Shown here: positions 1 to 64,000 of the stretch, piece after piece | Layout of the letters: the number at the start of each line of letters is the position of its first letter | How positions within the stretch are numbered: position 1 is the stretch's first letter | NCBI GenBank assembly: GCA_963708075.1 | Contig: OY970194.1 | Span: 6,592,001-6,656,000 of the forward strand | Direction: 5' to 3' | DNA: 64,000 nt | Source of the DNA: Sedimentisphaerales bacterium | GTDB taxonomy: Bacteria > Planctomycetota > Phycisphaerae > Sedimentisphaerales > Anaerobacaceae | Position numbers and translations under genes: made by a program | The notes under the pieces: generated by a model | Database searches by the model: none | What the model was told of the DNA's origin: nothing | The model's input: only the letters and a program-made list of their open reading frames with translations

Positions 1-1
1 T

Positions 2-1093
2 CGCAAGAACCTGTCCGTCAGCGAGGCCGAGATCGATGAGATGATGAAGAGCGACCCCAAGCTCACCCGCGAGCGAGCCGGCATGCTTGTACAGCGGACC
101 AAGGGCATGGCGCTGCTGGAGCAGTTCTATAAGGATCTGCTTACGAAGTTCCATCTCAAGCAGGCGACGGAGAACCTCGCGAAAGCGTCGGAGATTCACG
201 AGCGACTGCTGCGCAATCCGGCCAAGCCACGCAAGGAACCCTGGATCTTGAACAGCCAGGCGAGGGATGAGCTGACGCAGGAGGAAAAGGCGATGGTCCT
301 GGCGGCCTACGACGGCGGCGAGGTCACCTTGCGGGACTGGATGGAGACGCTGTGCGAGATGGCTCCCCCGCGGCGGCCACAGGACCTGGCCACCGTGGAA
401 GGGGTCGAGCGCCTGCTCGATAGAACGCTCCGATCCGCGATGCTCGTGGCGGAGGCGAAGGCCCGCGGGTACGACAAGGACCCCGAATACGTGCGCGAGA
501 TCAAGGACCTCGAAGATCAGCAGATCCTCTACAAGGTCCAGAGCGACAAGATGAGGGATGTCCCTGAGCCGAACGAGGGGCAGGTTAAGGCATTCTATGA
601 GAAGAACAAGGAGTGGTTCGCCGAGGGGCCCTTCCTGAAGGTCGATCCGATCTGGTGCAAGGATTTGGCGACGGCGCGGGAGGTGAAAGAGAAGCTTGAC
701 GGTGGGGCGGACTTTCGTGCGATGAAAGACGCGCACTCGCTGCAGAAGGAGATCGAGCCCTACAGGATCTCCCGCAGCAGCGAGGGACCGCTCTGGGACG
801 AGCTGTGGAAGGGCGAGCCCAACCAGGTGGTCGGGCCCGTGAAAGGGTTCTATGAGACAGGGCTTGCATGGCGCGTTGTGAAGATCCTGGAGAAGACGCC
901 CGCTCAGGACAGGGCGTACTCCGAGCAGCTCCAAAGCATGGTCAAGGGGACGATGTTCATGGAGCAACGAAAGGCGCTCCTCGATCTCTACAGCAAAGAG
1001 CTTCGTGAGAAGTACAGCTACGAATTGTATGCGGATCGGATTCAGGGCATCGATCCTCTGGATCCGGCCCTTTACGAGCAGACAAAACAGTGA
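2..1093 (+). CDS. PpiC/SurA/PrsA-like peptidyl-prolyl isomerase/foldase (5'-truncated by window edge)
   Basis: Frame is open from position 2. SurA-like helical segment (LVAEAKARGYDKDPEY), parvulin-like region (AREVKEKLDGGADF...GEPNQVVGPV...WRVVKILEK) and C-terminal helix (KELREKY). Confidence 0.75.
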   Translation, partial: RKNLSVSEAEIDEMMKSDPKLTRERAGMLVQRTKGMALLEQFYKDLLTKFHLKQATENLAKASEIHERLLRNPAKPRKEPWILNSQARDELTQEEKAMVLAAYDGGEVTLRDWMETLCEMAPPRRPQDLATVEGVERLLDRTLRSAMLVAEAKARGYDKDPEYVREIKDLEDQQILYKVQSDKMRDVPEPNEGQVKAFYEKNKEWFAEGPFLKVDPIWCKDLATAREVKEKLDGGADFRAMKDAHSLQKEIEPYRISRSSEGPLWDELWKGEPNQVVGPVKGFYETGLAWRVVKILEKTPAQDRAYSEQLQSMVKGTMFMEQRKALLDLYSKELREKYSYELYADRIQGIDPLDPALYEQTKQ

Positions 1094-1159
1094 CCCTCGT
1101 GCCGAGCAGTGCCCTGGGACCACTGCCATAAACGGATTGTAGCAGGGACGGTTCTGGGT

Positions 1160-2756
1160 ATGGTCTTCACGCTGCAACGATACATATTTCGAGAGCTGTT
1201 CAAAATCTTCCTGTTGGCGACGATCGCGCTGACGCTGATTTTGAGCCTCGGCGGGATCCTGCGGCCGGTTCAGGAGTACGGGGTGGGCCTGCAGCAGGTC
1301 CTGCATATCCTGCTCTACTTCATGCCGATCACGCTGACGTTCGTCCTGCCGATGGCGGCGCTGTTCGCCTCGGCGCTGGCCTACGGCCGCTTCGCCAGCG
1401 ACAACGAGCTGGACGCCTGCCGGGCCAGCGGAATCGGGGTTTCCACGCTCGTGTATCCGGGGCTGACCCTGGCCGTTCTCGTGGCGATCGCGAATCTGCT
1501 GTTGAGTTTTCACGTCATGCCGTACTTCGTCCGGCTCGCCGAGCGGTCGTTGAAGGCGGATGCCAAGCAGATCCTTTTCCGCAACATTCAGCGGCACGGG
1601 TACTACAGCCTGCCGCCCGATGAGCGGTACCTCATCTACGCGGATTATGCCGATGCGAAGACCGATACTCTCTACGGCATCGTCGTGATTGAGTCGTCGC
1701 AGGAGGGGCTCAAGCGGATCATCACCTGTGAGTCCGCCCAGGTATACTTCAACCCCCATGACAGGTTCAACGAGGTCCAGTTGACCGCGCAACACGAGGC
1801 AATTGGGCGGCCTCGACGACATGTGGTTTGAGATCGAGGCGGCGTCGTTCCGGCAGGAGTTCGGTTCGCTCCTGGGCGATGATATCAAATTCAAGAAGAT
1901 CGATGAGATGAAGCAGATCCGCGTCAATCCGCTGCTATTCGATCCCGTGGCGAAGACAGCCCATGAGCTGTATATGCAGCTTGCAGCGGAACTGCTGTCG
2001 CAGGACATACAGGCGAGATTGGCCACGTCTCCTGCCGCCTTCTACGAGCTCGAAGGGAAATCGCAGAGGGTCCGGCTCTCCGCGATGGGATGCGTCCTGG
2101 AGGACGAGCCGGCCGTGTCGCTGCGGCCCCCGGTGACCGTGGAGGAGTATGCAAAGCAGGGCGACAAGCCGCCTCGAAAGTTCCTCAGTGAGAAGGCCAT
2201 CCTCTACCTCGACGACACCACGCCGGACCTGCAGGTCCACCTGCAACTTTCCAGCGCCGAGGTCATCGGGACGGGGCAGTCAGTGATCCATCATGCCGCC
2301 GGCGGCCTCGCCATGCCGGAATCCATCAGGCAGGCTCTCCGCCGGACGCAGGCCGGAGGGTTGAGACTCGGGGGAGATTTGAGTTCTGTGCTGCAAGGTC
2401 CGCCGAGTCCGAAGCTCGCGGGCCTCCAGGCAATATTGGAGCGGCAAATCCGCGGGACGCTGGTCGATATCACGGGCGAGATCCACTCGCGGCTGGTCTT
2501 TGGCGTCGGTTGCATTCCGATGATTCTCATCGGAATTGGCTTGGGAATCCTCAAGCGGGGTGGACACCTGCTCAGCGCATTCGGCGCCAGTTGCGTGCCC
2601 GGCGCCGTATTGATCGTGGCGATCATCAGCGGCAGGCAGGTCGCAGGGAACACCCGTTGGGCCGAGGCCACGCCCGGGATCCTCATCATGTGGGCCGGCC
2701 TGGCGTTCCTGCTGCTTCTGGCCGCCATCATCTACTCCCGGCTCCTGCGACATTAG
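1160..2756 (+). CDS. LptF/LptG family LPS export permease (frameshift at ~1790)
   Basis: [10 protein letters not shown]-terminus, [29 protein letters not shown] motif, three C-terminal TM helices after EIHSRL. ORFs 1109-1831 and 1803-2756 join into one protein. Confidence 0.85.
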
Positions 2757-4069
2757 GTGTCGGCACGCTGTTTGATGGCCTGGCGGACCTCGCGGTTGAT
2801 GCGGGCGCTGCACCAGTGCTGGCCGCACATGGAGCAGTAGTCGGCCGAATGCAGCTCCGATGCGCCCATTTCCTCGCACGCCTCGCGATGCATCCGGTCG
2901 GCGGTCTTCGGGTCGAGGGACTCCCCGAAATGCGTCTGCCAGTCGAGGTTGCTCCGGGCCGTGCTCAGCCTCCTGTCGCGTTCATCCGCGCCCTTGAGGC
3001 CGCGGGCGATATCCGCCGCATGGGCGGCGATCCGGGCGGCGACAACGCCGGCCCGTACGTCCTCGGCGTTCGGCAATCCGAGGTGTTCCCGGGGTGTGAC
3101 GTAGCACAGGAAGGAGGCTCCGTAGAATGCCGCCGCGCAGCCGCCAATGGCGGACGTGATGTGATCGTAGCCGGGTGCGATGTCCGTCACCAGGGGACCG
3201 AGCACGTAGAAGGGGGCCCCGTGGCAGATCTCCTGCTGGAGCTCCATATTGCGCTGAATCTGATTGAACGGCACATGGCCGGGACCTTCCACCATGACCT
3301 GGCAGCCGCGTTCCTGTGCCCTCTGGGTCAGCTCGCCCAGCGTCCGCAACTCGGCGAGCTGCGCCTCGTCGGTGGCGTCGGCGATGGCGCCGGGACGCAG
3401 GCCGTCGCCGAGAGAGAAACACACATCGTATTCGACCATGATGTCGCACAGGTCGTCGAACAGCTCGTACACGGGATTCTGCTTATTGTGATGGAGCATC
3501 CACTTGGCCAGCAGGGCGCCGCCCCGGCTGACGATGCCGGCGACGCGCTTCTCGATCAGCGGCAGGTGCTCCCTCAGCACACCGGCGTGGATCGTAAAGA
3601 AATCGACCCCTTGCTTCGCCTGCTTTTCAATCGTCCGCAGGATGATGTCGTTGTCGATGTCTTCGACGTTCCTGCCCTCGATCACCTGATAGATCGGGAC
3701 GGTGCCGAAGGGGACCGGGCAATGCGCAAGCAGCTCGCTGCGGATTTCGTCAAGATTGCCACCGGTGCTGAGGTCCATCACCGCATCGGCCCCGACCTCC
3801 AGCGCCGCCTCCAGCTTCTCGATCTCGGCGGCCACGGAAGAGCGGACGCTGCTTGTCCCGATATTGGCATTGACCTTCGTCCTGAGCGCTCTGCCGATCC
3901 CCGCCGGCTTGAGATTGGTCTTCAGGTGGAGTCCGTTGGCCGGGATCACCAGCCGTCCCGCCGCCACCTCCGCCCGGATGAGCTCGGCATCCACCGCCTC
4001 GTCCCGCGCCACAGCCTGCATGGCCTGCGTGATCTTTCCGGCTCGAGCGTGCTCCAGTTGCGTCGTCAT
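2753..4069 (-). CDS. thiC: Phosphomethylpyrimidine synthase ThiC (short form)
   Basis: [58 protein letters not shown] and C-terminal CSMCGQHWC Fe-S motif. Upstream TPP riboswitch. Confidence 0.97.
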
Positions 4070-4093
4070 GATTCTACACTCCTCGTTGCCAAT

Positions 4094-4120
4094 AAAAAAA
4101 TCGCTCCCGCAGGAAGCGAT
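4094..4120 (-). terminator. Intrinsic terminator; expression platform of the TPP riboswitch
   Basis: Minus strand ATCGCTTCC-TGC-GGGAGCGAT followed by a T run, between the aptamer and the thiC RBS. Confidence 0.85.
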
Positions 4121-4149
4121 TCGCCAACTCTCGATGCCTCGTTTGTCGC

Positions 4150-4277
4150 ATCGCTTTCCTACGCAGGCCTTCTCGCCCCCGCATCCGAGTTTCGGATGCG
4201 ATCCATGGAGCGATTATCCCGATCAGGTTCAAAGGGTTTTGTCTCAGACCCGCCTCACAGCAGGCCACCCCTAGCGA
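4150..4277 (-). ncRNA. TPP riboswitch (THI box) with 44-nt insertion in L5
   Basis: Minus strand TCGCT-AGGGGTG...CTGAGA...ACCCTTTGAACCTGATCGGGATAAT[44 nt]GCCTGCGTAGGAA-AGCGA. P1 TCGCT/AGCGA, P5 CGGG/CCTG. Lies directly upstream of thiC. Confidence 0.92.
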
Positions 4278-4285
4278 CCAAATCC

Positions 4286-4313
4286 ATTATACCGGACCGG
4301 CGGTACCGTTCAA
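4286..4313 (-). promoter_or_regulatory. Sigma70-type promoter for riboswitch-thiC
   Basis: Minus strand TTGAAC-16 nt-TATAAT; the predicted start site falls at the 5' end of P1. Confidence 0.65.
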
Positions 4314-4339
4314 GCAATTCTTCCCGATCTGAACGCCAT

Positions 4340-4533
4340 GTGTGCGACTACATTTTGTGGGGAAGGAGGCTCATTCTGTCATCCCGAGCCCATTCGACTA
4401 CGCTCAGGGCAGGCTGCGCGAGGGATCTGGCCGAGATTGCACGGTGCGCCTTTGCGATGCCAGATGTCTCGGCTACGCTGCGCTTCGCTCGACATGACAA
4501 ACGGGGGCTTCACCACGAAAATTAGTCGCACAC
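4340..4533. mobile_element. MITE-like element, copy A (194 bp), 8-bp TSD AACGCCAT
   Basis: TIRs GTGTGCGACTACATTTTGTGGGGAAG / CTTCACCACGAAAATTAGTCGCACAC (22/26 match). AACGCCAT at 4332-4339 and 4534-4541. Confidence 0.9.
4377..4499. repeat. TGTC/CGTC-type REP doublet with a nested second palindromic element (~4390-4415)
   Basis: TGTCATCCCGAGC...GCGAGGGATCTGGC and inverted partner GCCAGATGTCTCG...GCTCGACATGACA. Left arm is interrupted by CCATTCGACTACGCTCAGGGCAGGCT. Confidence 0.75.
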
Positions 4534-4577
4534 AACGCCATGTGCAGGAGCGTGCAGGAGAAACCTGAGCTTTCCAT

Positions 4578-4606
4578 TTGATCTCTCCGGAGCTTCGGGC
4601 TACAAT
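4578..4606 (+). promoter_or_regulatory. Putative sigma70 promoter of the TIR-CHAT gene
   Basis: TTGATC-17 nt-TACAAT; GGAGG RBS at 4686-4690 before ATG 4701. Confidence 0.5.
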
Positions 4607-4700
4607 AAGGTCGATAGAAGCGGCGTGCGGCACGGGTGAGACAGTGCCGGCGAGTTTCCATCTGTTATTGCGGGCCAGATGTCTTGGAGGTCATGGAAGA

Positions 4701-7700
4701 ATGCGCGACGGTCGCAACGCCGCTGTGTTCATCAGTCATGCCAGCGCCGACGATGAATTCGTAAAGCAATTGCGAGAATCGCTCGAAGCCCACCATATAC
4801 CCGTTTGGGTGGACTCCCGCGGCCTGCGGGGCGGCAGCAAGCTCGCGCCGGAGATCGCGCAGGCCATCGGCAACGCCCGACACTTCATCGCTGTGCTCGG
4901 CCCAGAAACCGTGAACTCACGATGGGTTCGCCGGGAGATCGAGCGGGGGCTATTGGTCGAAAAGCGGCGCAAAGCCGACGGCTATCGCGTCATTCCGCTC
5001 CTGCTCCCCGGCCTTGAGCCCGCCGCCCTGGAAGCCTGGTTCGATGAGGAGCCGACAGGCATTTCAGTTGGGACCGGCCCGGACGGCCTTTCCGCGGCCA
5101 TGCCTGACATCCTCGCTGCTCTGGGGGAACGCCTGCCCACCGGCAGCCAAATGGCTGCCCAGGCCGATGGCAAGCCGCTGGCGGAGCTCGTCCTCACGCT
5201 CGCGGACGCGAAGATCGAGACTCAGGAAGGCAAAAGGCGTGCCAGTGCCGTCGCTATGCTCACCTATGAGCCGGCTGACTCCGCTGTCAAGGGCATCGAG
5301 AGCCGCCGCTTCGCGTTCACCGCGCCGCTCGGGCCCATTGAGGCCGACGACCTGCGATGGTACCTGGAGCAGTATTTCCTCTGGCCGGTCGGCGTGTTCG
5401 AGAACCCGCGCTAAGGGCATTGAGAAGAAGTTGCCGCAATGGGGTAACGATCTCTTCCAAGCTGTGCTGGGCATCGACACCGCTCGCGAGGCGTTCTCCG
5501 CCTGGCAACATGCCGCCGACGGTGCCGAACGGCGCTTCTCAGTGCAGGTGAACAGTGATCTGCCCGACGGCGCGCCCGCCGAAGCCCAAGCCGCCGCGCG
5601 TGAGGCGGCGACTGAGCTTCTCTCCCTTCCGTGGGAGCTTCTGCACGATGGTCACGACTGGCTCTTCCAGGGAGCGCATCCTGCTCGGGTTCGCCGTCGT
5701 CTGCCAAGCCGTCAGGAACAGAAGGCACGTCCTGCAACCCTGCCCATCCGCATCCTGCTCGTCAGCCCGCGTCCGGAGCATGATGGCAAAGGCAACGACA
5801 TCGGTTATATCGACCACCGTATCAGCGCCCGGCCGCTGGTCGATGCGGTGGAAAGCCTCGGCGAGTTGGCGAAGCTCACGATTCTCACGCCGCCCACCTA
5901 CGCTGCACTGGATGAGGCCCTGCAGGCCGCCGCCGACCGCAATGAGCCGTTCGATGTCGTCCACTTCGACGGCCACGGAGTCTATGACCGTCACCTTGGC
6001 TTGGGCGGATTGTGCTTTGAAGATGCCAAAGACGCCGGCTTGCCGGAAAAGCGTCAGATGGAGTTCGTCGACGCTGTCAAACTGGGCGGTCTGTTCCGTC
6101 AACACCGCGTCCCGTTGGTGTTCCTGGAGGCCTGCCAGACGGCGGTGGCCGAGGTGGACCCGACGACCTCCGTGGCCGCGAGGCTGCTTGAAGAAGGTGT
6201 CACGTCCGTCGTGGCAATGAGCCACAGCGTGCTGGTCGAGACGGCCAGACGATTCGTGCAGGCATTCTATAAGTCATTGGCACAAGGTGCCCGCGTGGGC
6301 AAGGCCATGCTCGCCGGCCAGCGAGCGCTCTTCGATGACACCTGGCGCGGCAAGATCATGGGCGCGGGCGACCTGCGATTGCAGGACTGGTTTGTGCCCG
6401 TCGTCTACCAGGAGAAGCACGACCCGCAACTCATCACGAGAACTCCGGCAAGGGAGGTGCGCCAGCTCGAAGCCAGGAGGCGAAGGCTCAGCCTCGGCGC
6501 GCTGCCGGAAGAGCCGCCACACAGGTTCCAGGGGCGCAGCCATGAGCTGCTCGCCCTCGAACGGCTCCTGCACGACGAGCCCTGGGCCGTCGTGCGTGGT
6601 ACCGGTGGCTCGGGCAAGACTACGCTTGCCGCCGAGTTGGCCCGCTGGCTCACTCGCACAGGACGCTTTGCGCGGGCCGCCTTCGTGAGCCTCGAACACC
6701 ACCGCGACGCGCGTGCCGTGCTCGACACCCTCGGCCATCAACTCCTGCCCGACGGCGACAAATACTCTGTAGCCCAGTTCCCGAGCTTTGACAAAGCCCT
6801 TCAACCCGTAGAGCGGGCACTGGCGGACCACGCCACCATTATCGTCCTGGACAACTGCGAGAGCATCCTGGATGCAGGCGACGCCCTCACGGCGTTGCTC
6901 GACCTGTGCAAGCGGCTCCTCGACGCGGACCCAAGGATCCGCCTCGTCTTCACCATGCGTGAGCCGCTGCCCGCACCGTTCGACCACGCAGGCCGCCAGC
7001 GGGAACTGGGCGACTTGGCCCGCCCCGACGCCATCGAGCTGGTGGGCAAGGTAATGAAACAGAACGGTTGGACGCCGCCCGCCACCGACCCGGGCGGCAC
7101 GCCGCAGGAGATCACCGACTTGGTGGAGGCGGTGCACTGCCATGCCCGCGCCCTGGTGCTCCTGGCGGGCGAGGTGGCCCGTCGTGGCGTGAAGGCCACC
7201 ACCGCCAATCTCCGCGCTCTCATGGCCGAGTTGGAGCGCAAACACCCTGGCGACCGCGAAAACTCACTCTACGCCAGCGTCGAACTCTCCCTCCGTCGCC
7301 TCTCCCCCGAATCGCGCCAGCACGTTAAGGTGCTCGGCGTCTGCCAGGGTGGAGCATGTCTTCCCATTCTCGCGCACCTCACAGGCTTGGAAGTAGACGC
7401 TGCTCGCCAACTGGCCATTGAACTGATCGACGTCGGCTTAGCCGAAGACATGGGCTATGCCCACCTGCGCCTGGACCCCGGCCTGCCGCCATATCTGCTA
7501 GGCGAGTTGACTGGTGACGAAGCTATCGCCACACGCGCCAAGTGGGCCGAGGCCATGGCCCAACTCACCGTCTACCTCTACGAGGAGCAGTTCAAAGATG
7601 CCCAACTCGCCGCGCAACTGACGCTGCTGGAGTTGCCTAACCTCCTTGCGATGCTGGAGTGGGTTTCGGCCTCCGACTGGCCGGCGGAAAGCGTCGTAGG

Positions 7701-9069
7701 TCTGGCCGACAGCGTGGAAAGGCTAGTCGCCAACCTAGGCCAGCCCCAAGCTCTGGCCGTGGCCACGCGCGTGCGCGAACAAGCCGCTCGGAAACTGGGC
7801 GACTGGAGCCACGCCCGTTTCCTGACCGGGTCTTCCAACATTGACCGGCTGCTGGAACGCGGCGACCTGCCGGCCGCGCACGAGTGCGCCCAGCAACTCC
7901 TCGCAAAGTGCCGTGCCGCCGGTGAGGCTGCCTATCCTGAAGCGGCTTACGATCTCGCATCGGCATTTATCCGGCTCGGGCGAGCGTTAGGGTATAGTGG
8001 AGCGGCTGAAGCCGCATTGGAGCCGCTGGCGGAAGCACAGCGCCGATTCCAGCAACTGGCAAATGCCGGCGATGCTGACGCCGAGCAGGTGGCCTCGGCT
8101 GCCATCACCGAGACTGGCGACTGCCTGCGCAACTTGGGCCGGTTGGATGAAGCCGCCGCCGCATATGAAAAGGCTATCGAGCTCGACCAAGCAGGCAATC
8201 GCATGAGGGATGTTGCTGCTGGTAAGGGTCAACTTGGCACCGTGCGGATGTTGCAGAAACGCTACGCTGAGGCGCTCAAGGCTCACGCCGAAGCACGCGA
8301 CACCTTCGAAGCATTGGGGGAACCGCAAAATGTGGGCGCAATGTGGCACCAGATCGGGATGGTACATGAGAGCACTCACCGATTGGAGCTCGCTGAGCAG
8401 GCCTATCGCCAAGGTTTAGCCATTTTTGTGCGAGAGAACGATGCCCCACACCAAGGTATGAGTCTTGGCCAACTGGGCAGTCTCTACGACGCGATGGGCC
8501 GGTTGGAGGAAGCGGTCACGTTCTATCGGCAGGCCATTGGCGTTCGTGCGCGGCTGAAAGACCTTGCTGGCGAAGGGAGAACCCGCAGCAACTTGGCTGA
8601 CACGCTGACCAAGTTGCTGCGCTACGACGAGGCCCGGCAGGAACTCCAACGGGCGATTGAGTGCAAGAAACCTTACGGCCACGCCGCCGAACCGTGGAAG
8701 GCATGGTCACATCTCGAAGACCTCGAGCGCGCCACCAACCACGGTGAAGCCGCTGCTGCGGCCCGGGAACAGGCGATCCAGACCTATCTGGCCTATCGTC
8801 GCGCCGGCGGCGTTAGCCAGAGCTCTCGCGCCCGACTCTTCGACCTCGTCTCCCAAGCGATCAAGGAGAACGCTCCTGCGGAGGCCCGCCAACTTCTGTC
8901 CCAGCTTGCTTCGCGTCCCGACTTACCTCACTTCGCGAAAGCGTTGATCGCGGAACTCCAGTCGGTGCTCGTCGGCGAACGCGATCCTGCCCTTGCCGCT
9001 GACCCCGAACTCACTCCAAGGGACGCTGCTGAACTTCAACTGCTCCTGGAGAAGCTGCCGCTTGGGTGA
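4701..9069 (+). CDS. TIR-CHAT(caspase-like)-STAND NTPase-TPR protein, ~1455 aa when joined (extra base at ~5400)
   Basis: TIR: VFISHASADD...SRWVRRE. CHAT dyad: VVHFDGHG and FLEACQT. Walker A GTGGSGKTT, Walker B IIVLDNCE. C-terminal TPRs (GRLDEAAAAYEKAI, GRLEEAVTFYRQAI). ORFs 4578-5414 and 5014-9069 join at ...WPVGVF/RTRAKG. Confidence 0.88.
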
Positions 9070-9084
9070 TCCGACGATTTTGTC

Positions 9085-11094
9085 TCACAGGATGCCGTTG
9101 ACGCTGGTGAAGAGGGTTTCGAATCTTTCGAAGGCTTCGTCGGCGCCGGGCAGTTTCTGGATTTTTCTGTGGTTGCTGCGGAACAGGAATTCGGCCGGGA
9201 TCATCGGGTCGAAGTTGACGGGTTTCACCTGGCCGGTGGCGAAGGCACTGTGCACGATCTTCAGGACAGGCTCGTCGGTGACGGCGGCCACCGTGCGCGA
9301 CAGCCTGTGCCTGCGAGGCAATCCAAAGGATTGGTCCGTCAGTGCCAGGTACATTCGCGGGCCGATCAGGTCCTCGACCGTGCTCGTGGCCGGTTCGGCG
9401 TACTTGTGCAGCGGGAAGACGTGGCACCGTTCGAGCATGCGGGAGACCTCTCGATGCTCGGTGATCTCCGGGCGAACCTCGGAAAGACTCAGCAGCACGG
9501 CAAAGCCCGAAGCGTCGTTGGCCAGCAGACCCGCCAGGGTCGCCAGCCGGACGAGATCGCCGCACGGGACGATGGTCCAGGCCGGGTGCAGACCGGTCCT
9601 GCCTCGCTCGTTCAGGCGCGCGGAGAACCACTGGAGGTACAGCACATCCGCGGGCTTTTCCACCAGCAGCAGTTTCTTCGCCGCCGTCAGGTCCTGCATG
9701 ATCCGATATCCCAGCGACGCCTGAAGCGGCAGCAGGGTGTCATGGTCCATGCTGAGGACTTCATCGCCCACCTTTGTGCCCAGATACTCCAGCCTGCCGT
9801 CCGGCGTCTGCCGAGTCACCTCCTCAACTGTGCGAACCCACTGCATCCTCTCCGGATCGATCATGAACGGAGAGTGCGTCGCGTAAAGCACCTGGTACTG
9901 AGAGACCAGTCGCTCGCGGATGTATCGAAGCAGGTCCCACTGCGCCTTGGCGTGCAGGCCGAGCCCGGGATCATCCAGGAGGATGATGAGGTTGTCGCCG
10001 TAACGCCTGCGGACGCCGGCGTACCAGACCAGGAAGGAGAAGAACCAGACGAACCCGGTGCTGCGCTCCGAAAAGTTGAGGGACAGATCGGTTCTCGTAT
10101 TGACGATGCGGGTCTCGAAGACCAGCCCGCGGTCCATGGGCGACGGATCGCCCGGGCGGGCGGGGTAGAGATGGAAGCTGACCCTCAGGTCCCGCTCCTG
10201 ACTCCAGTACTTGGCGATCTCGACGGTGATGGGCCGGGCGGCGTCTTCCAGGTCCGCGATGAGCTCCTCCGACCGCTCGATACTGGTCAGTGCCTCCACC
10301 GAGGTGCCCCCGAGTTCCAGCAGCGCGAGGAAGACCCGGTCCGGGCCCGTGAGGTCGCCCTTCTTTCGTCTCTCCAGCAGCGCATCGATCGAGATGCGTC
10401 CATCCATAATGTGCCATTCGGAGAAGTACAGGAGCTTGGGCAGCAGCGCTCCCACGTGCTGCTCAAAGCATGCATTGTCGGCAGGAACAGGGTCGGCAGG
10501 CGGCGTCGGCATTGTCCGCGACGGGCTCTCGATGGAGCTTCGCTCCTCCTCGACTTCCGGCGTCTCCGTCTCCTTGGCAACATCCTGGATCTGTCTCAGA
10601 CTCCTCACAGCCTCCTCCAACATCCGAGAGCGATCGTCCAGATCGTCCGCGGTCTGCGCCGGCTGCGGGTCATGCGGCACATTCATCGATCGGCTGACGG
10701 ATGCGTTCATCGCTGTGAGCGAGCCGGTCCATCGGCGCCCGGGATAGTACCCTTTCTCTACGACTATGGTGCGGGATTTGACCGCGCCGGGGCCGAGGAT
10801 GCTCTCCAGCTTCTCGACATCCTTGTCCTCCAGCTCCCACGTGGTGATCAGGGCATCATCCGGCTCGCGATTGGGCTGCTTCTGATACTCGCGGCGGCGG
10901 GCCCGCGGATACTCCATCAGGACGTCGAAATTGGCCAGTTCATCGACATCCGGATTCAGCTTATAGAGTGCTTCCAGAAGCGAGGTCTTGCCGGCGCCGT
11001 TCTTGCCGACAAAGGCCGTTACCGGGCTGACGCTGAATTCCGTGGAATCCTCGATACAACGAAAGTTCTTGACTTGCATCCGTCGCAGCTTCAT
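9085..11094 (-). CDS. OLD-family-like ABC/AAA ATPase with degenerate TOPRIM region
   Basis: MKLRRMQVKNFRCIED, Walker A GKNGAGKTS, signature-like ERSTGFVWFFSF, Walker B LLDDP, H-loop ATHSPF, TOPRIM-like LLVEKPAD. Confidence 0.8.
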   Translation of the reverse strand: MKLRRMQVKNFRCIEDSTEFSVSPVTAFVGKNGAGKTSLLEALYKLNPDVDELANFDVLMEYPRARRREYQKQPNREPDDALITTWELEDKDVEKLESILGPGAVKSRTIVVEKGYYPGRRWTGSLTAMNASVSRSMNVPHDPQPAQTADDLDDRSRMLEEAVRSLRQIQDVAKETETPEVEEERSSIESPSRTMPTPPADPVPADNACFEQHVGALLPKLLYFSEWHIMDGRISIDALLERRKKGDLTGPDRVFLALLELGGTSVEALTSIERSEELIADLEDAARPITVEIAKYWSQERDLRVSFHLYPARPGDPSPMDRGLVFETRIVNTRTDLSLNFSERSTGFVWFFSFLVWYAGVRRRYGDNLIILLDDPGLGLHAKAQWDLLRYIRERLVSQYQVLYATHSPFMIDPERMQWVRTVEEVTRQTPDGRLEYLGTKVGDEVLSMDHDTLLPLQASLGYRIMQDLTAAKKLLLVEKPADVLYLQWFSARLNERGRTGLHPAWTIVPCGDLVRLATLAGLLANDASGFAVLLSLSEVRPEITEHREVSRMLERCHVFPLHKYAEPATSTVEDLIGPRMYLALTDQSFGLPRRHRLSRTVAAVTDEPVLKIVHSAFATGQVKPVNFDPMIPAEFLFRSNHRKIQKLPGADEAFERFETLFTSVNGIL

Positions 11095-11286
11095 GACTGC
11101 ATTCCTCCACTGAGGTGTATATTCGCCTTTCGCCCCAGCCGACTTGCCAATCGTTCGCTATCCTAACAGGGGCTTCCGCATCCGTCAAATGCATGTCATT
11201 CATATTTTACTCTATAGCGCCCGGATGACGGTGAAATCCGGGTGGCGAATGGGATGAAGTCAGCCGGTGATCGACGAACGCGGCGC

Positions 11287-12345
11287 CTACTGACCCTCGA
11301 ACGAGTGCTGATCGGCCACGTTCAGCCCGGCCAACTCGGCCATGGCTTCCCATGTCAGGGCCGGACTATCGCTCTCTTTGTGATCGGCTGTCATATGCGT
11401 GGGGATACACAGCACTTCCATTTCCATGCCCGCGGGGCTCTCGATGTCCGCGCCGTCGGCCGGGAGGCACGTGAGATAGAAAGTAGTATCGTGGGTCGTG
11501 CCTTGCGGATCTTTGTGTGTCAGTCTTACGGCCAGCTCATCGTCCTGCTCGACGATCTCGACCTGTGCCGGCTCACCTGGCCCCGTATCGCTCATCTTTT
11601 CGAGCCATTCGCCGAGCGACAGACCCAGGAGAGTGATCTGTCCATCGAGCTCTCTCGCCAGTTGCCGGTTTCGGAATTCCTCAAGCTCGTCCGATTCGCT
11701 CTGCTTGTCTTGAAACGGCGGCAGGGGTGCGATTCCGGGCAGGCCGGACTGCGTCTTGACCAGCACCGCGCCGTCCCGGAAAACGACGCAGATGTGCGAG
11801 TCGTCCGGATTGGCCCAAACGTACACCTGGTTCGCCGCCCCATCAAAATAGGAACTGCTGAGCTGTTCGCCCTGCGCGCCGAGAAGGTCGGCCACTTGGC
11901 GATAGGTCATGCCTTTTTGAATCTGAGTGTACATGGAGCTCGTGAAGGTCAGGTCCGCGGCAGGAGGCGTCTGAGGGGCTTCGGCCTCCTGCGACGCCGT
12001 GGTATCGACAGCGTTCGCGTCAGGCGCGGGCACGTCGTCAGGGGATTGGCCGGCGGGTTGGACCGGCGGCTTCAGCCTGGTAAACGTGTACGCAATATCC
12101 TGACCCGAGACTCGGACTTCAATGCTGCTTTGTATGCCGTTCAGCAGCAGGGCGAATCCTTCGTAGGTTCCATCCGCCCTTTCCATCAGCATCACGGACC
12201 GGCAGCAGTCGTACATGCGCTCATTGATGTGAGCTTTGACGCGCTCCTGCAACTCGGTTCTGCTGATGCCTTGTGCACAGGATGTATTGGCTCCGAGCCA
12301 GCCAACCAACGCTAACGCCATTGCGGTATACATGGGTCTACGCAT
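11287..12345 (-). CDS. Secreted protein with DUF3862/BLIP-like (SmpA/BamE-like) domain
   Basis: Signal peptide; YTQIQKGMTYRQVADLLG...VYVWAN...VVFRDGAVLVKTQSGL. Confidence 0.6.
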   Translation of the reverse strand: MRRPMYTAMALALVGWLGANTSCAQGISRTELQERVKAHINERMYDCCRSVMLMERADGTYEGFALLLNGIQSSIEVRVSGQDIAYTFTRLKPPVQPAGQSPDDVPAPDANAVDTTASQEAEAPQTPPAADLTFTSSMYTQIQKGMTYRQVADLLGAQGEQLSSSYFDGAANQVYVWANPDDSHICVVFRDGAVLVKTQSGLPGIAPLPPFQDKQSESDELEEFRNRQLARELDGQITLLGLSLGEWLEKMSDTGPGEPAQVEIVEQDDELAVRLTHKDPQGTTHDTTFYLTCLPADGADIESPAGMEMEVLCIPTHMTADHKESDSPALTWEAMAELAGLNVADQHSFEGQ

Positions 12346-12504
12346 AGCACGTCATCCTATAACAAGTGAAATCATCCTGTCAGTTGCTGAATGGACCCCA
12401 TTATACCATCGGCCGACCTGTTCTTGTCTCGCAAGTGCATCGCTGGTATAGTGGCGCTATATTCCTCGTTCTTGTAGGCCGCAAATGCAAAGGAGGTTCA
12501 GATC

Positions 12505-13452
12505 ATGGGCAACGAGTACAGCATATCCCGGCGGAGTTTCTTGAAAACGTCAGTGGTCGGTGCAGTGGTCGCAGCAACAGTCGGCAGGAATTCCGCGATG
12601 GCTGCACAAGGCGGCACATTGCGGCTGGGCGGGCCGGTCTTTGAGAAGGTCCAGGACTCGCAGGGCTGGGTCGACGCGGTCAAGAAACTGGGCTATTCCG
12701 CCGCGTATTGCCCCGTTGGACCTGATGCCGGCGACGACGTGGTCCGGGCCTACGAGGAGGCCGCGGCTAAGGCGGGCATCATCATTGCCGAAGTCGGGGC
12801 GTGGAGCAATCCGATCAGCCCGGATGAGCCGACACGCAAGGCTGCTCTGGAGAAATGCCGCACGAGCTTGGCCCTGGCCGACCGTATCGGGGCCCGCTGC
12901 TGCGTCAATATCGCAGGCACCCGCAGCACGCAGTGGGATGGTCCCGATGCCGCCAATTTCACGCAGGGAACGTTCGATATGATTGTCGAAACGACGCGGT
13001 CGATCATCGATGCTGTCAAGCCGACGCGGACGTATTTCACCCTGGAGATGATGCCCTGGGCCTATCCCGACTCGCCGGACTCGTACGTGCAATTGCTCAA
13101 GGCAATCGACCGCAAGCAGTTCGCCGTGCACCTCGACCCCGTGAACCTCGTGTGCAGCCCGCAGCGATACTACGGCAACGGCCGGCTCATCCGCGAGTGT
13201 TTTGAGAAGCTCGGCCCTTACATCCGGAGCTGCCACGCAAAAGACATCCTCCTGCATCCGAAGCTCACAACGCATCTCGACGAGGCGCTGCCGGGCACAG
13301 GCGGTCTGGACTATGCCACATTTCTCAAGGAGCTGAACAAACTGCCCGGCACGCCTTTGATGCTGGAACACCTGTCCAAGGCCGAGGACTACGTCCAGGC
13401 CGCCGACTACATCCGACGTGTCGCGAAACAACTGGAGTTGTCATTCGCCTGA
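12505..13452 (+). CDS. Tat-exported sugar phosphate isomerase/epimerase (xylose isomerase-like TIM barrel)
   Basis: SRRSFLK signal; LEMMP, HLDPVN, CHAKD and MLEH metal-binding motifs. Confidence 0.85.
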   Translation: MGNEYSISRRSFLKTSVVGAVVAATVGRNSAMAAQGGTLRLGGPVFEKVQDSQGWVDAVKKLGYSAAYCPVGPDAGDDVVRAYEEAAAKAGIIIAEVGAWSNPISPDEPTRKAALEKCRTSLALADRIGARCCVNIAGTRSTQWDGPDAANFTQGTFDMIVETTRSIIDAVKPTRTYFTLEMMPWAYPDSPDSYVQLLKAIDRKQFAVHLDPVNLVCSPQRYYGNGRLIRECFEKLGPYIRSCHAKDILLHPKLTTHLDEALPGTGGLDYATFLKELNKLPGTPLMLEHLSKAEDYVQAADYIRRVAKQLELSFA

Positions 13453-13475
13453 TGGCCACCCCGGGTCAGCGGCGC

Positions 13476-13671
13476 GGGTGCGACTACATTTCGTGGGCCC
13501 CGATGGCTTCGCAGGGCGGGCGAGGACGCCCACCCTGCGCCCGGAGCCGTCGGCGCTCTTCGTAGGTCGTGCGTCCCCGCACGACTCTTTTGGCATTGAG
13601 TGGATACAGGTCGAAACGCACGGTTTCTCACCCGGCCGGCAGAATCTCCCCCACGAAATTTAGTCGCACAC
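13476..13671. mobile_element. MITE-like element, copy B (196 bp), 8-bp TSD AGCGGCGC
   Basis: TIRs GGGTGCGACTACATTTCGTGGG / CCCACGAAATTTAGTCGCACAC (20/22). AGCGGCGC at 13468-13475 and 13672-13679. Same ends as the 4340-4533 element. Confidence 0.9.
13511..13585. repeat. Two GTAG-type REP hairpins inside MITE copy B
   Basis: GCAGGGCGGGCGAGGACGCCCACCCTGC (13511-13538) and GTAGGTCGTGCGTCCCCGCACGAC (13562-13585). Confidence 0.7.
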
Positions 13672-13678
13672 AGCGGCG

Positions 13679-13760
13679 CCGGGCGCCATGTCTACGCTGC
13701 GTAGACATGTCCGACCAGATGCCCATAGCATGCTTACGCGAGCGTAAGCATGGCGCCCGG
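13679..13760. repeat. REPIN-like doublet, GGG(C/T)GCCATG family, copy 1
   Basis: CCGGGCGCCATG...CATGGCGCCCGG with internal hairpins CATGTCTACGC-T-GCGTAGACATG and CATGCTTACGC-GA-GCGTAAGCATG; abuts the dinB stop. Confidence 0.85.
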
Positions 13761-13761
13761 A

Positions 13762-14948
13762 TCAGGCAGTGCCGGGGTTCTCGTGGGTCGATCCGCCGCG
13801 GTGGGCGGCGTGCTTGCCGTAACGGTCGCGGATCTTGTCCACGACCTGGTCGAGGCGCTTGAGCTTCTCCTGTTCGGGGTCGCGAAAGAGCAGTTGCTGG
13901 CCGGCCTGCTCCGGCGTCAGGCCGGATACGCCGAAGCCAAGCAGACGCAGCGGACCGCCGGAGCGGGCGTGCCATTGGCGAAAGACGTGCTCCGCCGTTG
14001 CCCACAGGGTCTTGGTGACGTTTGTCGCCTCGCTCAAGGTATCGCTGCGCGTCACCGTGCGGAAGTCGCCATACCGCAGCTTCAGTGTGACCGTCCGAGC
14101 CTTGAGTCTCTCCTGGCGCAGCGCTGCGCGACCTCCTCCACCTGTTCAAGCAGCACGGCCAGCAGTATCGCCGCATCGCTGATGTCCGTCGCGAACGTCT
14201 GTTCGCTCGACAGGCTCTTGCACTGGCGGTCCGGCTCGACGTCCCTGTCGTCCTCGCCCCGGGCCAGCCGCTGCAGGTCGTCGGCTCCGTTGCCGACGAT
14301 CCTCTGGAGTTCCTCCAGGCTGCTTTGGCGAAGTTGGCCGATCGTGTGAATGCCGTGTGATTTCAGGGCCTTCTCCGTAACCTGGCCGACGCCCCAGATC
14401 TTGCCGACCGCAAGCGGATCGAGAATCTGCTGCTTGTTCTGTTCCGTAATCACCACGAAGCCATCGGGTTTCTTCAGGTCCGACGCCAGCTTGGCGAGGA
14501 ACTTGTTCGGCGCGATCCCGACCGAGGCGGTCAGATGCGTCTGCTCGAGGATTTCCTTTTTGATGGCTCGGCCGATTGTCTCTGTGCTGCCGAAGAGATC
14601 GGTGCTGTCGGTGACGTCGAGAAAGGCCTCATCGAGCGAGATCGGCTCCACGAGGGGCGTGTACTTCTCGAAGATCGCGCGGATGATATGCGAGACCTCC
14701 GCGTACCGGTCCATCCGGACGGGCAGCAGGACGGCATGGGGACAACATCGGATCGCCTGGGCCGTCGGCATGGCGCTGTGGACACCGAACTTGCGGGCCT
14801 CGTAGGACGCGGCGCTGACCACGCCCCGGCTGCGCGCGTCGCCGCCCACGATGACGGCTTTGCCCTTGAGCTCCGGGTGGTCGTGCTGCTCCACCGAAGC
14901 GTAAAACGCGTCCATATCGACGTGAATGATCTCACGGGCCTTGCTCAT
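13762..14948 (-). CDS. dinB: DNA polymerase IV (frameshift at ~14120)
   Basis: IIHVDMDAFYASVEQ, SAASYEARKFGVHSAM, SLDEAFLD, NKFLAKLASD. Little-finger domain TVTLKLRYGDF...LRLLGFGVS continues in the shifted frame. Confidence 0.95.
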
Positions 14949-15079
14949 GACTTCACCGGGATACCATCATTGCTGATCATTGTACCAAAGTTCAGGTCCC
15001 GCGGACAGACTGTTTGATGTTTCGTGGCCTGGGAGGTATGCTTGAGCCCGATTATGACCCGGATGTCTCGGAGAAACTG

Positions 15080-17221
15080 ATGAACCCGCAAACGCCGTAC
15101 AACATGTCCTTACGATTCAGAATTCATGCGATCTGCCTGCTGGTGGCACTCGGTCTGCTCTGCGTGGGGCGAGCGGGTGCCCAGTCCAGTCTGAAGGTCG
15201 TTCTGCCGGAATGCGGACACCCGCATCTGGCGTGTACGGCCGAGGAACTGGGGCGGTTGCGGCAGGCATATCGCGGCCAGGGCGCCGAGCATGACGTCGT
15301 CGCCGCTTATGTGACGGATGCGGAGCGATTCATCACCGACCCGATCAACTTCCCGCCGCGAGGTGGTCAGCACAATCAATGGTATCAATGCGACAAATGC
15401 CAGGTGGCGCTGCGGACGATTGACGCGACTCATCATGAGTGCCGCAAGTGCAAGAAGGTCTACTCCGGGCCGCCGTATGACGATGTGATCTTTGCGCACG
15501 AGCATAGCCGCAATCTTCAGCGGATGACGACTGCCGCCTGGGCGTATGCGATCTCGGGCGACAGGAAATTCGCCGGATACGCCGCCAGGGTCCTGCTTGG
15601 CTATGCGGAGCGATACTCGCAATACCCTTATCACGACAACTCGTTGAAAACGAACCCAGCCGAGATGGGCAAGTCGGGCGGACACCTGTTCGAGCAGACG
15701 CTGAACGAGGCGGCGAGCATGGCGACCAGCATCGGCCCGGCGTACGACCTGATCCACGACTGTAACGCGCTATCGGCATCCGATCACCGGAAGATTCGCG
15801 AGGGCCTGCTGCTGCCCGTGCTCAGGAACATCGACAAGCACAAGGCAGGCAAGAGCAACTGGCAGACGTGGCACAACGCCGCGATGCTCTGGGGCGGGGC
15901 GCTGGTGCACGATCCGAACTGGGTCCGGAAGGCGGTCGCGGACGAGCGGAACGGGTTCTATTACCAGATGGATGCCTCCGTCTCAAAGGAGGGGATGTGG
16001 TATGAGAATAGTTGGGGGTATCACTTCTACACGCTCAGTGCGTTGATTGAGATGGCTGAGACGGCCCGGCGGCTGAACATAGACTTGTGGGACCACGAGC
16101 GGCTCAAGAAGATGTTCACGCTGCCGGTCTACTATGCGATGGGCGACGGGATGCTCCCGCGGTTCGGGGACGATGTCAATTCATCCGTCAGGCGGGTCGG
16201 CCGCATGTTCGAGCCCGCCTACCACGTCTATCGAGACCCGCAGCTTCTGCCGCTGCTGAGCAACAGACCAGGTTTCGAGAGCGTCCTCCTGGGACGACCC
16301 ACCCAGGCATCCGCCGAGTTGCCCGCACTACAGAGTATGGTCTTTGAGGAGGCGGGACACGCAATTCTGAGGGGGCCGGGCCCGGCGGGACTGACGGCGG
16401 CGATGACATTCGGACCCTACGGCGGTTTTCATGGGCACTACGATAAGCTGAGCTTCGTCCTCTTTGGCTTCGGCAGGGAGCTTGGCGTCGATCCTGGCCG
16501 AGCCGCCAGCCAGGCCTACCGCCTGCCCATCCATTCGAATTGGTACAAGGCCACGATTTCGCACAACACCGTACTGGTGGACGGGCGAAGCCAGAAGCCG
16601 GCCGCCGGCAAGCTGGAGCTATTCGATCGCAAGGATGGTTACACCGCCGTGGCGGCAAGCTGCCTGGAGGCTTACCCCGGCGTGACACATAAACGCCTGC
16701 TCTTTATCACCGACGCCTACCTGCTCGTCCTTGATGAGCTGCGCTCGGATGCCGATCGCCGGTTCGACTGGCTGTACCACAGCAAGGGCGCTCGCGTGGT
16801 TTGTGACCAGGCTCAGGACAGCGCAGCCCCGGCGGCGGACTACGCGGGCGGCGAGTACATCCAGAATCCCAGGCGGGGCACAACCGGTGAGCCGGTTCGT
16901 GCGCGGTTTGAGGATGGGAACGTGACGACGTACCTGACCATGGCCGGCTCGGCCGACACGATGGTAACAACCGGCGATGGGGTGGGCGCTTCGGTGGATG
17001 ACCGGGTCCCCATGGTCATTGTCGGCAGAAACGGCCGGGACATGCGTTTCGCGGCGGTCCTGGAGCCCGTGCGGGCCGGGGTGCAGCCGCAGGTTGTCGG
17101 CGTTCGGCTTGAGGAAACCCCCGATGGCTTGGCGGTCGCTGTGCAGCTTGACGGCCGCACAGATACCGTCAAAACACGCCCGGAGGGTGGGATTTCCGCT
17201 ACCCTGTCGCAAAAACCGTGA
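15080..17221 (+). CDS. Alginate lyase / heparinase II/III-like polysaccharide lyase
   Basis: Signal peptide; SNWQTWHN, EGMWYENSWGYHFY, PRFGD, HGHYDKL, HNTVLVDG. Confidence 0.8.
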   Translation: MNPQTPYNMSLRFRIHAICLLVALGLLCVGRAGAQSSLKVVLPECGHPHLACTAEELGRLRQAYRGQGAEHDVVAAYVTDAERFITDPINFPPRGGQHNQWYQCDKCQVALRTIDATHHECRKCKKVYSGPPYDDVIFAHEHSRNLQRMTTAAWAYAISGDRKFAGYAARVLLGYAERYSQYPYHDNSLKTNPAEMGKSGGHLFEQTLNEAASMATSIGPAYDLIHDCNALSASDHRKIREGLLLPVLRNIDKHKAGKSNWQTWHNAAMLWGGALVHDPNWVRKAVADERNGFYYQMDASVSKEGMWYENSWGYHFYTLSALIEMAETARRLNIDLWDHERLKKMFTLPVYYAMGDGMLPRFGDDVNSSVRRVGRMFEPAYHVYRDPQLLPLLSNRPGFESVLLGRPTQASAELPALQSMVFEEAGHAILRGPGPAGLTAAMTFGPYGGFHGHYDKLSFVLFGFGRELGVDPGRAASQAYRLPIHSNWYKATISHNTVLVDGRSQKPAAGKLELFDRKDGYTAVAASCLEAYPGVTHKRLLFITDAYLLVLDELRSDADRRFDWLYHSKGARVVCDQAQDSAAPAADYAGGEYIQNPRRGTTGEPVRARFEDGNVTTYLTMAGSADTMVTTGDGVGASVDDRVPMVIVGRNGRDMRFAAVLEPVRAGVQPQVVGVRLEETPDGLAVAVQLDGRTDTVKTRPEGGISATLSQKP

Positions 17222-17239
17222 TATTTCGCGTCCCGGACG

Positions 17240-17268
17240 TTGCAGCATTGGCATGGTCGCGGTAGAAT
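17240..17268 (+). promoter_or_regulatory. Putative sigma70 promoter of the prepilin gene
   Basis: TTGCAG-17 nt-TAGAAT. Confidence 0.45.
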
Positions 17269-17371
17269 ATGGTAAGAATTTGGGAACATACGCCCATCCC
17301 TGTGCATCTTATACCTGACCAGGGAAAAGGTGCCGGACCTGGGAACACAGGGTCTTGAGAGGAGCATGGTT

Positions 17372-18187
17372 ATGAGCACGCGAAGAGCGTTCACGCTGAT
17401 TGAGCTGCTGGTTGTCATTGCCATTATCGCACTTCTCATGGCAATTCTCATGCCCTCGCTGCAGCGGGCGCGAGAGCAGGGCAAACGAGCCGCTTGTGAG
17501 AGCAACCTCAAGCAGTTGACGCTGGCTTGGATCATGTACGCCGATGAGAACGACGACAAGCTCGTCAACGGCGCCGCCGGAAACGGTTGGCAGGCATTCA
17601 GTGCGTATGACCCTCAGAAGCACACGAACGAGAACCCCTGGGTGTGGCAGTGCTGGGCTAGTGATTGGGCGTCGGGCGGACAGATGCCGGTGGAGGATCA
17701 GAAAAAAGCGATCATGGCGGGGGCCCTCTGGCCCATCGTGAAGCAGTATAATCTCTACAGTTGTCCCACGGGGACGCGGGGCGAGATGGTGACCTACGCC
17801 CTTATGTTCTCCATGAACGCCATTCACTACGATTGGATCAAGGGCGTGAAAGGTGCCTATGTCAAGAGACGCAGTGAAGTTCGTCCGAATCCGGCGTTGA
17901 GACTGGCGTACATTGACGAGGGCTGGGTGTCGCCCGATGCCTTTGCCGTCAACTATAATAGGGGGATATGGTGGGATGATGCGCCGGTGCGCCACGGTGA
18001 CGGAGTGACGGCCTCGTTTGTCGACGGCCACGTCGAATACAAGAAGTGGAGAGGCGCTCAGACTATAAAGACCGGTAGGGCCAGAGTACGCGGCTTCAGC
18101 GGCGGCCAGTGGGCTCCCACAACCGACCAGGAGTGGGACGATCTGCGCTGGATGCAGCGGGGCTGCTGGGGCCGCTTGGGCTATTGA
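17372..18187 (+). CDS. Prepilin-type N-terminal cleavage/methylation protein with H-X9-DG motif (PVC-type)
   Basis: [32 protein letters not shown]...CESNLKQ; C-terminal [13 protein letters not shown]. Confidence 0.92.
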
Positions 18188-18194
18188 CAGCCGC

Positions 18195-21100
18195 TTACAG
18201 GTTCGCCGAGCCGGGTGAGCCACCCTCCGTGGTGCTGGGGCGCCAGGCGCTCTTGCTGTCCAGCGTATTCGGGTTCGCGCGGGGGTCCTTCACTGTGAGG
18301 GAAAAGCCCATGCCGTCGGTGGTGTCGAACCAATCATCCTGGAAGCGGAAGCTGTGAATGACGGTGCCCACGGCGTCGAGCAATTCAAGTCGCTCGCCCG
18401 CGTTACTCAGACTGCCCGTGTACTGGCTGACGATGGGCAGGCCGGAACCGTACCTGGCTGTGAACGCCGCGGCGTCCTTGACCACAAGGCAATAGCCGCT
18501 CGGGGCCAGTTCATAGCTTGGGAAGATGAAACTCACGCCGTTGGTGAACTCCACGAGGCTCAAATCGATCGTTTCACTGCCGATATTAGTCAATTCGATG
18601 AATTCCGTGTTCGGATCGTCGGGGTTTCCGGTGTCGGCCGGATGATACATGATCTCGCTGATTCGCAGACTCTGCGCCACAGGCCCTACGGCAAAGACCG
18701 CCTCGTTCAATGCGCTCCAGATCGTGCCGCTCAATGTGCGCGCTTTGACCCGTGCGCTGTGGCTCAACTTGATCGGTCCGCTGTATCTGGCTCCTCCGGC
18801 CGGAGTGCTCCCGCCGCCGGGGTCGCTCCAGGTGGCGGAGAGTGTGACGCTGAACAGAAAGTCCGAGCTCGATGCCCCGGCATTCATGGCCTGAATCGCC
18901 AGGATATTCTGCCCGCGTTTCATCGCATTCTTTGCGTTCGGCGCGTTGATCTCCGCGAGAATCACGGCATCGACGTCCGGGTTCTGGGGGCTTGCCCCCG
19001 AGTTCCACGCCGGTTCGCCCGTGAGATTGGCCCGCGCGATTTCGATCCCGTTGATGTAGGCGACGAAGCCGTCATCATACCGGGCCCGTAATTGCACAGT
19101 GTCGGATGCGCCAAGGTCGCGGTCGAGCGTGAAGGGGATGCGAATGTAGCAGCTCGACTGTTTATTGTACATCTGGCCGACGGTATCAAAGGAGATGAAC
19201 TGCTCGTAGCCGGTGCTGCGTTCAAAGCCGACACCCCCGGGGCCGCCCGGCGAGACGGTCCAGGCGGCATCATCGAAGGGCTGGCCGCCTCGCCACGCGT
19301 CACTGATCGGGCCCGTTGGAACGAGCACACGCTTGGTGGCATTTTCCGCCACAATGACCCCCGCACCGTTCTGGCTCACGGCGCGAGGGTCGCTGCCATC
19401 GAGTGTATAGAAGACTGTGCCGGCGCCGGCTTGCATGGAGAGACTGTCGGTGGATGCCACGTGACCGCCATGCTTGTAGCCGCCATTGACGAAGAACACG
19501 GGCGCGTCCACGTTCGGGTAGAGTCCGGCGCTGCGGAACTGGCTCAGTACAATGCCCGTTCGCTGGGGAAGGTACGTGGTGAGAATCCAGTTGCGCTCGT
19601 TGAGCCAATCCTGTTGTGTGAGCGGCTGCACATGGCTCTGGTCGCCCCATCGCGCCGACTCGGCGATGATCGCCTTCTCGACGATTGCCGCAAGACCCTC
19701 ATAGCGGCTAATCAGCGGCGTGGGCGTCAGGACCGACTCGTTGAACATGAAGCGATGCACGCGGTCCGCAAAGAGCATCCTGTACTCCGGGTTCTGTTTG
19801 AGATTCTGGTGCGGCTCGCCTGCGGACGAGAAACTGTTGTTCAGGGCGTTCTTGTCCAGCGGGGATCGGTCCCGGTTGTTGCCCATCGTGTTCTCATAGT
19901 CCCAACAGAAGAACATGAAGCCCGTGCTGTCGGCCGTGCGGTCGCGGGCCGCGTACCAGTTCTTCCATGGCCAGTCCCAATTGCCGCCCCAGAGGTTGAC
20001 GATCAGGTAGTCGATGTAATTCGTCACATTCAGCAGAACTGGGTAAGCGGGGTTCGGTGTGCCGTCGGGATTGCGGCCTTGCAGCCGCTGGTAGGCATCG
20101 TTGGATGTCGCGGCCGCCCGGCACAGGCTGAGCGTTTGGCCCCAGGCGACCGTGTCCCCGGTCCCGGGTATCGCGTCGTGGAGTGAATCCCAGTCGCCCT
20201 CCTGGCCTCCATAGTAACTGGAGCAGAACGAGGCGTCCGGCCGCTCGCACGGGTTGTACAGGCCCCAGTACAGGCCGTTCACATAGAGATGCACGAATGT
20301 CCCGTGTGAGCCGAGGTTGCCGGTCGCCCGTTGCAGACTGCGCCCGAACTCATCTCGCGTATACTGCTCCGTATATCGGGCCGCATTCCATGAGTATCCG
20401 TCGTTGGCGCCGCGCGCAGGGTGATCGTGTTGAAGTGGTCCACGGCCGTGTCGCCGAACAGGGGATAGTGCAGCTCGGAAGGGCCGTAGATGCTCTTGAA
20501 CAGCAGCCGGAACGATTTCTTCGGCGTGAGGCCCCAATTGCGAAAGGCCCCGCCCTGGACGCGGACGCCGCAGTTGACTTGGAAACCCGGTGTGCCGTCC
20601 GGGTAGATCAGCTCGGCCGAGCACGGCCTTTCCCAGGCGACCCCGCTCTGGGTGGGATTGGCGTAGAAGCCTTTCTGCGCATCGAACAGGTCTGTCAGGC
20701 CGGCGACGATCGACATGGATGGAATGGACAGGAGCGATTCCTCCATCAGGGGAGCGTACCTTGCGTCCTTCACGATGTCGGGGTCCATCTCATAGTCCGC
20801 CGCCTTCGAACCCCACGTTGTGGGAAATCCGCCAGGCCTTGGTGGCTGCGTTAGAACGTTCGACAGAAAGAGGTACGTGTGAGTAATGCTTCTGCTGGAT
20901 AGCCAGCCTGACTTGAGGGCCATGGCCCGCAGGCAGGTCGTTCTCACGATGTGGATGGGGCCGGTATAGACCCGGGCGCTTGAAGGGCCATGTGAGCCCG
21001 GGGCCGGCTCGCTGCCATCGACAGTATAGTAAATCGTGGCTCCGGGCGTCTCGCACGCGAGGGCCACATCAAAGGGTGCATCATAGAAGCCGCGGTCGTG

Positions 21101-21658
21101 ACTGAATTCCACGTCCGCCACGGCGCCGATGTAGGCGAGGAAATTGGAGCTGCCCGGCGTTGGAAGCACCATGAACTGCCACGGCCCTCCATCGGGCAGC
21201 CGGCCGTAAGAGGTGTCGCTCGCCAAATCCGCAAATGCCATATAGTCAATCACTGTGGCCCCGTCTTTGTCGCAGAGAGCAATCTCCTCCCCCTCGACAC
21301 CGAGCTTGAAACTCGCGTGCAGCACGGCATCGGCCGTGTCGCCATCCGCCCAGATGACCAGAAAGCCCCCGGCCGCAATCGTGGTCGCCGCAGGCTTGCC
21401 CGTGGGAATTCGCCACCTCGTCGGGTCCGACAGATCGTCGGTCAGGTACATCCCCCCGATATCGATCGGTTGACCGCCGGCATTGTAGATCTCGATCCAG
21501 TCATCGTACTGGCCCTGCGGGTCCGACATGACGCTGCTGTTGGCCGCCATGACTTCGTTGATGAACAACGGGCCGGTTCCTTGCAGTGACAATTCACCGG
21601 CAACAGCGCCATCGACAAGCGCCAGAGCGAGCAGCACATATCGGACGCATTCGAGCAT
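18195..21658 (-). CDS. Lamin-tail-domain / CotH kinase-family secreted protein (frameshift at ~20410)
   Basis: LTDs INEVMAAN...DWIEIYN and ISEIMYHP...EFIELTN; IYYTVDGSEP repeats; CotH motifs VHLYVNGLYWGLYNPCER, DWPWKNWY, WDYE. Confidence 0.85.
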
Positions 21659-21938
21659 GTCACACCTCCGTCACCCAGATTCCCGCGGAGCAAGATGCTC
21701 CCTCCTGCAGTCCAGTCCCGGCACCGGGAAAGAACTCCGCAAAAACTACCCGATTATAGCCTACTCGGTCCGGCTCAGTCAATCGGGCCTCTGAATAGCA
21801 GGTGTACAGATGGCCGACTTGTTACGAGAAATCCACTGACGGGCATGGAGGCAACTGATTGTGGACCGGGCGGCGGGCGTGCTATAATCCGGCGTCTTGG
21901 TCTTTGACTTTCGAGGTCCCTTTGAAGGAGGAACTGCA

Positions 21939-23190
21939 ATGCAGAATTCCATGTCTCGGCGGGCAGTGTTGAAGGCAGGAGTGGGGGGCGGGGCCGCGCT
22001 GGCGTTTTCGGCGGCCAGCTATGCGCGGGTCATCGGCGCGAATGATCGGATTTCCATCGGGCAGATTGGGTGCGGCAGCCGGGGAGTCGGTGCCCATATG
22101 GCGGGGGTGGCTCCCTATGCCAAGGAACAGAACATCGAGGTCACGGCGGTCTGCGATCCCTGGCGGTTGCGGCGAGAGGAGGCTTCGGCCAAGGCGAATG
22201 AAACGTACGGCCGGCCGGCCCGGCAGTTCGTCTCCTATCGCGACCTGCTCGCGCTCAAGGACGTCGATGCCGTGATGATCGCCTCGCCCGACCACATGCA
22301 CACGACACACCTCAAGGCGGCGGCCGAGGCGGGCAAGGACGCCTACTGCGAGAAGCCCTTGGCGATGGATATGGAGAGACTCAAGGAGGCGTGCGACGCC
22401 GTGAAGAAGGCGAATATCGTCGTCCAGATCGGGACACAGTTACGCAGTCTGCCGAGCTTCACAGGCTGCCGGGAGCTGTACAAGACGGGAATTCTCGGCA
22501 CGGTGGGCCGGATCGAGCAATGCCGCAACAACGAGACGCCGTACTGGTATTCCTATGTGAAGGACGTCAAGCCGGAGGACGTGGATTGGAAGGAGTTCCT
22601 GGGGGATCGGCCCGCGCAGCCGTTCGATCCGGTGAAGTATTCCGGCTGGTACGGTTATCGCGAGTTCTCCGACGGACCCGTCTGCGGCTACGGCAGTCAC
22701 TTCCTCGATCTCGTTCACTACATCACCGGCGCCAAGTTCCCGACCAGTTGCGTTTGCTCTCGGCGGCACGTTCACCTACAAAGACGAGCACAAATTCACC
22801 TGTCCGGACCATGTGCAGGCCCTCTGGATCTATCCGGAAGGGTTCATGGTGAGCTACTCGACCCTCTGCGGCAACGGCGCCGGCAACAGCTTCAAAATCT
22901 TCGGCGACGAGGGCATCCTCGACATGGTGGAGTGGACCAAGCCGGTCCTGACCGCCGAGGGCGGCGCCAAACGGCAGGGCCAGATTCGGGGCAGGAACCC
23001 GGTGAAAGACGTTCCTCGGGCGGAGCACTTCCTCGACTGGCTCCAGTGCCTGCGCTCCCGCGGGACGCCGAACGCCCCCATCGAGGCCGGCTACCAGCAC
23101 GCCGTCGCTTGCCTGATGGCCGTCCGCTCGTTCGACACCGGCAAACGCATGATCTACGACGCAGAGAAACGCGAGATTCGCGAGGGATAG
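21939..23190 (+). CDS. Tat-exported Gfo/Idh/MocA oxidoreductase (frameshift at ~22757)
   Basis: SRRAVLK; IGCGSRG, DAVMIASPDHMH, YCEKPLA, HFLD. C-terminus lies in ORF 22813-23190. Confidence 0.9.
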
Positions 23191-23228
23191 TGTGACAGTA
23201 CCAATGCAAGGTATGAGGGAAGACGAAA

Positions 23229-25554
23229 ATGGACGCAAAGAAGCACCTTACGCGGCGTGAGTTTCTCGATAAGGCGACGAAAACAGGGGCCGGTCTGGGC
23301 GCCATGTCCACGCTTGCGTGGACATGCTCTCTCTCGCATTCAGAGCATGCCTACGCAGGCGTAGGCATGGCACCCGCGCAGGACACTTGGCAGATCGGGT
23401 GCTACACGCGGCCTTGGGCTGAGCAGGACTATCGCGTTGCACTCGACGCGATTGCCGAGGCCGGCTACAAGTACGTCGGCCTGATGACCACCAAGTCAAA
23501 GACCAACCTCGTGATCTCCGTGGAGACCACGCCGGAAGAGGCGGCCCAGATCGCGAGGAGGTCAGGAAACGCGGATCTGAAGGTCGCCTCCGTCTATGGC
23601 GGGCGGGATTCCGGTGGAGAAGTCGCTCGAAGCGGGCATCGAGGGCCTGCGCAAGCTGATCGACAACTGTGCCGCATGTGGGGCGACGAACCTCCTCATG
23701 GGCGGCATCGGCAACAAGGAGTTGTACGAGCCGTACTACAAGGCGATTGCCGCATGCTGCGATTACGCGGCGAGCAAGGGCATGGGCATCAGCGTCAAGC
23801 CGCACGGCGGTCTGAACGCGACCGGGCCCCAGTGCCGCAAGACGATTGAGTTCGTCGGGCACAAGAACTTTCGCATCTGGTACGATCCCGGCAACATCTT
23901 TTACTACTCTGACGGCAAGCTGAATCCGGTGGATGATGCACCGACAGTGGACGGGCTGGTCGTGGGAATGTCCGTCAAGGACTTTAAGCCGCCCAAGGAA
24001 GTGCTTGTGACGCCGGGAACGGGACAGGTGGATTTCCCCGCCGTATTTGCGAAGCTCAAAGCGGGCGGTTTCAAGGGCGGGCCGCTCATCGTCGAGTGCC
24101 TCGAACCGGGCGATCTGGAGCATACGATGGAAGAAGCGAAAAAGGCGCGTCGGTTCCTCGAAAATCTGACCGGGCAGAAGTCCCGTGGCGATGCAGATGC
24201 GGCTGCCAGTGCCGGACCCCTCCGGGCGGGCGTCGCTGTCACCGATATCACGCCGCCGATCGGCTATCGCATGAGCGGCTATTTCAGCGAGCGCCTGAGC
24301 ACGGGCGTTCTGAACCCGCTTCACGCCAAGGCCCTTGTGTTGCGGCAGGGGAGCACACGGGCGGCCATGGTGTTCTGCGATATCATCGGTTTGTCGCCCG
24401 ATGTTTCGAAGCGGGCTCGCGAGCAGGCCCAGCAAGAGACAGGTATTGCCGCCGAGAACATTTTGCTTGCCGCCACGCACACACATACCGGTCCGCTGTA
24501 CCATGATGCCTTGCGGGACTATCTGCACGAGCGGGCGGTGGCTAAGCAGGGAAAGGACCCTTGTGAGGATAAAGACTATCCTGCTCAGCTCGTAGCTGGA
24601 ATCGTCGAGGCGATCAAGCAGGCGGATGCCAAGGTACAGCCGGTGCGGCTGGAGGCTGGAGTGGCCCAGCAGCAGGGCCTGTCCTTCAACAGGCGATTCC
24701 ACATGAAGGACGGCACCGTGCGGTTCAATCCGGGCCCGCTGAATCCGGATATCGTTCGTGCCGCCGGACCCATTGACCCGAGCGTCGGCATCGTGATGCT
24801 TCGCGATGCAGACGGCAAGAATGCCCTGGCAGGCGTGGTCAACTTCCCGTTGCACCTCGATACGACTGGCGGAACACAGTACGGGGCGGACTACCCCTAC
24901 TTTGCGGAGCATACTCTGCGGCAGACGCTCGGCAACGACTTTGTGCTCCTGTTTAGCACGGGCACGTGCGGCGACATCAACCACATCGACATAACCACCA
25001 AGGAGCGGCTCAAAAGCGATACCATCGGCCGGACGCTGGCCGGCACGGTGGCGGCAAGTCTGCCCGAACTCAAGACCGTGGCCGCACCGGTGTTGGCGGT
25101 CCGCCGACAGATCGTGGATGCCCCGATGCAGAAGTTCACGCCTCAGGAGATCGAGCAGGCGAAGCAGGATATGCCCAAGGTCGGCACGAGCGGGTTGTCG
25201 TTCCTCGACCAGGTCCGCGCGTACAAGATCCTGGATGCGCAGTCGCGCCGCGGCCCGACGTTGCCGCTCGAGGTGCAGGTCTTTCGGCTCAGCGATCAGG
25301 TTGCCGTGGTTGGCCTGCCGGGCGAGGTCTTTGTCGATCTCGGCCTTGCCATCAAGCAGGCCAGCCCATTCCCGACAACGCTCGTGGTCGAGCTCTGCCA
25401 GGACGAGTGCGGCTACATCCCAACGCGAAAGGCCTTTGCCGAAGGCAGCTATGAGACCGTCAATTCCCGCATCGCCCCGGGCGGCGGCGAGATGATGGTC
25501 GAAGCGGCGGTCCGCTTGCTGAAAGAGCTTGCCCCCACGGGCAAGACCGGCTGA
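23229..25554 (+). CDS. Tat-exported fusion of xylose-isomerase-like TIM barrel and neutral/alkaline ceramidase-like domain (indels at ~23550-23605)
   Basis: TRREFL; KPHGG, WYDPGN, SVKD, VECL; then AGVAVTDITPP, ATHTHTGP, NRR, GDINH, GLPGEVF, GYIPT...EGSYE. Confidence 0.8.
23297..23375. repeat. REPIN-like doublet, copy 2, in frame within a CDS
   Basis: GGGCGCCATGTCCACGCTTGCGTGGACATG...CATGCCTACGCAGGCGTAGGCATGGCACCC; homologous to 13679-13760 and 53066-53146. Confidence 0.88.
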
Positions 25555-25738
25555 TCCGCCCACCGCCGTGCGGAATGCAGAATGTGGAGTATGGGTTGAG
25601 GATTGCCCGGCAGGCGAACTTGATCGCCGGCCAAGCCGTAAATCGTGTATAGGAACGGTTGCGCGGTGAGTCTATAAAGGTAGCGGAATTTACCGCGATA
25701 CCTGCATGAAACTGAAGACGAACAGGAGGTAAGAACGC

Positions 25739-26709
25739 ATGGGACTCCAGATGAGAATGTTGCTGCTCGTCGCCCTGATGTTCGGCATTCTCTACGGGAT
25801 CATCGTGGCCCTCGGAACCTACGCGGGCGTCAACGACCCCTTTGCCTACATCATCATGGCGGTGGTGATTGTCGGCCTGCAGTACCTGGTCGGCCCGAGC
25901 CTTGTCAGCGCGATGATGCGGGTCCGCTACGTCAGCGAGGATGAAGAGCCGGAGCTGCACCAGATGGTCGCGGAGCTGGCTGAGAAGGCCGGCATTCCGA
26001 AGCCTCGCGTCGGCATCTCGGAAGTCTCGATCCCGAACGCTTTCGCCTTCGGCCGCTCTATCCGTGACGGCCGGGTCTGCATCACCCGCGGCATCCAGCA
26101 ACTGCTCAATCGCAACGAGCTGCGCCTGTCCTCGGGCACGAGATCATGCACCTGAAGAGCCGCGATATGATCGTCATCACGTTCCTGTCGGTGATTCCGC
26201 TGGTGTGCTACTACGCGGCGTTGAGCCTGATGTTCCGTCCCAGCCGACGCGACGAGCATGGCGCAAATTACGCGGTCCTGGTCGGACTCGGGGCGTTTGC
26301 GATGTACTTTATCTCCAATTTGCTGGTCTTGTACGGCTCGCGCATCCGCGAGTACTATGCCGATGAGGGCAGCGTCAAGCTTGGCAATCCGCCAAACCAA
26401 CTGGCGACCGCGCTCTATAAGCTGGTCTATGGCTCCGCCCGGCTCAAGAACGATCCCCGCGCCCAGTATGATCTGCATCGTGCCGAAGGGATCAGAGCCT
26501 TCTTCGTCAACGACGTTGCCAACGCATCAAGGGAGATCGCCGACCTGCAGCAAGTGGATCGGGATTACTCCGGCACGATCAGTGAAAACGAATTGCTCAG
26601 CCTGCGTTCCCAATCTGTCCGCCTCAAGGGCGCTGAGCACATGATGGAGCTCTTCACGACACATCCCAACATGCTCAAGCGCATCAGGCGCCTGGCCACG
26701 CTGGCATAA
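25739..26709 (+). CDS. htpX: Zinc metalloprotease HtpX (M48; frameshift at ~26125)
   Basis: PNAFAFG, VLGHEIMH (HEXXH restored across the shift), SRIREYYAD, THP..KRI. Confidence 0.9.
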
Positions 26710-26732
26710 GTCCCATAGTATTGTCAAATCCC

Positions 26733-26825
26733 GGGTGGCAGCAGCTAACGCAGCCCGCGGAGCTTGCCGATGGCGTTCCGCAGCATGTGAGAGCCATCGG
26801 CAAGCTGCGCTTGCCGCTGCCACCC
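26733..26825. repeat. REPIN-like palindrome, GGGTGGCAGC family
   Basis: GGGTGGCAGC/GCTGCCACCC outer IR and perfect 14-bp inner IR AGCTTGCCGATGGC/GCCATCGGCAAGCT, just after the htpX stop. Confidence 0.8.
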
Positions 26826-26893
26826 ATCCTTAATGTCCTGATGTCCTCACAGACACCATCCCAGGTACCCCCGCTCGTTTCCGGACTTTCGAA

Positions 26894-26923
26894 TTGACAA
26901 ACCGGCTCTCCATATGGTAGCAT
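26894..26923 (+). promoter_or_regulatory. Putative sigma70 promoter of the C10 protease gene
   Basis: TTGACA-18 nt-TAGCAT with extended TG. Confidence 0.5.
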
Positions 26924-27041
26924 AATAGGCAGTGGTGCGATTGAGACCCGCGTACCGCATAGATTGGGATCAGAGGAGGCCGGGCAGGAGGCCCGGAATG
27001 CCGCGCAAGTGCGGCCGCACGTGCTTATCGGAGGTCAAATC

Positions 27042-30000
27042 GTGGATTGTCCCGCCCGGAGAGAATCGCTGATTGTCATTGCGGCCGTTTCCCTGTTCCT
27101 GAGTTCCGCCCTGTTCGCCGAATCGGTGGACCTTTCTCAAGCTCGCGAAGCAGCGGATAGTTTTCTCAAGATGCGGGCTGCCCGTCCGGACAAATCGCGG
27201 AACACGCTATCGGTGGCCTCATCGGAGGGCATTACGGCTGCCGGCATCCGCGAAGTTCGTGACGATAACGGGACGGTCTTAGCCTATGTGACTGATCTGA
27301 CGCCTCGCGGCTTCATCGCCATGTCGGCGGACACAGATCTCGTGCCCATCATCGCGTACTCTTTCCGCAATTCTCTCCCCGCAGATCTGGACGAGAGCAA
27401 TCCCCTGTATCGCATGTTGCGCGAGGACCTGAGGCTCAGGACCATCGCGCTGGCGGAGCATCCTGAACTCAAGAGCGTTGAGACAAGCAAACTGTGGGAT
27501 TCATATATCAGCGCGCAGGCGGCCGAGCCGAACGATGCGACATTCGAGCAGTGGCCGGCGGAGGGCGCCACCTCCACGGGCGGCTGGCTGGAGACCGCCT
27601 GGGACCAGGACACACCCTATAACAAGTTCTGTCCTCTGGACCCCGTGGATCGTGCCAGATCCTATGTGGGCTGTGCGGCGACGGCACTTGCCCAATTGCT
27701 GAATTATCACCGGCACTGTGAGGCCAATTTCAGCGACGCCGATTCCTACATGGCATATAGCGGCATGAAGATCGATGCCGACAGCACTCTCTACGACTTT
27801 CCATCGTTTGGCGAGCTGAACGGGTATCTCGACGCGGCCCGGGCCAAGTACAGTGCAGGAGCCGATGTCAACGACACGGACGCCGCAGCGCTGAGCTTCG
27901 CCTGCGGAGTGGCCATGGGAATGGACTACTCCAGTGAAGGGTCGGGCGCTGCGCCGGTTGCCGTGCGAGACGGGTTGCTCGACAAGCTCGGCTTTCACGC
28001 GGCAGACATGTTCGGCGGGCTCTCCGCGGATACTTATCGCGCGCTGCAGGAGAACATGATCAACCAACTGCCCGCCCTGGTGGGCATCTGCACGCCGGAC
28101 GGGTACATGGGACATCTGGTCGTTTGCGACGGCTACAATACCAACGACGAATACCATCTCAACTTCGGCTGGGGCTCCGACTACCCGGACAAAATGACCG
28201 AGGTGTGGTACCGTCTGCCGACGGACCTCCTGTCGCACAAGAACGTGATCAGCGAGGTCATCCTGAACATACAGCCCACCAAGCCCGTCCTTGAGGTGGA
28301 CCCGGTGTCGATGAGCTTCCACAGTGCTCCGGGCCAGGAATCCGCACAGCAGAGCCTGCGCCTGGCCAATGACGTCGAGGGAGTTCATGTGCATTCTGTC
28401 TCTAGCCCGGACGGCTTTCTGATCGCCCGAGCCGGCGGTCAGTACTCGAATCGGCTTGACTCCTTCGCGATTCAGCGTGCGGGAGAGGGGGCGACAATCA
28501 ACGTCAAGTTCCGGCCGGAACGGGCGGGGGGATACCACGGGACGCTTGTCATTCAGTATGGCGATGGACGGGCGAAGTACGTCATTCTGAAAGGCTGGTC
28601 ATACGACGGCGGTACCCGGATCATGGCCGGGAACGTGTCGGGTGTGTGGTCGCAGGCGCAATCGCCATACTTCGTCATGGGGGATATCCAGGTGCCGCAA
28701 GGGAGGGAGTTGGGGATTGAGCCCGGCGTCAGAGTTTTCTTTGTCGGGCCGTATAGCATGACGGTCGGCAGGAATGCGCGATTGACGGCCCGTGGAAACG
28801 CCGCTCATCTCGTGGAGTTCACCGCCTGGAACAGAGACTGTGGTTGGACGGGCCTGCGTTTCGTGGACTCGGGCGACGATGACCTGTTGAGTCATTGCTC
28901 GATCACGTTTGCGAAGAAGGGCGCTGGAGCAATTCCGCAAGGCAACAGTACGGCAGGGACCTCTGCGGAGACCCGGGGCGGAGCCATCTACTGCGAGGGC
29001 TCCGATCCGACCATCGAGAATTGTAAAATCACAAATAACGTCGGGGACGTGGGTGGGGCGGTGTATTGCGTGGGAAGCTCGCCCGTGATCAGCAACACGT
29101 TGATTGCCAACAACACCTCGGCCGGGGGACGGCCGCGATCCGGCGGCGTCTGCTGCGATCAGTGGGGCGTGCCGGAGCTCAAGAACTGCACGATTGTGCA
29201 TAACTCGCCCGGCGGGATCTTCGCGACGTCCTGGGAAGGCACGAATGTGACGAACACCATCGTCTGGGGCAACGACGTATATCAAATCCAGACGGATGAA
29301 TGCTCGCCGACCGTGTCATTCTGCGACGTGCAGGGAGGCTATCGCGGGGAGGGCAATATGAACGTCGACCCATGCTTCTTCGACCCAAGCGCCGGAGCAG
29401 GGATCGACTACGATGGCTTAGCGGCCAGTTGGGCGTTGCGGACCCGCTCGCCATGCGTCAACGCGGGAACTCAGATCGCCGACCTTCCGTCAACCGACCT
29501 GGCGGGAGGCTCCAGGATTCAAAGTGACGTGGTTGACCTCGGCGCGTATGAGAACCAGTCGAGTGTGCCCTTAATGACGATTTCGCCTTCAGTCATTGCC
29601 GACGCAGGTTTCGTGCCCGTCGATGCAAATGCGGCTGTCCAATTGGATATCGAGAACACCGGGACGGGAGACTTCAAGATCGAGGGCCTGAGCATCGCCG
29701 ACGCGAACGGCATATTCTCTCTGCTGACCCCGGTCCAGGACCGTATTTTATCACCGGGGGATTCAGTACAGGTCAAGGCTGGCTTCCGGCCGCGGCAGGA
29801 GAAGAGCTACACCGCCACGATGGATGTTCACTCGACGGCTGATAACGGCGAGCACAGGCAGGTCACCCTGCGCGGCGTGGGCGTTTCCGGGACCATTGTC
29901 CCCGGCCCATCCGTCAGCGGCACCTGGAAGAAGGCACAGAGCCCTTACGTCATTACCGGTGACATTCGCATCCCCAAAAGCAAAACGCTGACGATTGAGC

Positions 30001-30977
30001 CCGGAGTCGTGGTTAAGTTCGCCGGACGATTCGGACTGACGGTCGTGTACAGGGCAACCCTGCGTGCCATCGGCGCCGAGCGGGATAAGATCGTCTTCAC
30101 CGCATCGGATACCGCGGAAGGCTGGTTCGGCATTCGCTTCCTCAATAGCGGAGCCGATGACACGCTAAGGCACTGCACAATCGAGTACGCAAAGAAGCCT
30201 TCCACCGGCGGGGGCGGCCTTCTGGATCTGTTTGGCGGCGCGATCCTCTGTTGCAGCCCGCCGGATGAAGAGCCGGGCTTCCCCATTGCTTCCAGCCCGA
30301 CAATCGATTCCTGCCTGATTGCGCACAATCTCGCCCGCACCGGCGGCGCGATCATGTGCACGGAAGAGTCCGAAGCCACAATCACCAACAACACCATCGT
30401 AGAGAATTCTGCCGAGATCGATGGCGCGGCCATCGCTCTCTATGATGCGTACTGCGAGGTGGCCAATAATGTGATCGCCCGCAATTCCTCCGACGTGGTC
30501 GGTGGCGGGATTATGAACTATCTCGGCTGTCCGTTGATCGCCAACAACACGATCGTTCATAACAGGCCCACTGCGATGCACCTTGAGGCGACGACCATGT
30601 ATGGCCTCGTCTTCGAGAGCTGTATCATTGTCAATAACATTGTCTGGGAGAACGAGGTATTCCTGTCCGAGGATGTCATGGATGACGAGTACGAGATCGA
30701 GTACAACGACATCCAGGGCGGCTGGCCGGGGAAAGGCAATATCGACGTAGATCCGCTCTTCGCAGACCCGGCGGCGGGAGATTACCATCTGAAGTCCAAG
30801 GCGGGCCGCTGGAAGGCCAGCACGCAAGGCTGGATAAAAGACAGCGTTACCAGTCCATGCATCGACGCCGGTGATCCGGGGGCCGATGTGGCGGATGAGC
30901 CACAGCCCAATGGACAGCGCATTGATATGGGCGCCTATGGCGGGACCGAGCAGGCCAGCAAGTCATCCGGCCAGTAA
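27042..30977 (+). CDS. C10 (streptopain-like) cysteine protease with prodomain, Ig-like and beta-helix modules
   Basis: WDQDTPYNKFCP, VGCAATALAQ (Cys), GHLVVCDGY (His), HLNFGWG; duplicated SGxWxxAQSPY...IEPGV module; C-terminal SPCIDAGDP...DMGAYGG. Confidence 0.88.
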   Translation: MDCPARRESLIVIAAVSLFLSSALFAESVDLSQAREAADSFLKMRAARPDKSRNTLSVASSEGITAAGIREVRDDNGTVLAYVTDLTPRGFIAMSADTDLVPIIAYSFRNSLPADLDESNPLYRMLREDLRLRTIALAEHPELKSVETSKLWDSYISAQAAEPNDATFEQWPAEGATSTGGWLETAWDQDTPYNKFCPLDPVDRARSYVGCAATALAQLLNYHRHCEANFSDADSYMAYSGMKIDADSTLYDFPSFGELNGYLDAARAKYSAGADVNDTDAAALSFACGVAMGMDYSSEGSGAAPVAVRDGLLDKLGFHAADMFGGLSADTYRALQENMINQLPALVGICTPDGYMGHLVVCDGYNTNDEYHLNFGWGSDYPDKMTEVWYRLPTDLLSHKNVISEVILNIQPTKPVLEVDPVSMSFHSAPGQESAQQSLRLANDVEGVHVHSVSSPDGFLIARAGGQYSNRLDSFAIQRAGEGATINVKFRPERAGGYHGTLVIQYGDGRAKYVILKGWSYDGGTRIMAGNVSGVWSQAQSPYFVMGDIQVPQGRELGIEPGVRVFFVGPYSMTVGRNARLTARGNAAHLVEFTAWNRDCGWTGLRFVDSGDDDLLSHCSITFAKKGAGAIPQGNSTAGTSAETRGGAIYCEGSDPTIENCKITNNVGDVGGAVYCVGSSPVISNTLIANNTSAGGRPRSGGVCCDQWGVPELKNCTIVHNSPGGIFATSWEGTNVTNTIVWGNDVYQIQTDECSPTVSFCDVQGGYRGEGNMNVDPCFFDPSAGAGIDYDGLAASWALRTRSPCVNAGTQIADLPSTDLAGGSRIQSDVVDLGAYENQSSVPLMTISPSVIADAGFVPVDANAAVQLDIENTGTGDFKIEGLSIADANGIFSLLTPVQDRILSPGDSVQVKAGFRPRQEKSYTATMDVHSTADNGEHRQVTLRGVGVSGTIVPGPSVSGTWKKAQSPYVITGDIRIPKSKTLTIEPGVVVKFAGRFGLTVVYRATLRAIGAERDKIVFTASDTAEGWFGIRFLNSGADDTLRHCTIEYAKKPSTGGGGLLDLFGGAILCCSPPDEEPGFPIASSPTIDSCLIAHNLARTGGAIMCTEESEATITNNTIVENSAEIDGAAIALYDAYCEVANNVIARNSSDVVGGGIMNYLGCPLIANNTIVHNRPTAMHLEATTMYGLVFESCIIVNNIVWENEVFLSEDVMDDEYEIEYNDIQGGWPGKGNIDVDPLFADPAAGDYHLKSKAGRWKASTQGWIKDSVTSPCIDAGDPGADVADEPQPNGQRIDMGAYGGTEQASKSSGQ

Positions 30978-30988
30978 CGCGGGAGGTA

Positions 30989-31864
30989 TTAACGCTGGCT
31001 GACAGGCGCGTTTCTTACGCAGCGAAAGCCGTAGATGTCGTATCCGAAGCAGACGTCCACATAGCCGGGAGCTTCGTTGTAGCGATAGCCGGAACGGCAG
31101 TTGTCGCCGCTGAACTTCCAGGCGCCGCCGCGAACTACCTTGTTCTCGCCTTCCTTCGGCCCGCGAGGATTCTCCCGGGGTGATTGCTGATAGTAGTCCA
31201 CCTGGTAGAAGTCGTTACACCACTGCCATACATTGCCGATCATGTCGCATAGTCCCCACGGATTCGGCCGCTTCTGCGCCACGGGCTGAGGGTGTCCCCC
31301 GGAGTTCTTATCGAACCAGGCATGATCGCCCAGTTTGGAGACGTCGTTCCCGAAGAAGTAGGTTGTTTGAGTCCCTGCCCGGCAGGCGTATTCCCACTCC
31401 GCCTCCGTGGGCAGCCGGTACCCGTTGGCTTCAAAATCGCATTGCCATGTTTCCAGGTTATAGCAGGGTTGAAGCCCCTCCAGGCGGGAACGCGCGTTGC
31501 AGAACTTCACGGCATCGGACCAGCGCACTTGCTCCACGGGATTCTTGTCTGCCTTCCAGCGGGACGGATTGTCGCCCATGATGTTTTGATATTGCTCCTG
31601 GGTCACCAGGTGCTTGTCCATATAGACGGGGCTTACGACGACCTCGTGAGGTGGGGCATCGACCTCATCCTTGTCGCCCATCATGAACGCGCCCCCGGGA
31701 AGCTGGGCCATCTCGATCTCAGGTGTTTTGCTCGTCGCGCCGTCGGTTGCCTTGGTGTCATTGTCGGGAGTTTTGTGCTCGCAGCCTTGGATCAGGGACA
31801 GAGCCACGGCGAGGAAAAGCACAGTTGTCAGGGAGTATCTCATGGTTCTCAGTTTCCAGTTCAT
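30989..31864 (-). CDS. FGE/SUMF1-fold lipoprotein (likely start 31843)
   Basis: Lipobox-like LIQGC; FMMG, RLPTEAEWEYACRAG, NPWGLCDMIGNVWQWC, RGGAW, GFRCVR. Confidence 0.9.
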   Translation of the reverse strand: MNWKLRTMRYSLTTVLFLAVALSLIQGCEHKTPDNDTKATDGATSKTPEIEMAQLPGGAFMMGDKDEVDAPPHEVVVSPVYMDKHLVTQEQYQNIMGDNPSRWKADKNPVEQVRWSDAVKFCNARSRLEGLQPCYNLETWQCDFEANGYRLPTEAEWEYACRAGTQTTYFFGNDVSKLGDHAWFDKNSGGHPQPVAQKRPNPWGLCDMIGNVWQWCNDFYQVDYYQQSPRENPRGPKEGENKVVRGGAWKFSGDNCRSGYRYNEAPGYVDVCFGYDIYGFRCVRNAPVSQR

Positions 31865-31887
31865 GCTTGTCGACTTGGCGTTTCACA

Positions 31888-33728
31888 TCAATAATTCGGC
31901 CAGATTTCGTATCCGTCGGGATTCCGCAGGCACAGTCTGCAGCGCCTGCGGATTTCCTTCGCCACCTCCACGGCTTTGGGCTGAGTCAGGCAACCATAGC
32001 TCGCCTCCTGGTACAGCTTTCGGACAGTCACGTGATACTGTCCCAGAAGGCCATCCTGGGCGCCGCCCATCGCTCTCCATTTCTCGCTGAGATCCTTGTA
32101 CGTCGGCAGGTTCTGAGGGTCTTTCTTTGTCGTGAGAGCCTTGGTTTTGCGGGCCAGCTCACCCGCGTATTCCAGGGACTTGATGTTCTCCTTCTGCACG
32201 GCGTATTCCTGCGGTATCTGCTGCGCGATCTGTTCCAGGCTGTCAAGGTACGGCTTCAACTCGGCCGAAGATGCACTGGCCGCGCGCAGGAACTTGATCA
32301 TGTCATTGGCGAAAGCTCGATACTCGTCGATTCGCTCCATGTGTCGCGTAACGAAGTAAACCATGTCATCCACAGCCCCCGCGACGTACTGGCCTTTTTC
32401 GACCTCCTGGCCCGCGTCGCAGACCGCCTGTATGGCTTCCGTGCCCCCGCAGGTGCAGGCGCGGCGGACCCCTTCGCCGGCCCTTCTGTGATGGGTGCGC
32501 AGCTTGCGGCCGGCAGGGTCGAGGATGCTATCGCACGCCTGTCTGCCCAGCGTCGCCTTCATCACGTCCACGGGCGTGAGAATCGAGGCGGGGGTGCCTT
32601 GTCCCTCCAGGAAGTAGATGATAGATTCGCCCTTCGGCACCACCTTCTTGCTCAGATGATAGACAGCATCATCCCCGTTGAACCACACGGGGTAGACGTA
32701 CATGCCCGCCACTGCCCGCCAGATCTGGCCCTTGGCCTCCCGGAATGTGAAAGAGGTCTTGATGCCGCTTTCGTCCAACTGGGTGATCCACCTCGCGGGG
32801 AACGGCCGTTTCCACGTGCTCACCACGTCCTTTTCCAGGTACGAGGGTTTCAACTCCTCCCTGTGCCAGATGCCCGGCGATTCCAGAACGGCCAGATAGA
32901 GGCTCTGCCCGTCGTTGTCGAAGTCTATGGATTCGATGAGACGCGTTCCTTGGCGCCATTGCCCAGGTTCAGCCTCATCTGCTGCTTTGCCTTGGGCCAG
33001 GTCATGACCAACTCGCTGTTCCCGCCTTTTGACAATCCGAGGAAGAGATTTTCCGCCGGGACGTGGAGCGTACTTGCTGAAGCAAATTGTCCGGGAGCAA
33101 CGATGAGGTCGTCGCCTACAAAGCCGGCCGCGACGCCGTACTCGATAGGACCCGACAGACTGATTCCCTTCGTATCCTCTGCAGGCCTGATCTCGACGAT
33201 CTGCGTTTTGTCGAATGCGAAGACAACCGATAGATCCTTCCCATCGCCGACGGAGAATGAGACATCGAGGGCCACTTCATCGCCAGCATTTCGCAGGACT
33301 TCACAACGGCTGATGCGGGCGGCTTTTGCCTTCATCGCAAGCGGGACCACATCCAGGATCTTCCTGCTCGCATCGGCCTTGGAGTACATGACCACTTTCC
33401 CTTTGGCCGACCAGAATACGGTGGTCACGTACTGATTCTCGACTACTGCGTCGCCCTTGAAGGAATACTCCCGGCCATAGTACCCGGGGTCCGAGGAAGC
33501 CTTGAGCGGGTCAGCTTCAAGCGTGAGAAGATCCGTAGGCACCGCTTTCCACGTGCTTCGGTCTCTTATGTCAACGGCGGCGCCAAAAGGTACGCCCGTA
33601 TCCCAGAGCACAATGCCGGCGACTGTTCTGTTTTCCGCCTGCACCAGCGACGTTCCAGCCGCAATTGTCAGCAGGACACTGAGTAATGGATATATCCAGA
33701 CGTGCGGCTCCTCGTATTGCGACCTCAT
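31888..33728 (-). CDS. Secreted hypothetical protein (frameshift at ~32940)
   Basis: Signal peptide. ORFs 32925-33926 and 31888-32853 join via ...ERV/LIESIDFDNDGQSLYL. No family recognised. Confidence 0.65.
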
Positions 33729-33981
33729 AACCAGCGTTGCCTCCAGAGTGGCTGTAATTCCACGAACACGGGGTCTCCCATCCGGTATCCTGCACCGTGC
33801 AGGAAATCCAACGGAAGAGCGGCTGCGCCAAATGGTAGCAGGAAACGCCTGCGACCGCCACGATTCACAGGCGTTTTTCTTGGGGGCATCCTCGTGGACA
33901 TGAAGAGGGACCGTCCGGGGCGTCACTCTCGCAGCTTACGGTTGTGGCGGAAGGCTCTGCTCGCCTGGACTTGTCGGCCCG

Positions 33982-35073
33982 TCATTTTCCCTTTTGGGGG
34001 AGGACGGTCAACGTTCCTGCCATCCCGCTGGCATCGTGGAGCAGACAGATGAATGGCTCGGGGCCAGGGGTCATATCGCCGATGATCAGCGTGTAGGTCG
34101 TGCCCGGAATCGGCTCCATCACCCCCGAGTTGTAGATTCCCTCGCGGGTCAGCGCCGGGCCGGGCGCAGACGGGAAGAAGGTCGCCGGATCGGCATACAG
34201 CAGCGGCGGCTCCTTTGGCTGCGGGACGGGGATGACCAGACCCGGCTCCGGCTCGCCGTTCAGAAAGGTCACCGTGTGGGGCGCGTCGTTGTGAGGGGAC
34301 ATCTCCCAGATCACGGTGTCCCCCGGGCGGACATTGAGCTTGTCGGGGAAGAACCGCATCAAGTCGATCTGTCCCTCCGCGTAGCCGATCATGACGTAGT
34401 AGGTGATAGTGCCTTCGGGGTTCTTCACGGGAGGCTTGGTCTGTGCCTCGGCCGCACGCAGCACGGCAGGCACCTGGGCGAGTCCCTCGGCGACCTGCTT
34501 TTTGCCTTCGGCCATTTGCTGGTTGGGCGACGGGATGCTCAAGTCCGGGGCCACGACCACCACCTGGCCGGACATGATGACCCCGTGCACAACGCATATG
34601 TAGTCATAGACGCCCTCCCTGGTGAAGGTGAGGCTGAACTCCTGTACCTGGCCTTCTTCCCGGCCCATCAGGCCTGAGTTGGCATAGGTGGTGCCGTCAT
34701 AAAGGTCATCGAGCGGGACGGCGGAATTGACCGCTATCGGGTTGAACAGGAGCGGACTGGGCGTGGGGGGGAACCCCGCCTCTTCCGCGGGAATGATCAA
34801 GGCAGGAAGTGTCGTGCCCGCCAGGAATGTGACGGTATGGATCTCGTTCGAGTTCTGCAGCCACTGGACTGTGTCTCCCACGTGAATGGTCACGGACTGT
34901 GGGAAATAGGCGTTGATCCCGACGCCTTTGTGGGGGTTCTCCGCCCCGACCATGACGGTGTAGGTCTGGGTCTGGGGCTCGGGTACATTCTTCTTCGCGC
35001 CATAGGTTGTGACGGACAATGTCAGGCAAACGAACAGGGCCAGTAGTGCTATAGAATGCTGGGAACGCCTCAT
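33982..35073 (-). CDS. Secreted tandem cupredoxin (two plastocyanin-like type-1 Cu sites)
   Basis: HTVTF...YICVVHGVIM and HTVTF...FICLLHDASGM. Confidence 0.85.
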   Translation of the reverse strand: MRRSQHSIALLALFVCLTLSVTTYGAKKNVPEPQTQTYTVMVGAENPHKGVGINAYFPQSVTIHVGDTVQWLQNSNEIHTVTFLAGTTLPALIIPAEEAGFPPTPSPLLFNPIAVNSAVPLDDLYDGTTYANSGLMGREEGQVQEFSLTFTREGVYDYICVVHGVIMSGQVVVVAPDLSIPSPNQQMAEGKKQVAEGLAQVPAVLRAAEAQTKPPVKNPEGTITYYVMIGYAEGQIDLMRFFPDKLNVRPGDTVIWEMSPHNDAPHTVTFLNGEPEPGLVIPVPQPKEPPLLYADPATFFPSAPGPALTREGIYNSGVMEPIPGTTYTLIIGDMTPGPEPFICLLHDASGMAGTLTVLPQKGK

Positions 35074-35205
35074 ACGCACACCTCCTTTGTCTTTGTCCTT
35101 GTCAGATTGCTTGATGTCAGCCACTCTACAATAGAATGACCGTTGCACCGCCCGCATAAGAGATTTGCTGATTTGGCGCTATCAGAATGCTGATGAGGGA
35201 GATGC

Positions 35206-37476
35206 TCATTCCTCGCGGGGCGTTGCCGGTCCTCGCCAGATGCTGCCGCCGAAGGTGGTGATGTAGATCACGCTGTCATCGGACGGGTCGAAGGTTACTC
35301 GCTGGATATTCGAGAAGGGCAGGTCATCAAAAGGCTGCCAGGTCTGGCCGTCGTCTTGCGAGAGCCAAAGTCCGGCGCCGGGGGCCCCCTCGGTGAGCGT
35401 CATGTAGATCCAGCCGTCGTGCTTCGGATGGAAGTACCCGCCGAAAGTCTGCGGGCCCTGGCGCCCAATGCGTTGCCACGCCTTGCCGCCGTCGGCTGTG
35501 CGATACAGGCCGCCGGACTGGTCGCCCCCGCCTGCATCGCAGGTCCCTGCGAGGATGATGTTACTGTTTTGCGGATGGACGGCGAAATCCTTGGGATACA
35601 GGAATAATGTCGAGGCGTTGACCTTCTCCCAGGTCTCCGCGCTGTCCTTGGAACGGTACAGGCCGACGCCTTCAGGCATGAGCGGCTTGGCCCGGGCGGA
35701 CCGCGCGGCACAGATCATCGCGAACAGCGTGCCGTCTCTGTGCAGAATTATGCGGGAGACGCGCATGTTCAGAGGATCGCCCAAGCCGTTCTTCTTCAGC
35801 GTCCAGGTCTTGCCATCGTCGGTGGATTTGTAGACGCCTTCCATGAAGACGCCGGCGTAGAGAGTGCGCGCGCTCTTTGGGCTTTTCGGATCGACCACGA
35901 TCCCCGTCACCGGCCGAAGCGGCAGGCCCTGCGCCTCGGATTTCCACGAGGCGCCGAAGTCCCGCGAGATGCACAGGCCGCCGGGACCGTTATGGCCGTG
36001 ACGCTCGGAGATGATGTTGTCGTTCGGGATGTCGTGCACATCGGAGAACGCGCCCCACATCTTGCCCGGGATTTCCGGGTCGAAGGCCATTTCATAGCAC
36101 GTGTTTCGCCATGGGGCCCAGGAGTTCTTGTCCCACCAGATCCAGGTCTTTCCCGCATCGACGGACCTCGCGAAACCGATGTCCGTATACGCGATGTAAT
36201 GCCGATTGGGCTCGAACGGATCGATGTAGTAGTTCCACGTTGTAGTGACCACCAGCCCGGTGCACACCCATGCGGAACTCGGCTGGGGTTTCTGGCCCGG
36301 GGCCGGGTAGGTATCGCCGCTGAACCACGTTTCGCCGCCATTGTGTGTGATGTAGCTTTGGCTGTAGACCAGGATCAGCCGATTGGGGTCGGTGTTGCAG
36401 ATGGCAGCTCCGAAGGGCGTCTCGCCTCCCTTGAACGACTGTCCCGCCGAGGCGGTGACGTAAGTGGGCGCGACGTTATATTGTGTGAAACGCGGGTCCT
36501 GGTAGAAAGTGGCACGCCAGTTGCCGCCGCCGTCATCGCTGCGATAGACCGTCTCATGGTAGGGGGGATGGAAGCCGGTGCTCGTGTTCATCACATAGAC
36601 GGTGAGCGGCGCCGCATCCGTTGTCAGAATCTGCCTGTACTGGGCGATGGAGCCATACGACCACTGGTCCAGCTTGCCTATCCGTGTGTTGATGCCGGGG
36701 CCCATGGCGGACTGCCAGGTCTGGCCGCGATCGCGGGAACGATAGACGCTGCCTGTGAAGACGCCACTCTCATCTTTGCTCGGCACGGTGCAGTAAAGCA
36801 CAGTCGTGCCTGTTTTCAGATCGGACCCGCCGGCGAATCCCTGGATCTCCTTCCACGGCAGCCCGTCCATCTTCTCCGCCCAGGTCTTTCCGCCATCATC
36901 CGACCGCCAAATGCCTTTGTCGGTCGTGGCGAACATAAGATGGCCGTCGAACTGGAACCCGATCACCTGGCCTTGCGGACCCGGGCAGGCCGTCCAGGTC
37001 TCGCCCGCGTCGCGCGACAATTGACATCGGCCACCGCGTGTGCCGACAAGCATGACGTTCGGGTCGGATGGGTTGATTGCGATCTCGCCGGAGAGCGATT
37101 CCTTGAGATTGCCGATGGGCGTGAAGGTTCGGCCCTTGTCACGGCTGACCCGGAGCCGGCCGCCGGAGGAGGCGTAGACCACGTTTGGATTGAACGGATG
37201 AAAGCCCGGCCGGCATTGTGTATCACTTCGCAGTTGGGCGTGATGAATCATGCGCCAGTTGTGCCCGCCATCCTCGGAGATATAGGCCGCGCTCATGTCA
37301 CAGTTGAGCATCATCAGATGCGGATCTGCGGGCGAGATGGCGGGGGAGAACATGCCCCCTCCGCCCGACAAGCCCGCCGGCTCCCATTGGGCTCCCAAAC
37401 CGGTGCTGAGAGATATCAGCGATGACAGGACCAGACCAAGACGATAGGCCGGTGAAGATGAGGTGCGGGGATTCAT
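35206..37476 (-). CDS. BNR/Asp-box beta-propeller protein (GH74/sortilin-like)
   Basis: Many S/TxDGGxTW Asp-boxes; N-terminal GGG...CDMSAAY. Confidence 0.8.
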   Translation of the reverse strand: MNPRTSSSPAYRLGLVLSSLISLSTGLGAQWEPAGLSGGGGMFSPAISPADPHLMMLNCDMSAAYISEDGGHNWRMIHHAQLRSDTQCRPGFHPFNPNVVYASSGGRLRVSRDKGRTFTPIGNLKESLSGEIAINPSDPNVMLVGTRGGRCQLSRDAGETWTACPGPQGQVIGFQFDGHLMFATTDKGIWRSDDGGKTWAEKMDGLPWKEIQGFAGGSDLKTGTTVLYCTVPSKDESGVFTGSVYRSRDRGQTWQSAMGPGINTRIGKLDQWSYGSIAQYRQILTTDAAPLTVYVMNTSTGFHPPYHETVYRSDDGGGNWRATFYQDPRFTQYNVAPTYVTASAGQSFKGGETPFGAAICNTDPNRLILVYSQSYITHNGGETWFSGDTYPAPGQKPQPSSAWVCTGLVVTTTWNYYIDPFEPNRHYIAYTDIGFARSVDAGKTWIWWDKNSWAPWRNTCYEMAFDPEIPGKMWGAFSDVHDIPNDNIISERHGHNGPGGLCISRDFGASWKSEAQGLPLRPVTGIVVDPKSPKSARTLYAGVFMEGVYKSTDDGKTWTLKKNGLGDPLNMRVSRIILHRDGTLFAMICAARSARAKPLMPEGVGLYRSKDSAETWEKVNASTLFLYPKDFAVHPQNSNIILAGTCDAGGGDQSGGLYRTADGGKAWQRIGRQGPQTFGGYFHPKHDGWIYMTLTEGAPGAGLWLSQDDGQTWQPFDDLPFSNIQRVTFDPSDDSVIYITTFGGSIWRGPATPREE

Positions 37477-37480
37477 GGTT

Positions 37481-39568
37481 TCACTTCTCCTTGAGAGGAT
37501 ACTGCGATTCGATTCGGATGGTTGTCGCGAGAGGTTCATTATTGACCGTGCCGCCGAGTTCGCCAGTGGCATTGAAATGTACTTGCCAGTGGTCCGCGAT
37601 GTTGATCCCTCCCGGCGCGACATACGTCACAGCGGCCGGTTGGAAGACCTGTTCATCGACGATCTCGAACACGTGCAGAAAGAGGGTGCGGCTTGTGCTG
37701 CTTGGATCGCCCACCTCGATCCGCCAAGGGCAAATCGGCGGCTTCAATCGGCCTTCCGTCGTGTGATTGTACTGGGCGGTCGGTTCGAGCGGATGGCCCC
37801 AGGCCTCCTTGCCGGGACCGCCCCGGACTACGATTTCCGCCCTCTCCGGCAGCAGGGGGTGCAGGAACATCCGGGATCGGCCGCGCGACAGTACCTGCTT
37901 GTCGCCATCTGCATCAGGCAGGCTCAGCCATGTCAGGCAATTCTCCTGGCGCTGTGGCTCAGTGGGGACACGGAGGAAGAAGTGACGACTGAGATTCGCT
38001 CGGATAGCCTCCACGCGGTCGAACACGACGAAGAATTCTCGTTCCCCACGAAGGTACAGAAACTGGCGGGTCACTTCGCGGGCCTTTTTGTCGTTGTAGC
38101 CCTTGGTGATATCCGCGGCGGCGTAAGTGTACTCGTGATTGTGTTCGAAGGCCAAGATGTGGCCGCGCTCGCGGGGGAAGGGGCCACCTTCGTACACGTG
38201 CCGCAGAAGGCCGCCATCATTCTCGTTGCCCTTACCCCGCCGGAATTTCTCGTTGGGATCGAAGACCGTCACGATATTGTAGATCAGCGAGCCGCCGGCA
38301 TAGTAGTCGGTATCGTTGTGGCCCTGGCCGCCCTGACGGGAGACCAGCGAGCCTTGCTTGCAGATGAGGAAGTGCCCCTCGTCGTCCCGCGAGTGTCCGG
38401 CGAATTGCGGCCCGCAACCGAAGAACGCCCAGGTCGCATTGGGATCGTTCCAGGCGCTTCGCATGTACACGTGCCCCGCGCCGGGGAACAGGTAACCCAG
38501 TGGGAGCGTGTCCGGCGGAGTGGCCTGGATGGAAGGATCATAACACGCCACACGTTGCCATCGCTCCCGGAGCCATGAGGTGCCCCGGTCTGCGAACCAT
38601 TGGGAGAGCCCGTCGCGAAGCATCGGGGCCGCGCGGGCGAATGCCGCCGGTCGGGAGCCGTCGCCATCATCGATCCAGGCCGTACGCTCGTTGTGGGGCA
38701 TCATCGTGTACGCCACCCATCGCGGCGATTCCACAGGATAGCCCCAGGGTTTCAACTGCCTGAACAGGTCCATGCCCGTCGCCGTGCGCCATGCGTGGAA
38801 GGCATACGGGATGACCGTCACCGGTCCGTACGCGCCATGCCCATAGGACTCCGACCAGACGCCGCCCATCTTATCGAACGCCGGGATGCACTCCGCAGGC
38901 ACCCGTTGGTTCCAGGAGTCGAGGAAGCTCCTCGCATCCGCTTGGTACGCGGTGCCCTCGCCGTGGATCGCCAGTGCGATAAGCAGCTTCTGGGTGATCG
39001 CATCGCGGCTGTTGCCGATGTTCAGGTGGATCGGGCCCCACGTCTGGTTGTATTCCCAATGGCCCCACTTGAGCAGGATTTCAGGCGTGTCGGTGAAGAA
39101 TCGCAGCCATGATCCGAGGGCGTCGCCGAATCGTACTCGCTGCTCGGGCGTCAGTGCGTCGTAGATCCAATCGTACGCTATCGGATGATACCCGAAGTGA
39201 CTTCCCTCGCGATTGGAGATGAGGCTGCCGTTACCCCATTGCTTGATGATCGTCTCCGCATAGGGCCGGGCGTCATGTCCTCTCTCCCGCTCGACGAGGT
39301 ATGCGATGCCGCAGTTCATCAAGTCCTCGGGAATGGCCCAGGCGTTTGAGATGTACTGGATGCCGCCTCGTTGCACGGCGTCGTCCGCCTGCTGCTTGAT
39401 AATGTGATAGTCGTCGGCGAGCGGTCCATCACACCGCCGGGCCATTTCCTGCACGTCCTCGATGAACAGCCGCGGATGAGTCGGTTTGACCTGGTACTCG
39501 GCCTGAGCGAGGCAGACCTGAAACGTTGTCGTCACGATGACTGCCAAGATTGTCACGTGTATCGGCAT
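37481..39568 (-). CDS. Heparinase II-like polysaccharide lyase
   Basis: HPRLF, AYDWIYD, ESYGHG, VYMRSAW, HSRDDEGHF, TRQFLYL...VFDRV. Confidence 0.7.
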   Translation of the reverse strand: MPIHVTILAVIVTTTFQVCLAQAEYQVKPTHPRLFIEDVQEMARRCDGPLADDYHIIKQQADDAVQRGGIQYISNAWAIPEDLMNCGIAYLVERERGHDARPYAETIIKQWGNGSLISNREGSHFGYHPIAYDWIYDALTPEQRVRFGDALGSWLRFFTDTPEILLKWGHWEYNQTWGPIHLNIGNSRDAITQKLLIALAIHGEGTAYQADARSFLDSWNQRVPAECIPAFDKMGGVWSESYGHGAYGPVTVIPYAFHAWRTATGMDLFRQLKPWGYPVESPRWVAYTMMPHNERTAWIDDGDGSRPAAFARAAPMLRDGLSQWFADRGTSWLRERWQRVACYDPSIQATPPDTLPLGYLFPGAGHVYMRSAWNDPNATWAFFGCGPQFAGHSRDDEGHFLICKQGSLVSRQGGQGHNDTDYYAGGSLIYNIVTVFDPNEKFRRGKGNENDGGLLRHVYEGGPFPRERGHILAFEHNHEYTYAAADITKGYNDKKAREVTRQFLYLRGEREFFVVFDRVEAIRANLSRHFFLRVPTEPQRQENCLTWLSLPDADGDKQVLSRGRSRMFLHPLLPERAEIVVRGGPGKEAWGHPLEPTAQYNHTTEGRLKPPICPWRIEVGDPSSTSRTLFLHVFEIVDEQVFQPAAVTYVAPGGINIADHWQVHFNATGELGGTVNNEPLATTIRIESQYPLKEK

Positions 39569-39582
39569 AGCTTTCTCCTTCT

Positions 39583-42253
39583 TCAATCCTGTACCCAGTA
39601 CATCGGTACCTCGCCGGGGATAGCGGTAGGTCCCGGGAGGCGATTGCCCATCAGGTCCAGTGCGTGATAGCCTTTCGGAATCGGCAGAGCCGAGGCGCCT
39701 GCTTTGCCAGCCCAAAGCACCACCACAGTTCGTCCGCGCGAACGAAACTCAAAGGCCTGCAACCACGCCGGCTCGGCCCGTTTGCCGACAAACTCCACAT
39801 CGGGACCTAGCAGCCGTGACAGAGCGGCTTGGGCGGCATACTGCTTGCGAGGCGCGCCGCCGTACTCGAAGAAGATATTCCCGGCGCTGCTCTGGTTCAA
39901 GGCATCACAGGTCCCCGCGTGGTAAAAGATTTTGCGTGTCCCGGTGGCGAGGAGGATCGCGGCGAACCTGACCAGATCTCCGGCGGCTCGCAACTCATTG
40001 GGACGTAGTGCGGAGTTCATCGAGCTGTCGCCGACGGTGAAGGGAGTGAACGGCGGGTCATCGTCGCCGTAGCACCCGATCTCCGTGACCCAGATGGGCT
40101 GCGTCGAGCCCTTTGCCTTCATGTGTTCCGAGCACTTGCGGAACGCGCCCTCATAGGCATCCGGCCGGCCGCGATGCGGGTAGAGATGCAGGTTCATGGC
40201 GTCGCACCACCGCAGGCCATCCTGCTCGATGAACTCGTCCACCCATTTGGAGTCCGGCGGGCAGGCAATGCCGCCAATGACGACGCACGCCGGGTCCGCC
40301 GCTTTCGCTGCCTCGAACGCCGTGCGCAGGAGAGAGACGTAATCGGCCGTGGCGTAACCGAAAGAGGATGGAACCGCGTAGGTCGTATAAAGGGGCTCGT
40401 TGAGAATCTCGAAGACGCGAATCCGCCCTCGGTAGTGCTCGATGGTGGCTTGCACGTACGCCGCGAAATCCTCCGGACGCTGCGGCTTGTGGGCGACGAC
40501 GAGACGCTCCTGGAGATAGCGGTCGTTTCCCGCGCCGGCTTTGATCTTCTCCATGTCCGGCTTTGTCGCCCAGGGCGCTGATGGGAAGGGCAGCAGCACG
40601 AGCACCTGTCCCTGCACATCCAGCACGCGCTCGATCTGGGCATCGGGGACATGGAAATCGAACGCACCCGGTTGAGGCTGGATCGTGTGCCATTTCACCG
40701 ACCAGTCACGCCACCAGCGAATCCCGGCGTCGTGCGAGAGGCGCAGCAGAAACTCCCATGAGAAGGCGTGATTCATGCCGAACAGGCTGTCGGGCTCCGG
40801 CGAAGGCTCGATCACGGCACATCGTAGCGTCTGAGCAAGCCCGTGCTGTGGCTGCCACTGCAATTGGAAGAACCCTCGCTGTCCAGCCAGCACCCGGTCG
40901 TATTCTATCTGCGTGGCCTGCTTCGGCTCGATGGACTGTTTCACCTCCTGATGCCAAACAGGCCGGTCAAGATAGTCCAGCAGGGTCAGCGTGCCGGTCA
41001 GCGTTTGGGCCGTGTCCGCTGCGTTGAAAGCCCGCAGGCGAAACATCAGTCCGGCCTGTGGATTTGTGAAGATGTTGCCGGTCTTCTCGGTTTCCACCTG
41101 CGCTTCCAAGGGATGCCTCGGTCGATAAGGGGAAGGCTCCTTGCCCTGCTCCCACTGAATCGCATCCAGCCAGAGAGTGCCTTCCGCTTTCTGTGCCTCG
41201 TGCAGGTCCAGGCCTGCGAAGCCGCAGGCGAAGTCCGTTTCGGCGGTGAAGGCGAGTTGAACCCGCGTCCAGTCCTGCCCCGCGGAGAAGGTCTGCTGCA
41301 CCCTGCGTCCGTCGGCCTGCCAGATGACCATGCGCACGGGCATGTTGGGACGATCCGCGGCGACGTAGGCCGAGAATACATACGATTGTCCACGCTCCAC
41401 CGGGACCCAGCCCTCGTGCCCGACAAGGAGAGTCTTGACGGGTGACCGGATCGGGTCGAAATAATCGAAGTAGCATATCGGAAGCGTCTGGGGCGAGAGG
41501 GACAGTTTCCAACTGTGCCGGCCCTCGAAGGCCCGCTGGTCGTCGCATTCGCCGAGCAGGCGGAACACCTGGCCGCCCCAGCCGGGCAGGTCCGGGGCCC
41601 AGCATCCCCAGCCGGTGCCGCCACATTCGAATCCGCTGTTGGGCAGCGCGTTGGTCACGCCCGTCATGGGCAATTGAGGATGCCACTGGCGGCGAAATTC
41701 CGCGATAGGCTCCAGCGTGGCGTCGTCCAGGTAGAGTGTGCCTGTGCCCGAGAACCAGATTTGGAGTCGGCTATCCTGCGGTTTCAGGTCGCTTTTCGCG
41801 CGGAAGAAGAACTCGAATTCCTCCCATGCCTCGCGAGGGGCGAAGGAATCGGCGAGCCCGACATTGTCCCACTGCCGCCGGTTGACCATGGCCACCTGCG
41901 CACTTGCGGACTCCAGGTTCTCCGCCCGTGCCCACAGGCGCAGGCGGTACCACTGCCCGGCCCGCACGCCCACGCGATCCAACTGTGCGAGCATCGCGTG
42001 GCTGTCGGGAAAGCCCGGCACAAAGCGGGTGCAGTCCAGTTTCACAACCTGTCCCCGCTGCGGATCGGTGACCACGCTCAACCGCTGCTCGATGCCTGCC
42101 CGCCCGGAGGTTCCCCATCCGTCGGGAATGCCGTCTTTATCCGCATCCTGCTCGAAAGAGCCGTTGAAGATGAGCGCATCGGTCTGAGCTCTTCGCGATC
42201 GCTGCCGGCACCAGGAATGTCGTGAGGCATAGGATGCGTATCGATGTTGTCAT
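39583..42253 (-). CDS. Clan GH-A (GH39/GH5-like) glycoside hydrolase with two CBM4/9-like domains (frameshift at ~42180)
   Basis: NGSFE and NSGFE CBM starts; FGMN, EILNEP, HLYP, IWVTE. Signal peptide from ATG 42253 is in another frame. Confidence 0.75.
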
Positions 42254-42353
42254 GGTCGCCTTCTTTCACGAAATATGTGGCCGAGTGTTTCCCGGCTGTG
42301 TACATTCTACACCAGGTGTCGCTGAGTTGACAGAGATCGATGAAAGGGTTGAT

Positions 42354-43217
42354 GTGTCGTTGCCTGTAGGGAGAATCGGACGCGTGAGTATCAGCCGCCT
42401 GATCTGCGGGTCGAATCCGATCATCGGCAGCGCCCATGACCGGGACTTGATTTACATGGCGGCTTTGATGAGGCACTACTTCACGGATCGCAAGATCATG
42501 GACCTGTGGGAAACGTGCGAGCAGTGCGGCATCAACACCATGATCGGACCCGTGAACAGCCCTGCCGCGTATGGCGAAGATCCCACCATGCGGGTGTATG
42601 GCCAGTACCGCAAGGAGCGGAGCGGGAAGATTCAGTGGATTGCCCAGACGTACCCGGACGCCGCCGACCTCACCAGCTCCATCCAGAAAGCTGTGGATAA
42701 CGGTGCGGTTGGCGCGTTCATCCTGGGCAATATCGCCGACCGCTGGGTCCAGCTCAATCAGATCGACCTTTTCGCGAAGACCGTTGAGTTCATCCGGAAG
42801 AACGGCTTGATCGCCGGGACGGCGGGCCACGCACTCGAGGTCCCGATGACGTTACAGAAGGCCGGCATCGACGTCGATTTCTACATGAAAACCCTGCATC
42901 GTGACGACTACTGGTCCGCCACGCCCGAGGCGGAGCGTCCCGCACAAGGTCTGCCGTCTCACGACAACATGTGGTGCGCCCGCCCGGCGGCGACTATTGA
43001 GTTCATGAAGACCGTAAAGAAACCTTGGATTGCCTTCAAGGTCCTGGCGGCGGGAGCCATCCATCCGCGAGACGGGTTTCGATTCGCCTTCGAGAACGGG
43101 GCGGACTTCGTTAATGTGGGCATGTTCGATTTCCACGTCCGCGAGAACGCAATCCTGGCGGGCGACATCGTAGCCGAAGTCACCCACAAAGGCCGCAATC
43201 GACCGTGGCTCGCATGA
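42354..43217 (+). CDS. Aldo/keto-reductase-like TIM barrel hypothetical protein
   Basis: LPVGRIGRVSISRLICGSNP, KPWIAFKVLAAG, GMFDF. Confidence 0.6.
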   Translation: MSLPVGRIGRVSISRLICGSNPIIGSAHDRDLIYMAALMRHYFTDRKIMDLWETCEQCGINTMIGPVNSPAAYGEDPTMRVYGQYRKERSGKIQWIAQTYPDAADLTSSIQKAVDNGAVGAFILGNIADRWVQLNQIDLFAKTVEFIRKNGLIAGTAGHALEVPMTLQKAGIDVDFYMKTLHRDDYWSATPEAERPAQGLPSHDNMWCARPAATIEFMKTVKKPWIAFKVLAAGAIHPRDGFRFAFENGADFVNVGMFDFHVRENAILAGDIVAEVTHKGRNRPWLA

Positions 43218-43222
43218 TGGCG

Positions 43223-44331
43223 TCAGACCTTCAGAAACGCGCGATGGCGATACAGGAAATGCAGGAATAGCCATCGGATCATCAAGGCACCGAAGGGTAA
43301 GAGCAGCGGCGCAATCAGTCCTGCATGTTTAGCGACGCCGCCGAGGAAGAATTCCGCTATCCCTTCGAAGTCCACAAATCGCTGCAGGAAGTAGATCGTG
43401 ATGGCGTTCATCCCGATGACAACGAAGAAGAACGACCACCGACGGTACCCTTGTACGTCGATAATCCAGTAGAACAGGGCCAGCAACAAAAGGCTCAAGC
43501 CACCGGCGAACAATACGTAGGAGCTGGTCCAGAGAATCTTGATGATAGGGAAGAACTGCCCCCAGATCAGTCCGGCGGTCAGGGCCACGATGCCCGCCAG
43601 AGCCAGTCCCGCCGCCTTGCGCGATCCGGAGCGATCGGACCGAAGCCAATGTCCGGCCAGCGCACCAGCAGGGCGGTGCAGATCGCGGGCAAAGTCGAGA
43701 TCGCGCCCTCGTTGTCGCCGAACTTGTAGTACAGCACGCCCGGGATCAACTGCTGATCGACATAGGAGGACAGGCAGCCCTTCATCGTAAGATCGCCGGC
43801 GGCGCAACCAGGAGCCGGGACCAGCATGGTGACTCCCCAGTACAGCAGCAGGATGGTCGACGCGACGATGGCCTGGGTCCGCCATTTCGTGTGGATCACC
43901 AGCAGGGCGGCGAAGAAGTAACACAGGCCAATCCGCTGGAGCACGCCGGGCCACCGCATGTGGGACCAGTCGAAACGCAGCAGGCCGTTGGCGATCAAGC
44001 CGAGGAGAATCAGTACGGCCGTTCTCTTGATGACATGCAGGTGGATTCGGGCAAAGCTCTGCCCCCGCTGTACGCGTCCGGCCAGTGAGAAGGGCAGCAC
44101 CACCCCGACGAGGAAGATGAACAGCGGGAATATAAGGTCCTCGAAACGAAAACCTTCCCACTCGACGTGTTCCAGTTGCTGGTCGATGGTCCGTGTGATC
44201 GGATGGTCCCACACGTGGACAAGGCTCTGGAGAAGAGTCCCGCCGCCGATGATCCAGAACATGTCGAAGCCGCGCAGTGCATCGATGGAAAGCACGCGAT
44301 TGCTTCCCGACCCCTTCTGTTCATTATCCAC
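43223..44331 (-). CDS. DUF5009 / HGSNAT-like membrane acyltransferase (frameshift at ~43662)
   Basis: SIDALRGFDM, DLIFPLFIFLVG, PGVLQRIG, PIIKILWTSSYVL, IGMNAITIY. Confidence 0.85.
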
Positions 44332-44355
44332 AGGTCGTCCCCTTTGCTTTGCACG

Positions 44356-45630
44356 TTACTCAGGCAGAATGATGTCCGATGGCAGTTGTCCCACGGCCAG
44401 CCGGGAGAACCTCTCGCCGTATTGGGTGAAGCCGGGCACAAAGCCGCCGTGGGAGAGGAAGAACTGCCCGTTCTCCACGCCCATGAAGCGGTCGAGCCGG
44501 TCGGCTTTGCCTGTCCCGTCGTGGCTGAAGCTCGCCGTGATCAGCTCGGTCCACCGGTCGTCGACCGTGCGAATCCACTGGTTGCCGTAAAGGGCCTTGC
44601 GAAGCACATGGCCGTTGGCGCCCCCGAAGTTCTCGCTGAAGCTGTACAGGCCTCGCAGATAGCCGCCTTCCTTCGGGGCGTTCCAACTGGAGATGAGGAA
44701 CCACTGCTTCTTGTCCGGATGGAAGTAATAGCCGGAGTAGATCGTGTGCGTGGCGTCGGTGGGCTTGGCTGTGACGATGAATCGCTGCTTCTCGCCGGTC
44801 TTCCACGGGTACACCATGTGACTGTGCCCGCCCGTGCCCTCATTGCCGAAGTCGCCGGCATACACGCCCTCGCCCTTGGCGACGAGTTTCACGCGATTTT
44901 CATCGGCGACCTTTCCGCGATCGACGGCCTCGCCGCCGCTGTCCCAGACGCTGAAGATGATTCTGCGCTCGGTCGGGCTGTTGACCTGCATGCCGAAATA
45001 GCCGCGATGCCAGCCGCAGGCCATGTAATACGTCCAGACCGGGTCTTCCAGGCCGGTCATTTCGCAATAGAACGCATCGACCTTCTTGTCCTTGTCCACA
45101 GGATAGGCAAGGTGTACCGAAGCGGCATTGCGGCGGGATTTCAGGTTGAAATGCGCATCCTGCGTCGCCGGACCATCGAGGATCAGCGTGTCGAGATCGC
45201 CGAAGGGCCGGCCTTGTGGGTTGAGCGACTCAAGCGTGAAACGCTGGTACCCGGCCTGGGCGATATCGAACGAACCGAAATCGGCGGTGACAAGCTCAGA
45301 GCCGCCGCCATTGACCGATGCCTCCTGTGACTGGCCCGCGACGGTCAGACGCAGCTTTGATGTCGCGTCCTGGGGGAGCCTTAAGACCACGGAACACTTG
45401 AGCTCGCCGGGGGTCCTGATCTGGCCGAACCAGAGTACCTTCAGTGCCGGATCATCCCAGCGGGTAATCCCTGAGCGTGCGGAGACTCGTGCGTCATCCA
45501 CATTCGGATCGACGTAGGCGGTAAAAGCCGGGATGCGCAGTTCAGCCGCTGCCGCAGCAGCCGTGACGAGGACGAGAACTGCAACCATCTGCAACAACGA
45601 TAGAGAGTGACTTTGCGGTTTTCTGTTCAT
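44356..45630 (-). CDS. DUF5077/DUF3472 domain secreted protein
   Basis: ASVHLAY, GYFGMQVNSPTERRIIFSVWD, FGNEGTGG, YSFSENF. Confidence 0.8.
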   Translation of the reverse strand: MNRKPQSHSLSLLQMVAVLVLVTAAAAAAELRIPAFTAYVDPNVDDARVSARSGITRWDDPALKVLWFGQIRTPGELKCSVVLRLPQDATSKLRLTVAGQSQEASVNGGGSELVTADFGSFDIAQAGYQRFTLESLNPQGRPFGDLDTLILDGPATQDAHFNLKSRRNAASVHLAYPVDKDKKVDAFYCEMTGLEDPVWTYYMACGWHRGYFGMQVNSPTERRIIFSVWDSGGEAVDRGKVADENRVKLVAKGEGVYAGDFGNEGTGGHSHMVYPWKTGEKQRFIVTAKPTDATHTIYSGYYFHPDKKQWFLISSWNAPKEGGYLRGLYSFSENFGGANGHVLRKALYGNQWIRTVDDRWTELITASFSHDGTGKADRLDRFMGVENGQFFLSHGGFVPGFTQYGERFSRLAVGQLPSDIILPE

Positions 45631-45712
45631 GGCACTATACTATCCGCTGACCGCCGACGCATCAAGCGGACGTGTCATATGGAGAACAGTGTCGCCGTAT
45701 GAAGAAGGGGCA

Positions 45713-47668
45713 ATGATGAAGGACTTCTCTCTGTTTCTCTGCACAATCATCTTGAGTCTCACGACCGGGGTCGGGGCGGAGAACGACCTGTGGCGGGACC
45801 CGCAGCCGATCTCGCGGAGCCTCCCGGCCATTACCGCTGACCATCCAGGTAATGTCTTCGCTGCCGGTGAGCCCATGACGATCAAAGTCCCTCGGGACCT
45901 TCCAGAGCAAGCAGTCCGCTGGCAGGCGGTTGACGACAGCGGGGCGGCTATCGCACGGGGCGAAGTTGTTCGCGGTGAGGCGGCCGTGGTGAATCCTGGC
46001 AGCCTGGGCATCGGCTGGTACCGGCTTGATTTCCTCGACGCATCCGGCAAGGTCCTTGCGCGGACCACGGCCGGGGTCCTCTCGCCTCTATCTGTCCCGA
46101 CGCCGCAGGACTCGCCTGTCTGCATCGATTCGGCGACCTCCTGGTTTGCGCCGAGTGACGCGCCCAGGCAGGAGCGTTTCGCGTACCTGGCTGCGCTGGC
46201 AGGGGTGAACTGGATACGCGACCGCATGAGCTGGGGCGAGCTTGAGACCAGCCCGGGTGTTTTTGCGCAGAGCACAACTTACGACAGTGCCGCAACTCTC
46301 CAGGCCAAATACGGCCTGAAGGTCCTTCAGGTCTTTCATCTTACCGCCGAATGGGCGACGGATCGCCAACTCGACGGCGAGCGTCCCTCGGGCCGTTTCC
46401 CCAGGGACCTACGGCAGTTCTACAACTTCCTCAAGGTGATGGCGCAGCGATACGAGGGCCGTGTCCTCGCGTGGGAACCGTGGAACGAGGCGAACATCCC
46501 CATGTTCGGCGGGCATACCATCGATGAGATGTGCACTCTTCAGAAGGCGGCGTACCTGGCGTTCAAGGCCGCCAAGCCGGACTTGACGGTCTGCTGGAAC
46601 GTCTATGCGGAGTCGGGGACACCGCTCCACGTTCAGGGCGTTCTCGACAACGAGGCTTGGCCCTACTTCGAGACCTACAACATCCACACATACACCAAGC
46701 CCGACGATTACCTGAACGCATTCGCCCCGGCTCGCCAGGCCGCTTGCGGCCGGCCCATCTGGCTGACCGAGTGCGGGATCGGCCTGCCTTGGCAGACCGA
46801 GCGGCCCTGGAGCGAGCTATCGCCCGAGGACGAGCGGCGACAGGCCCAGTTCATCGCCACATCCTACGCCAGCAGTCTCTTTGCCGGTGTCAACCGCCAT
46901 TTCTTCTTCATCCTGGGCAACTTTGCGGAGAACAAAATCCAATTCGGCATCCTGCGCCACGACCAGACGCCGCGTCCGGGGTACGTAGCCCTGGCGGCAG
47001 TAGGACGCTTGCTTGCCGGCGCCAGACCTCTCGGACGACTCATCCTCGAGCAAAGTTCCGATGCACGGATCTATGCCTTTCGAGCTACCCCTGACGGCGT
47101 AGAGCGTGACGTCCTTGTGGCCTGGGCCAACAAGCCGACGGAAGTCTCCTGGCCTGCAGGGCTGTCACCCCAAGCCATGTACGATTATCTCGGCCGGCCC
47201 GTCACGACATCCTTGCCCGCCAGCCTGACTCCCTCGGCCTTCTTCGTCGTGCTGCCGGCGGGCGATGCCACAAAGCTCACGCTGCAACCGCCTGCATCGG
47301 TCTCCGGCCCGCGTTCCGGTGGCGTTTGTCCTGTCGTTCTCCAGCTTCAAATGCCGCAATCGGCAACCCATCTCGATCAGCAGGCCCACGTGATCCCGCC
47401 TGCGACGCAGACAGAGCTCAGACTATTCGCCTACAACTTCAGCGGCGAAAAGATCGCGGGGACCATCACCGCGCAGCAGATACCCGCCAACTGGCAAGTT
47501 ACTCCCGCAAGTTGGACCGTGACCCTCGACCCGATGGAACGCAAGGCCTTGCCTGCTCAGGTTGCCATCCCGCCTGGCGGCAGCGCCGACGGGATCAAAC
47601 TGCAGGGCGATTTTGGCTTGGCGGGCCGGTCAGTCCTTGCATTCCGCCTCATGGTCAAAGAGAATTGA
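45713..47668 (+). CDS. Clan GH-A (GH39-like) glycoside hydrolase
   Basis: GVNWIRD, WEPWNEAN, NIHTY, IWLTECG, RPGYVAL. Confidence 0.75.
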   Translation: MMKDFSLFLCTIILSLTTGVGAENDLWRDPQPISRSLPAITADHPGNVFAAGEPMTIKVPRDLPEQAVRWQAVDDSGAAIARGEVVRGEAAVVNPGSLGIGWYRLDFLDASGKVLARTTAGVLSPLSVPTPQDSPVCIDSATSWFAPSDAPRQERFAYLAALAGVNWIRDRMSWGELETSPGVFAQSTTYDSAATLQAKYGLKVLQVFHLTAEWATDRQLDGERPSGRFPRDLRQFYNFLKVMAQRYEGRVLAWEPWNEANIPMFGGHTIDEMCTLQKAAYLAFKAAKPDLTVCWNVYAESGTPLHVQGVLDNEAWPYFETYNIHTYTKPDDYLNAFAPARQAACGRPIWLTECGIGLPWQTERPWSELSPEDERRQAQFIATSYASSLFAGVNRHFFFILGNFAENKIQFGILRHDQTPRPGYVALAAVGRLLAGARPLGRLILEQSSDARIYAFRATPDGVERDVLVAWANKPTEVSWPAGLSPQAMYDYLGRPVTTSLPASLTPSAFFVVLPAGDATKLTLQPPASVSGPRSGGVCPVVLQLQMPQSATHLDQQAHVIPPATQTELRLFAYNFSGEKIAGTITAQQIPANWQVTPASWTVTLDPMERKALPAQVAIPPGGSADGIKLQGDFGLAGRSVLAFRLMVKEN

Positions 47669-47733
47669 CTCATCGAATTCGCACTGTTTGTCACGGCGTA
47701 GAATATGAACAGGAAATTGGGGAAGAGGCTTGT

Positions 47734-49404
47734 ATGAAGACGAATCGCTCGGCAGTATTCCATCAGATTACGATTTGGACGGCCTTGTTCGTGTGGTGTG
47801 TCTGCTCAGTGCAGGCGACAGGGCAGGAGTTCCGGCGGTTGCCGGTCAAGGAGTACCGCGACAAGATGAAAGCCGGCTGGATCGGCCAGATCTTCGGCGT
47901 CTCCTGGGGTGCGCCGACCGAGGGCCGATATCAGAAGATCATGCCCCTGGAGAACATGCCGCCGTTCAGCGAGGACCTCATCAACGACGCCTTCGGGCAG
48001 GACGATCTCTACGTGGAAATGACCTTCCTGCGGACTATGGAGGAGTACGGATATGATGTCCCTATTCGCCAGGCGGGCATCGATTTCGCCAACAGCGGCT
48101 ATTCGCTCTGGGTTGCCAACGCGGCGGGACGGGGCAACCTGCGCAACGGGATCGCACCGCCTGACTCCAGCCATCCGAAATTTCACGACTGTGCCGGCGC
48201 GATCGACTACCAGATCGAAGCGGATTACTCGGGCCTGATTGCGCCGGGCATGCCGGATGTCGTCATCGCACTGGGTGAGAAGTTCGGCCGGCTGATGAAC
48301 TACGGCGACGGTGTGTACGCCGGCCAGTTCATGGGCGTGATGTACGCCGAGGCATTCTTCGAAAAGGACGTGATGAAGCTCATTGAAGCGGGCCTGAAAG
48401 CCATTCCCCCCGAATCCCTCTACGCCGGCATGGTCCGTGACATGCTCCAGTGGCACAAGGAGAATCCGACCAATTGGGAAAAGACGTGGGAACTGGCGGA
48501 GAAGAAGTACAACCAGGACAAGAACTACAATATCAGTGCCCTCGACGTGAAGCGCGAGGGCGCCTGGGTCCTGATGGGCCTGCTCTACGGCAATGGCGAT
48601 CTCGATCAAACGATCATCATCTCGTGCCGGTGCGGATTCGACAGCGACTGCAATCCATCCTCCAGCGGCGGCATCCTGTTCACCACGCGCGGCGTCTCGA
48701 ACCTGCCCGACAAGTACTATCGCAAGCTCGACGAGACGAAGATCTTCAGCCACACGGCCTACAACTTCCCTAGGCTTCTGGACGTCTGCGAGAGACTGGC
48801 CCGCCAAGGCCTTGCACGAGTCGGCGGGCGAGTCGAGAAGGACGCCAATGGTGAAGAGGTCTTCATCATCCCGGTCAAGACGCCAACGCCGAGCAAATTC
48901 GAGGACCTGAAGAACCCGGGCCCGATCGCCGGCAGCGTCTTCAGTGATGCAGAGATGGCCAGGATTCAGAGCCCCGGCCTGAAATGGGCGTCCAAGTACC
49001 TGGACGGCTGGACGCTGACGAACTGTGATCCCGGCCAAAGCTTCATGCTCCGGGAATCTCAGGGCCGCAAGAACGTATTTGTGCTCAGAGGTCTCAGCAA
49101 GGACGCCAAAGGCTACGTGCTCGCCAAGACGGTGACCCCGCCTGCCGGCAGTGCAGGGACACTGGAATTCTCCGCGGCCCGCGACGCGAAGCCGAGTGGC
49201 TGGAAGATCAGCGTGAAGGCCGACGGCAAAGACATCGGCGGAGCAACGGTGAAAGAGGGATGGGCACAAGTCACATCCTCGTTGCCGGACAATGCAGGGA
49301 AACCCCTGGCGGTGGAGATCACGATGGAGCCTGTGAAACCGCTTGGTGAAAAGCCGGGCCCACTGCCTCTGAGCATCACCGTCCCAACGCTTGTGAGTCG
49401 CTGA
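47734..49404 (+). CDS. Secreted ADP-ribosylglycohydrolase-family protein
   Basis: GWIGQIFGVSWGAPTE, QDDLYVE, IDYQIEAD, DSDCN. Confidence 0.82.
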   Translation: MKTNRSAVFHQITIWTALFVWCVCSVQATGQEFRRLPVKEYRDKMKAGWIGQIFGVSWGAPTEGRYQKIMPLENMPPFSEDLINDAFGQDDLYVEMTFLRTMEEYGYDVPIRQAGIDFANSGYSLWVANAAGRGNLRNGIAPPDSSHPKFHDCAGAIDYQIEADYSGLIAPGMPDVVIALGEKFGRLMNYGDGVYAGQFMGVMYAEAFFEKDVMKLIEAGLKAIPPESLYAGMVRDMLQWHKENPTNWEKTWELAEKKYNQDKNYNISALDVKREGAWVLMGLLYGNGDLDQTIIISCRCGFDSDCNPSSSGGILFTTRGVSNLPDKYYRKLDETKIFSHTAYNFPRLLDVCERLARQGLARVGGRVEKDANGEEVFIIPVKTPTPSKFEDLKNPGPIAGSVFSDAEMARIQSPGLKWASKYLDGWTLTNCDPGQSFMLRESQGRKNVFVLRGLSKDAKGYVLAKTVTPPAGSAGTLEFSAARDAKPSGWKISVKADGKDIGGATVKEGWAQVTSSLPDNAGKPLAVEITMEPVKPLGEKPGPLPLSITVPTLVSR

Positions 49405-49417
49405 GATACGCCGGCGG

Positions 49418-50782
49418 TCACCAGCCGGGGTCTGGTCGAAGCTGGGCCTTGAGTCCTTTGGGGCCGACAATGTAGATCGGGCTTTCGCCCAGGGGCACGC
49501 TCAGGTTCTTCGTTCGTACCGGATCATGTGGCACGAAGCGACGCGTCCCGAAGATGTCGTAGAACGTCAGTCCTTGCGGGTTGTTGACGCGAATATATGC
49601 ATAGGGCTTCGTGCTCCAGGCGACCATCAGGTCCCGCTCCGAACCATCCTCACTGAAAACCGCGGCATACACGTCGGGGCCAAAGCAATCGTTGCGCTGC
49701 GGGCGTTTGCCTTCGAGCATGCGCGTCATCCACGCGCAGGCATAATAGGAGTACTTCGGCGTCAGGTCATCGCGCACCAGGCCCACCATGTCGGCCTGGT
49801 CGAATTGCCTGTCGCCGCCGTCCTTGAGCGTCCACCAGAACACCTTGTCGACTCTGCCCGACGCCAGGGCCAGCACGTGAAAACGCACGAGCATGTCCGC
49901 CTGCCGCAGCTCGGATGTCCCGTAGGGGTGTATGTGCGAATTCCAGCAAATCTCTGTGATCCAAAGGGGCTTGGGCTCGCCGAACCGGCGCATCACTTTG
50001 ACAAGCTCCTCCGTCTGCTCCAGGAAGCTCATGCGAATGAGGGGATAATCCGCGGTCAGGTCGTGCTTGTGCCAGCTCTTGACGTACTGATCCAGCTCCC
50101 ACCAGTCGAATCGCTCCTCCGGGGCTGAGGGCGGCCTGTAGGGGTGAAAACAGGCGATGTCGAAAGAATCATACGGCACGGCCTTCAATATCTTCTCAGC
50201 CCAGAGCACGTCACAGAACGCCATGTTCAGGCCGAGCACCTTGGCATTGGGATTAGCCGCATGAATCGCGGCACCCGCGGCGGCTAATAGACGTGCATAT
50301 TGTTCCGGCGTCCCCTTCCAGAAACCGCCATTGGGCTCGTTCCAGATCTGCCAGTCATCGATCTTGCCTGCGTACCGTTTCACCGCGGCACGGGCGAAGG
50401 CGCAGTAAGCCTCGACACCTTCCGGAGTAAGAGGGTCGTGGAATGGAGGGCTGTACGCAAGATTGCCGAATAGGAGCAGCCCGTGCGCCCGGCACATCTC
50501 CACCAGTTCATCATGAGCTTTCCAGTCGTATAGTCCCGGCTCGCGCTCGATCTGCCTCCAAGTGAAATCCTGCCTACCCCATTTGATGCCCGCGTCCTGC
50601 ATCAGCTTGAGCCGTGCCTCGATGTCGGCCGCGCCAGGCCGAAACGCCGTGTTGATGCCGAAAGGCGATGCGGGACACAATTGGTCGGCGAATCGATGCG
50701 GCGGCAAATCCACGCGAAAGCTCCCGGCGACCGCTGGCGCCTGTAGCAGCATTACGGCGACGAGTGCGATTCTTTTGAACAC
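49418..50782 (-). CDS. Clan GH-A (GH39-like) glycoside hydrolase
   Basis: SPFGIN, WQIWNEPN, FHPY, LWITE; GGAGG RBS before GTG 50782. Confidence 0.8.
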   Translation of the reverse strand: MFKRIALVAVMLLQAPAVAGSFRVDLPPHRFADQLCPASPFGINTAFRPGAADIEARLKLMQDAGIKWGRQDFTWRQIEREPGLYDWKAHDELVEMCRAHGLLLFGNLAYSPPFHDPLTPEGVEAYCAFARAAVKRYAGKIDDWQIWNEPNGGFWKGTPEQYARLLAAAGAAIHAANPNAKVLGLNMAFCDVLWAEKILKAVPYDSFDIACFHPYRPPSAPEERFDWWELDQYVKSWHKHDLTADYPLIRMSFLEQTEELVKVMRRFGEPKPLWITEICWNSHIHPYGTSELRQADMLVRFHVLALASGRVDKVFWWTLKDGGDRQFDQADMVGLVRDDLTPKYSYYACAWMTRMLEGKRPQRNDCFGPDVYAAVFSEDGSERDLMVAWSTKPYAYIRVNNPQGLTFYDIFGTRRFVPHDPVRTKNLSVPLGESPIYIVGPKGLKAQLRPDPGW

Positions 50783-50811
50783 GGCGGCACCTCCATAGAA
50801 ACGGGAACAAA

Positions 50812-51912
50812 TCAACCAGCCTGCGAAAGCCGCAGGGATTTGCGAAGCTGGGCGGCACGGTCGAAGATCTCTGCTCTCGTGACGCCCGCCTCGTCGTACA
50901 TGGCAAAGATGTTCTCGTCCGGCGTCTCCGGGGGTACGGTGTGCGAGGCGGCGAAGATGTAGCCGCCGCCGTCGCGGGTCATTCCTTCGAGCAGCTCGGC
51001 GGTGGCCCTGCGCACCTGGTCGGCTGTACCGTTGGGCAGAACGCCCTGGGTATCGACGCCGCCCATGAAGGCGAGGTCCGTGCCGAATTCCTTCTTCAAC
51101 TCCAGCGGACGCATGCCGGGACAATTGCACTGGATGGGGTTCAGCACATCCACGCCGATCTCGATCAAATCCGGAATAATAGGCCGGATCGCGCCGCAGG
51201 AGTGGAACGCCGCGCATAGGCCGCGTCGCTTGGCGACATCGGCATTCTGCTTCAGAAGCGGCTTGACCATTGCCCGCCACATGTCCGGGCTCATCAGCAT
51301 GGATCGCTGACCGCCGGCGTCGTCGCCCAGCCAGAGCCAGTCGAGATCGAACCGCCGGCACGCGGCTTCAGACAGGGCAATCGAGAACTCAGTGCACCGC
51401 CGCATCATTTCCTCCGCCAGGTCCGGCTGAAGCGCAAGCTCCGTCAGCGTCTTTTCCATCCCCTGCAGACGCCAATACATCTCGAAGACACAGGGCGAGA
51501 CATCGCAGCCCACGAAGTAGTCGCGTCTGAACTCCATCACCGGCTTCATCAGGTCCACGAGCGAATCGACGCGATCGATGGGAAACTTGTATTGCAGCAT
51601 CTGCTCTTGCCCGGCGTTGACCAGAGGGTACCTGGAGATTTGGTTGAAGCCGTCGATCCGCGTCCACTCGATCCCCCATTCATCGATGTGCGATTGGCCG
51701 TCGCGGTCGTGCACGATCCCCTCCATCGCGTAGTTGTTGCTCACCCAGGTCTGGCGGATGTCATCGCCCATGACGGCGGCGACATACTGCGGCGGGATCT
51801 CCAGTAATCTGCCCAGCCGGTCCCGGGTCTGCGGGTGGTACCACATGAAGATCGGCACACGATCCACGGGCTTTCGCTGCAAGGCGGCATGTACGCGCTC
51901 TTTCGACGTCAT
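50812..51912 (-). CDS. Uroporphyrinogen decarboxylase-family (MtaA/CmuA-like) protein
   Basis: MTSKERV...DRVP, DEWG, GDD, FHSCG, NPIQ, GGVDTQ, GGGYI...H. Confidence 0.85.
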   Translation of the reverse strand: MTSKERVHAALQRKPVDRVPIFMWYHPQTRDRLGRLLEIPPQYVAAVMGDDIRQTWVSNNYAMEGIVHDRDGQSHIDEWGIEWTRIDGFNQISRYPLVNAGQEQMLQYKFPIDRVDSLVDLMKPVMEFRRDYFVGCDVSPCVFEMYWRLQGMEKTLTELALQPDLAEEMMRRCTEFSIALSEAACRRFDLDWLWLGDDAGGQRSMLMSPDMWRAMVKPLLKQNADVAKRRGLCAAFHSCGAIRPIIPDLIEIGVDVLNPIQCNCPGMRPLELKKEFGTDLAFMGGVDTQGVLPNGTADQVRRATAELLEGMTRDGGGYIFAASHTVPPETPDENIFAMYDEAGVTRAEIFDRAAQLRKSLRLSQAG

Positions 51913-52052
51913 TTCTGCACCAACTCGATGTCGTTACCCGTCCGGGGGCAGACTCTCGCAGCGTCTCTCTTCATGGCATATCCTTTCAGATAGTCGGATT
52001 TGACAGTACAGGGTAACATATTGGGAATGGTACTCAAGAGGAGAATTCAACT

Positions 52053-53030
52053 ATGGTTACGAACCGTCGCGACTTTCTGAAGAGAGCGTCGCAAGCTGCT
52101 ATTGTGGCCGGCTCAGCATTGCCACTGCGTTCTATCGGCAAAGAGTTACCGGCGTCCATTCCCATCGTTGACACGCACCAGCACTTGTGGGACCTGACCA
52201 AGTTCAAGCTGCCGTGGCTCAAACCGCCGCTGGACAGGAGTTTCACCACAAAGGATTACCTCGAAGCGACCCGGGACCTTCACATCGTGAAGGCGGTCTA
52301 TATGGAGGTGGCGATGCCTGCCGAGCAGCGGGTGCAGGAGGCGGAGTACATCATCGAGCTTTGCAGGGATCCGAACGGTCCGACGTGCGCTGCTGTGATC
52401 GCCGGCTCGCCCGCCGAGGATGGCTTCGAGTTGTACATCAGGCGATTCAAGGACAATGCCTGCATCAAGGGTGTGAGGGCCTCTTTCTCGTCTGCCAAAC
52501 AAATGAGCGATGGGCAGGTAGTCAAGAATCTGCGGCTGTTGGGCGAGCTTGGCATGCGCTTCGATCTGAACGTTCCGCCGCAGTCCCTTGCTGACGCGGT
52601 GCAACTGGTGGACCAGTGTCCGGGCACGCGGTTTGTTCTCGATCACTGTGGGAATGTCGATCCGGTCGCCTTTTTTCCTCGCGACCGCGCTGCGCCGAGA
52701 GCGGGTCAACACTCCCCCGACGAATGGAAGCAGGGCATGGACAAGCTGGCGGCAAAGCCCAATGTCATCTGCAAAATCTCGGGGCTCGTGGACAATGTCC
52801 CCGGCTATCCTTTGACAGCGGATGATCTGGCTCCGATGATCAACCATTGTCTCGACACTTTTGGGCCGGACCGTGTGGTCTTCGGGAGCGACTGGCCGGT
52901 ATGCCTTCGCGGGACGTCCCTGCGCAACTGGGTCGAGCTCCTGAGGGAAGTGATCGCAAGCCGATCTGAGAGGGACCGACGCAAGCTCTTCCACGATAAC
53001 GCAGTCAGATTCTACAATCTGCCCTTGTAG
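52053..53030 (+). CDS. Tat-exported amidohydrolase_2 (sugar-lactonase-like)
   Basis: RRDFLK; DTHQHLW, LDHCG, CKISG, FGSDWPV. Confidence 0.87.
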   Translation: MVTNRRDFLKRASQAAIVAGSALPLRSIGKELPASIPIVDTHQHLWDLTKFKLPWLKPPLDRSFTTKDYLEATRDLHIVKAVYMEVAMPAEQRVQEAEYIIELCRDPNGPTCAAVIAGSPAEDGFELYIRRFKDNACIKGVRASFSSAKQMSDGQVVKNLRLLGELGMRFDLNVPPQSLADAVQLVDQCPGTRFVLDHCGNVDPVAFFPRDRAAPRAGQHSPDEWKQGMDKLAAKPNVICKISGLVDNVPGYPLTADDLAPMINHCLDTFGPDRVVFGSDWPVCLRGTSLRNWVELLREVIASRSERDRRKLFHDNAVRFYNLPL

Positions 53031-53065
53031 TCGCAGTACGCCGACTATCTCAAAACTGTGGGTTG

Positions 53066-53146
53066 CGGGTGCCATGTCCGCGCTCGCGTGGACATGCTCC
53101 ATCGACAGAGCAAGGCATGCTTACGCAAGCGTAAGCATGGCACCCG
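53066..53146. repeat. REPIN-like doublet, GGG(C/T)GCCATG family, copy 3
   Basis: CGGGTGCCATG...CATGGCACCCG with the same two internal hairpins. Confidence 0.85.
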
Positions 53147-53192
53147 ACCCAATGACCGAAAGCCGCCCCCCCAAATTGGGATGGCCGCAGTG

Positions 53193-53256
53193 GTAGGGTG
53201 GGGCTGGCTCCACCGATTCCTCTGTGCCGCTTGTAGTGGGGCAAGTCCCACCCTGC
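53193..53256. repeat. GTAG-type REP doublet
   Basis: GTAGGGTGGGGCTGGCTCCACC...GTGGGGCAAGTCCCACCCTGC. Confidence 0.7.
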
Positions 53257-53308
53257 TGACTCTACGTCTCTGTTTGCAGTCGCGAAGCCGGGACGTTACA
53301 ATTGCGGC

Positions 53309-54424
53309 ATGATAATCATAAAGAGCTACGTGGCATGTATTCCGATGTTCGTACTGCTGCTGGTTCTGTGGGGATTCGCGGGCACGGCTTGTGCCGCACA
53401 GCCGGTGGAGGCGACCGACGCAAATCGGGTGGTATTCCTGCCTATTGAAGTCCCCATCGTCATCGTCAAGTACTTCCCGGTGGACGGCGACAAGATCGAC
53501 ATCAAAATCACCGGCGATTGGGGCGAGTCGTTAGCGGCGACGCGGGAGAAGACCGAGCGGATCACGCGGCAGACGATTGCGGCCTTAGAGGAAGGCTCCC
53601 GTTATCATGGCTATAAGGATGCGAACGCCAAGCCGAGCCTCAAATACAAGATCCTTTCCGTCAGCGAGTTCCTGCGGCCTTTGCCCGTTCGGCCAAAGCG
53701 GCCGGGCGACGGAGTCCCGATGACCGATTACACGCGGATCATGGCCGACATCGACGGCCGGACCTGGATCGAGCAGAAGGGTGTGAAGGAAATCTGGGTA
53801 TTTGGCTATCACGGCGGTGTCGTCGGCTTGTGGGAATCGAACATGTCCAGTCCGTTCGGCGACGTGAGCAATTCCGATCGCGACCCGAACGATCTGCCGG
53901 TGCTCAGCCGCACATACACGATGTACCACTACAACTACCAGCGGGATGTGGGCGAGGCGGTCGAGAATCACGCTCATCAGATCGAGCATCTGCTCAATTA
54001 CGTGGACGGCCGGGACACCACGCCGGAGGAGAAATGGCCGGACCTGCTCTTCTGGGGTACGTTCGTGGGGAGCGATGCCTCGCACAAGTTGGTTGCGGTC
54101 CGCACGCCGGATGGCAGGCAGGTCTATCGCTGCGGCTGGACACATTACGCACCCAACAGCGAGCGCGATTATGACTGGACGAATCAGCGGATGATCGAGA
54201 CCGATATTGAGGATTGGCGGCCGGAAGGGCTCGGCAAGACGCAGAAGATCAACTGCGACCGCTGGCAGGGCAACGACCTCCAATGGAAGATCTACTGGAT
54301 GCAGAACCTTCCCGGCGCCGGCAACAGCCTGACGTTCAAGGGCAAACGCCTGACGAATTGGTGGCTTTTCACGGGCGACTGGGATTACGTGATGAAGAAC
54401 AAGATCGGCCTCGTCGAACGATAG
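53309..54424 (+). CDS. Secreted hypothetical protein, possible metallopeptidase
   Basis: Signal peptide; ENHAHQIEH and CGWTHYAPN segments; Trp-rich C-terminus. Confidence 0.65.
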   Translation: MIIIKSYVACIPMFVLLLVLWGFAGTACAAQPVEATDANRVVFLPIEVPIVIVKYFPVDGDKIDIKITGDWGESLAATREKTERITRQTIAALEEGSRYHGYKDANAKPSLKYKILSVSEFLRPLPVRPKRPGDGVPMTDYTRIMADIDGRTWIEQKGVKEIWVFGYHGGVVGLWESNMSSPFGDVSNSDRDPNDLPVLSRTYTMYHYNYQRDVGEAVENHAHQIEHLLNYVDGRDTTPEEKWPDLLFWGTFVGSDASHKLVAVRTPDGRQVYRCGWTHYAPNSERDYDWTNQRMIETDIEDWRPEGLGKTQKINCDRWQGNDLQWKIYWMQNLPGAGNSLTFKGKRLTNWWLFTGDWDYVMKNKIGLVER

Positions 54425-54451
54425 AGGCCTTGTGCTCACAGGTCTGAAGGG

Positions 54452-56707
54452 ATGGCAGGCAGACTCCTCATCAGTTCGTGCATCCTGGCGGTTCTCTGCG
54501 GTTTTGCAGCCGCCGCTCAGGATGTGAATGATCCGTCACTCCTGACGGTTGCGCGGATCTTTGACTCCAATGAGTTCAAGGGCGAATCTCGCGGTCCGTT
54601 CCGATGGCTCGAAGACAGCTCCGCGTACACCGCCCTGGAGGACTCCGCCGAGATCAAAGACGGCAAAGATTTCGTACAGTATGATCCCCGGACGGGCGAG
54701 CGGCGGATTCTCGTACCGGCCCAAAAGCTGATTCCCGAGAGCCAGTCAAGCCCGCTCAAGGTCAGCGATCACTCCTGGTCCCAAGACCGTCGCAAACTGC
54801 TGATTTTCACGCACGCCCAGCGTGTGTGGCGGACGAACTCGCGGGGCGACTACTGGGTGCTCGATCTCGATGATTGGACGCTTCGGAAGCTCGGAGGGGA
54901 GGCGAAGCCGTCCACGCTGATGTTCGCCAAGTTCTCTCCGGATGGTGGCCGCGTTGCTTACCTTTGCGACCGCAACATCTATGTCCAGAACTTGAGAACG
55001 CTCAAGATCAGGCAGCTCATGCGCGACGGCTCCGAGACGGTCGTCAACGGCACCGGCGACTGGGTCTACGAAGAGGAGTTTGGATTGCGCGACGGATTCC
55101 AATGGAGCCCCGACAGCAGGTACATCGCGTACTGGCAATTCGACACTTCGGGCGTGCCCGGGTACTGCCTTGTCAACAATACGGGCTCGTTGTATCCAGG
55201 TATCACCACGATCCCGTATCCGAAAGTGGGGCAGGAGAACTCTGCTTGCCGGGTCGGGGTCGTCAAAGCATCCGGCGGCCGGACACGCTGGCTTCGGCTC
55301 TCGAACGATCCTCGAAATCACTACATTCCCCGAATGGGCTGGACTGTCGACTCGAAGTCCGTCATCCTGCAGCAGCTTAACCGACTGCAGAATACGGTCG
55401 AGGTCATCATTGCGGATGCCCGCACAGGGGCCGGCCGGCAAGTGTTGTGCGAGAAGGATGACGCCTGGGTGGAAGTCTGCGACAGTCTGACCTGGCTGGA
55501 CGGCGGCAGGAGTCTCACGTGGCTGAGCGAGCGCGACGGCTGGCAACACTTGTACCGGGTCTCGCGTGCAGACGGGCAAACCACGCTCTTGACGCCGGGA
55601 CAGTTCGATGTGATACGGCTGGAACGCGTCGACGAGATCGGGGGCTGGGCGTACTACACAGCCTCGCCCGACAATCCCACGCAGCAGTACTTGTATCGGG
55701 TCCCGCTCGACGGCAGCGGCAGAGCGGAGCGACTTACGCCTTCGGATCAGGCGGGGACACACGCATACGACATCTCACCCGACGCCAAGTGGGCGCTGCA
55801 CACGTACTCGTCATTCGACGTGCCGCCGATTGTCGAGCTTGTCTCATTGCCCGACCACCGCGTTGTCCGTGTTCTCGTAGACAATTCGGAACTGCGAGCT
55901 AAGCTGGCTGCTCTAAAGAGAGTTCCGACGGAGTTCCTCCGTGTTGACATCGGTGACGGTGTGCTGCTGGACGCGTGGTGCATGAAACCGCCTGATTTCG
56001 AGCCGGGTAAGCAGTACCCGCTGCTTTTCCATGTATACGGGGAGCCGGCGGGACAGACAGTGCTGGATCAGTGGGGCGGCGAGAAATACCTCTGGCATCT
56101 GATGCTCGCCCAGCGCGGCTGCATCGTCATGAGCGTGGACAATCGCGGGACGCCCGCTCCTCGCGGCCGCCAGTGGCGTAAGTGCGTTTACCGGCAGATC
56201 GGCATCCTCGCCTCCGCGGATCAGGCGGCCGCAGCTCGCGAGATCATCGCACAGCGACCCTATATCGATCCCAATCGCGTAGGCGTGTGGGGCTGGAGCG
56301 GCGGCGGATCCATGACTCTCAATGCGATCTTCCGTTATCCCGACCTCTACCGCACCGCCATCGCCATCGCCTTCATCAGCAATCAGCGGTTCTACGACAC
56401 GATCTACCAGGAGCGGTACATGGGCCTGCCGGACGATAACGCAGAAGGCTACAGGAACGGCTCGCCCATCACCTTCGCCCATCAGCTCAAAGGGAACCTT
56501 CTGCTCATTCACGGCACCGGCGACGACAATTGCCATTACCAGAACTGTGAGGCCCTGATCGACGAGTTAATCAAGCAGAAGAAGCAATTCCGCATGATGT
56601 CGTACCCCAACCGGACCCACAGCATCCGGGAAGGGGAGGGCACCAGACTCCACCTGTACGAGCTCATGACGCACTACCTCGAAGAGAACCTCCGTATCGA
56701 TTACTGA
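54452..56707 (+). CDS. S9B dipeptidyl peptidase IV
   Basis: DWVYEEE, GWSGGG (Ser), DDNCH (Asp), RTHSI (His). Confidence 0.93.
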   Translation: MAGRLLISSCILAVLCGFAAAAQDVNDPSLLTVARIFDSNEFKGESRGPFRWLEDSSAYTALEDSAEIKDGKDFVQYDPRTGERRILVPAQKLIPESQSSPLKVSDHSWSQDRRKLLIFTHAQRVWRTNSRGDYWVLDLDDWTLRKLGGEAKPSTLMFAKFSPDGGRVAYLCDRNIYVQNLRTLKIRQLMRDGSETVVNGTGDWVYEEEFGLRDGFQWSPDSRYIAYWQFDTSGVPGYCLVNNTGSLYPGITTIPYPKVGQENSACRVGVVKASGGRTRWLRLSNDPRNHYIPRMGWTVDSKSVILQQLNRLQNTVEVIIADARTGAGRQVLCEKDDAWVEVCDSLTWLDGGRSLTWLSERDGWQHLYRVSRADGQTTLLTPGQFDVIRLERVDEIGGWAYYTASPDNPTQQYLYRVPLDGSGRAERLTPSDQAGTHAYDISPDAKWALHTYSSFDVPPIVELVSLPDHRVVRVLVDNSELRAKLAALKRVPTEFLRVDIGDGVLLDAWCMKPPDFEPGKQYPLLFHVYGEPAGQTVLDQWGGEKYLWHLMLAQRGCIVMSVDNRGTPAPRGRQWRKCVYRQIGILASADQAAAAREIIAQRPYIDPNRVGVWGWSGGGSMTLNAIFRYPDLYRTAIAIAFISNQRFYDTIYQERYMGLPDDNAEGYRNGSPITFAHQLKGNLLLIHGTGDDNCHYQNCEALIDELIKQKKQFRMMSYPNRTHSIREGEGTRLHLYELMTHYLEENLRIDY

Positions 56708-56857
56708 TTATGCATCTCCGGCTGAGGAAGCCAAGCCGAGCTTCTTCTTGACTCGATGATAGAGGTACGATGCGCCGATCATGAGAACGCCGAGCACCAG
56801 GAAGGATACGATCCGGTAGGTTTCCTGCACCTCGGCCACTCCCAGGTTATCCATCAT
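56708..56857 (-). pseudogene. C-terminal remnant of a DUF2339-like membrane protein gene
   Basis: Hand translation MMDNLGVAEVQETYRIVSFLVLGVLMIGASYLYHRVKKKLG... resembles the last TM helix of DUF2339 proteins. Confidence 0.6.
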
Positions 56858-56877
56858 GTGTCATGAATAGTCCGACC

Positions 56878-58965
56878 TTATAGCTCGATGACCGCCACGT
56901 CGAACCTGTCGATCTTGATGGATGCCTCCGTCCTTGTGTCGCTCAACAGTTCGAGCTTATCCCGCGGTACGTCCACCGTTTGGGGCTCGTCGGTGTGATT
57001 GATGAGGAACAGCAGTCTCTTGCCGTCTCCCTGGCGGATGGATGCTTCCATGCCGACCGGCGGACTGACCACGGGACGAATGCCGGAATCTTCGAGCAGT
57101 TGATGGATTATGTCATCGTAGAAGGCGTCCTCCTTGACCACGGTCCCCACGTACCATCCCTGGCCCTTGCCGTAGCTGTTGCGTGTGACCGCCGCGAAGG
57201 GCTTCATATGCCATTGATCCACGTAGTGAGCCAGCGGTGTGGCGTCTTGAGGAGTCACCCAATCTACGTACTGGACCGCCGTGTAGCCGCCGGAGACTGT
57301 GTAGGAGGTGTCGGCGCCGAGGCTGCTGTATTCCTCAATCGTGATCCCGAGAGCCGGAGAGAGCAGGCCCGGCAGCGTTCTTTCGTGGCATAGATTGCGT
57401 TCGTCTTTCACGCCCGTTCTGCAATCGGCGAGCAGGACACCACCCTCTTTGACGTAGGTTTCCAATTTGTGAGCCGTTTCATCCGGCATGATCGACAGGT
57501 CCGGCGCGAGAACCAACTTGTATTTCGACAGGTCCGCCCCGCGGTTCACGATATCGACGTTGACGCCAGCTCGCATGAGCGCACCGTAGTAACGTCGGAT
57601 CGCGCCCTGCAGGCTGTTGCCGGCAAAGCCCGGCTGGAAACTGAGCGACCACAGGTTGTCGTAATCGTAGAGGATGGCGACATCCGACACGACCGTTGTG
57701 CCGCGCAGGTAGCTCTCCAGCTTGCGAAATTCCTTCGCCGTCCGGGCCGCCTCATGGTAACGTCGCAGCGGCTTGCCGTCGTGTCCAAGCAGGCCGTGCC
57801 AGTACTGCTCGCGGCCAACGGTGCACGTCCGCCAGCGGAACCAGATCTGCCCGTCCGAGCCGTGCGCGAGTTGCTGGTAGGCGATTTTGCGGATCTCGCC
57901 GGGCCAGGGATTGCGGCCGAAGCTCTCCCACCCGCAAGGGCCCGCCGTCTGCTCCATGATCATGAAGTTCTTCTGCTTCAGCCCTCGCATGACATCGGCG
58001 GCCAACGATGCGTCGTACGGGATGTTCGGCTTGTCCGACCAGATCGGGTAATTGTCCCAGGACACCAAATCAAGGTCCCGAGCCATTTCGTAATAATCGA
58101 GCGAGCTGAACAGGCCCATGAAGTTGTGCGTGATGAAATCGTCCGGGCAAAGCTCTCGAATGATCCTCGCCTGGGCTCCCTGAAAGCGGGCCTGCTGCCA
58201 CGTGATGAACCGTTTCCAGTCGAGGCAGGCGCTCGGGTTGCCCATGACCCATGGACGATCCGTGGCGCAGTCCGGGATCGTGATCTCGTCCCAGGCAGTG
58301 AACTTGAGTCCCCAGAAGTGATTGCCCCAGGCGCGGTTCAACTCCTCCAGCGAGCTGTATCTCCTCCGGAGCCAATTCTGGAACTGGGCCAGGCACGAGG
58401 GACAGAAGCACTCCTCACCGCCGAACTCGTTATCGATTTGCCAGCCGATGATGTTGGGCCTCCTGGCGAAATGCTCAGCCATCGCCAGGGTGATCCGCTC
58501 GGAAAGCAGCCGGTAGTCGCGATTCGAATAGCAGTTGTGCTTGCGGCCGCCCCAGACGATACGCGTGCCGTCGGCCTTCATCCGCAGGGCCTCCGGGTAC
58601 TTGCGGGCGACCCAGGCGGGCATCACGGCGGTGGGGGTGCCGAGGATCACGTTCATGTCATAGCGGGCGAGCAGCTTTACTGCATCGTCCAGCCAGCCGA
58701 ACTCGAATTCGCCTTCACGTGGCTCCATGTCGATCCATGCGAACTCGGCCAGTCGCACCGTGTTGAAGCCCGCCTCCTTCATGAGCTTGATATCGGTTTC
58801 CCATCTGTCCCGCGGCCAGTGCTCGGGGTAATAGTCCACGCCGATGTACATCGCCCGGCCGGGCGAAAGCACCTGCTGTCCCTGCACGACGGCTGTCTGC
58901 CCGAAACCAACAACCGACCACCAGCAACCAGCAACGATGCTCACGAGTGCCATGCGTCGTTTCAT
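56878..58965 (-). CDS. GH42 beta-galactosidase
   Basis: GVDYYPEHW, RLAEFAW, WQIDNE (acid/base), MEQTAG (nucleophile), FRWR...EQYWHG. Confidence 0.93.
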   Translation of the reverse strand: MKRRMALVSIVAGCWWSVVGFGQTAVVQGQQVLSPGRAMYIGVDYYPEHWPRDRWETDIKLMKEAGFNTVRLAEFAWIDMEPREGEFEFGWLDDAVKLLARYDMNVILGTPTAVMPAWVARKYPEALRMKADGTRIVWGGRKHNCYSNRDYRLLSERITLAMAEHFARRPNIIGWQIDNEFGGEECFCPSCLAQFQNWLRRRYSSLEELNRAWGNHFWGLKFTAWDEITIPDCATDRPWVMGNPSACLDWKRFITWQQARFQGAQARIIRELCPDDFITHNFMGLFSSLDYYEMARDLDLVSWDNYPIWSDKPNIPYDASLAADVMRGLKQKNFMIMEQTAGPCGWESFGRNPWPGEIRKIAYQQLAHGSDGQIWFRWRTCTVGREQYWHGLLGHDGKPLRRYHEAARTAKEFRKLESYLRGTTVVSDVAILYDYDNLWSLSFQPGFAGNSLQGAIRRYYGALMRAGVNVDIVNRGADLSKYKLVLAPDLSIMPDETAHKLETYVKEGGVLLADCRTGVKDERNLCHERTLPGLLSPALGITIEEYSSLGADTSYTVSGGYTAVQYVDWVTPQDATPLAHYVDQWHMKPFAAVTRNSYGKGQGWYVGTVVKEDAFYDDIIHQLLEDSGIRPVVSPPVGMEASIRQGDGKRLLFLINHTDEPQTVDVPRDKLELLSDTRTEASIKIDRFDVAVIEL

Positions 58966-58983
58966 GTTATCGCCTTTCCTGGA

Positions 58984-60501
58984 TTATGGTTTCTCACATG
59001 CCCCGATGGCCGGCTTCCTTTCTTTGGGCACTCGATGGCCCCAGAAGTCCCTGCCGCCGTTGCCCTCTATGGGCACGCCGGCATTTATGCATGGCGAGTC
59101 CAACCTCAACTTGTAGGCAGTCGCCCGGGCGAGTTCCGCCGGGTTCACGGGCATTGTCGCGCCGGCGTTCACTAGCCTGGGATCGACGTGCTTGCCGACT
59201 ACCTCGCCGCCCATCTTCTCCTGGCCGGTCGCCTCCGCCCACTCGGCAAGAGTAGCGTGGCCGTCGAATGACAACGTTTGTCCGTCCGCCGACCAGTAGA
59301 TATTGTTCTCGAATCGCCCTCTCTTTGTCTCGCCGGAGACCGCGTCGCCGGAGCAGATGAAGACGTTGTTGCGGAACACGACGTTGGGCATGGGTAGGCC
59401 GCCAAACCCGACGGCGGCGCCATTCGCGTTGAACACAGTGTTATTGTAGACTCGGCAATCTGACGCGTTGGGGCTGGCGGAGTAAACATCGATACCGCTG
59501 CGCCGGTTGTTCTTGACCCCATCATTGTGGCTGATGTTGTAGCGGATCACGTTGTTCTTGAAATCCGGCGCGCCGGGATACTGGCACAGGAAGTAGCCCG
59601 GCCCGTCGTTGTTGCAGGAGAGATTGTACTGAAGGACGGAATTCGATACCCCTCCATCGAGATCGAATCCGCCGCCGTCATCTCCGGGGCTCTTGTTGTC
59701 GTGGGAGATGCAGAACTGGATGGTGACGCGATCGGCGTTCCATGCCCAGATGCCGACCGGGCCGTTGCCCTTGCGGGGCATGTCCCAGCCGTTGTTCGAG
59801 GCCTCGCAGTACTCGATGATCGCGTCGCTCACGTTGCCGACCACGATGCCGTTGCCGCTGTGGTTCGTCAGGTTCGAGGGATCGCCGGGATTGTTGTCCG
59901 CGACGCAGCGGTTGATGCGTACATGTGTTGACCGCTTATGGTAACCCACGGCAATTCCGGCAGAGCCATTCTCGTGGGCATATACATGCGTGATCCGGAC
60001 ATTGTGGACGCCGTCCAATTGCAGTCCGCTCCCTCGGAATCCGCTTGTCCCGATATCGTCGATGTCCGTGCCCTTTGAGTCAGTCACAGAGACGCCGTCC
60101 TCTGTATTTCCGTTCTTGCGCCCTGCGCCGACAAAGGTGAGGTCCTTCACAACGAGGTAGTCACACCCATTTGCCCTGAGGCCGCTGCCGTTGCCTCCAT
60201 CGATGATCGCCCGTCCTTTGCCGTAGGACGTGATTGTCATTTTCCTGCCGGAGGCACCGCTGTCATTTCGGTTAAGCTCGATCGTGCCGGCGAAGCGATT
60301 GCCCGCCTGGAAGCTGACGCAGTCGCCGGGCCCGAGGTTCGTAGCGTTGACTTTCTCTATGCTCCGCCAGGGCCGGGCGCGGGTTCCCGGATTCGAGTCG
60401 TCCCCCGATGGGCTGACATAATGCTGTCGGGAGTAGGCATTAGCCGGACCGAGGGCCCATAGTGATAGGCCGCATAGCAACGATATAAGACCTTTGGACA
60501 T
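58984..60501 (-). CDS. Right-handed parallel beta-helix secreted protein (pectin-lyase fold)
   Basis: YVSPSGDDSNPGT..PW, Asn ladders, DGGGFDLD, SPCINAG...IGACE. Confidence 0.82.
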   Translation of the reverse strand: MSKGLISLLCGLSLWALGPANAYSRQHYVSPSGDDSNPGTRARPWRSIEKVNATNLGPGDCVSFQAGNRFAGTIELNRNDSGASGRKMTITSYGKGRAIIDGGNGSGLRANGCDYLVVKDLTFVGAGRKNGNTEDGVSVTDSKGTDIDDIGTSGFRGSGLQLDGVHNVRITHVYAHENGSAGIAVGYHKRSTHVRINRCVADNNPGDPSNLTNHSGNGIVVGNVSDAIIEYCEASNNGWDMPRKGNGPVGIWAWNADRVTIQFCISHDNKSPGDDGGGFDLDGGVSNSVLQYNLSCNNDGPGYFLCQYPGAPDFKNNVIRYNISHNDGVKNNRRSGIDVYSASPNASDCRVYNNTVFNANGAAVGFGGLPMPNVVFRNNVFICSGDAVSGETKRGRFENNIYWSADGQTLSFDGHATLAEWAEATGQEKMGGEVVGKHVDPRLVNAGATMPVNPAELARATAYKLRLDSPCINAGVPIEGNGGRDFWGHRVPKERKPAIGACEKP

Positions 60502-60526
60502 CCTGGTTCTCCTCTATGTCACTCGA

Positions 60527-63142
60527 TCAGTTGCCTGACCGCGCCTGGGCTGCTGCTGATTCCTCATTTGGCAAGGCGACTCGCAAATCGAACGGAGTGT
60601 ACTCAATGGAATCCAGGACCTGAACCTCGCTGACGGTCACCGTCCGCCTCGGTGTGATCCGGTACTGCACATAGCGGGCATCCACCGGCTGTTGCGGTGC
60701 CAGCGTGTAGGTGAATCCGGTGGCGGTTTCGTCGTCGGGCATCATGTGGTTGACCGGAATGTCCTTCCATCGCAGATTCAGATCGAAGAAGCCCTGGCTG
60801 GTGTACTGCTTCGCGTCGGCCGAAGTGAGGACCTCCACCGTGTCTTTGACTTCCCTGTCCATGGCGTCCCACCAGGGCCAGCCCGCGCTGAGGTCGATGC
60901 GAAACGCCCCACAACGCGAGACGTCGCCCAGGTCCACCGTGACGACGGGGTTCTTCCCCTGGTCCCAGCAGAGCCCGTAGCGGGGCCCGATTCCGCCGGC
61001 GTAGGGCGGTCCGACGACGCCGTCGGTGAGCTTCGTCCCCTGCGGGTCACCCGCTTCCCAATGTGTCGCCGAAGGGACGGAGACCGTGTAGCTCTTTTCC
61101 TTGGCCAGGTTCCTGCCGTAGCGGACCCAGCGGCCGACGTATTTCTCGCCACCGGCGTCTTTGCCGTCAGAGTAGCCGTACTTCACATCAGTGACGGCGC
61201 CCTTGAGATTCACTCGCAGCGAGTTCACGACGGGGTGGTCCTGCCCGCCCACGTTGATTGTATATCGGTAGGGCACTTGTTCGATCAGCTCCGTGTGGCT
61301 GCGCTCGACGAGCGAATCGTCGCTCTGCACTTCGCTCCAGTTGAACGTCACCTCGATGGGCCTGAATTGCGCCACCTGCGGCCTGTGGTTGACCTCCATG
61401 CGGACGCTGTAAATGCTACATGCATCCGTCCCGGCGGCCGAGCTATTGAGCAGATACTTGAACAGTACCGACTTTGTGCCGGCCGGAATATCCATGACGG
61501 TCTCATAGTGGATCACGTCCCACGGCGGATCGACCTTGTCGAGCGAATAGCTTCGCTGCCAGGTTTGCCCGCCATCGAAGGAGTGCAACAGGTCGATGTG
61601 GGATTTCGGCGCCCGGTTGTAGAAGCGACCACCGTACTCGATGCGTGCGATCTCTGTTGGCGCATCGACTCTGAAGACCACGTATGCATCTTCCTTCGCC
61701 TTCACGGCATACATGACCCCCTGGTAGCCGGGGTGCTCGGCTTTTGAGGTCATATTCTCTTGCTCGACGACGTACGGCTTATAGTTCTCACCCTGCAGGT
61801 CCGGCCAGATCACGATGGACTCCGTCTGATCGCCAGCCCCCACGTACACGGTGTTTCCGCCCAGCAGCAAGTTCGGCTGGGTCTTGCTGTTGAGCATGGT
61901 GGTCGTCTCAAACTCGATAGCTCGCAGGCAGGCATCCGCCGGATTCACTTTACCCATCAGAGAGACTTTCACCAGGATCTCATACGAGCCATTGACCTCG
62001 TTGGTCAACGCCAGGTCGAGCGGGAGATCACCGACTTCTTCGGCCCTCCACGCCTCATTCCACGTCAATCCGTTCGTTGCGCTGATCGAGATACTCGCGA
62101 CATCCGCAGCGGTCCTTCGGGAGAGACTGCCTTTGATCTGCACGCGCGTGACGACATTGGCCCCTTCCACCTTGAAAATAATCTCGCCGGGCTTGGCGGC
62201 CTCGGAGGGCACTACACCACTCGGCTGGATGGCTCGGCAACCGAAAACGCTGTACGCCGCCTCCGCCAGGGATTCGTCTGTCAATGCAGGCCTGAACACG
62301 CGGATTCCATTGCCGCGGATGCGATAACGCTGATTCGGCTTCTCCGGGTCGGCGTCGTGATTGGGCACATAGTACTCGCGAGTGTCCCCCAGGCTCTTGT
62401 AGTAACGGGTATAGACTTCGTTCTCTCGCAGATTGAGGATGTACCGATGCCCACGGTCCCAGTTGTAATAGTAGAACCGGTATTTCAGGCCGTTCGGGTT
62501 GAAGCAGCGGTACTCCTGCTCGAGGTCGCGGGCACAGTCCGCCCCGGTGAGGAAGCCATTGCTGCTCGTGGCGTTGAGGCAGTGGTAGCGGGCGATGTGC
62601 CCGGGCTCCACGCGTCCGCCGGAGGCCTCGCAGCCGCCTTCCTTGCCGATATCCTCGACGCCCGCGATGGTCACGCCGTCGCACAGCGTGTAGAGCGCGG
62701 ACATGCTGTTGTCATACATGTGCCAGCGGCCGCCGTACTGAACTTCGGGGACGGTGTGCAGCGTGACATCCCAGAATTTGACCGGGTATCCCATGGCGTC
62801 CCAGATCGAGCAGTTGATCCCGGCGATCGTGCTGCACATCGTGTAGCCGTAGTCGTTGAACTGCCGGATCGGGTCGGTGCACTCCATTCCATGCAGGTTC
62901 ATCGGCATGGTCTGCCGCCGCGCGATGTGGCTCCAATAGAACATCGCCCGGCATTTCTCCGCCGGCTCCTGCCACCGGGCCGTGATGCTGTGGATCATGC
63001 TCTCCATATCATAGTAGTCCGGCGAGGCGTCAGTGACGACCTTGACATTGCACACCTCGCCCGATGCCACACCCACTCCCGACACGATCAGGAACAACGC
63101 TGCCGCTACTGCAAATCCTGCTCTCATTCGTGTGTTCTCCAT
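60527..63142 (-). CDS. Secreted hypothetical protein: transglutaminase-like N-domain plus discoidin-like C-domain
   Basis: YGYTMCS (Cys), HTVPEV (His), WHMYD (Asp); NLAKEKSY...KLTDG...VTVDLG...ARYV...SEVQV. Confidence 0.6.
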   Translation of the reverse strand: MENTRMRAGFAVAAALFLIVSGVGVASGEVCNVKVVTDASPDYYDMESMIHSITARWQEPAEKCRAMFYWSHIARRQTMPMNLHGMECTDPIRQFNDYGYTMCSTIAGINCSIWDAMGYPVKFWDVTLHTVPEVQYGGRWHMYDNSMSALYTLCDGVTIAGVEDIGKEGGCEASGGRVEPGHIARYHCLNATSSNGFLTGADCARDLEQEYRCFNPNGLKYRFYYYNWDRGHRYILNLRENEVYTRYYKSLGDTREYYVPNHDADPEKPNQRYRIRGNGIRVFRPALTDESLAEAAYSVFGCRAIQPSGVVPSEAAKPGEIIFKVEGANVVTRVQIKGSLSRRTAADVASISISATNGLTWNEAWRAEEVGDLPLDLALTNEVNGSYEILVKVSLMGKVNPADACLRAIEFETTTMLNSKTQPNLLLGGNTVYVGAGDQTESIVIWPDLQGENYKPYVVEQENMTSKAEHPGYQGVMYAVKAKEDAYVVFRVDAPTEIARIEYGGRFYNRAPKSHIDLLHSFDGGQTWQRSYSLDKVDPPWDVIHYETVMDIPAGTKSVLFKYLLNSSAAGTDACSIYSVRMEVNHRPQVAQFRPIEVTFNWSEVQSDDSLVERSHTELIEQVPYRYTINVGGQDHPVVNSLRVNLKGAVTDVKYGYSDGKDAGGEKYVGRWVRYGRNLAKEKSYTVSVPSATHWEAGDPQGTKLTDGVVGPPYAGGIGPRYGLCWDQGKNPVVTVDLGDVSRCGAFRIDLSAGWPWWDAMDREVKDTVEVLTSADAKQYTSQGFFDLNLRWKDIPVNHMMPDDETATGFTYTLAPQQPVDARYVQYRITPRRTVTVSEVQVLDSIEYTPFDLRVALPNEESAAAQARSGN

Positions 63143-63348
63143 TGCACCTGTGCGATCACCTCCTTCATCATACCTGAGTTTCCCGTCCTGTAAAACCGCT
63201 TGTCGGTGAAGATTGCCACCGGAAATGCCGCTACTCTTATTGGAGAGATGTGAGACTCCGTGTCTTTGTCGGGTCCCAGCAAAGCCGGGCGGACAGTATG
63301 TTGAACGTATGTACGAATTTGAGCATTCGAAACAGTGGATTCAGCCTG

Positions 63349-63495
63349 CTATCCCGCATACGACAGCTTGCCGTTTTCGAACCTCGCTGCGGAGGTGTAC
63401 GGATGGGTTTCGTTCTTCTTCAAGCCCACGATGTGCTCCACCGTGATTCCGTCGGCTTTGAGGTAGTCGGAGATGAGGGCCCGATGACATCCCAT
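63349..63495 (-). pseudogene. C-terminal remnant of a DUF488-family gene
   Basis: Hand translation MGCHRALISDYLKADGITVEHIVGLKKNETHPYTSAARFENGKLSYAG. The CHR..I.D.L and HPYT..A motifs are typical of the DUF488 C-terminus. Confidence 0.65.
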
Positions 63496-64000
63496 CACTT
63501 CAAAGGTACAACCACGAACAACAGTTCTGCGTCGTCATCAGCCTTCACGAGAAGCTCAGTCTCGTCGCTGATCATGGCGGCGTCCAGCGGCCGCAGGACC
63601 TGATCGTTTATCGAGATGCCATTTCCTTCGACCACGTACAGGTAGCCGCCGTAGCCTTCCTTGAGTCGGTAGGAGACTGTCTTGCCCTTCTGCAGAAAAC
63701 ACGAATACACTTTGGCCTCCGACGCGATCGGCAGGCTCTCCGGGTCTTCATTCGAAACGAGGGCAAGCAGCCGGTTCGTCCGTTCCTCTCGTTCGACCTG
63801 CTTCTGTTGCACGGAGGGAGGGAGTCCGTGCCTCAGCGGGGCAAACCACATCTGGATGAATCGCATCGGCTGATCGGGCAGATTGTTGATCTCCGAGTGA
63901 AACAGGCCTCTTCCGACGGTGGTGTGCTGGACCCAGCCCTTCTTGAGAACGCCGCCCTCGCCATGTTGATCCGCGTGCCGGAACTCGCCCGCCGCGCAGT
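63495..64000 (-). CDS. Pirin-family (YhhW-like) protein, 5' end outside window
   Basis: GEFRHAD..G...VQHTTVGRGLFHSEIN...RFIQMW; C-terminal cupin YLYVVEG. Confidence 0.88.
   Translation of the reverse strand, partial: CAAGEFRHADQHGEGGVLKKGWVQHTTVGRGLFHSEINNLPDQPMRFIQMWFAPLRHGLPPSVQQKQVEREERTNRLLALVSNEDPESLPIASEAKVYSCFLQKGKTVSYRLKEGYGGYLYVVEGNGISINDQVLRPLDAAMISDETELLVKADDDAELLFVVVPLK

Follow-up and report, generated by a model that had tools for sequence, protein, structure and literature searches.

Two elements with common ends

Two short elements in the window, the whole stretch of 64,000 nucleotides analysed here, raise the question of how the same transposon-like ends come to enclose unrelated repeats. 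In the explanation we consider probable, A and B are gene-less mini-transposons, in which ISKra4-like ends of 21 bp surround REP doublets, and which are moved in trans, placed at promoters and subject to exchange of their cargo (Table 1).

Table 1. Coordinates of elements A and B and of neighbouring features, in positions of the window
Feature	Position	Strand	Remarks
thiC	2753..4069	-	Pfam PF01964
TPP riboswitch	4139..4282	-	Rfam RF00059
Predicted sigma70-type thiC promoter	4286..4313	-	-35 box begins 26 nt from end of A; conserved in relatives
TSD of A, left copy	4332..4339	.	AACGCCAT
MITE A, 194 bp	4340..4533	+	Divergent member of the TGTC-doublet class
Terminal repeat of A, IRR type (IS right end, C)	4340..4360	+	Towards thiC promoter
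TGTC-ended REP doublet, cargo of A	4377..4499	.	Arms 4377-4389 and 4487-4499
Small module inserted in left arm of A	4393..4413	+	13 genomic copies, 9 outside shell 1
Terminal repeat of A, IRL type (IS left end, A)	4513..4533	-	
TSD of A, right copy	4534..4541	.	AACGCCAT
TSD of B, left copy	13468..13475	.	AGCGGCGC
MITE B, 196 bp	13476..13671	+	Between convergent genes
Terminal repeat of B, IRR type	13476..13496	+	
GTAG-type REP hairpin 1 of B	13514..13538	-	Tag mutated in this copy
GTAG-type REP hairpin 2 of B	13562..13585	+	72 genomic copies, 36 within MITE shells
Terminal repeat of B, IRL type	13651..13671	-	
TSD of B, right copy	13672..13679	.	AGCGGCGC
Free GGCGCC-type repeat doublet, another family	13679..13760	.	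Abuts B, outside MITE

Both elements, proposed in a first-pass annotation of the window, are real: they have common ends, and each is flanked by its own exact 8-bp duplication. Their inverted-repeat ends extend over 27 nt at 85% identity in A and 20 nt at 95% in B, and a contig from run X2 covers A and both flanks with zero differences. Being short, non-coding and bounded by 21-bp terminal inverted repeats, they are MITEs; at gathering scores, Rfam has no family for either. The asymmetry described for position 12 of the ends, C on the left and A on the right, is present in both and is that between the right and left end of the cognate insertion sequence (see below). Their interiors are unrelated, as had been claimed, with zero blastn matches at word size 7 and E 0.01, and the two cargo types were also named correctly: a TGTC-ended doublet in A, free and decayed relatives of which occur at other places in the genome, and GTAG-type hairpins in B, arranged back-to-back. 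B is one of six full copies of 195-196 bp, every one of them with an exact 8-bp duplication.

The cognate insertion sequence

A full-length element with these ends and a transposase, which the first-pass annotation had wished to see, exists outside the window. It is an IS of 1534 bp, present elsewhere in the genome in six copies with 0-2 differences, which has the same ends and the same asymmetry and is flanked in five of six cases by an exact 8-bp duplication in register. Its transposase is best matched by the ISKra4 family (NF033572, E 2e-50), followed by ISLre2 (92 bits). Since the score for NF033572, at 172 bits with the long frame and 174 on reading through the slip site, lies under the curated NCBIfam cut-off of 205, we call the IS ISKra4-like only. 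Seventeen metagenome relatives, at 68-86% identity, have the same ends.

Transposases of p-MULT elements carry a DDE triad plus a C/DxxH motif. D173, D265 and E381, as well as D287/H290, are invariant in 14 aligned transposase frames, and from this conservation we infer that they are catalytic. Further, the IS falls within the definition of p-MULT elements given in the parts of PMC3942029 covered here, namely inverted repeats of 18-39 bp, a terminal C and a duplication of 8-9 bp. The transposase is encoded in two frames, whose joining needs a +1 (or -2) shift at a T5C5 run, unlike in the ISMich2 group, which uses a -1 frameshift.

In the MITEs, almost no IS sequence is left beyond the 21-bp ends. 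With a cognate IS in the genome and many copies, the sequences support the earlier proposal of a non-autonomous, DDE-mobilised shell with differing REP families; the Mutator-type DDE transposase of the IS would likely move A and B in trans, possibly via a circular form such as has been described as the intermediate of Mutator-like IS.

Copies, relatives and sister shells

A search with an end profile, at a threshold of at least 14 bits, yielded 74 sites in the genome, compared to 8 after block shuffling. A second search, blind to sequence, looked for inverted ends with exact 8-bp duplications and yielded 115 matches, while 3 Mb of shuffled DNA gave 4. As both lie far above their shuffled controls, the end sites are not due to chance. 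The check for further copies thus found many, both in the genome and in its relatives. The genome contains 18 short elements with the ends of A and B (shell 1), of which 10 have exact 8-bp duplications and 12 duplications with at most one mismatch. Shell 1 is present in 19 of 23 relatives, and 14 genomes of the genus contain 70 duplication-flanked elements of 98-252 bp, with several unrelated REP doublet families inside. Three sister shells enclose REP doublets too. For shells 3 and 4, a cognate transposase was looked for in this genome and next to 28 shell-3 sites of the genus, and none was found; the two long shell-3 elements contain nested, unrelated IS-like genes.

The tight length constraint suggested by the near-equal sizes of A and B is not supported by this range, in which 52 of the 70 elements measure 169-200 bp. 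The classes of 171-176 and 194-200 bp are set apart largely by a single inserted module, about 24 bp long. In 30 clusters, the lengths showed no helical phasing (10.5 bp, p about 0.29), and a 12-bp period (p about 0.008) was also rejected, being due to related TGTC clusters that lie one module apart. End signatures do not follow the genome rather than the cargo (0.829 against 0.828).

In runs X1-X5, a clean empty site, which would have only one copy of the duplication, was not found. One contig of run X2 omits B along with the neighbouring repeat, and the site of B is empty in two relatives, G018 and G023. There are also 27 solo ends, of which 10 keep the fixed distance to a promoter described below; one-ended transposition was rejected as their origin, given that no consistent duplication was seen at a surrogate end among the 27.

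Placement upstream of promoters

Upstream of predicted promoters, the elements keep a fixed distance; this was missed in the first-pass annotation, as was the same behaviour of the sister shells. Scoring promoters by a simple consensus match, and in a window of 24-28 nt outside the element that was picked after viewing the flanks in this genome, we found a promoter-like site at 15 of 23 insertions here (11/17 MITEs and 4/6 IS copies), compared to 0-2 of 23 in other 5-nt windows and 38 of 2000 random positions. The same window has such a site at 39 of 51 MITEs of relatives and at 5 of 11 metagenome IS. The end towards the promoter is the IRR in 13/15 and 35/41 cases. B, five more of the 17 MITEs and two of the six IS copies are without a promoter-like site at this distance.

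At G000:6527867-6528710, three different shells are stacked and share one duplicated 8-mer; stacking at one target also accounts for abutted ends 7-9 bp apart. The orthologous thiC promoter in G005 has a different shell at 26 nt, and an intact shell-1 end occurs in 0 of 20 orthologous thiC upstream regions. Targeting to REPs was rejected, since a REP or shell end lies within 60 bp outside in 5 of 24 insertions, compared to 12% of gap positions. We suggest that placement, which most often puts the end some 26 nt upstream of a predicted sigma70 promoter, could come about through contact of the transposase with promoter-bound RNA polymerase, by analogy to the model for TnGBS, and that shells would stack because all of them aim at the same spot.

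Origin and probable exchange of the cargo

The cargo has a GTAG or CGTC/TGTC tag at the hairpin foot, is organized in doublets and has many extragenic copies, as REPs do, and homology between cargo and free copies ends at the REP borders. One cargo class is found in different shells, and unrelated cargos are found in one shell. For three motifs in this genome for which no working RAYT was found, the shell-borne share is high (17/25, 36/72, 44/71), compared to 5/116, 0/37 and 0/85 for motifs flanking an intact RAYT or GIY-YIG gene; exceptions to this pattern are GGCGCC (15/269), which is without a known enzyme, and GGGTGGCA (145/656), which has one. Five RAYT genes score above the cut-off in the genome. 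The GGGTGGCA cargo, found in relatives and in sister shells, flanks two intact RAYT genes; the B-type hairpins adjoin a truncated one at G000:5410072, with no intact RAYT beside them. No cognate RAYT for the TGTC type of A was found among 20 RAYT and 2 GIY-YIG matches, for 18 of which the flanks were examined. A possible TIR-bound element carrying a RAYT was rejected, as a RAYT-type element interrupts the MITE to which the end at G000:4636723 belongs, and this end has no partner.

Interiors that align once the REPs are removed would have spoken for later insertion of REPs into an ordinary MITE. In 1437 pairs, the spacers of different cargo classes gave no convincing alignment, in line with the first-pass annotation; the best cross-class pair of REP-bearing spacers (z 6.2) is isolated, and the idea that A and B derive from the same empty shell was rejected. 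Only REP-free elements of 70 and 98 bp match subterminal DNA of the IS. Because the spacers lack convincing homology to each other and to this DNA, they do not demonstrate that the classes share an empty ancestor.

Intermediate forms are seen. Sister shell 2 has forms of 49, 56, 60, 93-103, 139-149 and 274-311 bp around one shared spacer, and the 49- and 56-bp forms, with microhomologies at their junctions, resemble products of hairpin deletion more than ancestral forms. A half-TGTC, half-GTAG hybrid exists in two copies, each with its own duplication, and at one locus (L045) the end of shell 3 sits immediately within that of shell 1 (score 52, compared to 30 for the best of 1570 shuffles). 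A derivation of the spacer of B from shell 3 was rejected, its score of 28 being below the best shuffle (30). The only pair with two cargos at the same site (L065/L080) may be an assembly consensus mixing two alleles.

These forms bear on the claim that the shell captures or swaps REPs: it does carry different REP families, but the intermediates fit REP invasion with deletion or recombination better than capture by the shell. Cargo probably changes, we infer, through REP invasion and deletion among stacked elements and not through a dedicated capture enzyme. REP doublets would insert into, or overwrite, hairpin-rich stacked elements; most products would lose one end and become solo ends, and those keeping both ends could be amplified again and give rise to a new family.

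Active capture resembling that of Pack-MULEs, in which repair of a transposition intermediate copies an ectopic REP doublet with its flanks, once per class, would agree with the Mutator-like transposase, with the loss of nearly all IS sequence inside the 21-bp ends and with each cargo class having its own spacers, free of cross-class homology. We consider it unlikely, since a donor locus with matching flanks was not found and the 62-bp spacer of B occurs in B-type copies only. Moreover, the cargo is nearly always a REP and not random intergenic or coding DNA (47/47, 10/11 and 6/8 in sister shells), and the hybrids, nested ends and REP-truncated copies indicate editing after insertion. It is more improbable still that the hairpins are native to old MITE families, with the free copies as decay products and no independent REP cargo. 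Such an origin fits the location of one TGTC arm, 17 of whose 25 copies are within shell 1, and the decayed ends beside some seemingly free copies, yet it is already largely contradicted by a family that flanks two intact RAYT genes and has 511 of 656 motif copies outside any shell, by the truncated RAYT next to hairpins of the B type, and by the sharing of cargo between shells and the unrelated cargos within one.

The position upstream of promoters might also reflect selection and not targeting, if the host maintained the hairpin cassettes to insulate or tune its promoters. Both elements have strong predicted folding (z -5.2 and -5.4), and shell 1 persists in G008, G013 and G018, where the transposase was not found with this query. 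However, the sites are not conserved, as seen for the thiC regions and for B, the full IS keeps the same fixed distance to promoters, and the sharp offset is what targeting predicts; we thus give host regulation the least credence. Our preferred reading therefore remains that of trans-mobilised, promoter-placed elements with exchanged cargo. As the elements share IS ends and enclose several unrelated REPs, REP hairpins likely spread by means other than the enzyme to which their dispersal is commonly attributed.

Comparison with known systems

Promoter targeting is already known for IS of the ISKra4 group (Guerillot et al. 2014, PMC3942029). The parts of that paper covered here place ISKra4 in p-MULT 4 and ISLre2 and TnGBS in p-MULT 3, and describe for the ISKra4 group a fixed-distance insertion upstream of sigma-A promoters, as we find it for the present elements. 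The offset differs (here 26 nt measured from the end, or 18 measured from the duplication; there 15-17), as does the orientation: our elements are strongly oriented, like those of p-MULT 3, whereas the ISKra4 elements of PMC3942029 insert both ways. MITEs have 0 occurrences in its main text and REP cargo is not described in the parts covered. In Porphyromonas gingivalis, according to the passages seen of PMC4596501, BrickBuilt and MITEPgRS resemble our elements in that near-identical TIRs, taken from a resident IS, enclose different interiors, of which one is a repeat (for a review of bacterial MITEs, see PMC3184786). They differ in their IS5-family ends and minisatellite core, and REP doublets and promoter targeting are absent from these passages.

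With GTAG-type and TGTC-type doublets, the cargos are those of the REP/REPIN literature. In the sections covered, this treats REPINs and MITEs as separate classes (PMC3733652, PMC6006769, PMC8266576, bioRxiv 2021.07.10.451892), describes CGTC/TGTC repeats as apparently without a dedicated transposase (PMC3733652) and calls REP spread poorly understood (PMC8266576). In contrast to the doublets in these sections, those found here are enclosed in elements that have TIRs and 8-bp duplications, and they lie upstream of promoters rather than at gene 3' ends. The known link, as given in the parts covered of PMC3184786, is the reverse one, with IS inserting into REPs (IS1397, IS621). Our literature search, whose scope left out most subscription papers, yielded no account of REP doublets in TIR/TSD-bounded MITEs in titles, abstract openings or the passages covered.

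The elements offer a second route for REP spread that is concrete and testable, with enzyme and substrates in one genome, and extend promoter-homing from ISKra4- and ISLre2-type IS to elements of 100-250 bp with unrelated interiors. They provide a minimal substrate on which to study how promoters are found by a transposase, and possibly a means to insert short DNA upstream of promoters while leaving genes unbroken. Many promoters in the genus have thereby gained an upstream hairpin cassette, which may change read-through or local DNA topology. More tentatively, promoter-homing Mutator-type shells could be a main vehicle for REPs without a working RAYT, with a doublet allowing a very short shell to unite its ends; if so, REP spread would have a second, general engine in DDE transposases, which would drop hairpins just upstream of promoters genome-wide.

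The Pack-MULEs of plants consist of non-autonomous Mutator-type ends around foreign DNA. A bacterial case of these was not found in the literature search. A and B share with them the non-autonomous Mutator-type ends and differ in their cargo, which consists of non-coding repeats about 60-210 bp long. Rather than the undescribed system proposed in the first-pass annotation, they are a variant of known element types.

Shell-1 elements in the genome and the genus

The first-pass annotation had described A and B as MITEs with common ends and unrelated REP cargo. Both were recovered as described, each within its own exact 8-bp duplication; the common ends measure 21-22 bp, and the interiors are indeed unrelated, with no mutual blastn match. 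Exact matches to these ends, which we call shell 1, were almost confined to Planctomycetota (43 of 44 such matches in titled records of the genome collection, mostly Phycisphaerae).

The genome holding the window contains 18 short paired elements with shell-1 ends, 10 of them with exact duplications. The TGTC type, to which A belongs, accounts for eleven (172-200 bp) and the B type for six (195-196 bp, each exactly duplicated at its flanks); the last is a REP-free form of 70 bp. A further 27 ends stand alone, and 20 of these solo ends are of IRR type; 22 of the 27 have a REP-like motif at most 80 bp inward, compared with 6.5% of random positions, using a motif list made after viewing the solo ends. 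Shell-1 ends were found in 19 of 23 genus relatives (reversed-pattern controls 0-2). Among 85 elements fetched from chosen sites, mainly close end pairs, 70 from 14 genomes have a duplication with no more than two mismatches, and in 39 of these it is exact. They span 98-252 bp, with 52 at 169-200 bp, in a set biased by this choice of sites to lengths below about 250 bp.

The interiors form unrelated classes. Doublets are of TGTC (three variants), GTAG (arranged in several ways) or GGGTGGCA type; the remaining classes are another GTAG type, a hybrid of TGTC and GTAG, and forms that lack REPs. A 133-bp GTAG-doublet family has duplications at 13 of 15 further sites in one relative (G023). Similarity of the cargo to free copies ends at the REP borders. 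The phenomenon is real and genus-wide.

Coordinates of elements, genes and sites (window, or contig C1 of the window's genome, G000)
Feature	Window	G000:C1	Remarks
Element A	4340-4533
Element B	13476-13671
Outward promoter-like site of A	4494-4522		9/12 matches
Frames downstream of A	4702-9069		CHAT/STAND/TPR frame of 1351 codons
Convergent-gene gap around B	13452-13796		orthologues L182-L169
Example IS copy, frame shift		861342-862875	= L001:1043-2576
~155-bp MITEs, examples		502180-502334, 6295491-6295645
Shell-3 elements, examples		492895-493222, 3047590-3047988
GIY-YIG gene		3460471-3460695
Truncated RAYT-like genes		5409980-5411950	opposite strands

Cognate insertion sequence

The same ends bound an IS of 1534 bp, present in six genome copies with 0-2 differences; five have an exact in-register 8-bp duplication, and the sixth is shifted by one base. 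The asymmetry between the ends of A and B, noted earlier at TIR position 12, corresponds to the right (C) and left (A) ends of this IS. Seventeen metagenome relatives at 68-86% identity share the ends.

The IS has frames of 85 and 430 codons that overlap and are joined where a T5C5 run requires a shift of +1 (or -2). Of the related loci, 12 of 14 have this run, as do 51 of 80 from metagenomes; the shift at this conserved run is possibly transcriptional slippage. The transposase matches ISKra4 best (NF033572, 172-174 bits, below the cut-off of 205; ISLre2 92 bits), and the IS is here called ISKra4-like, without being classed as an ISKra4 member. Residues D173, D265, E381 and D287/H290 are invariant, which we take to be the Mutator-type catalytic set.

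Sister shells

A second ISKra4-like IS measures 1516 bp, and its end family and two further ones behave like shell 1. In these three sister shells, REP-type motifs occur in 6/8, 47/47 and 10/11 short elements with duplications; the corresponding rate is 5% for random windows and 14% for those placed in gaps between long frames. Shells and cargo mix freely, shell 3 holding A-type cargo in G074 and other genomes. Shell 3 is the largest MITE family in G000; about 40 of its elements (322-473 bp) carry a third kind of repeated hairpin, and no cognate transposase was found in this genome. REP doublets likewise lie between the ends of two additional families, and two other short families lack them.

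MITEs about 155 bp long, of two end families outside the sister shells, carry GGGTGGCA-type doublets; no cognate IS was found for them in G000, and one family repeatedly duplicates a near-palindromic 8-mer belonging to another repeat.

Insertion upstream of promoters

A sigma70-like promoter whose -35 box starts 24-28 nt beyond one end (mode 26) accompanies 11 of the 17 MITEs and four of the six IS copies in this genome, on whose flanks this range was chosen after inspection, and 39 of 51 MITEs in relatives, a separate but related set. The offset recurs in 5 of 11 metagenome IS and in 5/8, 27/50 and 9/11 sister-shell elements; controls gave 0-2 of 23 in other 5-nt ranges and 38 of 2000 at random positions. 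The end facing the promoter is IRR in 13 of 15 cases here and 35 of 41 in relatives. Stacks of different shells split by one 8-mer reflect repeated use of one target.

The thiC promoter and its TPP riboswitch have element A 26 nt upstream of them. An intact shell-1 end is absent from all 20 orthologous thiC regions, two of which come from a single genome; in G005, however, a shell-4 end occupies the 26-nt position, and in G006 a different end lies at 34 nt, behind an 8-mer that is doubled. Convergent genes flank B, which has no promoter at 24-28 nt; G018 and G023 have an empty site here and also lack the neighbouring repeat. This gap is a turnover hot spot; several relatives have a different REP family there.

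The right REP arm and IRL of A form a weak outward promoter-like site, whose spacing differs in other family members. Downstream of A lie an N-terminal stretch resembling a TIR domain (by eye) and a CHAT/STAND/TPR frame; the two frames may be one gene, since contigs from two sequencing runs (X2, X4) lack one base at 5403.

Proposed mobilisation and exchange of cargo

Judging from element anatomy and PMC3942029, the MITEs would be mobilised in trans, with polymerase guiding target choice.

Indirect evidence suggests that cargo is exchanged through editing after insertion: TGTC arms with a ~24-bp module inserted once or twice, a mobile hybrid element, shell ends cut off by other repeats, a shell-2 size series around one spacer, a shell-1 end with a shell-3 end nested in it, and the left half of a B-type element that continues into REPs belonging to a truncated RAYT gene. 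Counting against certainty, no spacer homology was found across cargo classes, IS DNA beyond the ends is nearly absent from the MITEs, and short shell-2 forms resemble deletions. The lone same-site swap (L065/L080, within a 3.3-kb stretch that is ~99% identical) may be a mixed consensus. Nearly all amplified families hold REP doublets, perhaps through ready supply, or because they aid in bending a short element.

Elsewhere in the genome, a small GIY-YIG gene is bracketed by two TGTC-type repeats in inverted orientation, of a kind with 85 copies in the genome. The arrangement resembles a REPtron but lacks a RAYT, and our literature search found no description of it. Two truncated RAYT-like genes each have their own GTAG repeats, and the frame between them is HNH-like.

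Comparison with known systems

In PMC3942029, the ISMich2 group has a -1 frameshift, whereas our IS and its relatives need +1 (or -2); the ends of ISKra4-group elements in its Table S1 resemble those of the 1534-bp IS. Promoter-upstream insertion is known there for p-MULT 3 and ISKra4-group IS, yet at 15-17 bp, a figure that may or may not count the duplication, as against our mode of 26 nt. Of the other sources, PMC4596501 has MITEs sharing ends around different cores, PMC11578231 and PMC3542288 describe ordinary MITEs, and in PMC3184786 the REP-IS link runs in reverse, the IS inserting into the REP. We found no literature description combining shared-end MITEs, promoter targeting and REP cargo; of the supplements, this covers Table S1 of PMC3942029, and others could bear on it. 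Shared-end MITEs with different cores are known, and so is promoter targeting; here both occur together with REP cargo, a combination that bears testably on how REPs spread.

Follow-up and report, generated by a model that had tools for sequence, protein, structure and literature searches.

A TIR-CHAT-NB-ARC-TPR protein of a Sedimentisphaerales bacterium as a probable single-gene NLR-like receptor with two enzymatic outputs

One gene of a Sedimentisphaerales bacterium carries, on a single chain, a TIR domain, a cysteine protease, a nucleotide-binding switch and a repeat sensor, and it raises the question of what such a protein does and how its two enzymes are wired to one another. In this study, the gene was examined within its window (the whole stretch of DNA analysed, 64,000 nucleotides), together with its homologues, their neighbouring genes and predicted structures. 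We consider that the protein is probably a single-gene NLR-like immune or suicide receptor whose two enzymatic outputs act in parallel. In the open-access papers searched, we found none that describes or tests the TIR-CHAT-NB-ARC-TPR architecture.

The gene, its reading frame and its family

As assembled, a +1 frameshift splits the gene, and the TIR frame ends at a stop codon at 5412-5414. The sequence-only reading had suspected an indel near 5400, and the suspicion was confirmed as one surplus base, which is absent from contigs of two sequencing runs. A 382-base contig from run X2 spans 5101-5483 and is identical in all other letters, this evidence being one contig at a depth of 3.2 from a run that may be the source sample, with run X1 giving no coverage there; the second contig, of 5.5 kb and from a relative, belongs to run X3. 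When the base is removed, residues 1-966 are open and align without gaps to the intact 1454-aa homologue P0002, 744 of the 966 being identical. Judged from these comparisons, the receptor gene is most likely intact and the apparent break a sequencing error. Programmed frameshifting was rejected, because the base is missing from both near-identical and related DNA. That this copy is a genuine pseudogene broken at 5403 is extremely improbable: the assembly does carry the frameshift, homologues include broken copies (e.g. L003, L015 and L044), and this copy deviates from the consensus at 8 of 283 conserved columns (median 4), but the otherwise identical X2 contig lacks the base, the catalytic residues are all there, and multi-frame splits affect 5 of the 40 genes of the same genome that were matched to relatives' genes, that is, 4 of 39 when the receptor gene is not counted. 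From the N-terminus, the chain consists of TIR, pseudo-protease, CHAT protease, NB-ARC, HD1/WHD/arm, TPR and helical cap (Table 1).

Table 1. Coordinates of the receptor gene and its features in the window
Feature	Position	Strand	Remarks
Sigma-70-like promoter match	4578..4606	+	9/12; consensus match only; 3 sites found vs 0.2 expected
GGAGG	4686-4690	+	Ten bases ahead of ATG
Whole gene	4701..9069	+	1455 aa without base 5403; from domain searches, contig comparison, and length and order as in intact homologues (~1450-1470 aa)
TIR domain (res 9-145)	4725..5135	+	TIR_2 E 4.6e-23; catalytic Glu79 at 4935-4937
TIR-protease linker, variable (res 146-158)	5136..5174	+	Mean entropy 2.21 bits, highest of the chain's segments
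Pseudo-protease half, separase/Csx29-type (res 159-340)	5175..5721	+	Most of the stretch without Pfam family; structure comparison
Extra base	5403..5403	+	Most likely assembly error; missing from X2 and X3 contigs
CHAT protease domain with His/Cys dyad (res 341-578)	5722..6435	+	CHAT E 2.8e-23; His425 5974-5976, Cys478 6133-6135
Protease-NTPase linker helix (res 582-597)	6445..6492	+	Predicted dock for TIR alphaA/alphaE face, modelled on homologue P0002
NB-ARC/AP-ATPase-type STAND module	6502..7806	+	NBD (Walker A Lys639 at 6616-6618, Walker B Asp717 at 6850-6852, Arg753), HD1, WHD, arm; AAA_16/NB-ARC
TPR sensor	7807..8811	+	About seven 40-46-residue repeats, hypervariable concave face; TPR_12 E 1e-24
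C-terminal helical cap and stop codon	8812..9069	+

The receptor belongs to a large family (2410 matches, many phyla), of which it is an ordinary representative, and this particular copy is not special; membership in a family of thousands went unnoticed in the sequence-only reading. Presence is rare and scattered, since an orthologue was found in 1 of 40 relatives, in 3 of 300 other genomes of the phylum and in 4 of 151 genomes of another class, the centre genome of that sample counted. Even so, identity over the searched region is 67-85% across phyla. The plasmid and phage collections searched for the receptor gave no match. In both genome samples the carriers have large genomes (6-9.4 Mb), and cultured carriers include Actinoplanes octamycinicus and Paractinoplanes durhamensis. 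The sole returns from the ESM Atlas were automatically named clusters with the same architecture.

Catalytic centres, NTPase module and the predicted TIR dock

The domains proposed from the letters alone were all recovered, namely a TIR with its catalytic glutamate, a CHAT His/Cys dyad, and Walker A/B motifs and a TPR array on one NLR-like chain, and the two effectors in tandem proved to have active sites conserved across homologues. The TIR glutamate is present in 176 of the 177 TIR-bearing homologues, and the closest TIR structures are the SPARTA TIR-APAZ NADases (8ifl, VIA Z 17.3, rmsd 2.2, 135 aligned). Residues 159-578 resemble human separase (Z 20.7, rmsd 4.2, 316 aligned) and Csx29 (Z 20.2, rmsd 4.1, 313 aligned), while the CHAT domain resembles SAVED-CHAT 8tl0 (Z 18.3, rmsd 1.9, 194 aligned). 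With a pseudo-protease half followed by an active domain that bears the His/Cys dyad, the region has the make-up of a CHAT/separase-type clan CD protease. The identity of residues 159-340 as the separase/Csx29 pseudo-protease half had been missed earlier. Both dyad residues are kept in 168 of 177 TIR-bearing and 27 of 30 TIR-less homologues, the conservation of His being partly built in because loci L015-L094 were found with a His-containing pattern; TIR and protease centres are retained together in 167 of 207 homologues.

The NTPase has the tripartite plan of STAND/NLR-like proteins, in which a P-loop NBD with Walker A/B is followed by HD1 and a winged helix, the effectors being N-terminal and the repeats C-terminal. 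The Walker A lysine is invariant (207/207 homologues), and the fold is close to ZAR1 (Z 20.0) and CED-4 (Z 19.0), NB-ARC folds including Apaf-1 scoring Z 17-20. NB-ARC reached 28.5 bits (cut-off 23.5) and NACHT 18 bits (cut-off 26.7), so that the protein is not a bNACHT. The best Foldseek match of the C-terminal model was 6mfv, an archaeal STAND-TPR, and no solved structures of relatives were found beyond single domains.

Docking on P0002 placed the TIR on the protease-NTPase linker with a score of 0.66, the best control scoring 0.00; contacts agreed fully (100%) between runs, partner pLDDT was at least 79, and in the benchmark a mark of 0.66 was attained by 116 of 157 solved pairs and by 2 of 215 mismatched ones. 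In TIR-less members, conservation of the interface residues is modestly lower (Leu589 66% vs 29%, others little changed), which gives the dock weak support at best.

TIR-less lineages occur in several clades, and three of them form a clade of their own (support 1.0, mutual identity 48-50%). The 30 TIR-less homologues are an upper count, and the family-wide figure is discounted because some entries are gene-calling artefacts (P0090 vs P0272). In six TIR-less homologues, the first TIR strand is fused straight to the protease. Swaps with conflict domains were also observed, such as a C-terminal PNP nucleosidase in the TIR-less P0238 and an AAA_35 fusion in P0165; neither the N-terminal replacement of L118 nor residues 1-270 of P0020 has a Pfam match.

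Sensor variation and gene neighbourhood

The TPR array is related in structure to LGN/Pins-type TPRs, and its repeat consensus varies from unit to unit. Ligand contacts in TPRs fall on concave positions 2, 5, 9, 12 and 13 (PMC1261162); these positions were derived from the literature, but set after the homologue TPR consensus was known. Among close receptor pairs, which are not all orthologues, the concave face differs at 623/1120, the outer face at 361/1344 and the core at 2147/21933 (32/32 pairs), whereas the single control family, a TPR protein carried by each of the 24 genomes compared within the genus, shows the opposite pattern, with 73/450 on the concave and 168/480 on the outer face (1/10 pairs). 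In eight close pairs, pN/pS was 0.16-0.24 in the TIR, pseudo-protease, CHAT and NBD; on the concave face it was 0.78, and since this is below 1, positive selection is not demonstrated. The paralogues L007 and L008 differ at 1 of 231 codons in CHAT and at 24 of 35 on the concave face. A conserved TPR ligand, as first read from the TPR consensus, was overturned by this close-pair analysis.

The receptor is a solitary gene among housekeeping genes, and its site upstream of thiC is occupied by different genes in the relatives compared. The window is not a defence island, as 0 of 38 other open reading frames match PADLOC at 1e-15, the adjacent ATPase alone matching. This downstream ATPase was rejected as a partner, being syntenic in one X3 contig, on a separate contig in G007 and receptor-less in G005. 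No conserved operon partner was found in 94 loci, where the commonest neighbour family (ABC permeases) occurs in 4. The earlier remark that no gasdermin or evident substrate gene is adjacent held among the neighbouring genes: no gasdermin-like or conserved partner gene adjoins the receptor, no PADLOC match to Csx30, PCaspase or gasdermin was obtained among 420 neighbours, and no neighbour family exceeds 4 of the 94 loci. An alpha+beta domain precedes the protease, the profile sets searched gave no match to EACC2, and sigma/TRADD-N neighbours do not recur in these loci.

Components of tested defence systems lie within 5 kb at 2 of 80 loci (Shedu at L064, PD-Lambda-3 at L080); this share does not clearly exceed the 1.53% null of PMC13581612, a null obtained with a different tool and compared with many short flanks; two more loci are in candidate clusters, and at 63 of 80 the neighbours have no PADLOC match at all. 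Some neighbours carry TIR, TIR-FGE, DUF4062 or Schlafen domains (L010, L063, L119, L121). Toxin-antitoxin neighbours were common among 69 hand-picked open reading frames, a selected set to which we give no weight as evidence. No PADLOC or NCBIfam model covers the whole protein, only single domains being matched, and the intact P0002 gives none at 1e-15; no curated Avs or TIR-NLR profile of PADLOC 2.0 (of 2023, without Avs7-24) or NCBIfam matched. The words 'CHAT' and 'caspase' are absent from the portion of PMC13581612 made up of seven supplementary files. That paper distinguishes 198 defence clades and 90 sensor clusters, and the family probably falls within its effector rule (at least 50% of members with an effector domain). 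The immune reading proposed from the letters alone is supported in part: the homologues lie mostly outside defence islands, while the diversification of the sensor, the patchy spread and the effector swaps support a conflict or immune role.

Proposed function, rival readings and known systems

In the docking model of the resting state, the self-association face of the TIR would lie against the protease-NTPase linker and against the NBD. By analogy with Avs, Apaf-1 and plant TIR-NLRs, activation would begin with the binding of a foreign protein in the TPR groove; nucleotide exchange would open the NB-ARC module and the protomers would oligomerise, upon which clustered TIRs would hydrolyse NAD+ and the separase-type protease would cut cellular proteins, with death or arrest of the cell as the outcome. 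Of the two effectors, the protease would be constant, whereas the TIR would be common but dispensable. A variable protein of a phage or another mobile element is the most likely trigger. A more elaborate proposal, which we put forward tentatively and regard as doubtful, is a mobile one-chain apoptosome built around the separase-type protease, whose TPR groove diversifies so as to follow variable ligands, be they fast-evolving accessory proteins of phages or proteins from rival or non-kin bacteria, instead of recognising core folds of phages, and whose protease-NTPase linker restrains the TIR until oligomerisation releases both enzymes.

The two enzymes might instead be wired in series, a TIR-made signal of the cyclic ADP-ribose type activating the protease, as in type IV Thoeris, where a TIR and a caspase-like protease do act in series (10.1101/2024.10.24.620036), or the protease setting the TIR free by a cut in the linker. 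The joint retention of both centres, the tethering of the TIR by the most variable segment and the 81% conservation of linker Asp148 are in keeping with such wiring, but residue 148 is Gly in this copy, the TIR fold is nearest to NAD-depleting SPARTA TIRs, and the TIR-less forms of several clades, the well-supported clade of three and the six direct fusions to the protease all speak against it; we find this reading unlikely. The self-cleavage freeing the TIR, which had been suggested from the letters alone, is disfavoured by the dyad kept in TIR-less forms and by a linker whose column profile across homologues holds no invariant Arg or Lys. Repeated loss or exchange of the TIR in lineages that retain the protease favours parallel effectors over self-cleavage.

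Two further readings concern what is sensed. A suicide receptor for non-self or kin recognition, answering to proteins of rival or non-kin bacteria instead of phages as fungal het NLRs do, would suit the hypervariable groove, the solitary position amid housekeeping genes, the large carrier genomes and the L007/L008 paralogues with their near-identical proteases and different sensors, and this role has been proposed for related systems (PMC10907252); it is nonetheless unlikely, as the near-identical internal repeats of fungal het sensors are not seen and the characterised bacterial STAND receptors in the literature covered all sense phage infection. Very unlikely is a regulatory or developmental signalling protease of the HetF or EACC2-caspase kind, with the STAND switch answering a host signal and the TIR serving as adaptor. 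HetF matches weakly across the protease (E 4.6e-4), defence and non-defence STAND clades are interspersed (PMC13581612), STAND domains and ECF sigma factors accompany EACC2-caspase proteins (PMC8195603), and a defence context is missing here; yet the family is rare and scattered, neither a neighbour nor a sigma factor is conserved, relatives have different genes upstream of thiC, the TIR keeps its catalytic glutamate, and a host ligand would be expected to hold the groove constant, the pattern shown by the control TPR protein.

With reference to known systems, the receptor shares with the TIR-NLR of E. coli P4 hotspots (Rousset et al. 2022, PMC9122126) and with Avs (AVAST) proteins (PMC13581612) the single gene, the N-terminal and exchangeable effectors, a TIR with catalytic glutamate, the STAND NTPase and the TPR sensor, and a single-gene TIR-STAND-TPR has been shown by experiment to protect against phage (PMC9122126). 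It differs from them in the 420-residue separase-type protease between TIR and NTPase, in the lack of a PADLOC Avs/TIR-NLR match, in its absence from the phage and plasmid collections and in its seldom lying in defence islands. Apaf-1/CED-4 apoptosomes and plant TIR-NLR resistosomes (RPP1, ROQ1, ZAR1) likewise have an NB-ARC fold, a nucleotide switch and an N-terminal TIR or a linked cysteine protease, and bacterial Apaf-1 orthologues fused to a caspase-like protease have been noted (PMC13581612); unlike these, the receptor has TPRs rather than WD40 or LRR repeats, TIR and protease on one chain, and a protease of separase type. Csx29 (TPR-CHAT, Craspase), SAVED-CHAT, Borvo and separase share the fold of pseudo-protease plus active protease with the His/Cys dyad (Z 18-21), but the receptor's protease is predicted to stand under a STAND switch, not Cas7-11 or cyclic oligoadenylate, and no substrate gene (Csx30, PCaspase, gasdermin) adjoins it. 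Type IV Thoeris also unites a TIR and a clan CD cysteine protease within one defence unit, though as two genes linked by N7-cADPR and without STAND; the receptor, a single chain with NB-ARC whose protease persists without the TIR, does not belong to that class. Lastly, all-in-one NLR-like proteins of multicellular bacteria and EACC2-caspase proteins (10.1101/2020.01.06.895854; PMC8195603) resemble it in the N-terminal TIR or CHAT on NB-ARC-TPR, the alpha+beta domain ahead of the caspase domain and the mention of STAND-GT4 with TIR and caspase effectors; these sources are computational surveys, and the sections covered do not describe a fixed TIR-CHAT-NB-ARC-TPR family or variation of its sensor.

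The type IV Thoeris preprint (10.1101/2024.10.24.620036) described as unknown what caspase-like proteases do in Avs proteins, and the existence of cultured carriers makes tests of the present receptor practical. If the proposed function is true, a large family of environmental bacteria would couple NAD destruction and proteolysis to a single switch, offering a simple system for how NLR oligomerisation switches on separase-type proteases and a route to what a stand-alone CHAT protease cuts. It would also allow a test of whether the tracking of variable ligands by plant and fungal NLRs has a counterpart in bacterial NLRs that lie outside defence islands.

Integrity and predicted architecture of the receptor

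In the assembly, Pfam places TIR_2 in a 237-aa frame (window 4701-5411) and the CHAT, AAA_16/NB-ARC and TPR families in a 1220-aa frame starting at 5407, with an offset of one base between the two; the order TIR, CHAT, STAND NTPase and TPR proposed in the sequence-only reading was recovered across both frames. The indel suspected there near 5400 was borne out when public-run contigs were aligned to window 1000-12400: a contig of run X2 (window 5101-5483) has one base fewer at 5403 and is otherwise letter-identical, though this is one low-depth contig that may be the source sample itself, and a 5.5-kb contig of run X3, about 88% alike, also lacks base 5403. With this base removed, residues 1-966 align to the intact homologue P0002 without gaps at 77% identity. 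The assembly consists of one 7.5-Mb contig (C1), in which 5 of the 40 genes matched to those of relatives are split, the receptor gene included. lptF, a single ORF of 532-538 aa in relatives, is split in the window, dinB also appears split, and lptG, which follows lptF in relatives, does not do so here, its match, likewise split, lying near C1:6885000; these splits are probably assembly indels. Judged from the aligned sequences, the receptor gene is read as an intact protein of 1455 aa.

AlphaFold models of P0002 residues 1-900 (pLDDT 88.9, pTM 0.89) and of the window protein's own residues 594-1455 (pLDDT 92.1, pTM 0.86) were compared with solved structures, and Foldseek was also used. Residues 159-578 could be superposed on the whole protease region of separase (Z 20.7, rmsd 4.2, 316 aligned) and on Csx29 (Z 20.2), which makes the part not assigned to any Pfam family the pseudo-protease half. 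For the TIR the match is SPARTA TIR-APAZ (Z 17.3), and for the NTPase it is ZAR1 and CED-4 (Z 19-20), with NB-ARC scoring above its Pfam cut-off and NACHT below its own, and the TPRs are similar to the peptide-binding repeats of LGN/Pins.

When the TIR and the rest of P0002 were entered as separate chains in a complex prediction, the score was 0.66 against 0.00 for the best control; the runs shared 100% of their contacts, and the partner had a pLDDT of at least 79. Of solved pairs 116 of 157 reach this score mark, and of mismatched pairs 2 of 215, figures that are only roughly valid with the alignment used here. The predicted contacts set the end of helix alphaA (TIR residues 26-35) and helix alphaE (126-138) against the protease-NTPase linker helix 582-597 and NBD 683-685. 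Signalling by plant TIRs requires the alphaA/alphaE interface (PMC12856790), and together with the docking score this makes a resting state hiding the alphaA/alphaE face a supported model.

Conservation of the two effectors

Among 119 top homologues, retrieved with a query lacking the TIR, the sites that had looked intact in the single sequence proved conserved: the TIR catalytic Glu79 in 108 of the 109 having a residue at that position, the CHAT residues His425 and Cys478 in 118 each, and the Walker A Lys639 in all 119. A wider sample comprised 207 near-complete proteins (fragments removed, non-representative part dereplicated at 95%), of which 177 carry the TIR, with the Glu in 176 and the His/Cys dyad in 168 of these, and 30 do not, with the dyad kept in 27; in part of the loci, His conservation is partly by construction, owing to the search used to find them. 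On the core tree (FastTree, midpoint-rooted, no formal clade test), the TIR-less proteins are spread among TIR-bearing clades. Some are genuine: six of them retain the first TIR strand fused to the protease at differing breakpoints, one of the six occurring in two sources; P0196, P0209 and P0220 form a TIR-less clade, 48-50% identical to one another. TIR-less P0238 instead ends in a PNP domain at its C-terminus; PNP domains of other NLR-like proteins were shown to act as immune ATP nucleosidases (10.1101/2023.01.24.525353), a clade to which the one in P0238 may belong. P0020 has a different N-terminus, and Ser replaces the Cys. Some of the TIR-less entries are artefacts, P0090 being a short call of P0272. 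In a further member, of 1813 aa (L118), about 500 residues without a Pfam match replace the TIR. Across homologues, no invariant basic residue was found in the TIR-protease linker columns (146-158); Asp148 is 81% conserved, and is Gly in the window protein. Since TIR-less proteins keep the protease, it would have a function of its own when the TIR is absent, and this speaks for the two as parallel outputs.

Variation of the sensor and spread of the family

The ligand-binding face of TPRs comprises positions 2, 5, 9, 12 and 13 (PMC1261162). In 32 disjoint pairs more than 85% identical in the core, paralogues among them, differences fell at 623/1120 concave, 361/1344 outer-helix and 2147/21933 core sites, the concave face being more variable in every pair, and pN/pS in the 8 pairs with DNA was 0.78 (concave), 0.33 (outer) and 0.16 (CHAT). 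In the single control family, a TPR protein of all 24 genus genomes (21 full-length sequences used), concave differences were 73/450 versus 168/480 outer, and the concave face was more variable in 1 of 10 pairs. The variable concave face and fixed enzymes suggest that the family changes ligand quickly, although a pN/pS of 0.78 falls short of proving positive selection. Two more STAND-TPR-like proteins are encoded in the own genome (table).

With the protease-NTPase region as query, 2410 of 8000 scored proteins reached E<=1e-20; the best 120 matches, own protein aside, are 67-85% identical, and the TIR is present in most that are full-length. A profile search gave 1351 representatives of 50% clusters at 1e-30, and source names were Acidobacteriota, Actinomycetota, Armatimonadota, Planctomycetes, KSB1, Cytophagia, Gammaproteobacteria and Litorilinea. 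Presence is sparse: an orthologue was found in 1 of 40 relatives, in 3 of 300 other genomes of the phylum (with 5 candidates per genome scored) and, centre genome counted, in 4 of 151 of another class. thiC occurs in 21 of the 23 genus members, but which genes lie upstream of it varies among the relatives compared. The own genome holds a second copy, intact, of 1509 aa, 51% identical to the receptor and distant on the tree. Taken together, this distribution implies repeated horizontal gain and loss. Distant TIR-less CHAT-STAND proteins (L097, L099, L101; 34-38% identical; two genus genomes) form a sister family, the pseudo-protease motif being common to both.

Features in the window, elsewhere in the own genome (G000, contig C1) and at other loci (L numbers)
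Feature	Location	Strand	Remarks
lptF/dinB split regions	window 1109-2756 and 13762-14948		
TPP riboswitch	window 4139-4282	-	ahead of thiC
REP-like repeat	window 4366-4505		between thiC and receptor gene
AAA_15/AAA_21 ATPase, 669 aa	window 9085-11094	-	convergent on receptor; PADLOC AriA/Old-like matches
Second family copy	C1:4466263-4470801 = L125 11263-15789	-	between guaB and signal peptidase; FRG, ORF6N, DUF2442 genes nearby
STAND-TPR-like proteins	G000:C1:4921324-4923927; 7503191-7506280	-; +	one with TIR, one with near-identical 42-residue repeats
TIR, MoxR ATPase, large TIR protein, CHAT protein	L126 4178-16966 (G000:C1 ~2602000-2615000)		one cluster
Gene with three TIR domains	L010 7821-9314		abuts receptor gene, same strand
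Member with replaced TIR	L118 1857-7295	-	
Inserted family member	L120 8246-12613; L093		directly upstream of rpsL-rpsG-fusA-tuf operon

Neighbourhood and relation to known systems

No neighbour family recurred in more than 4 of the 94 loci searched for a conserved neighbour. A PADLOC scan (1e-15) of 420 ORFs at most 5 kb away in 80 loci, after removal of 7 near-duplicates, gave matches in 18: the receptor's own split TIR (1), generic domains (6), a reverse transcriptase (1), a TIR gene (1), small candidate genes only (5), candidate clusters (2; L044, L045) and parts of tested systems (2; L064, L080). The sole defence-like PADLOC match in the window is the convergent AAA_15/AAA_21 ATPase, which has orthologues in 2 of the 23 genus genomes; its C-terminal part may be TOPRIM-like, with a degenerate motif. 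Tested-system neighbours, at 2 of 80 loci, show no clear enrichment over the null of 1.53% in PMC13581612, which used another tool, many of our flanks being short. The REP-like repeat has six weaker copies elsewhere in the genome, and its contig depth is high in other runs. The cluster at L126 resembles a MoxR ternary conflict system.

By analogy, the receptor may work like the single-gene P4-hotspot TIR-STAND-TPR (PMC9122126) and the Avs proteins (PMC13581612); the clade tables of the latter paper may already list the family. The receptor falls outside the profiled Avs types, bNACHT (10.1101/2022.07.19.500537), type IV Thoeris (10.1101/2024.10.24.620036) and the CHAT systems Borvo and type III-E (PMC10952713). 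Surveys mention NB-ARC-TPR proteins that carry TIR or CHAT, and STAND-GT4 proteins that carry TIR plus caspase (10.1101/2020.01.06.895854, PMC10907252, PMC8195603), and a TIR signalling survey left out stand-alone and Avs TIRs (10.64898/2025.12.03.692087). A literature search for the TIR-CHAT-NB-ARC-TPR architecture, with subscription papers and large supplements outside its scope, found no paper.

The window gene is a real, intact and ordinary member of its family, which we consider rather likely to encode NLR-like immune or suicide receptors, in which the separase-type protease would be the constant effector, the predicted TIR NADase a dispensable second effector, and the sensor the part that diversifies.
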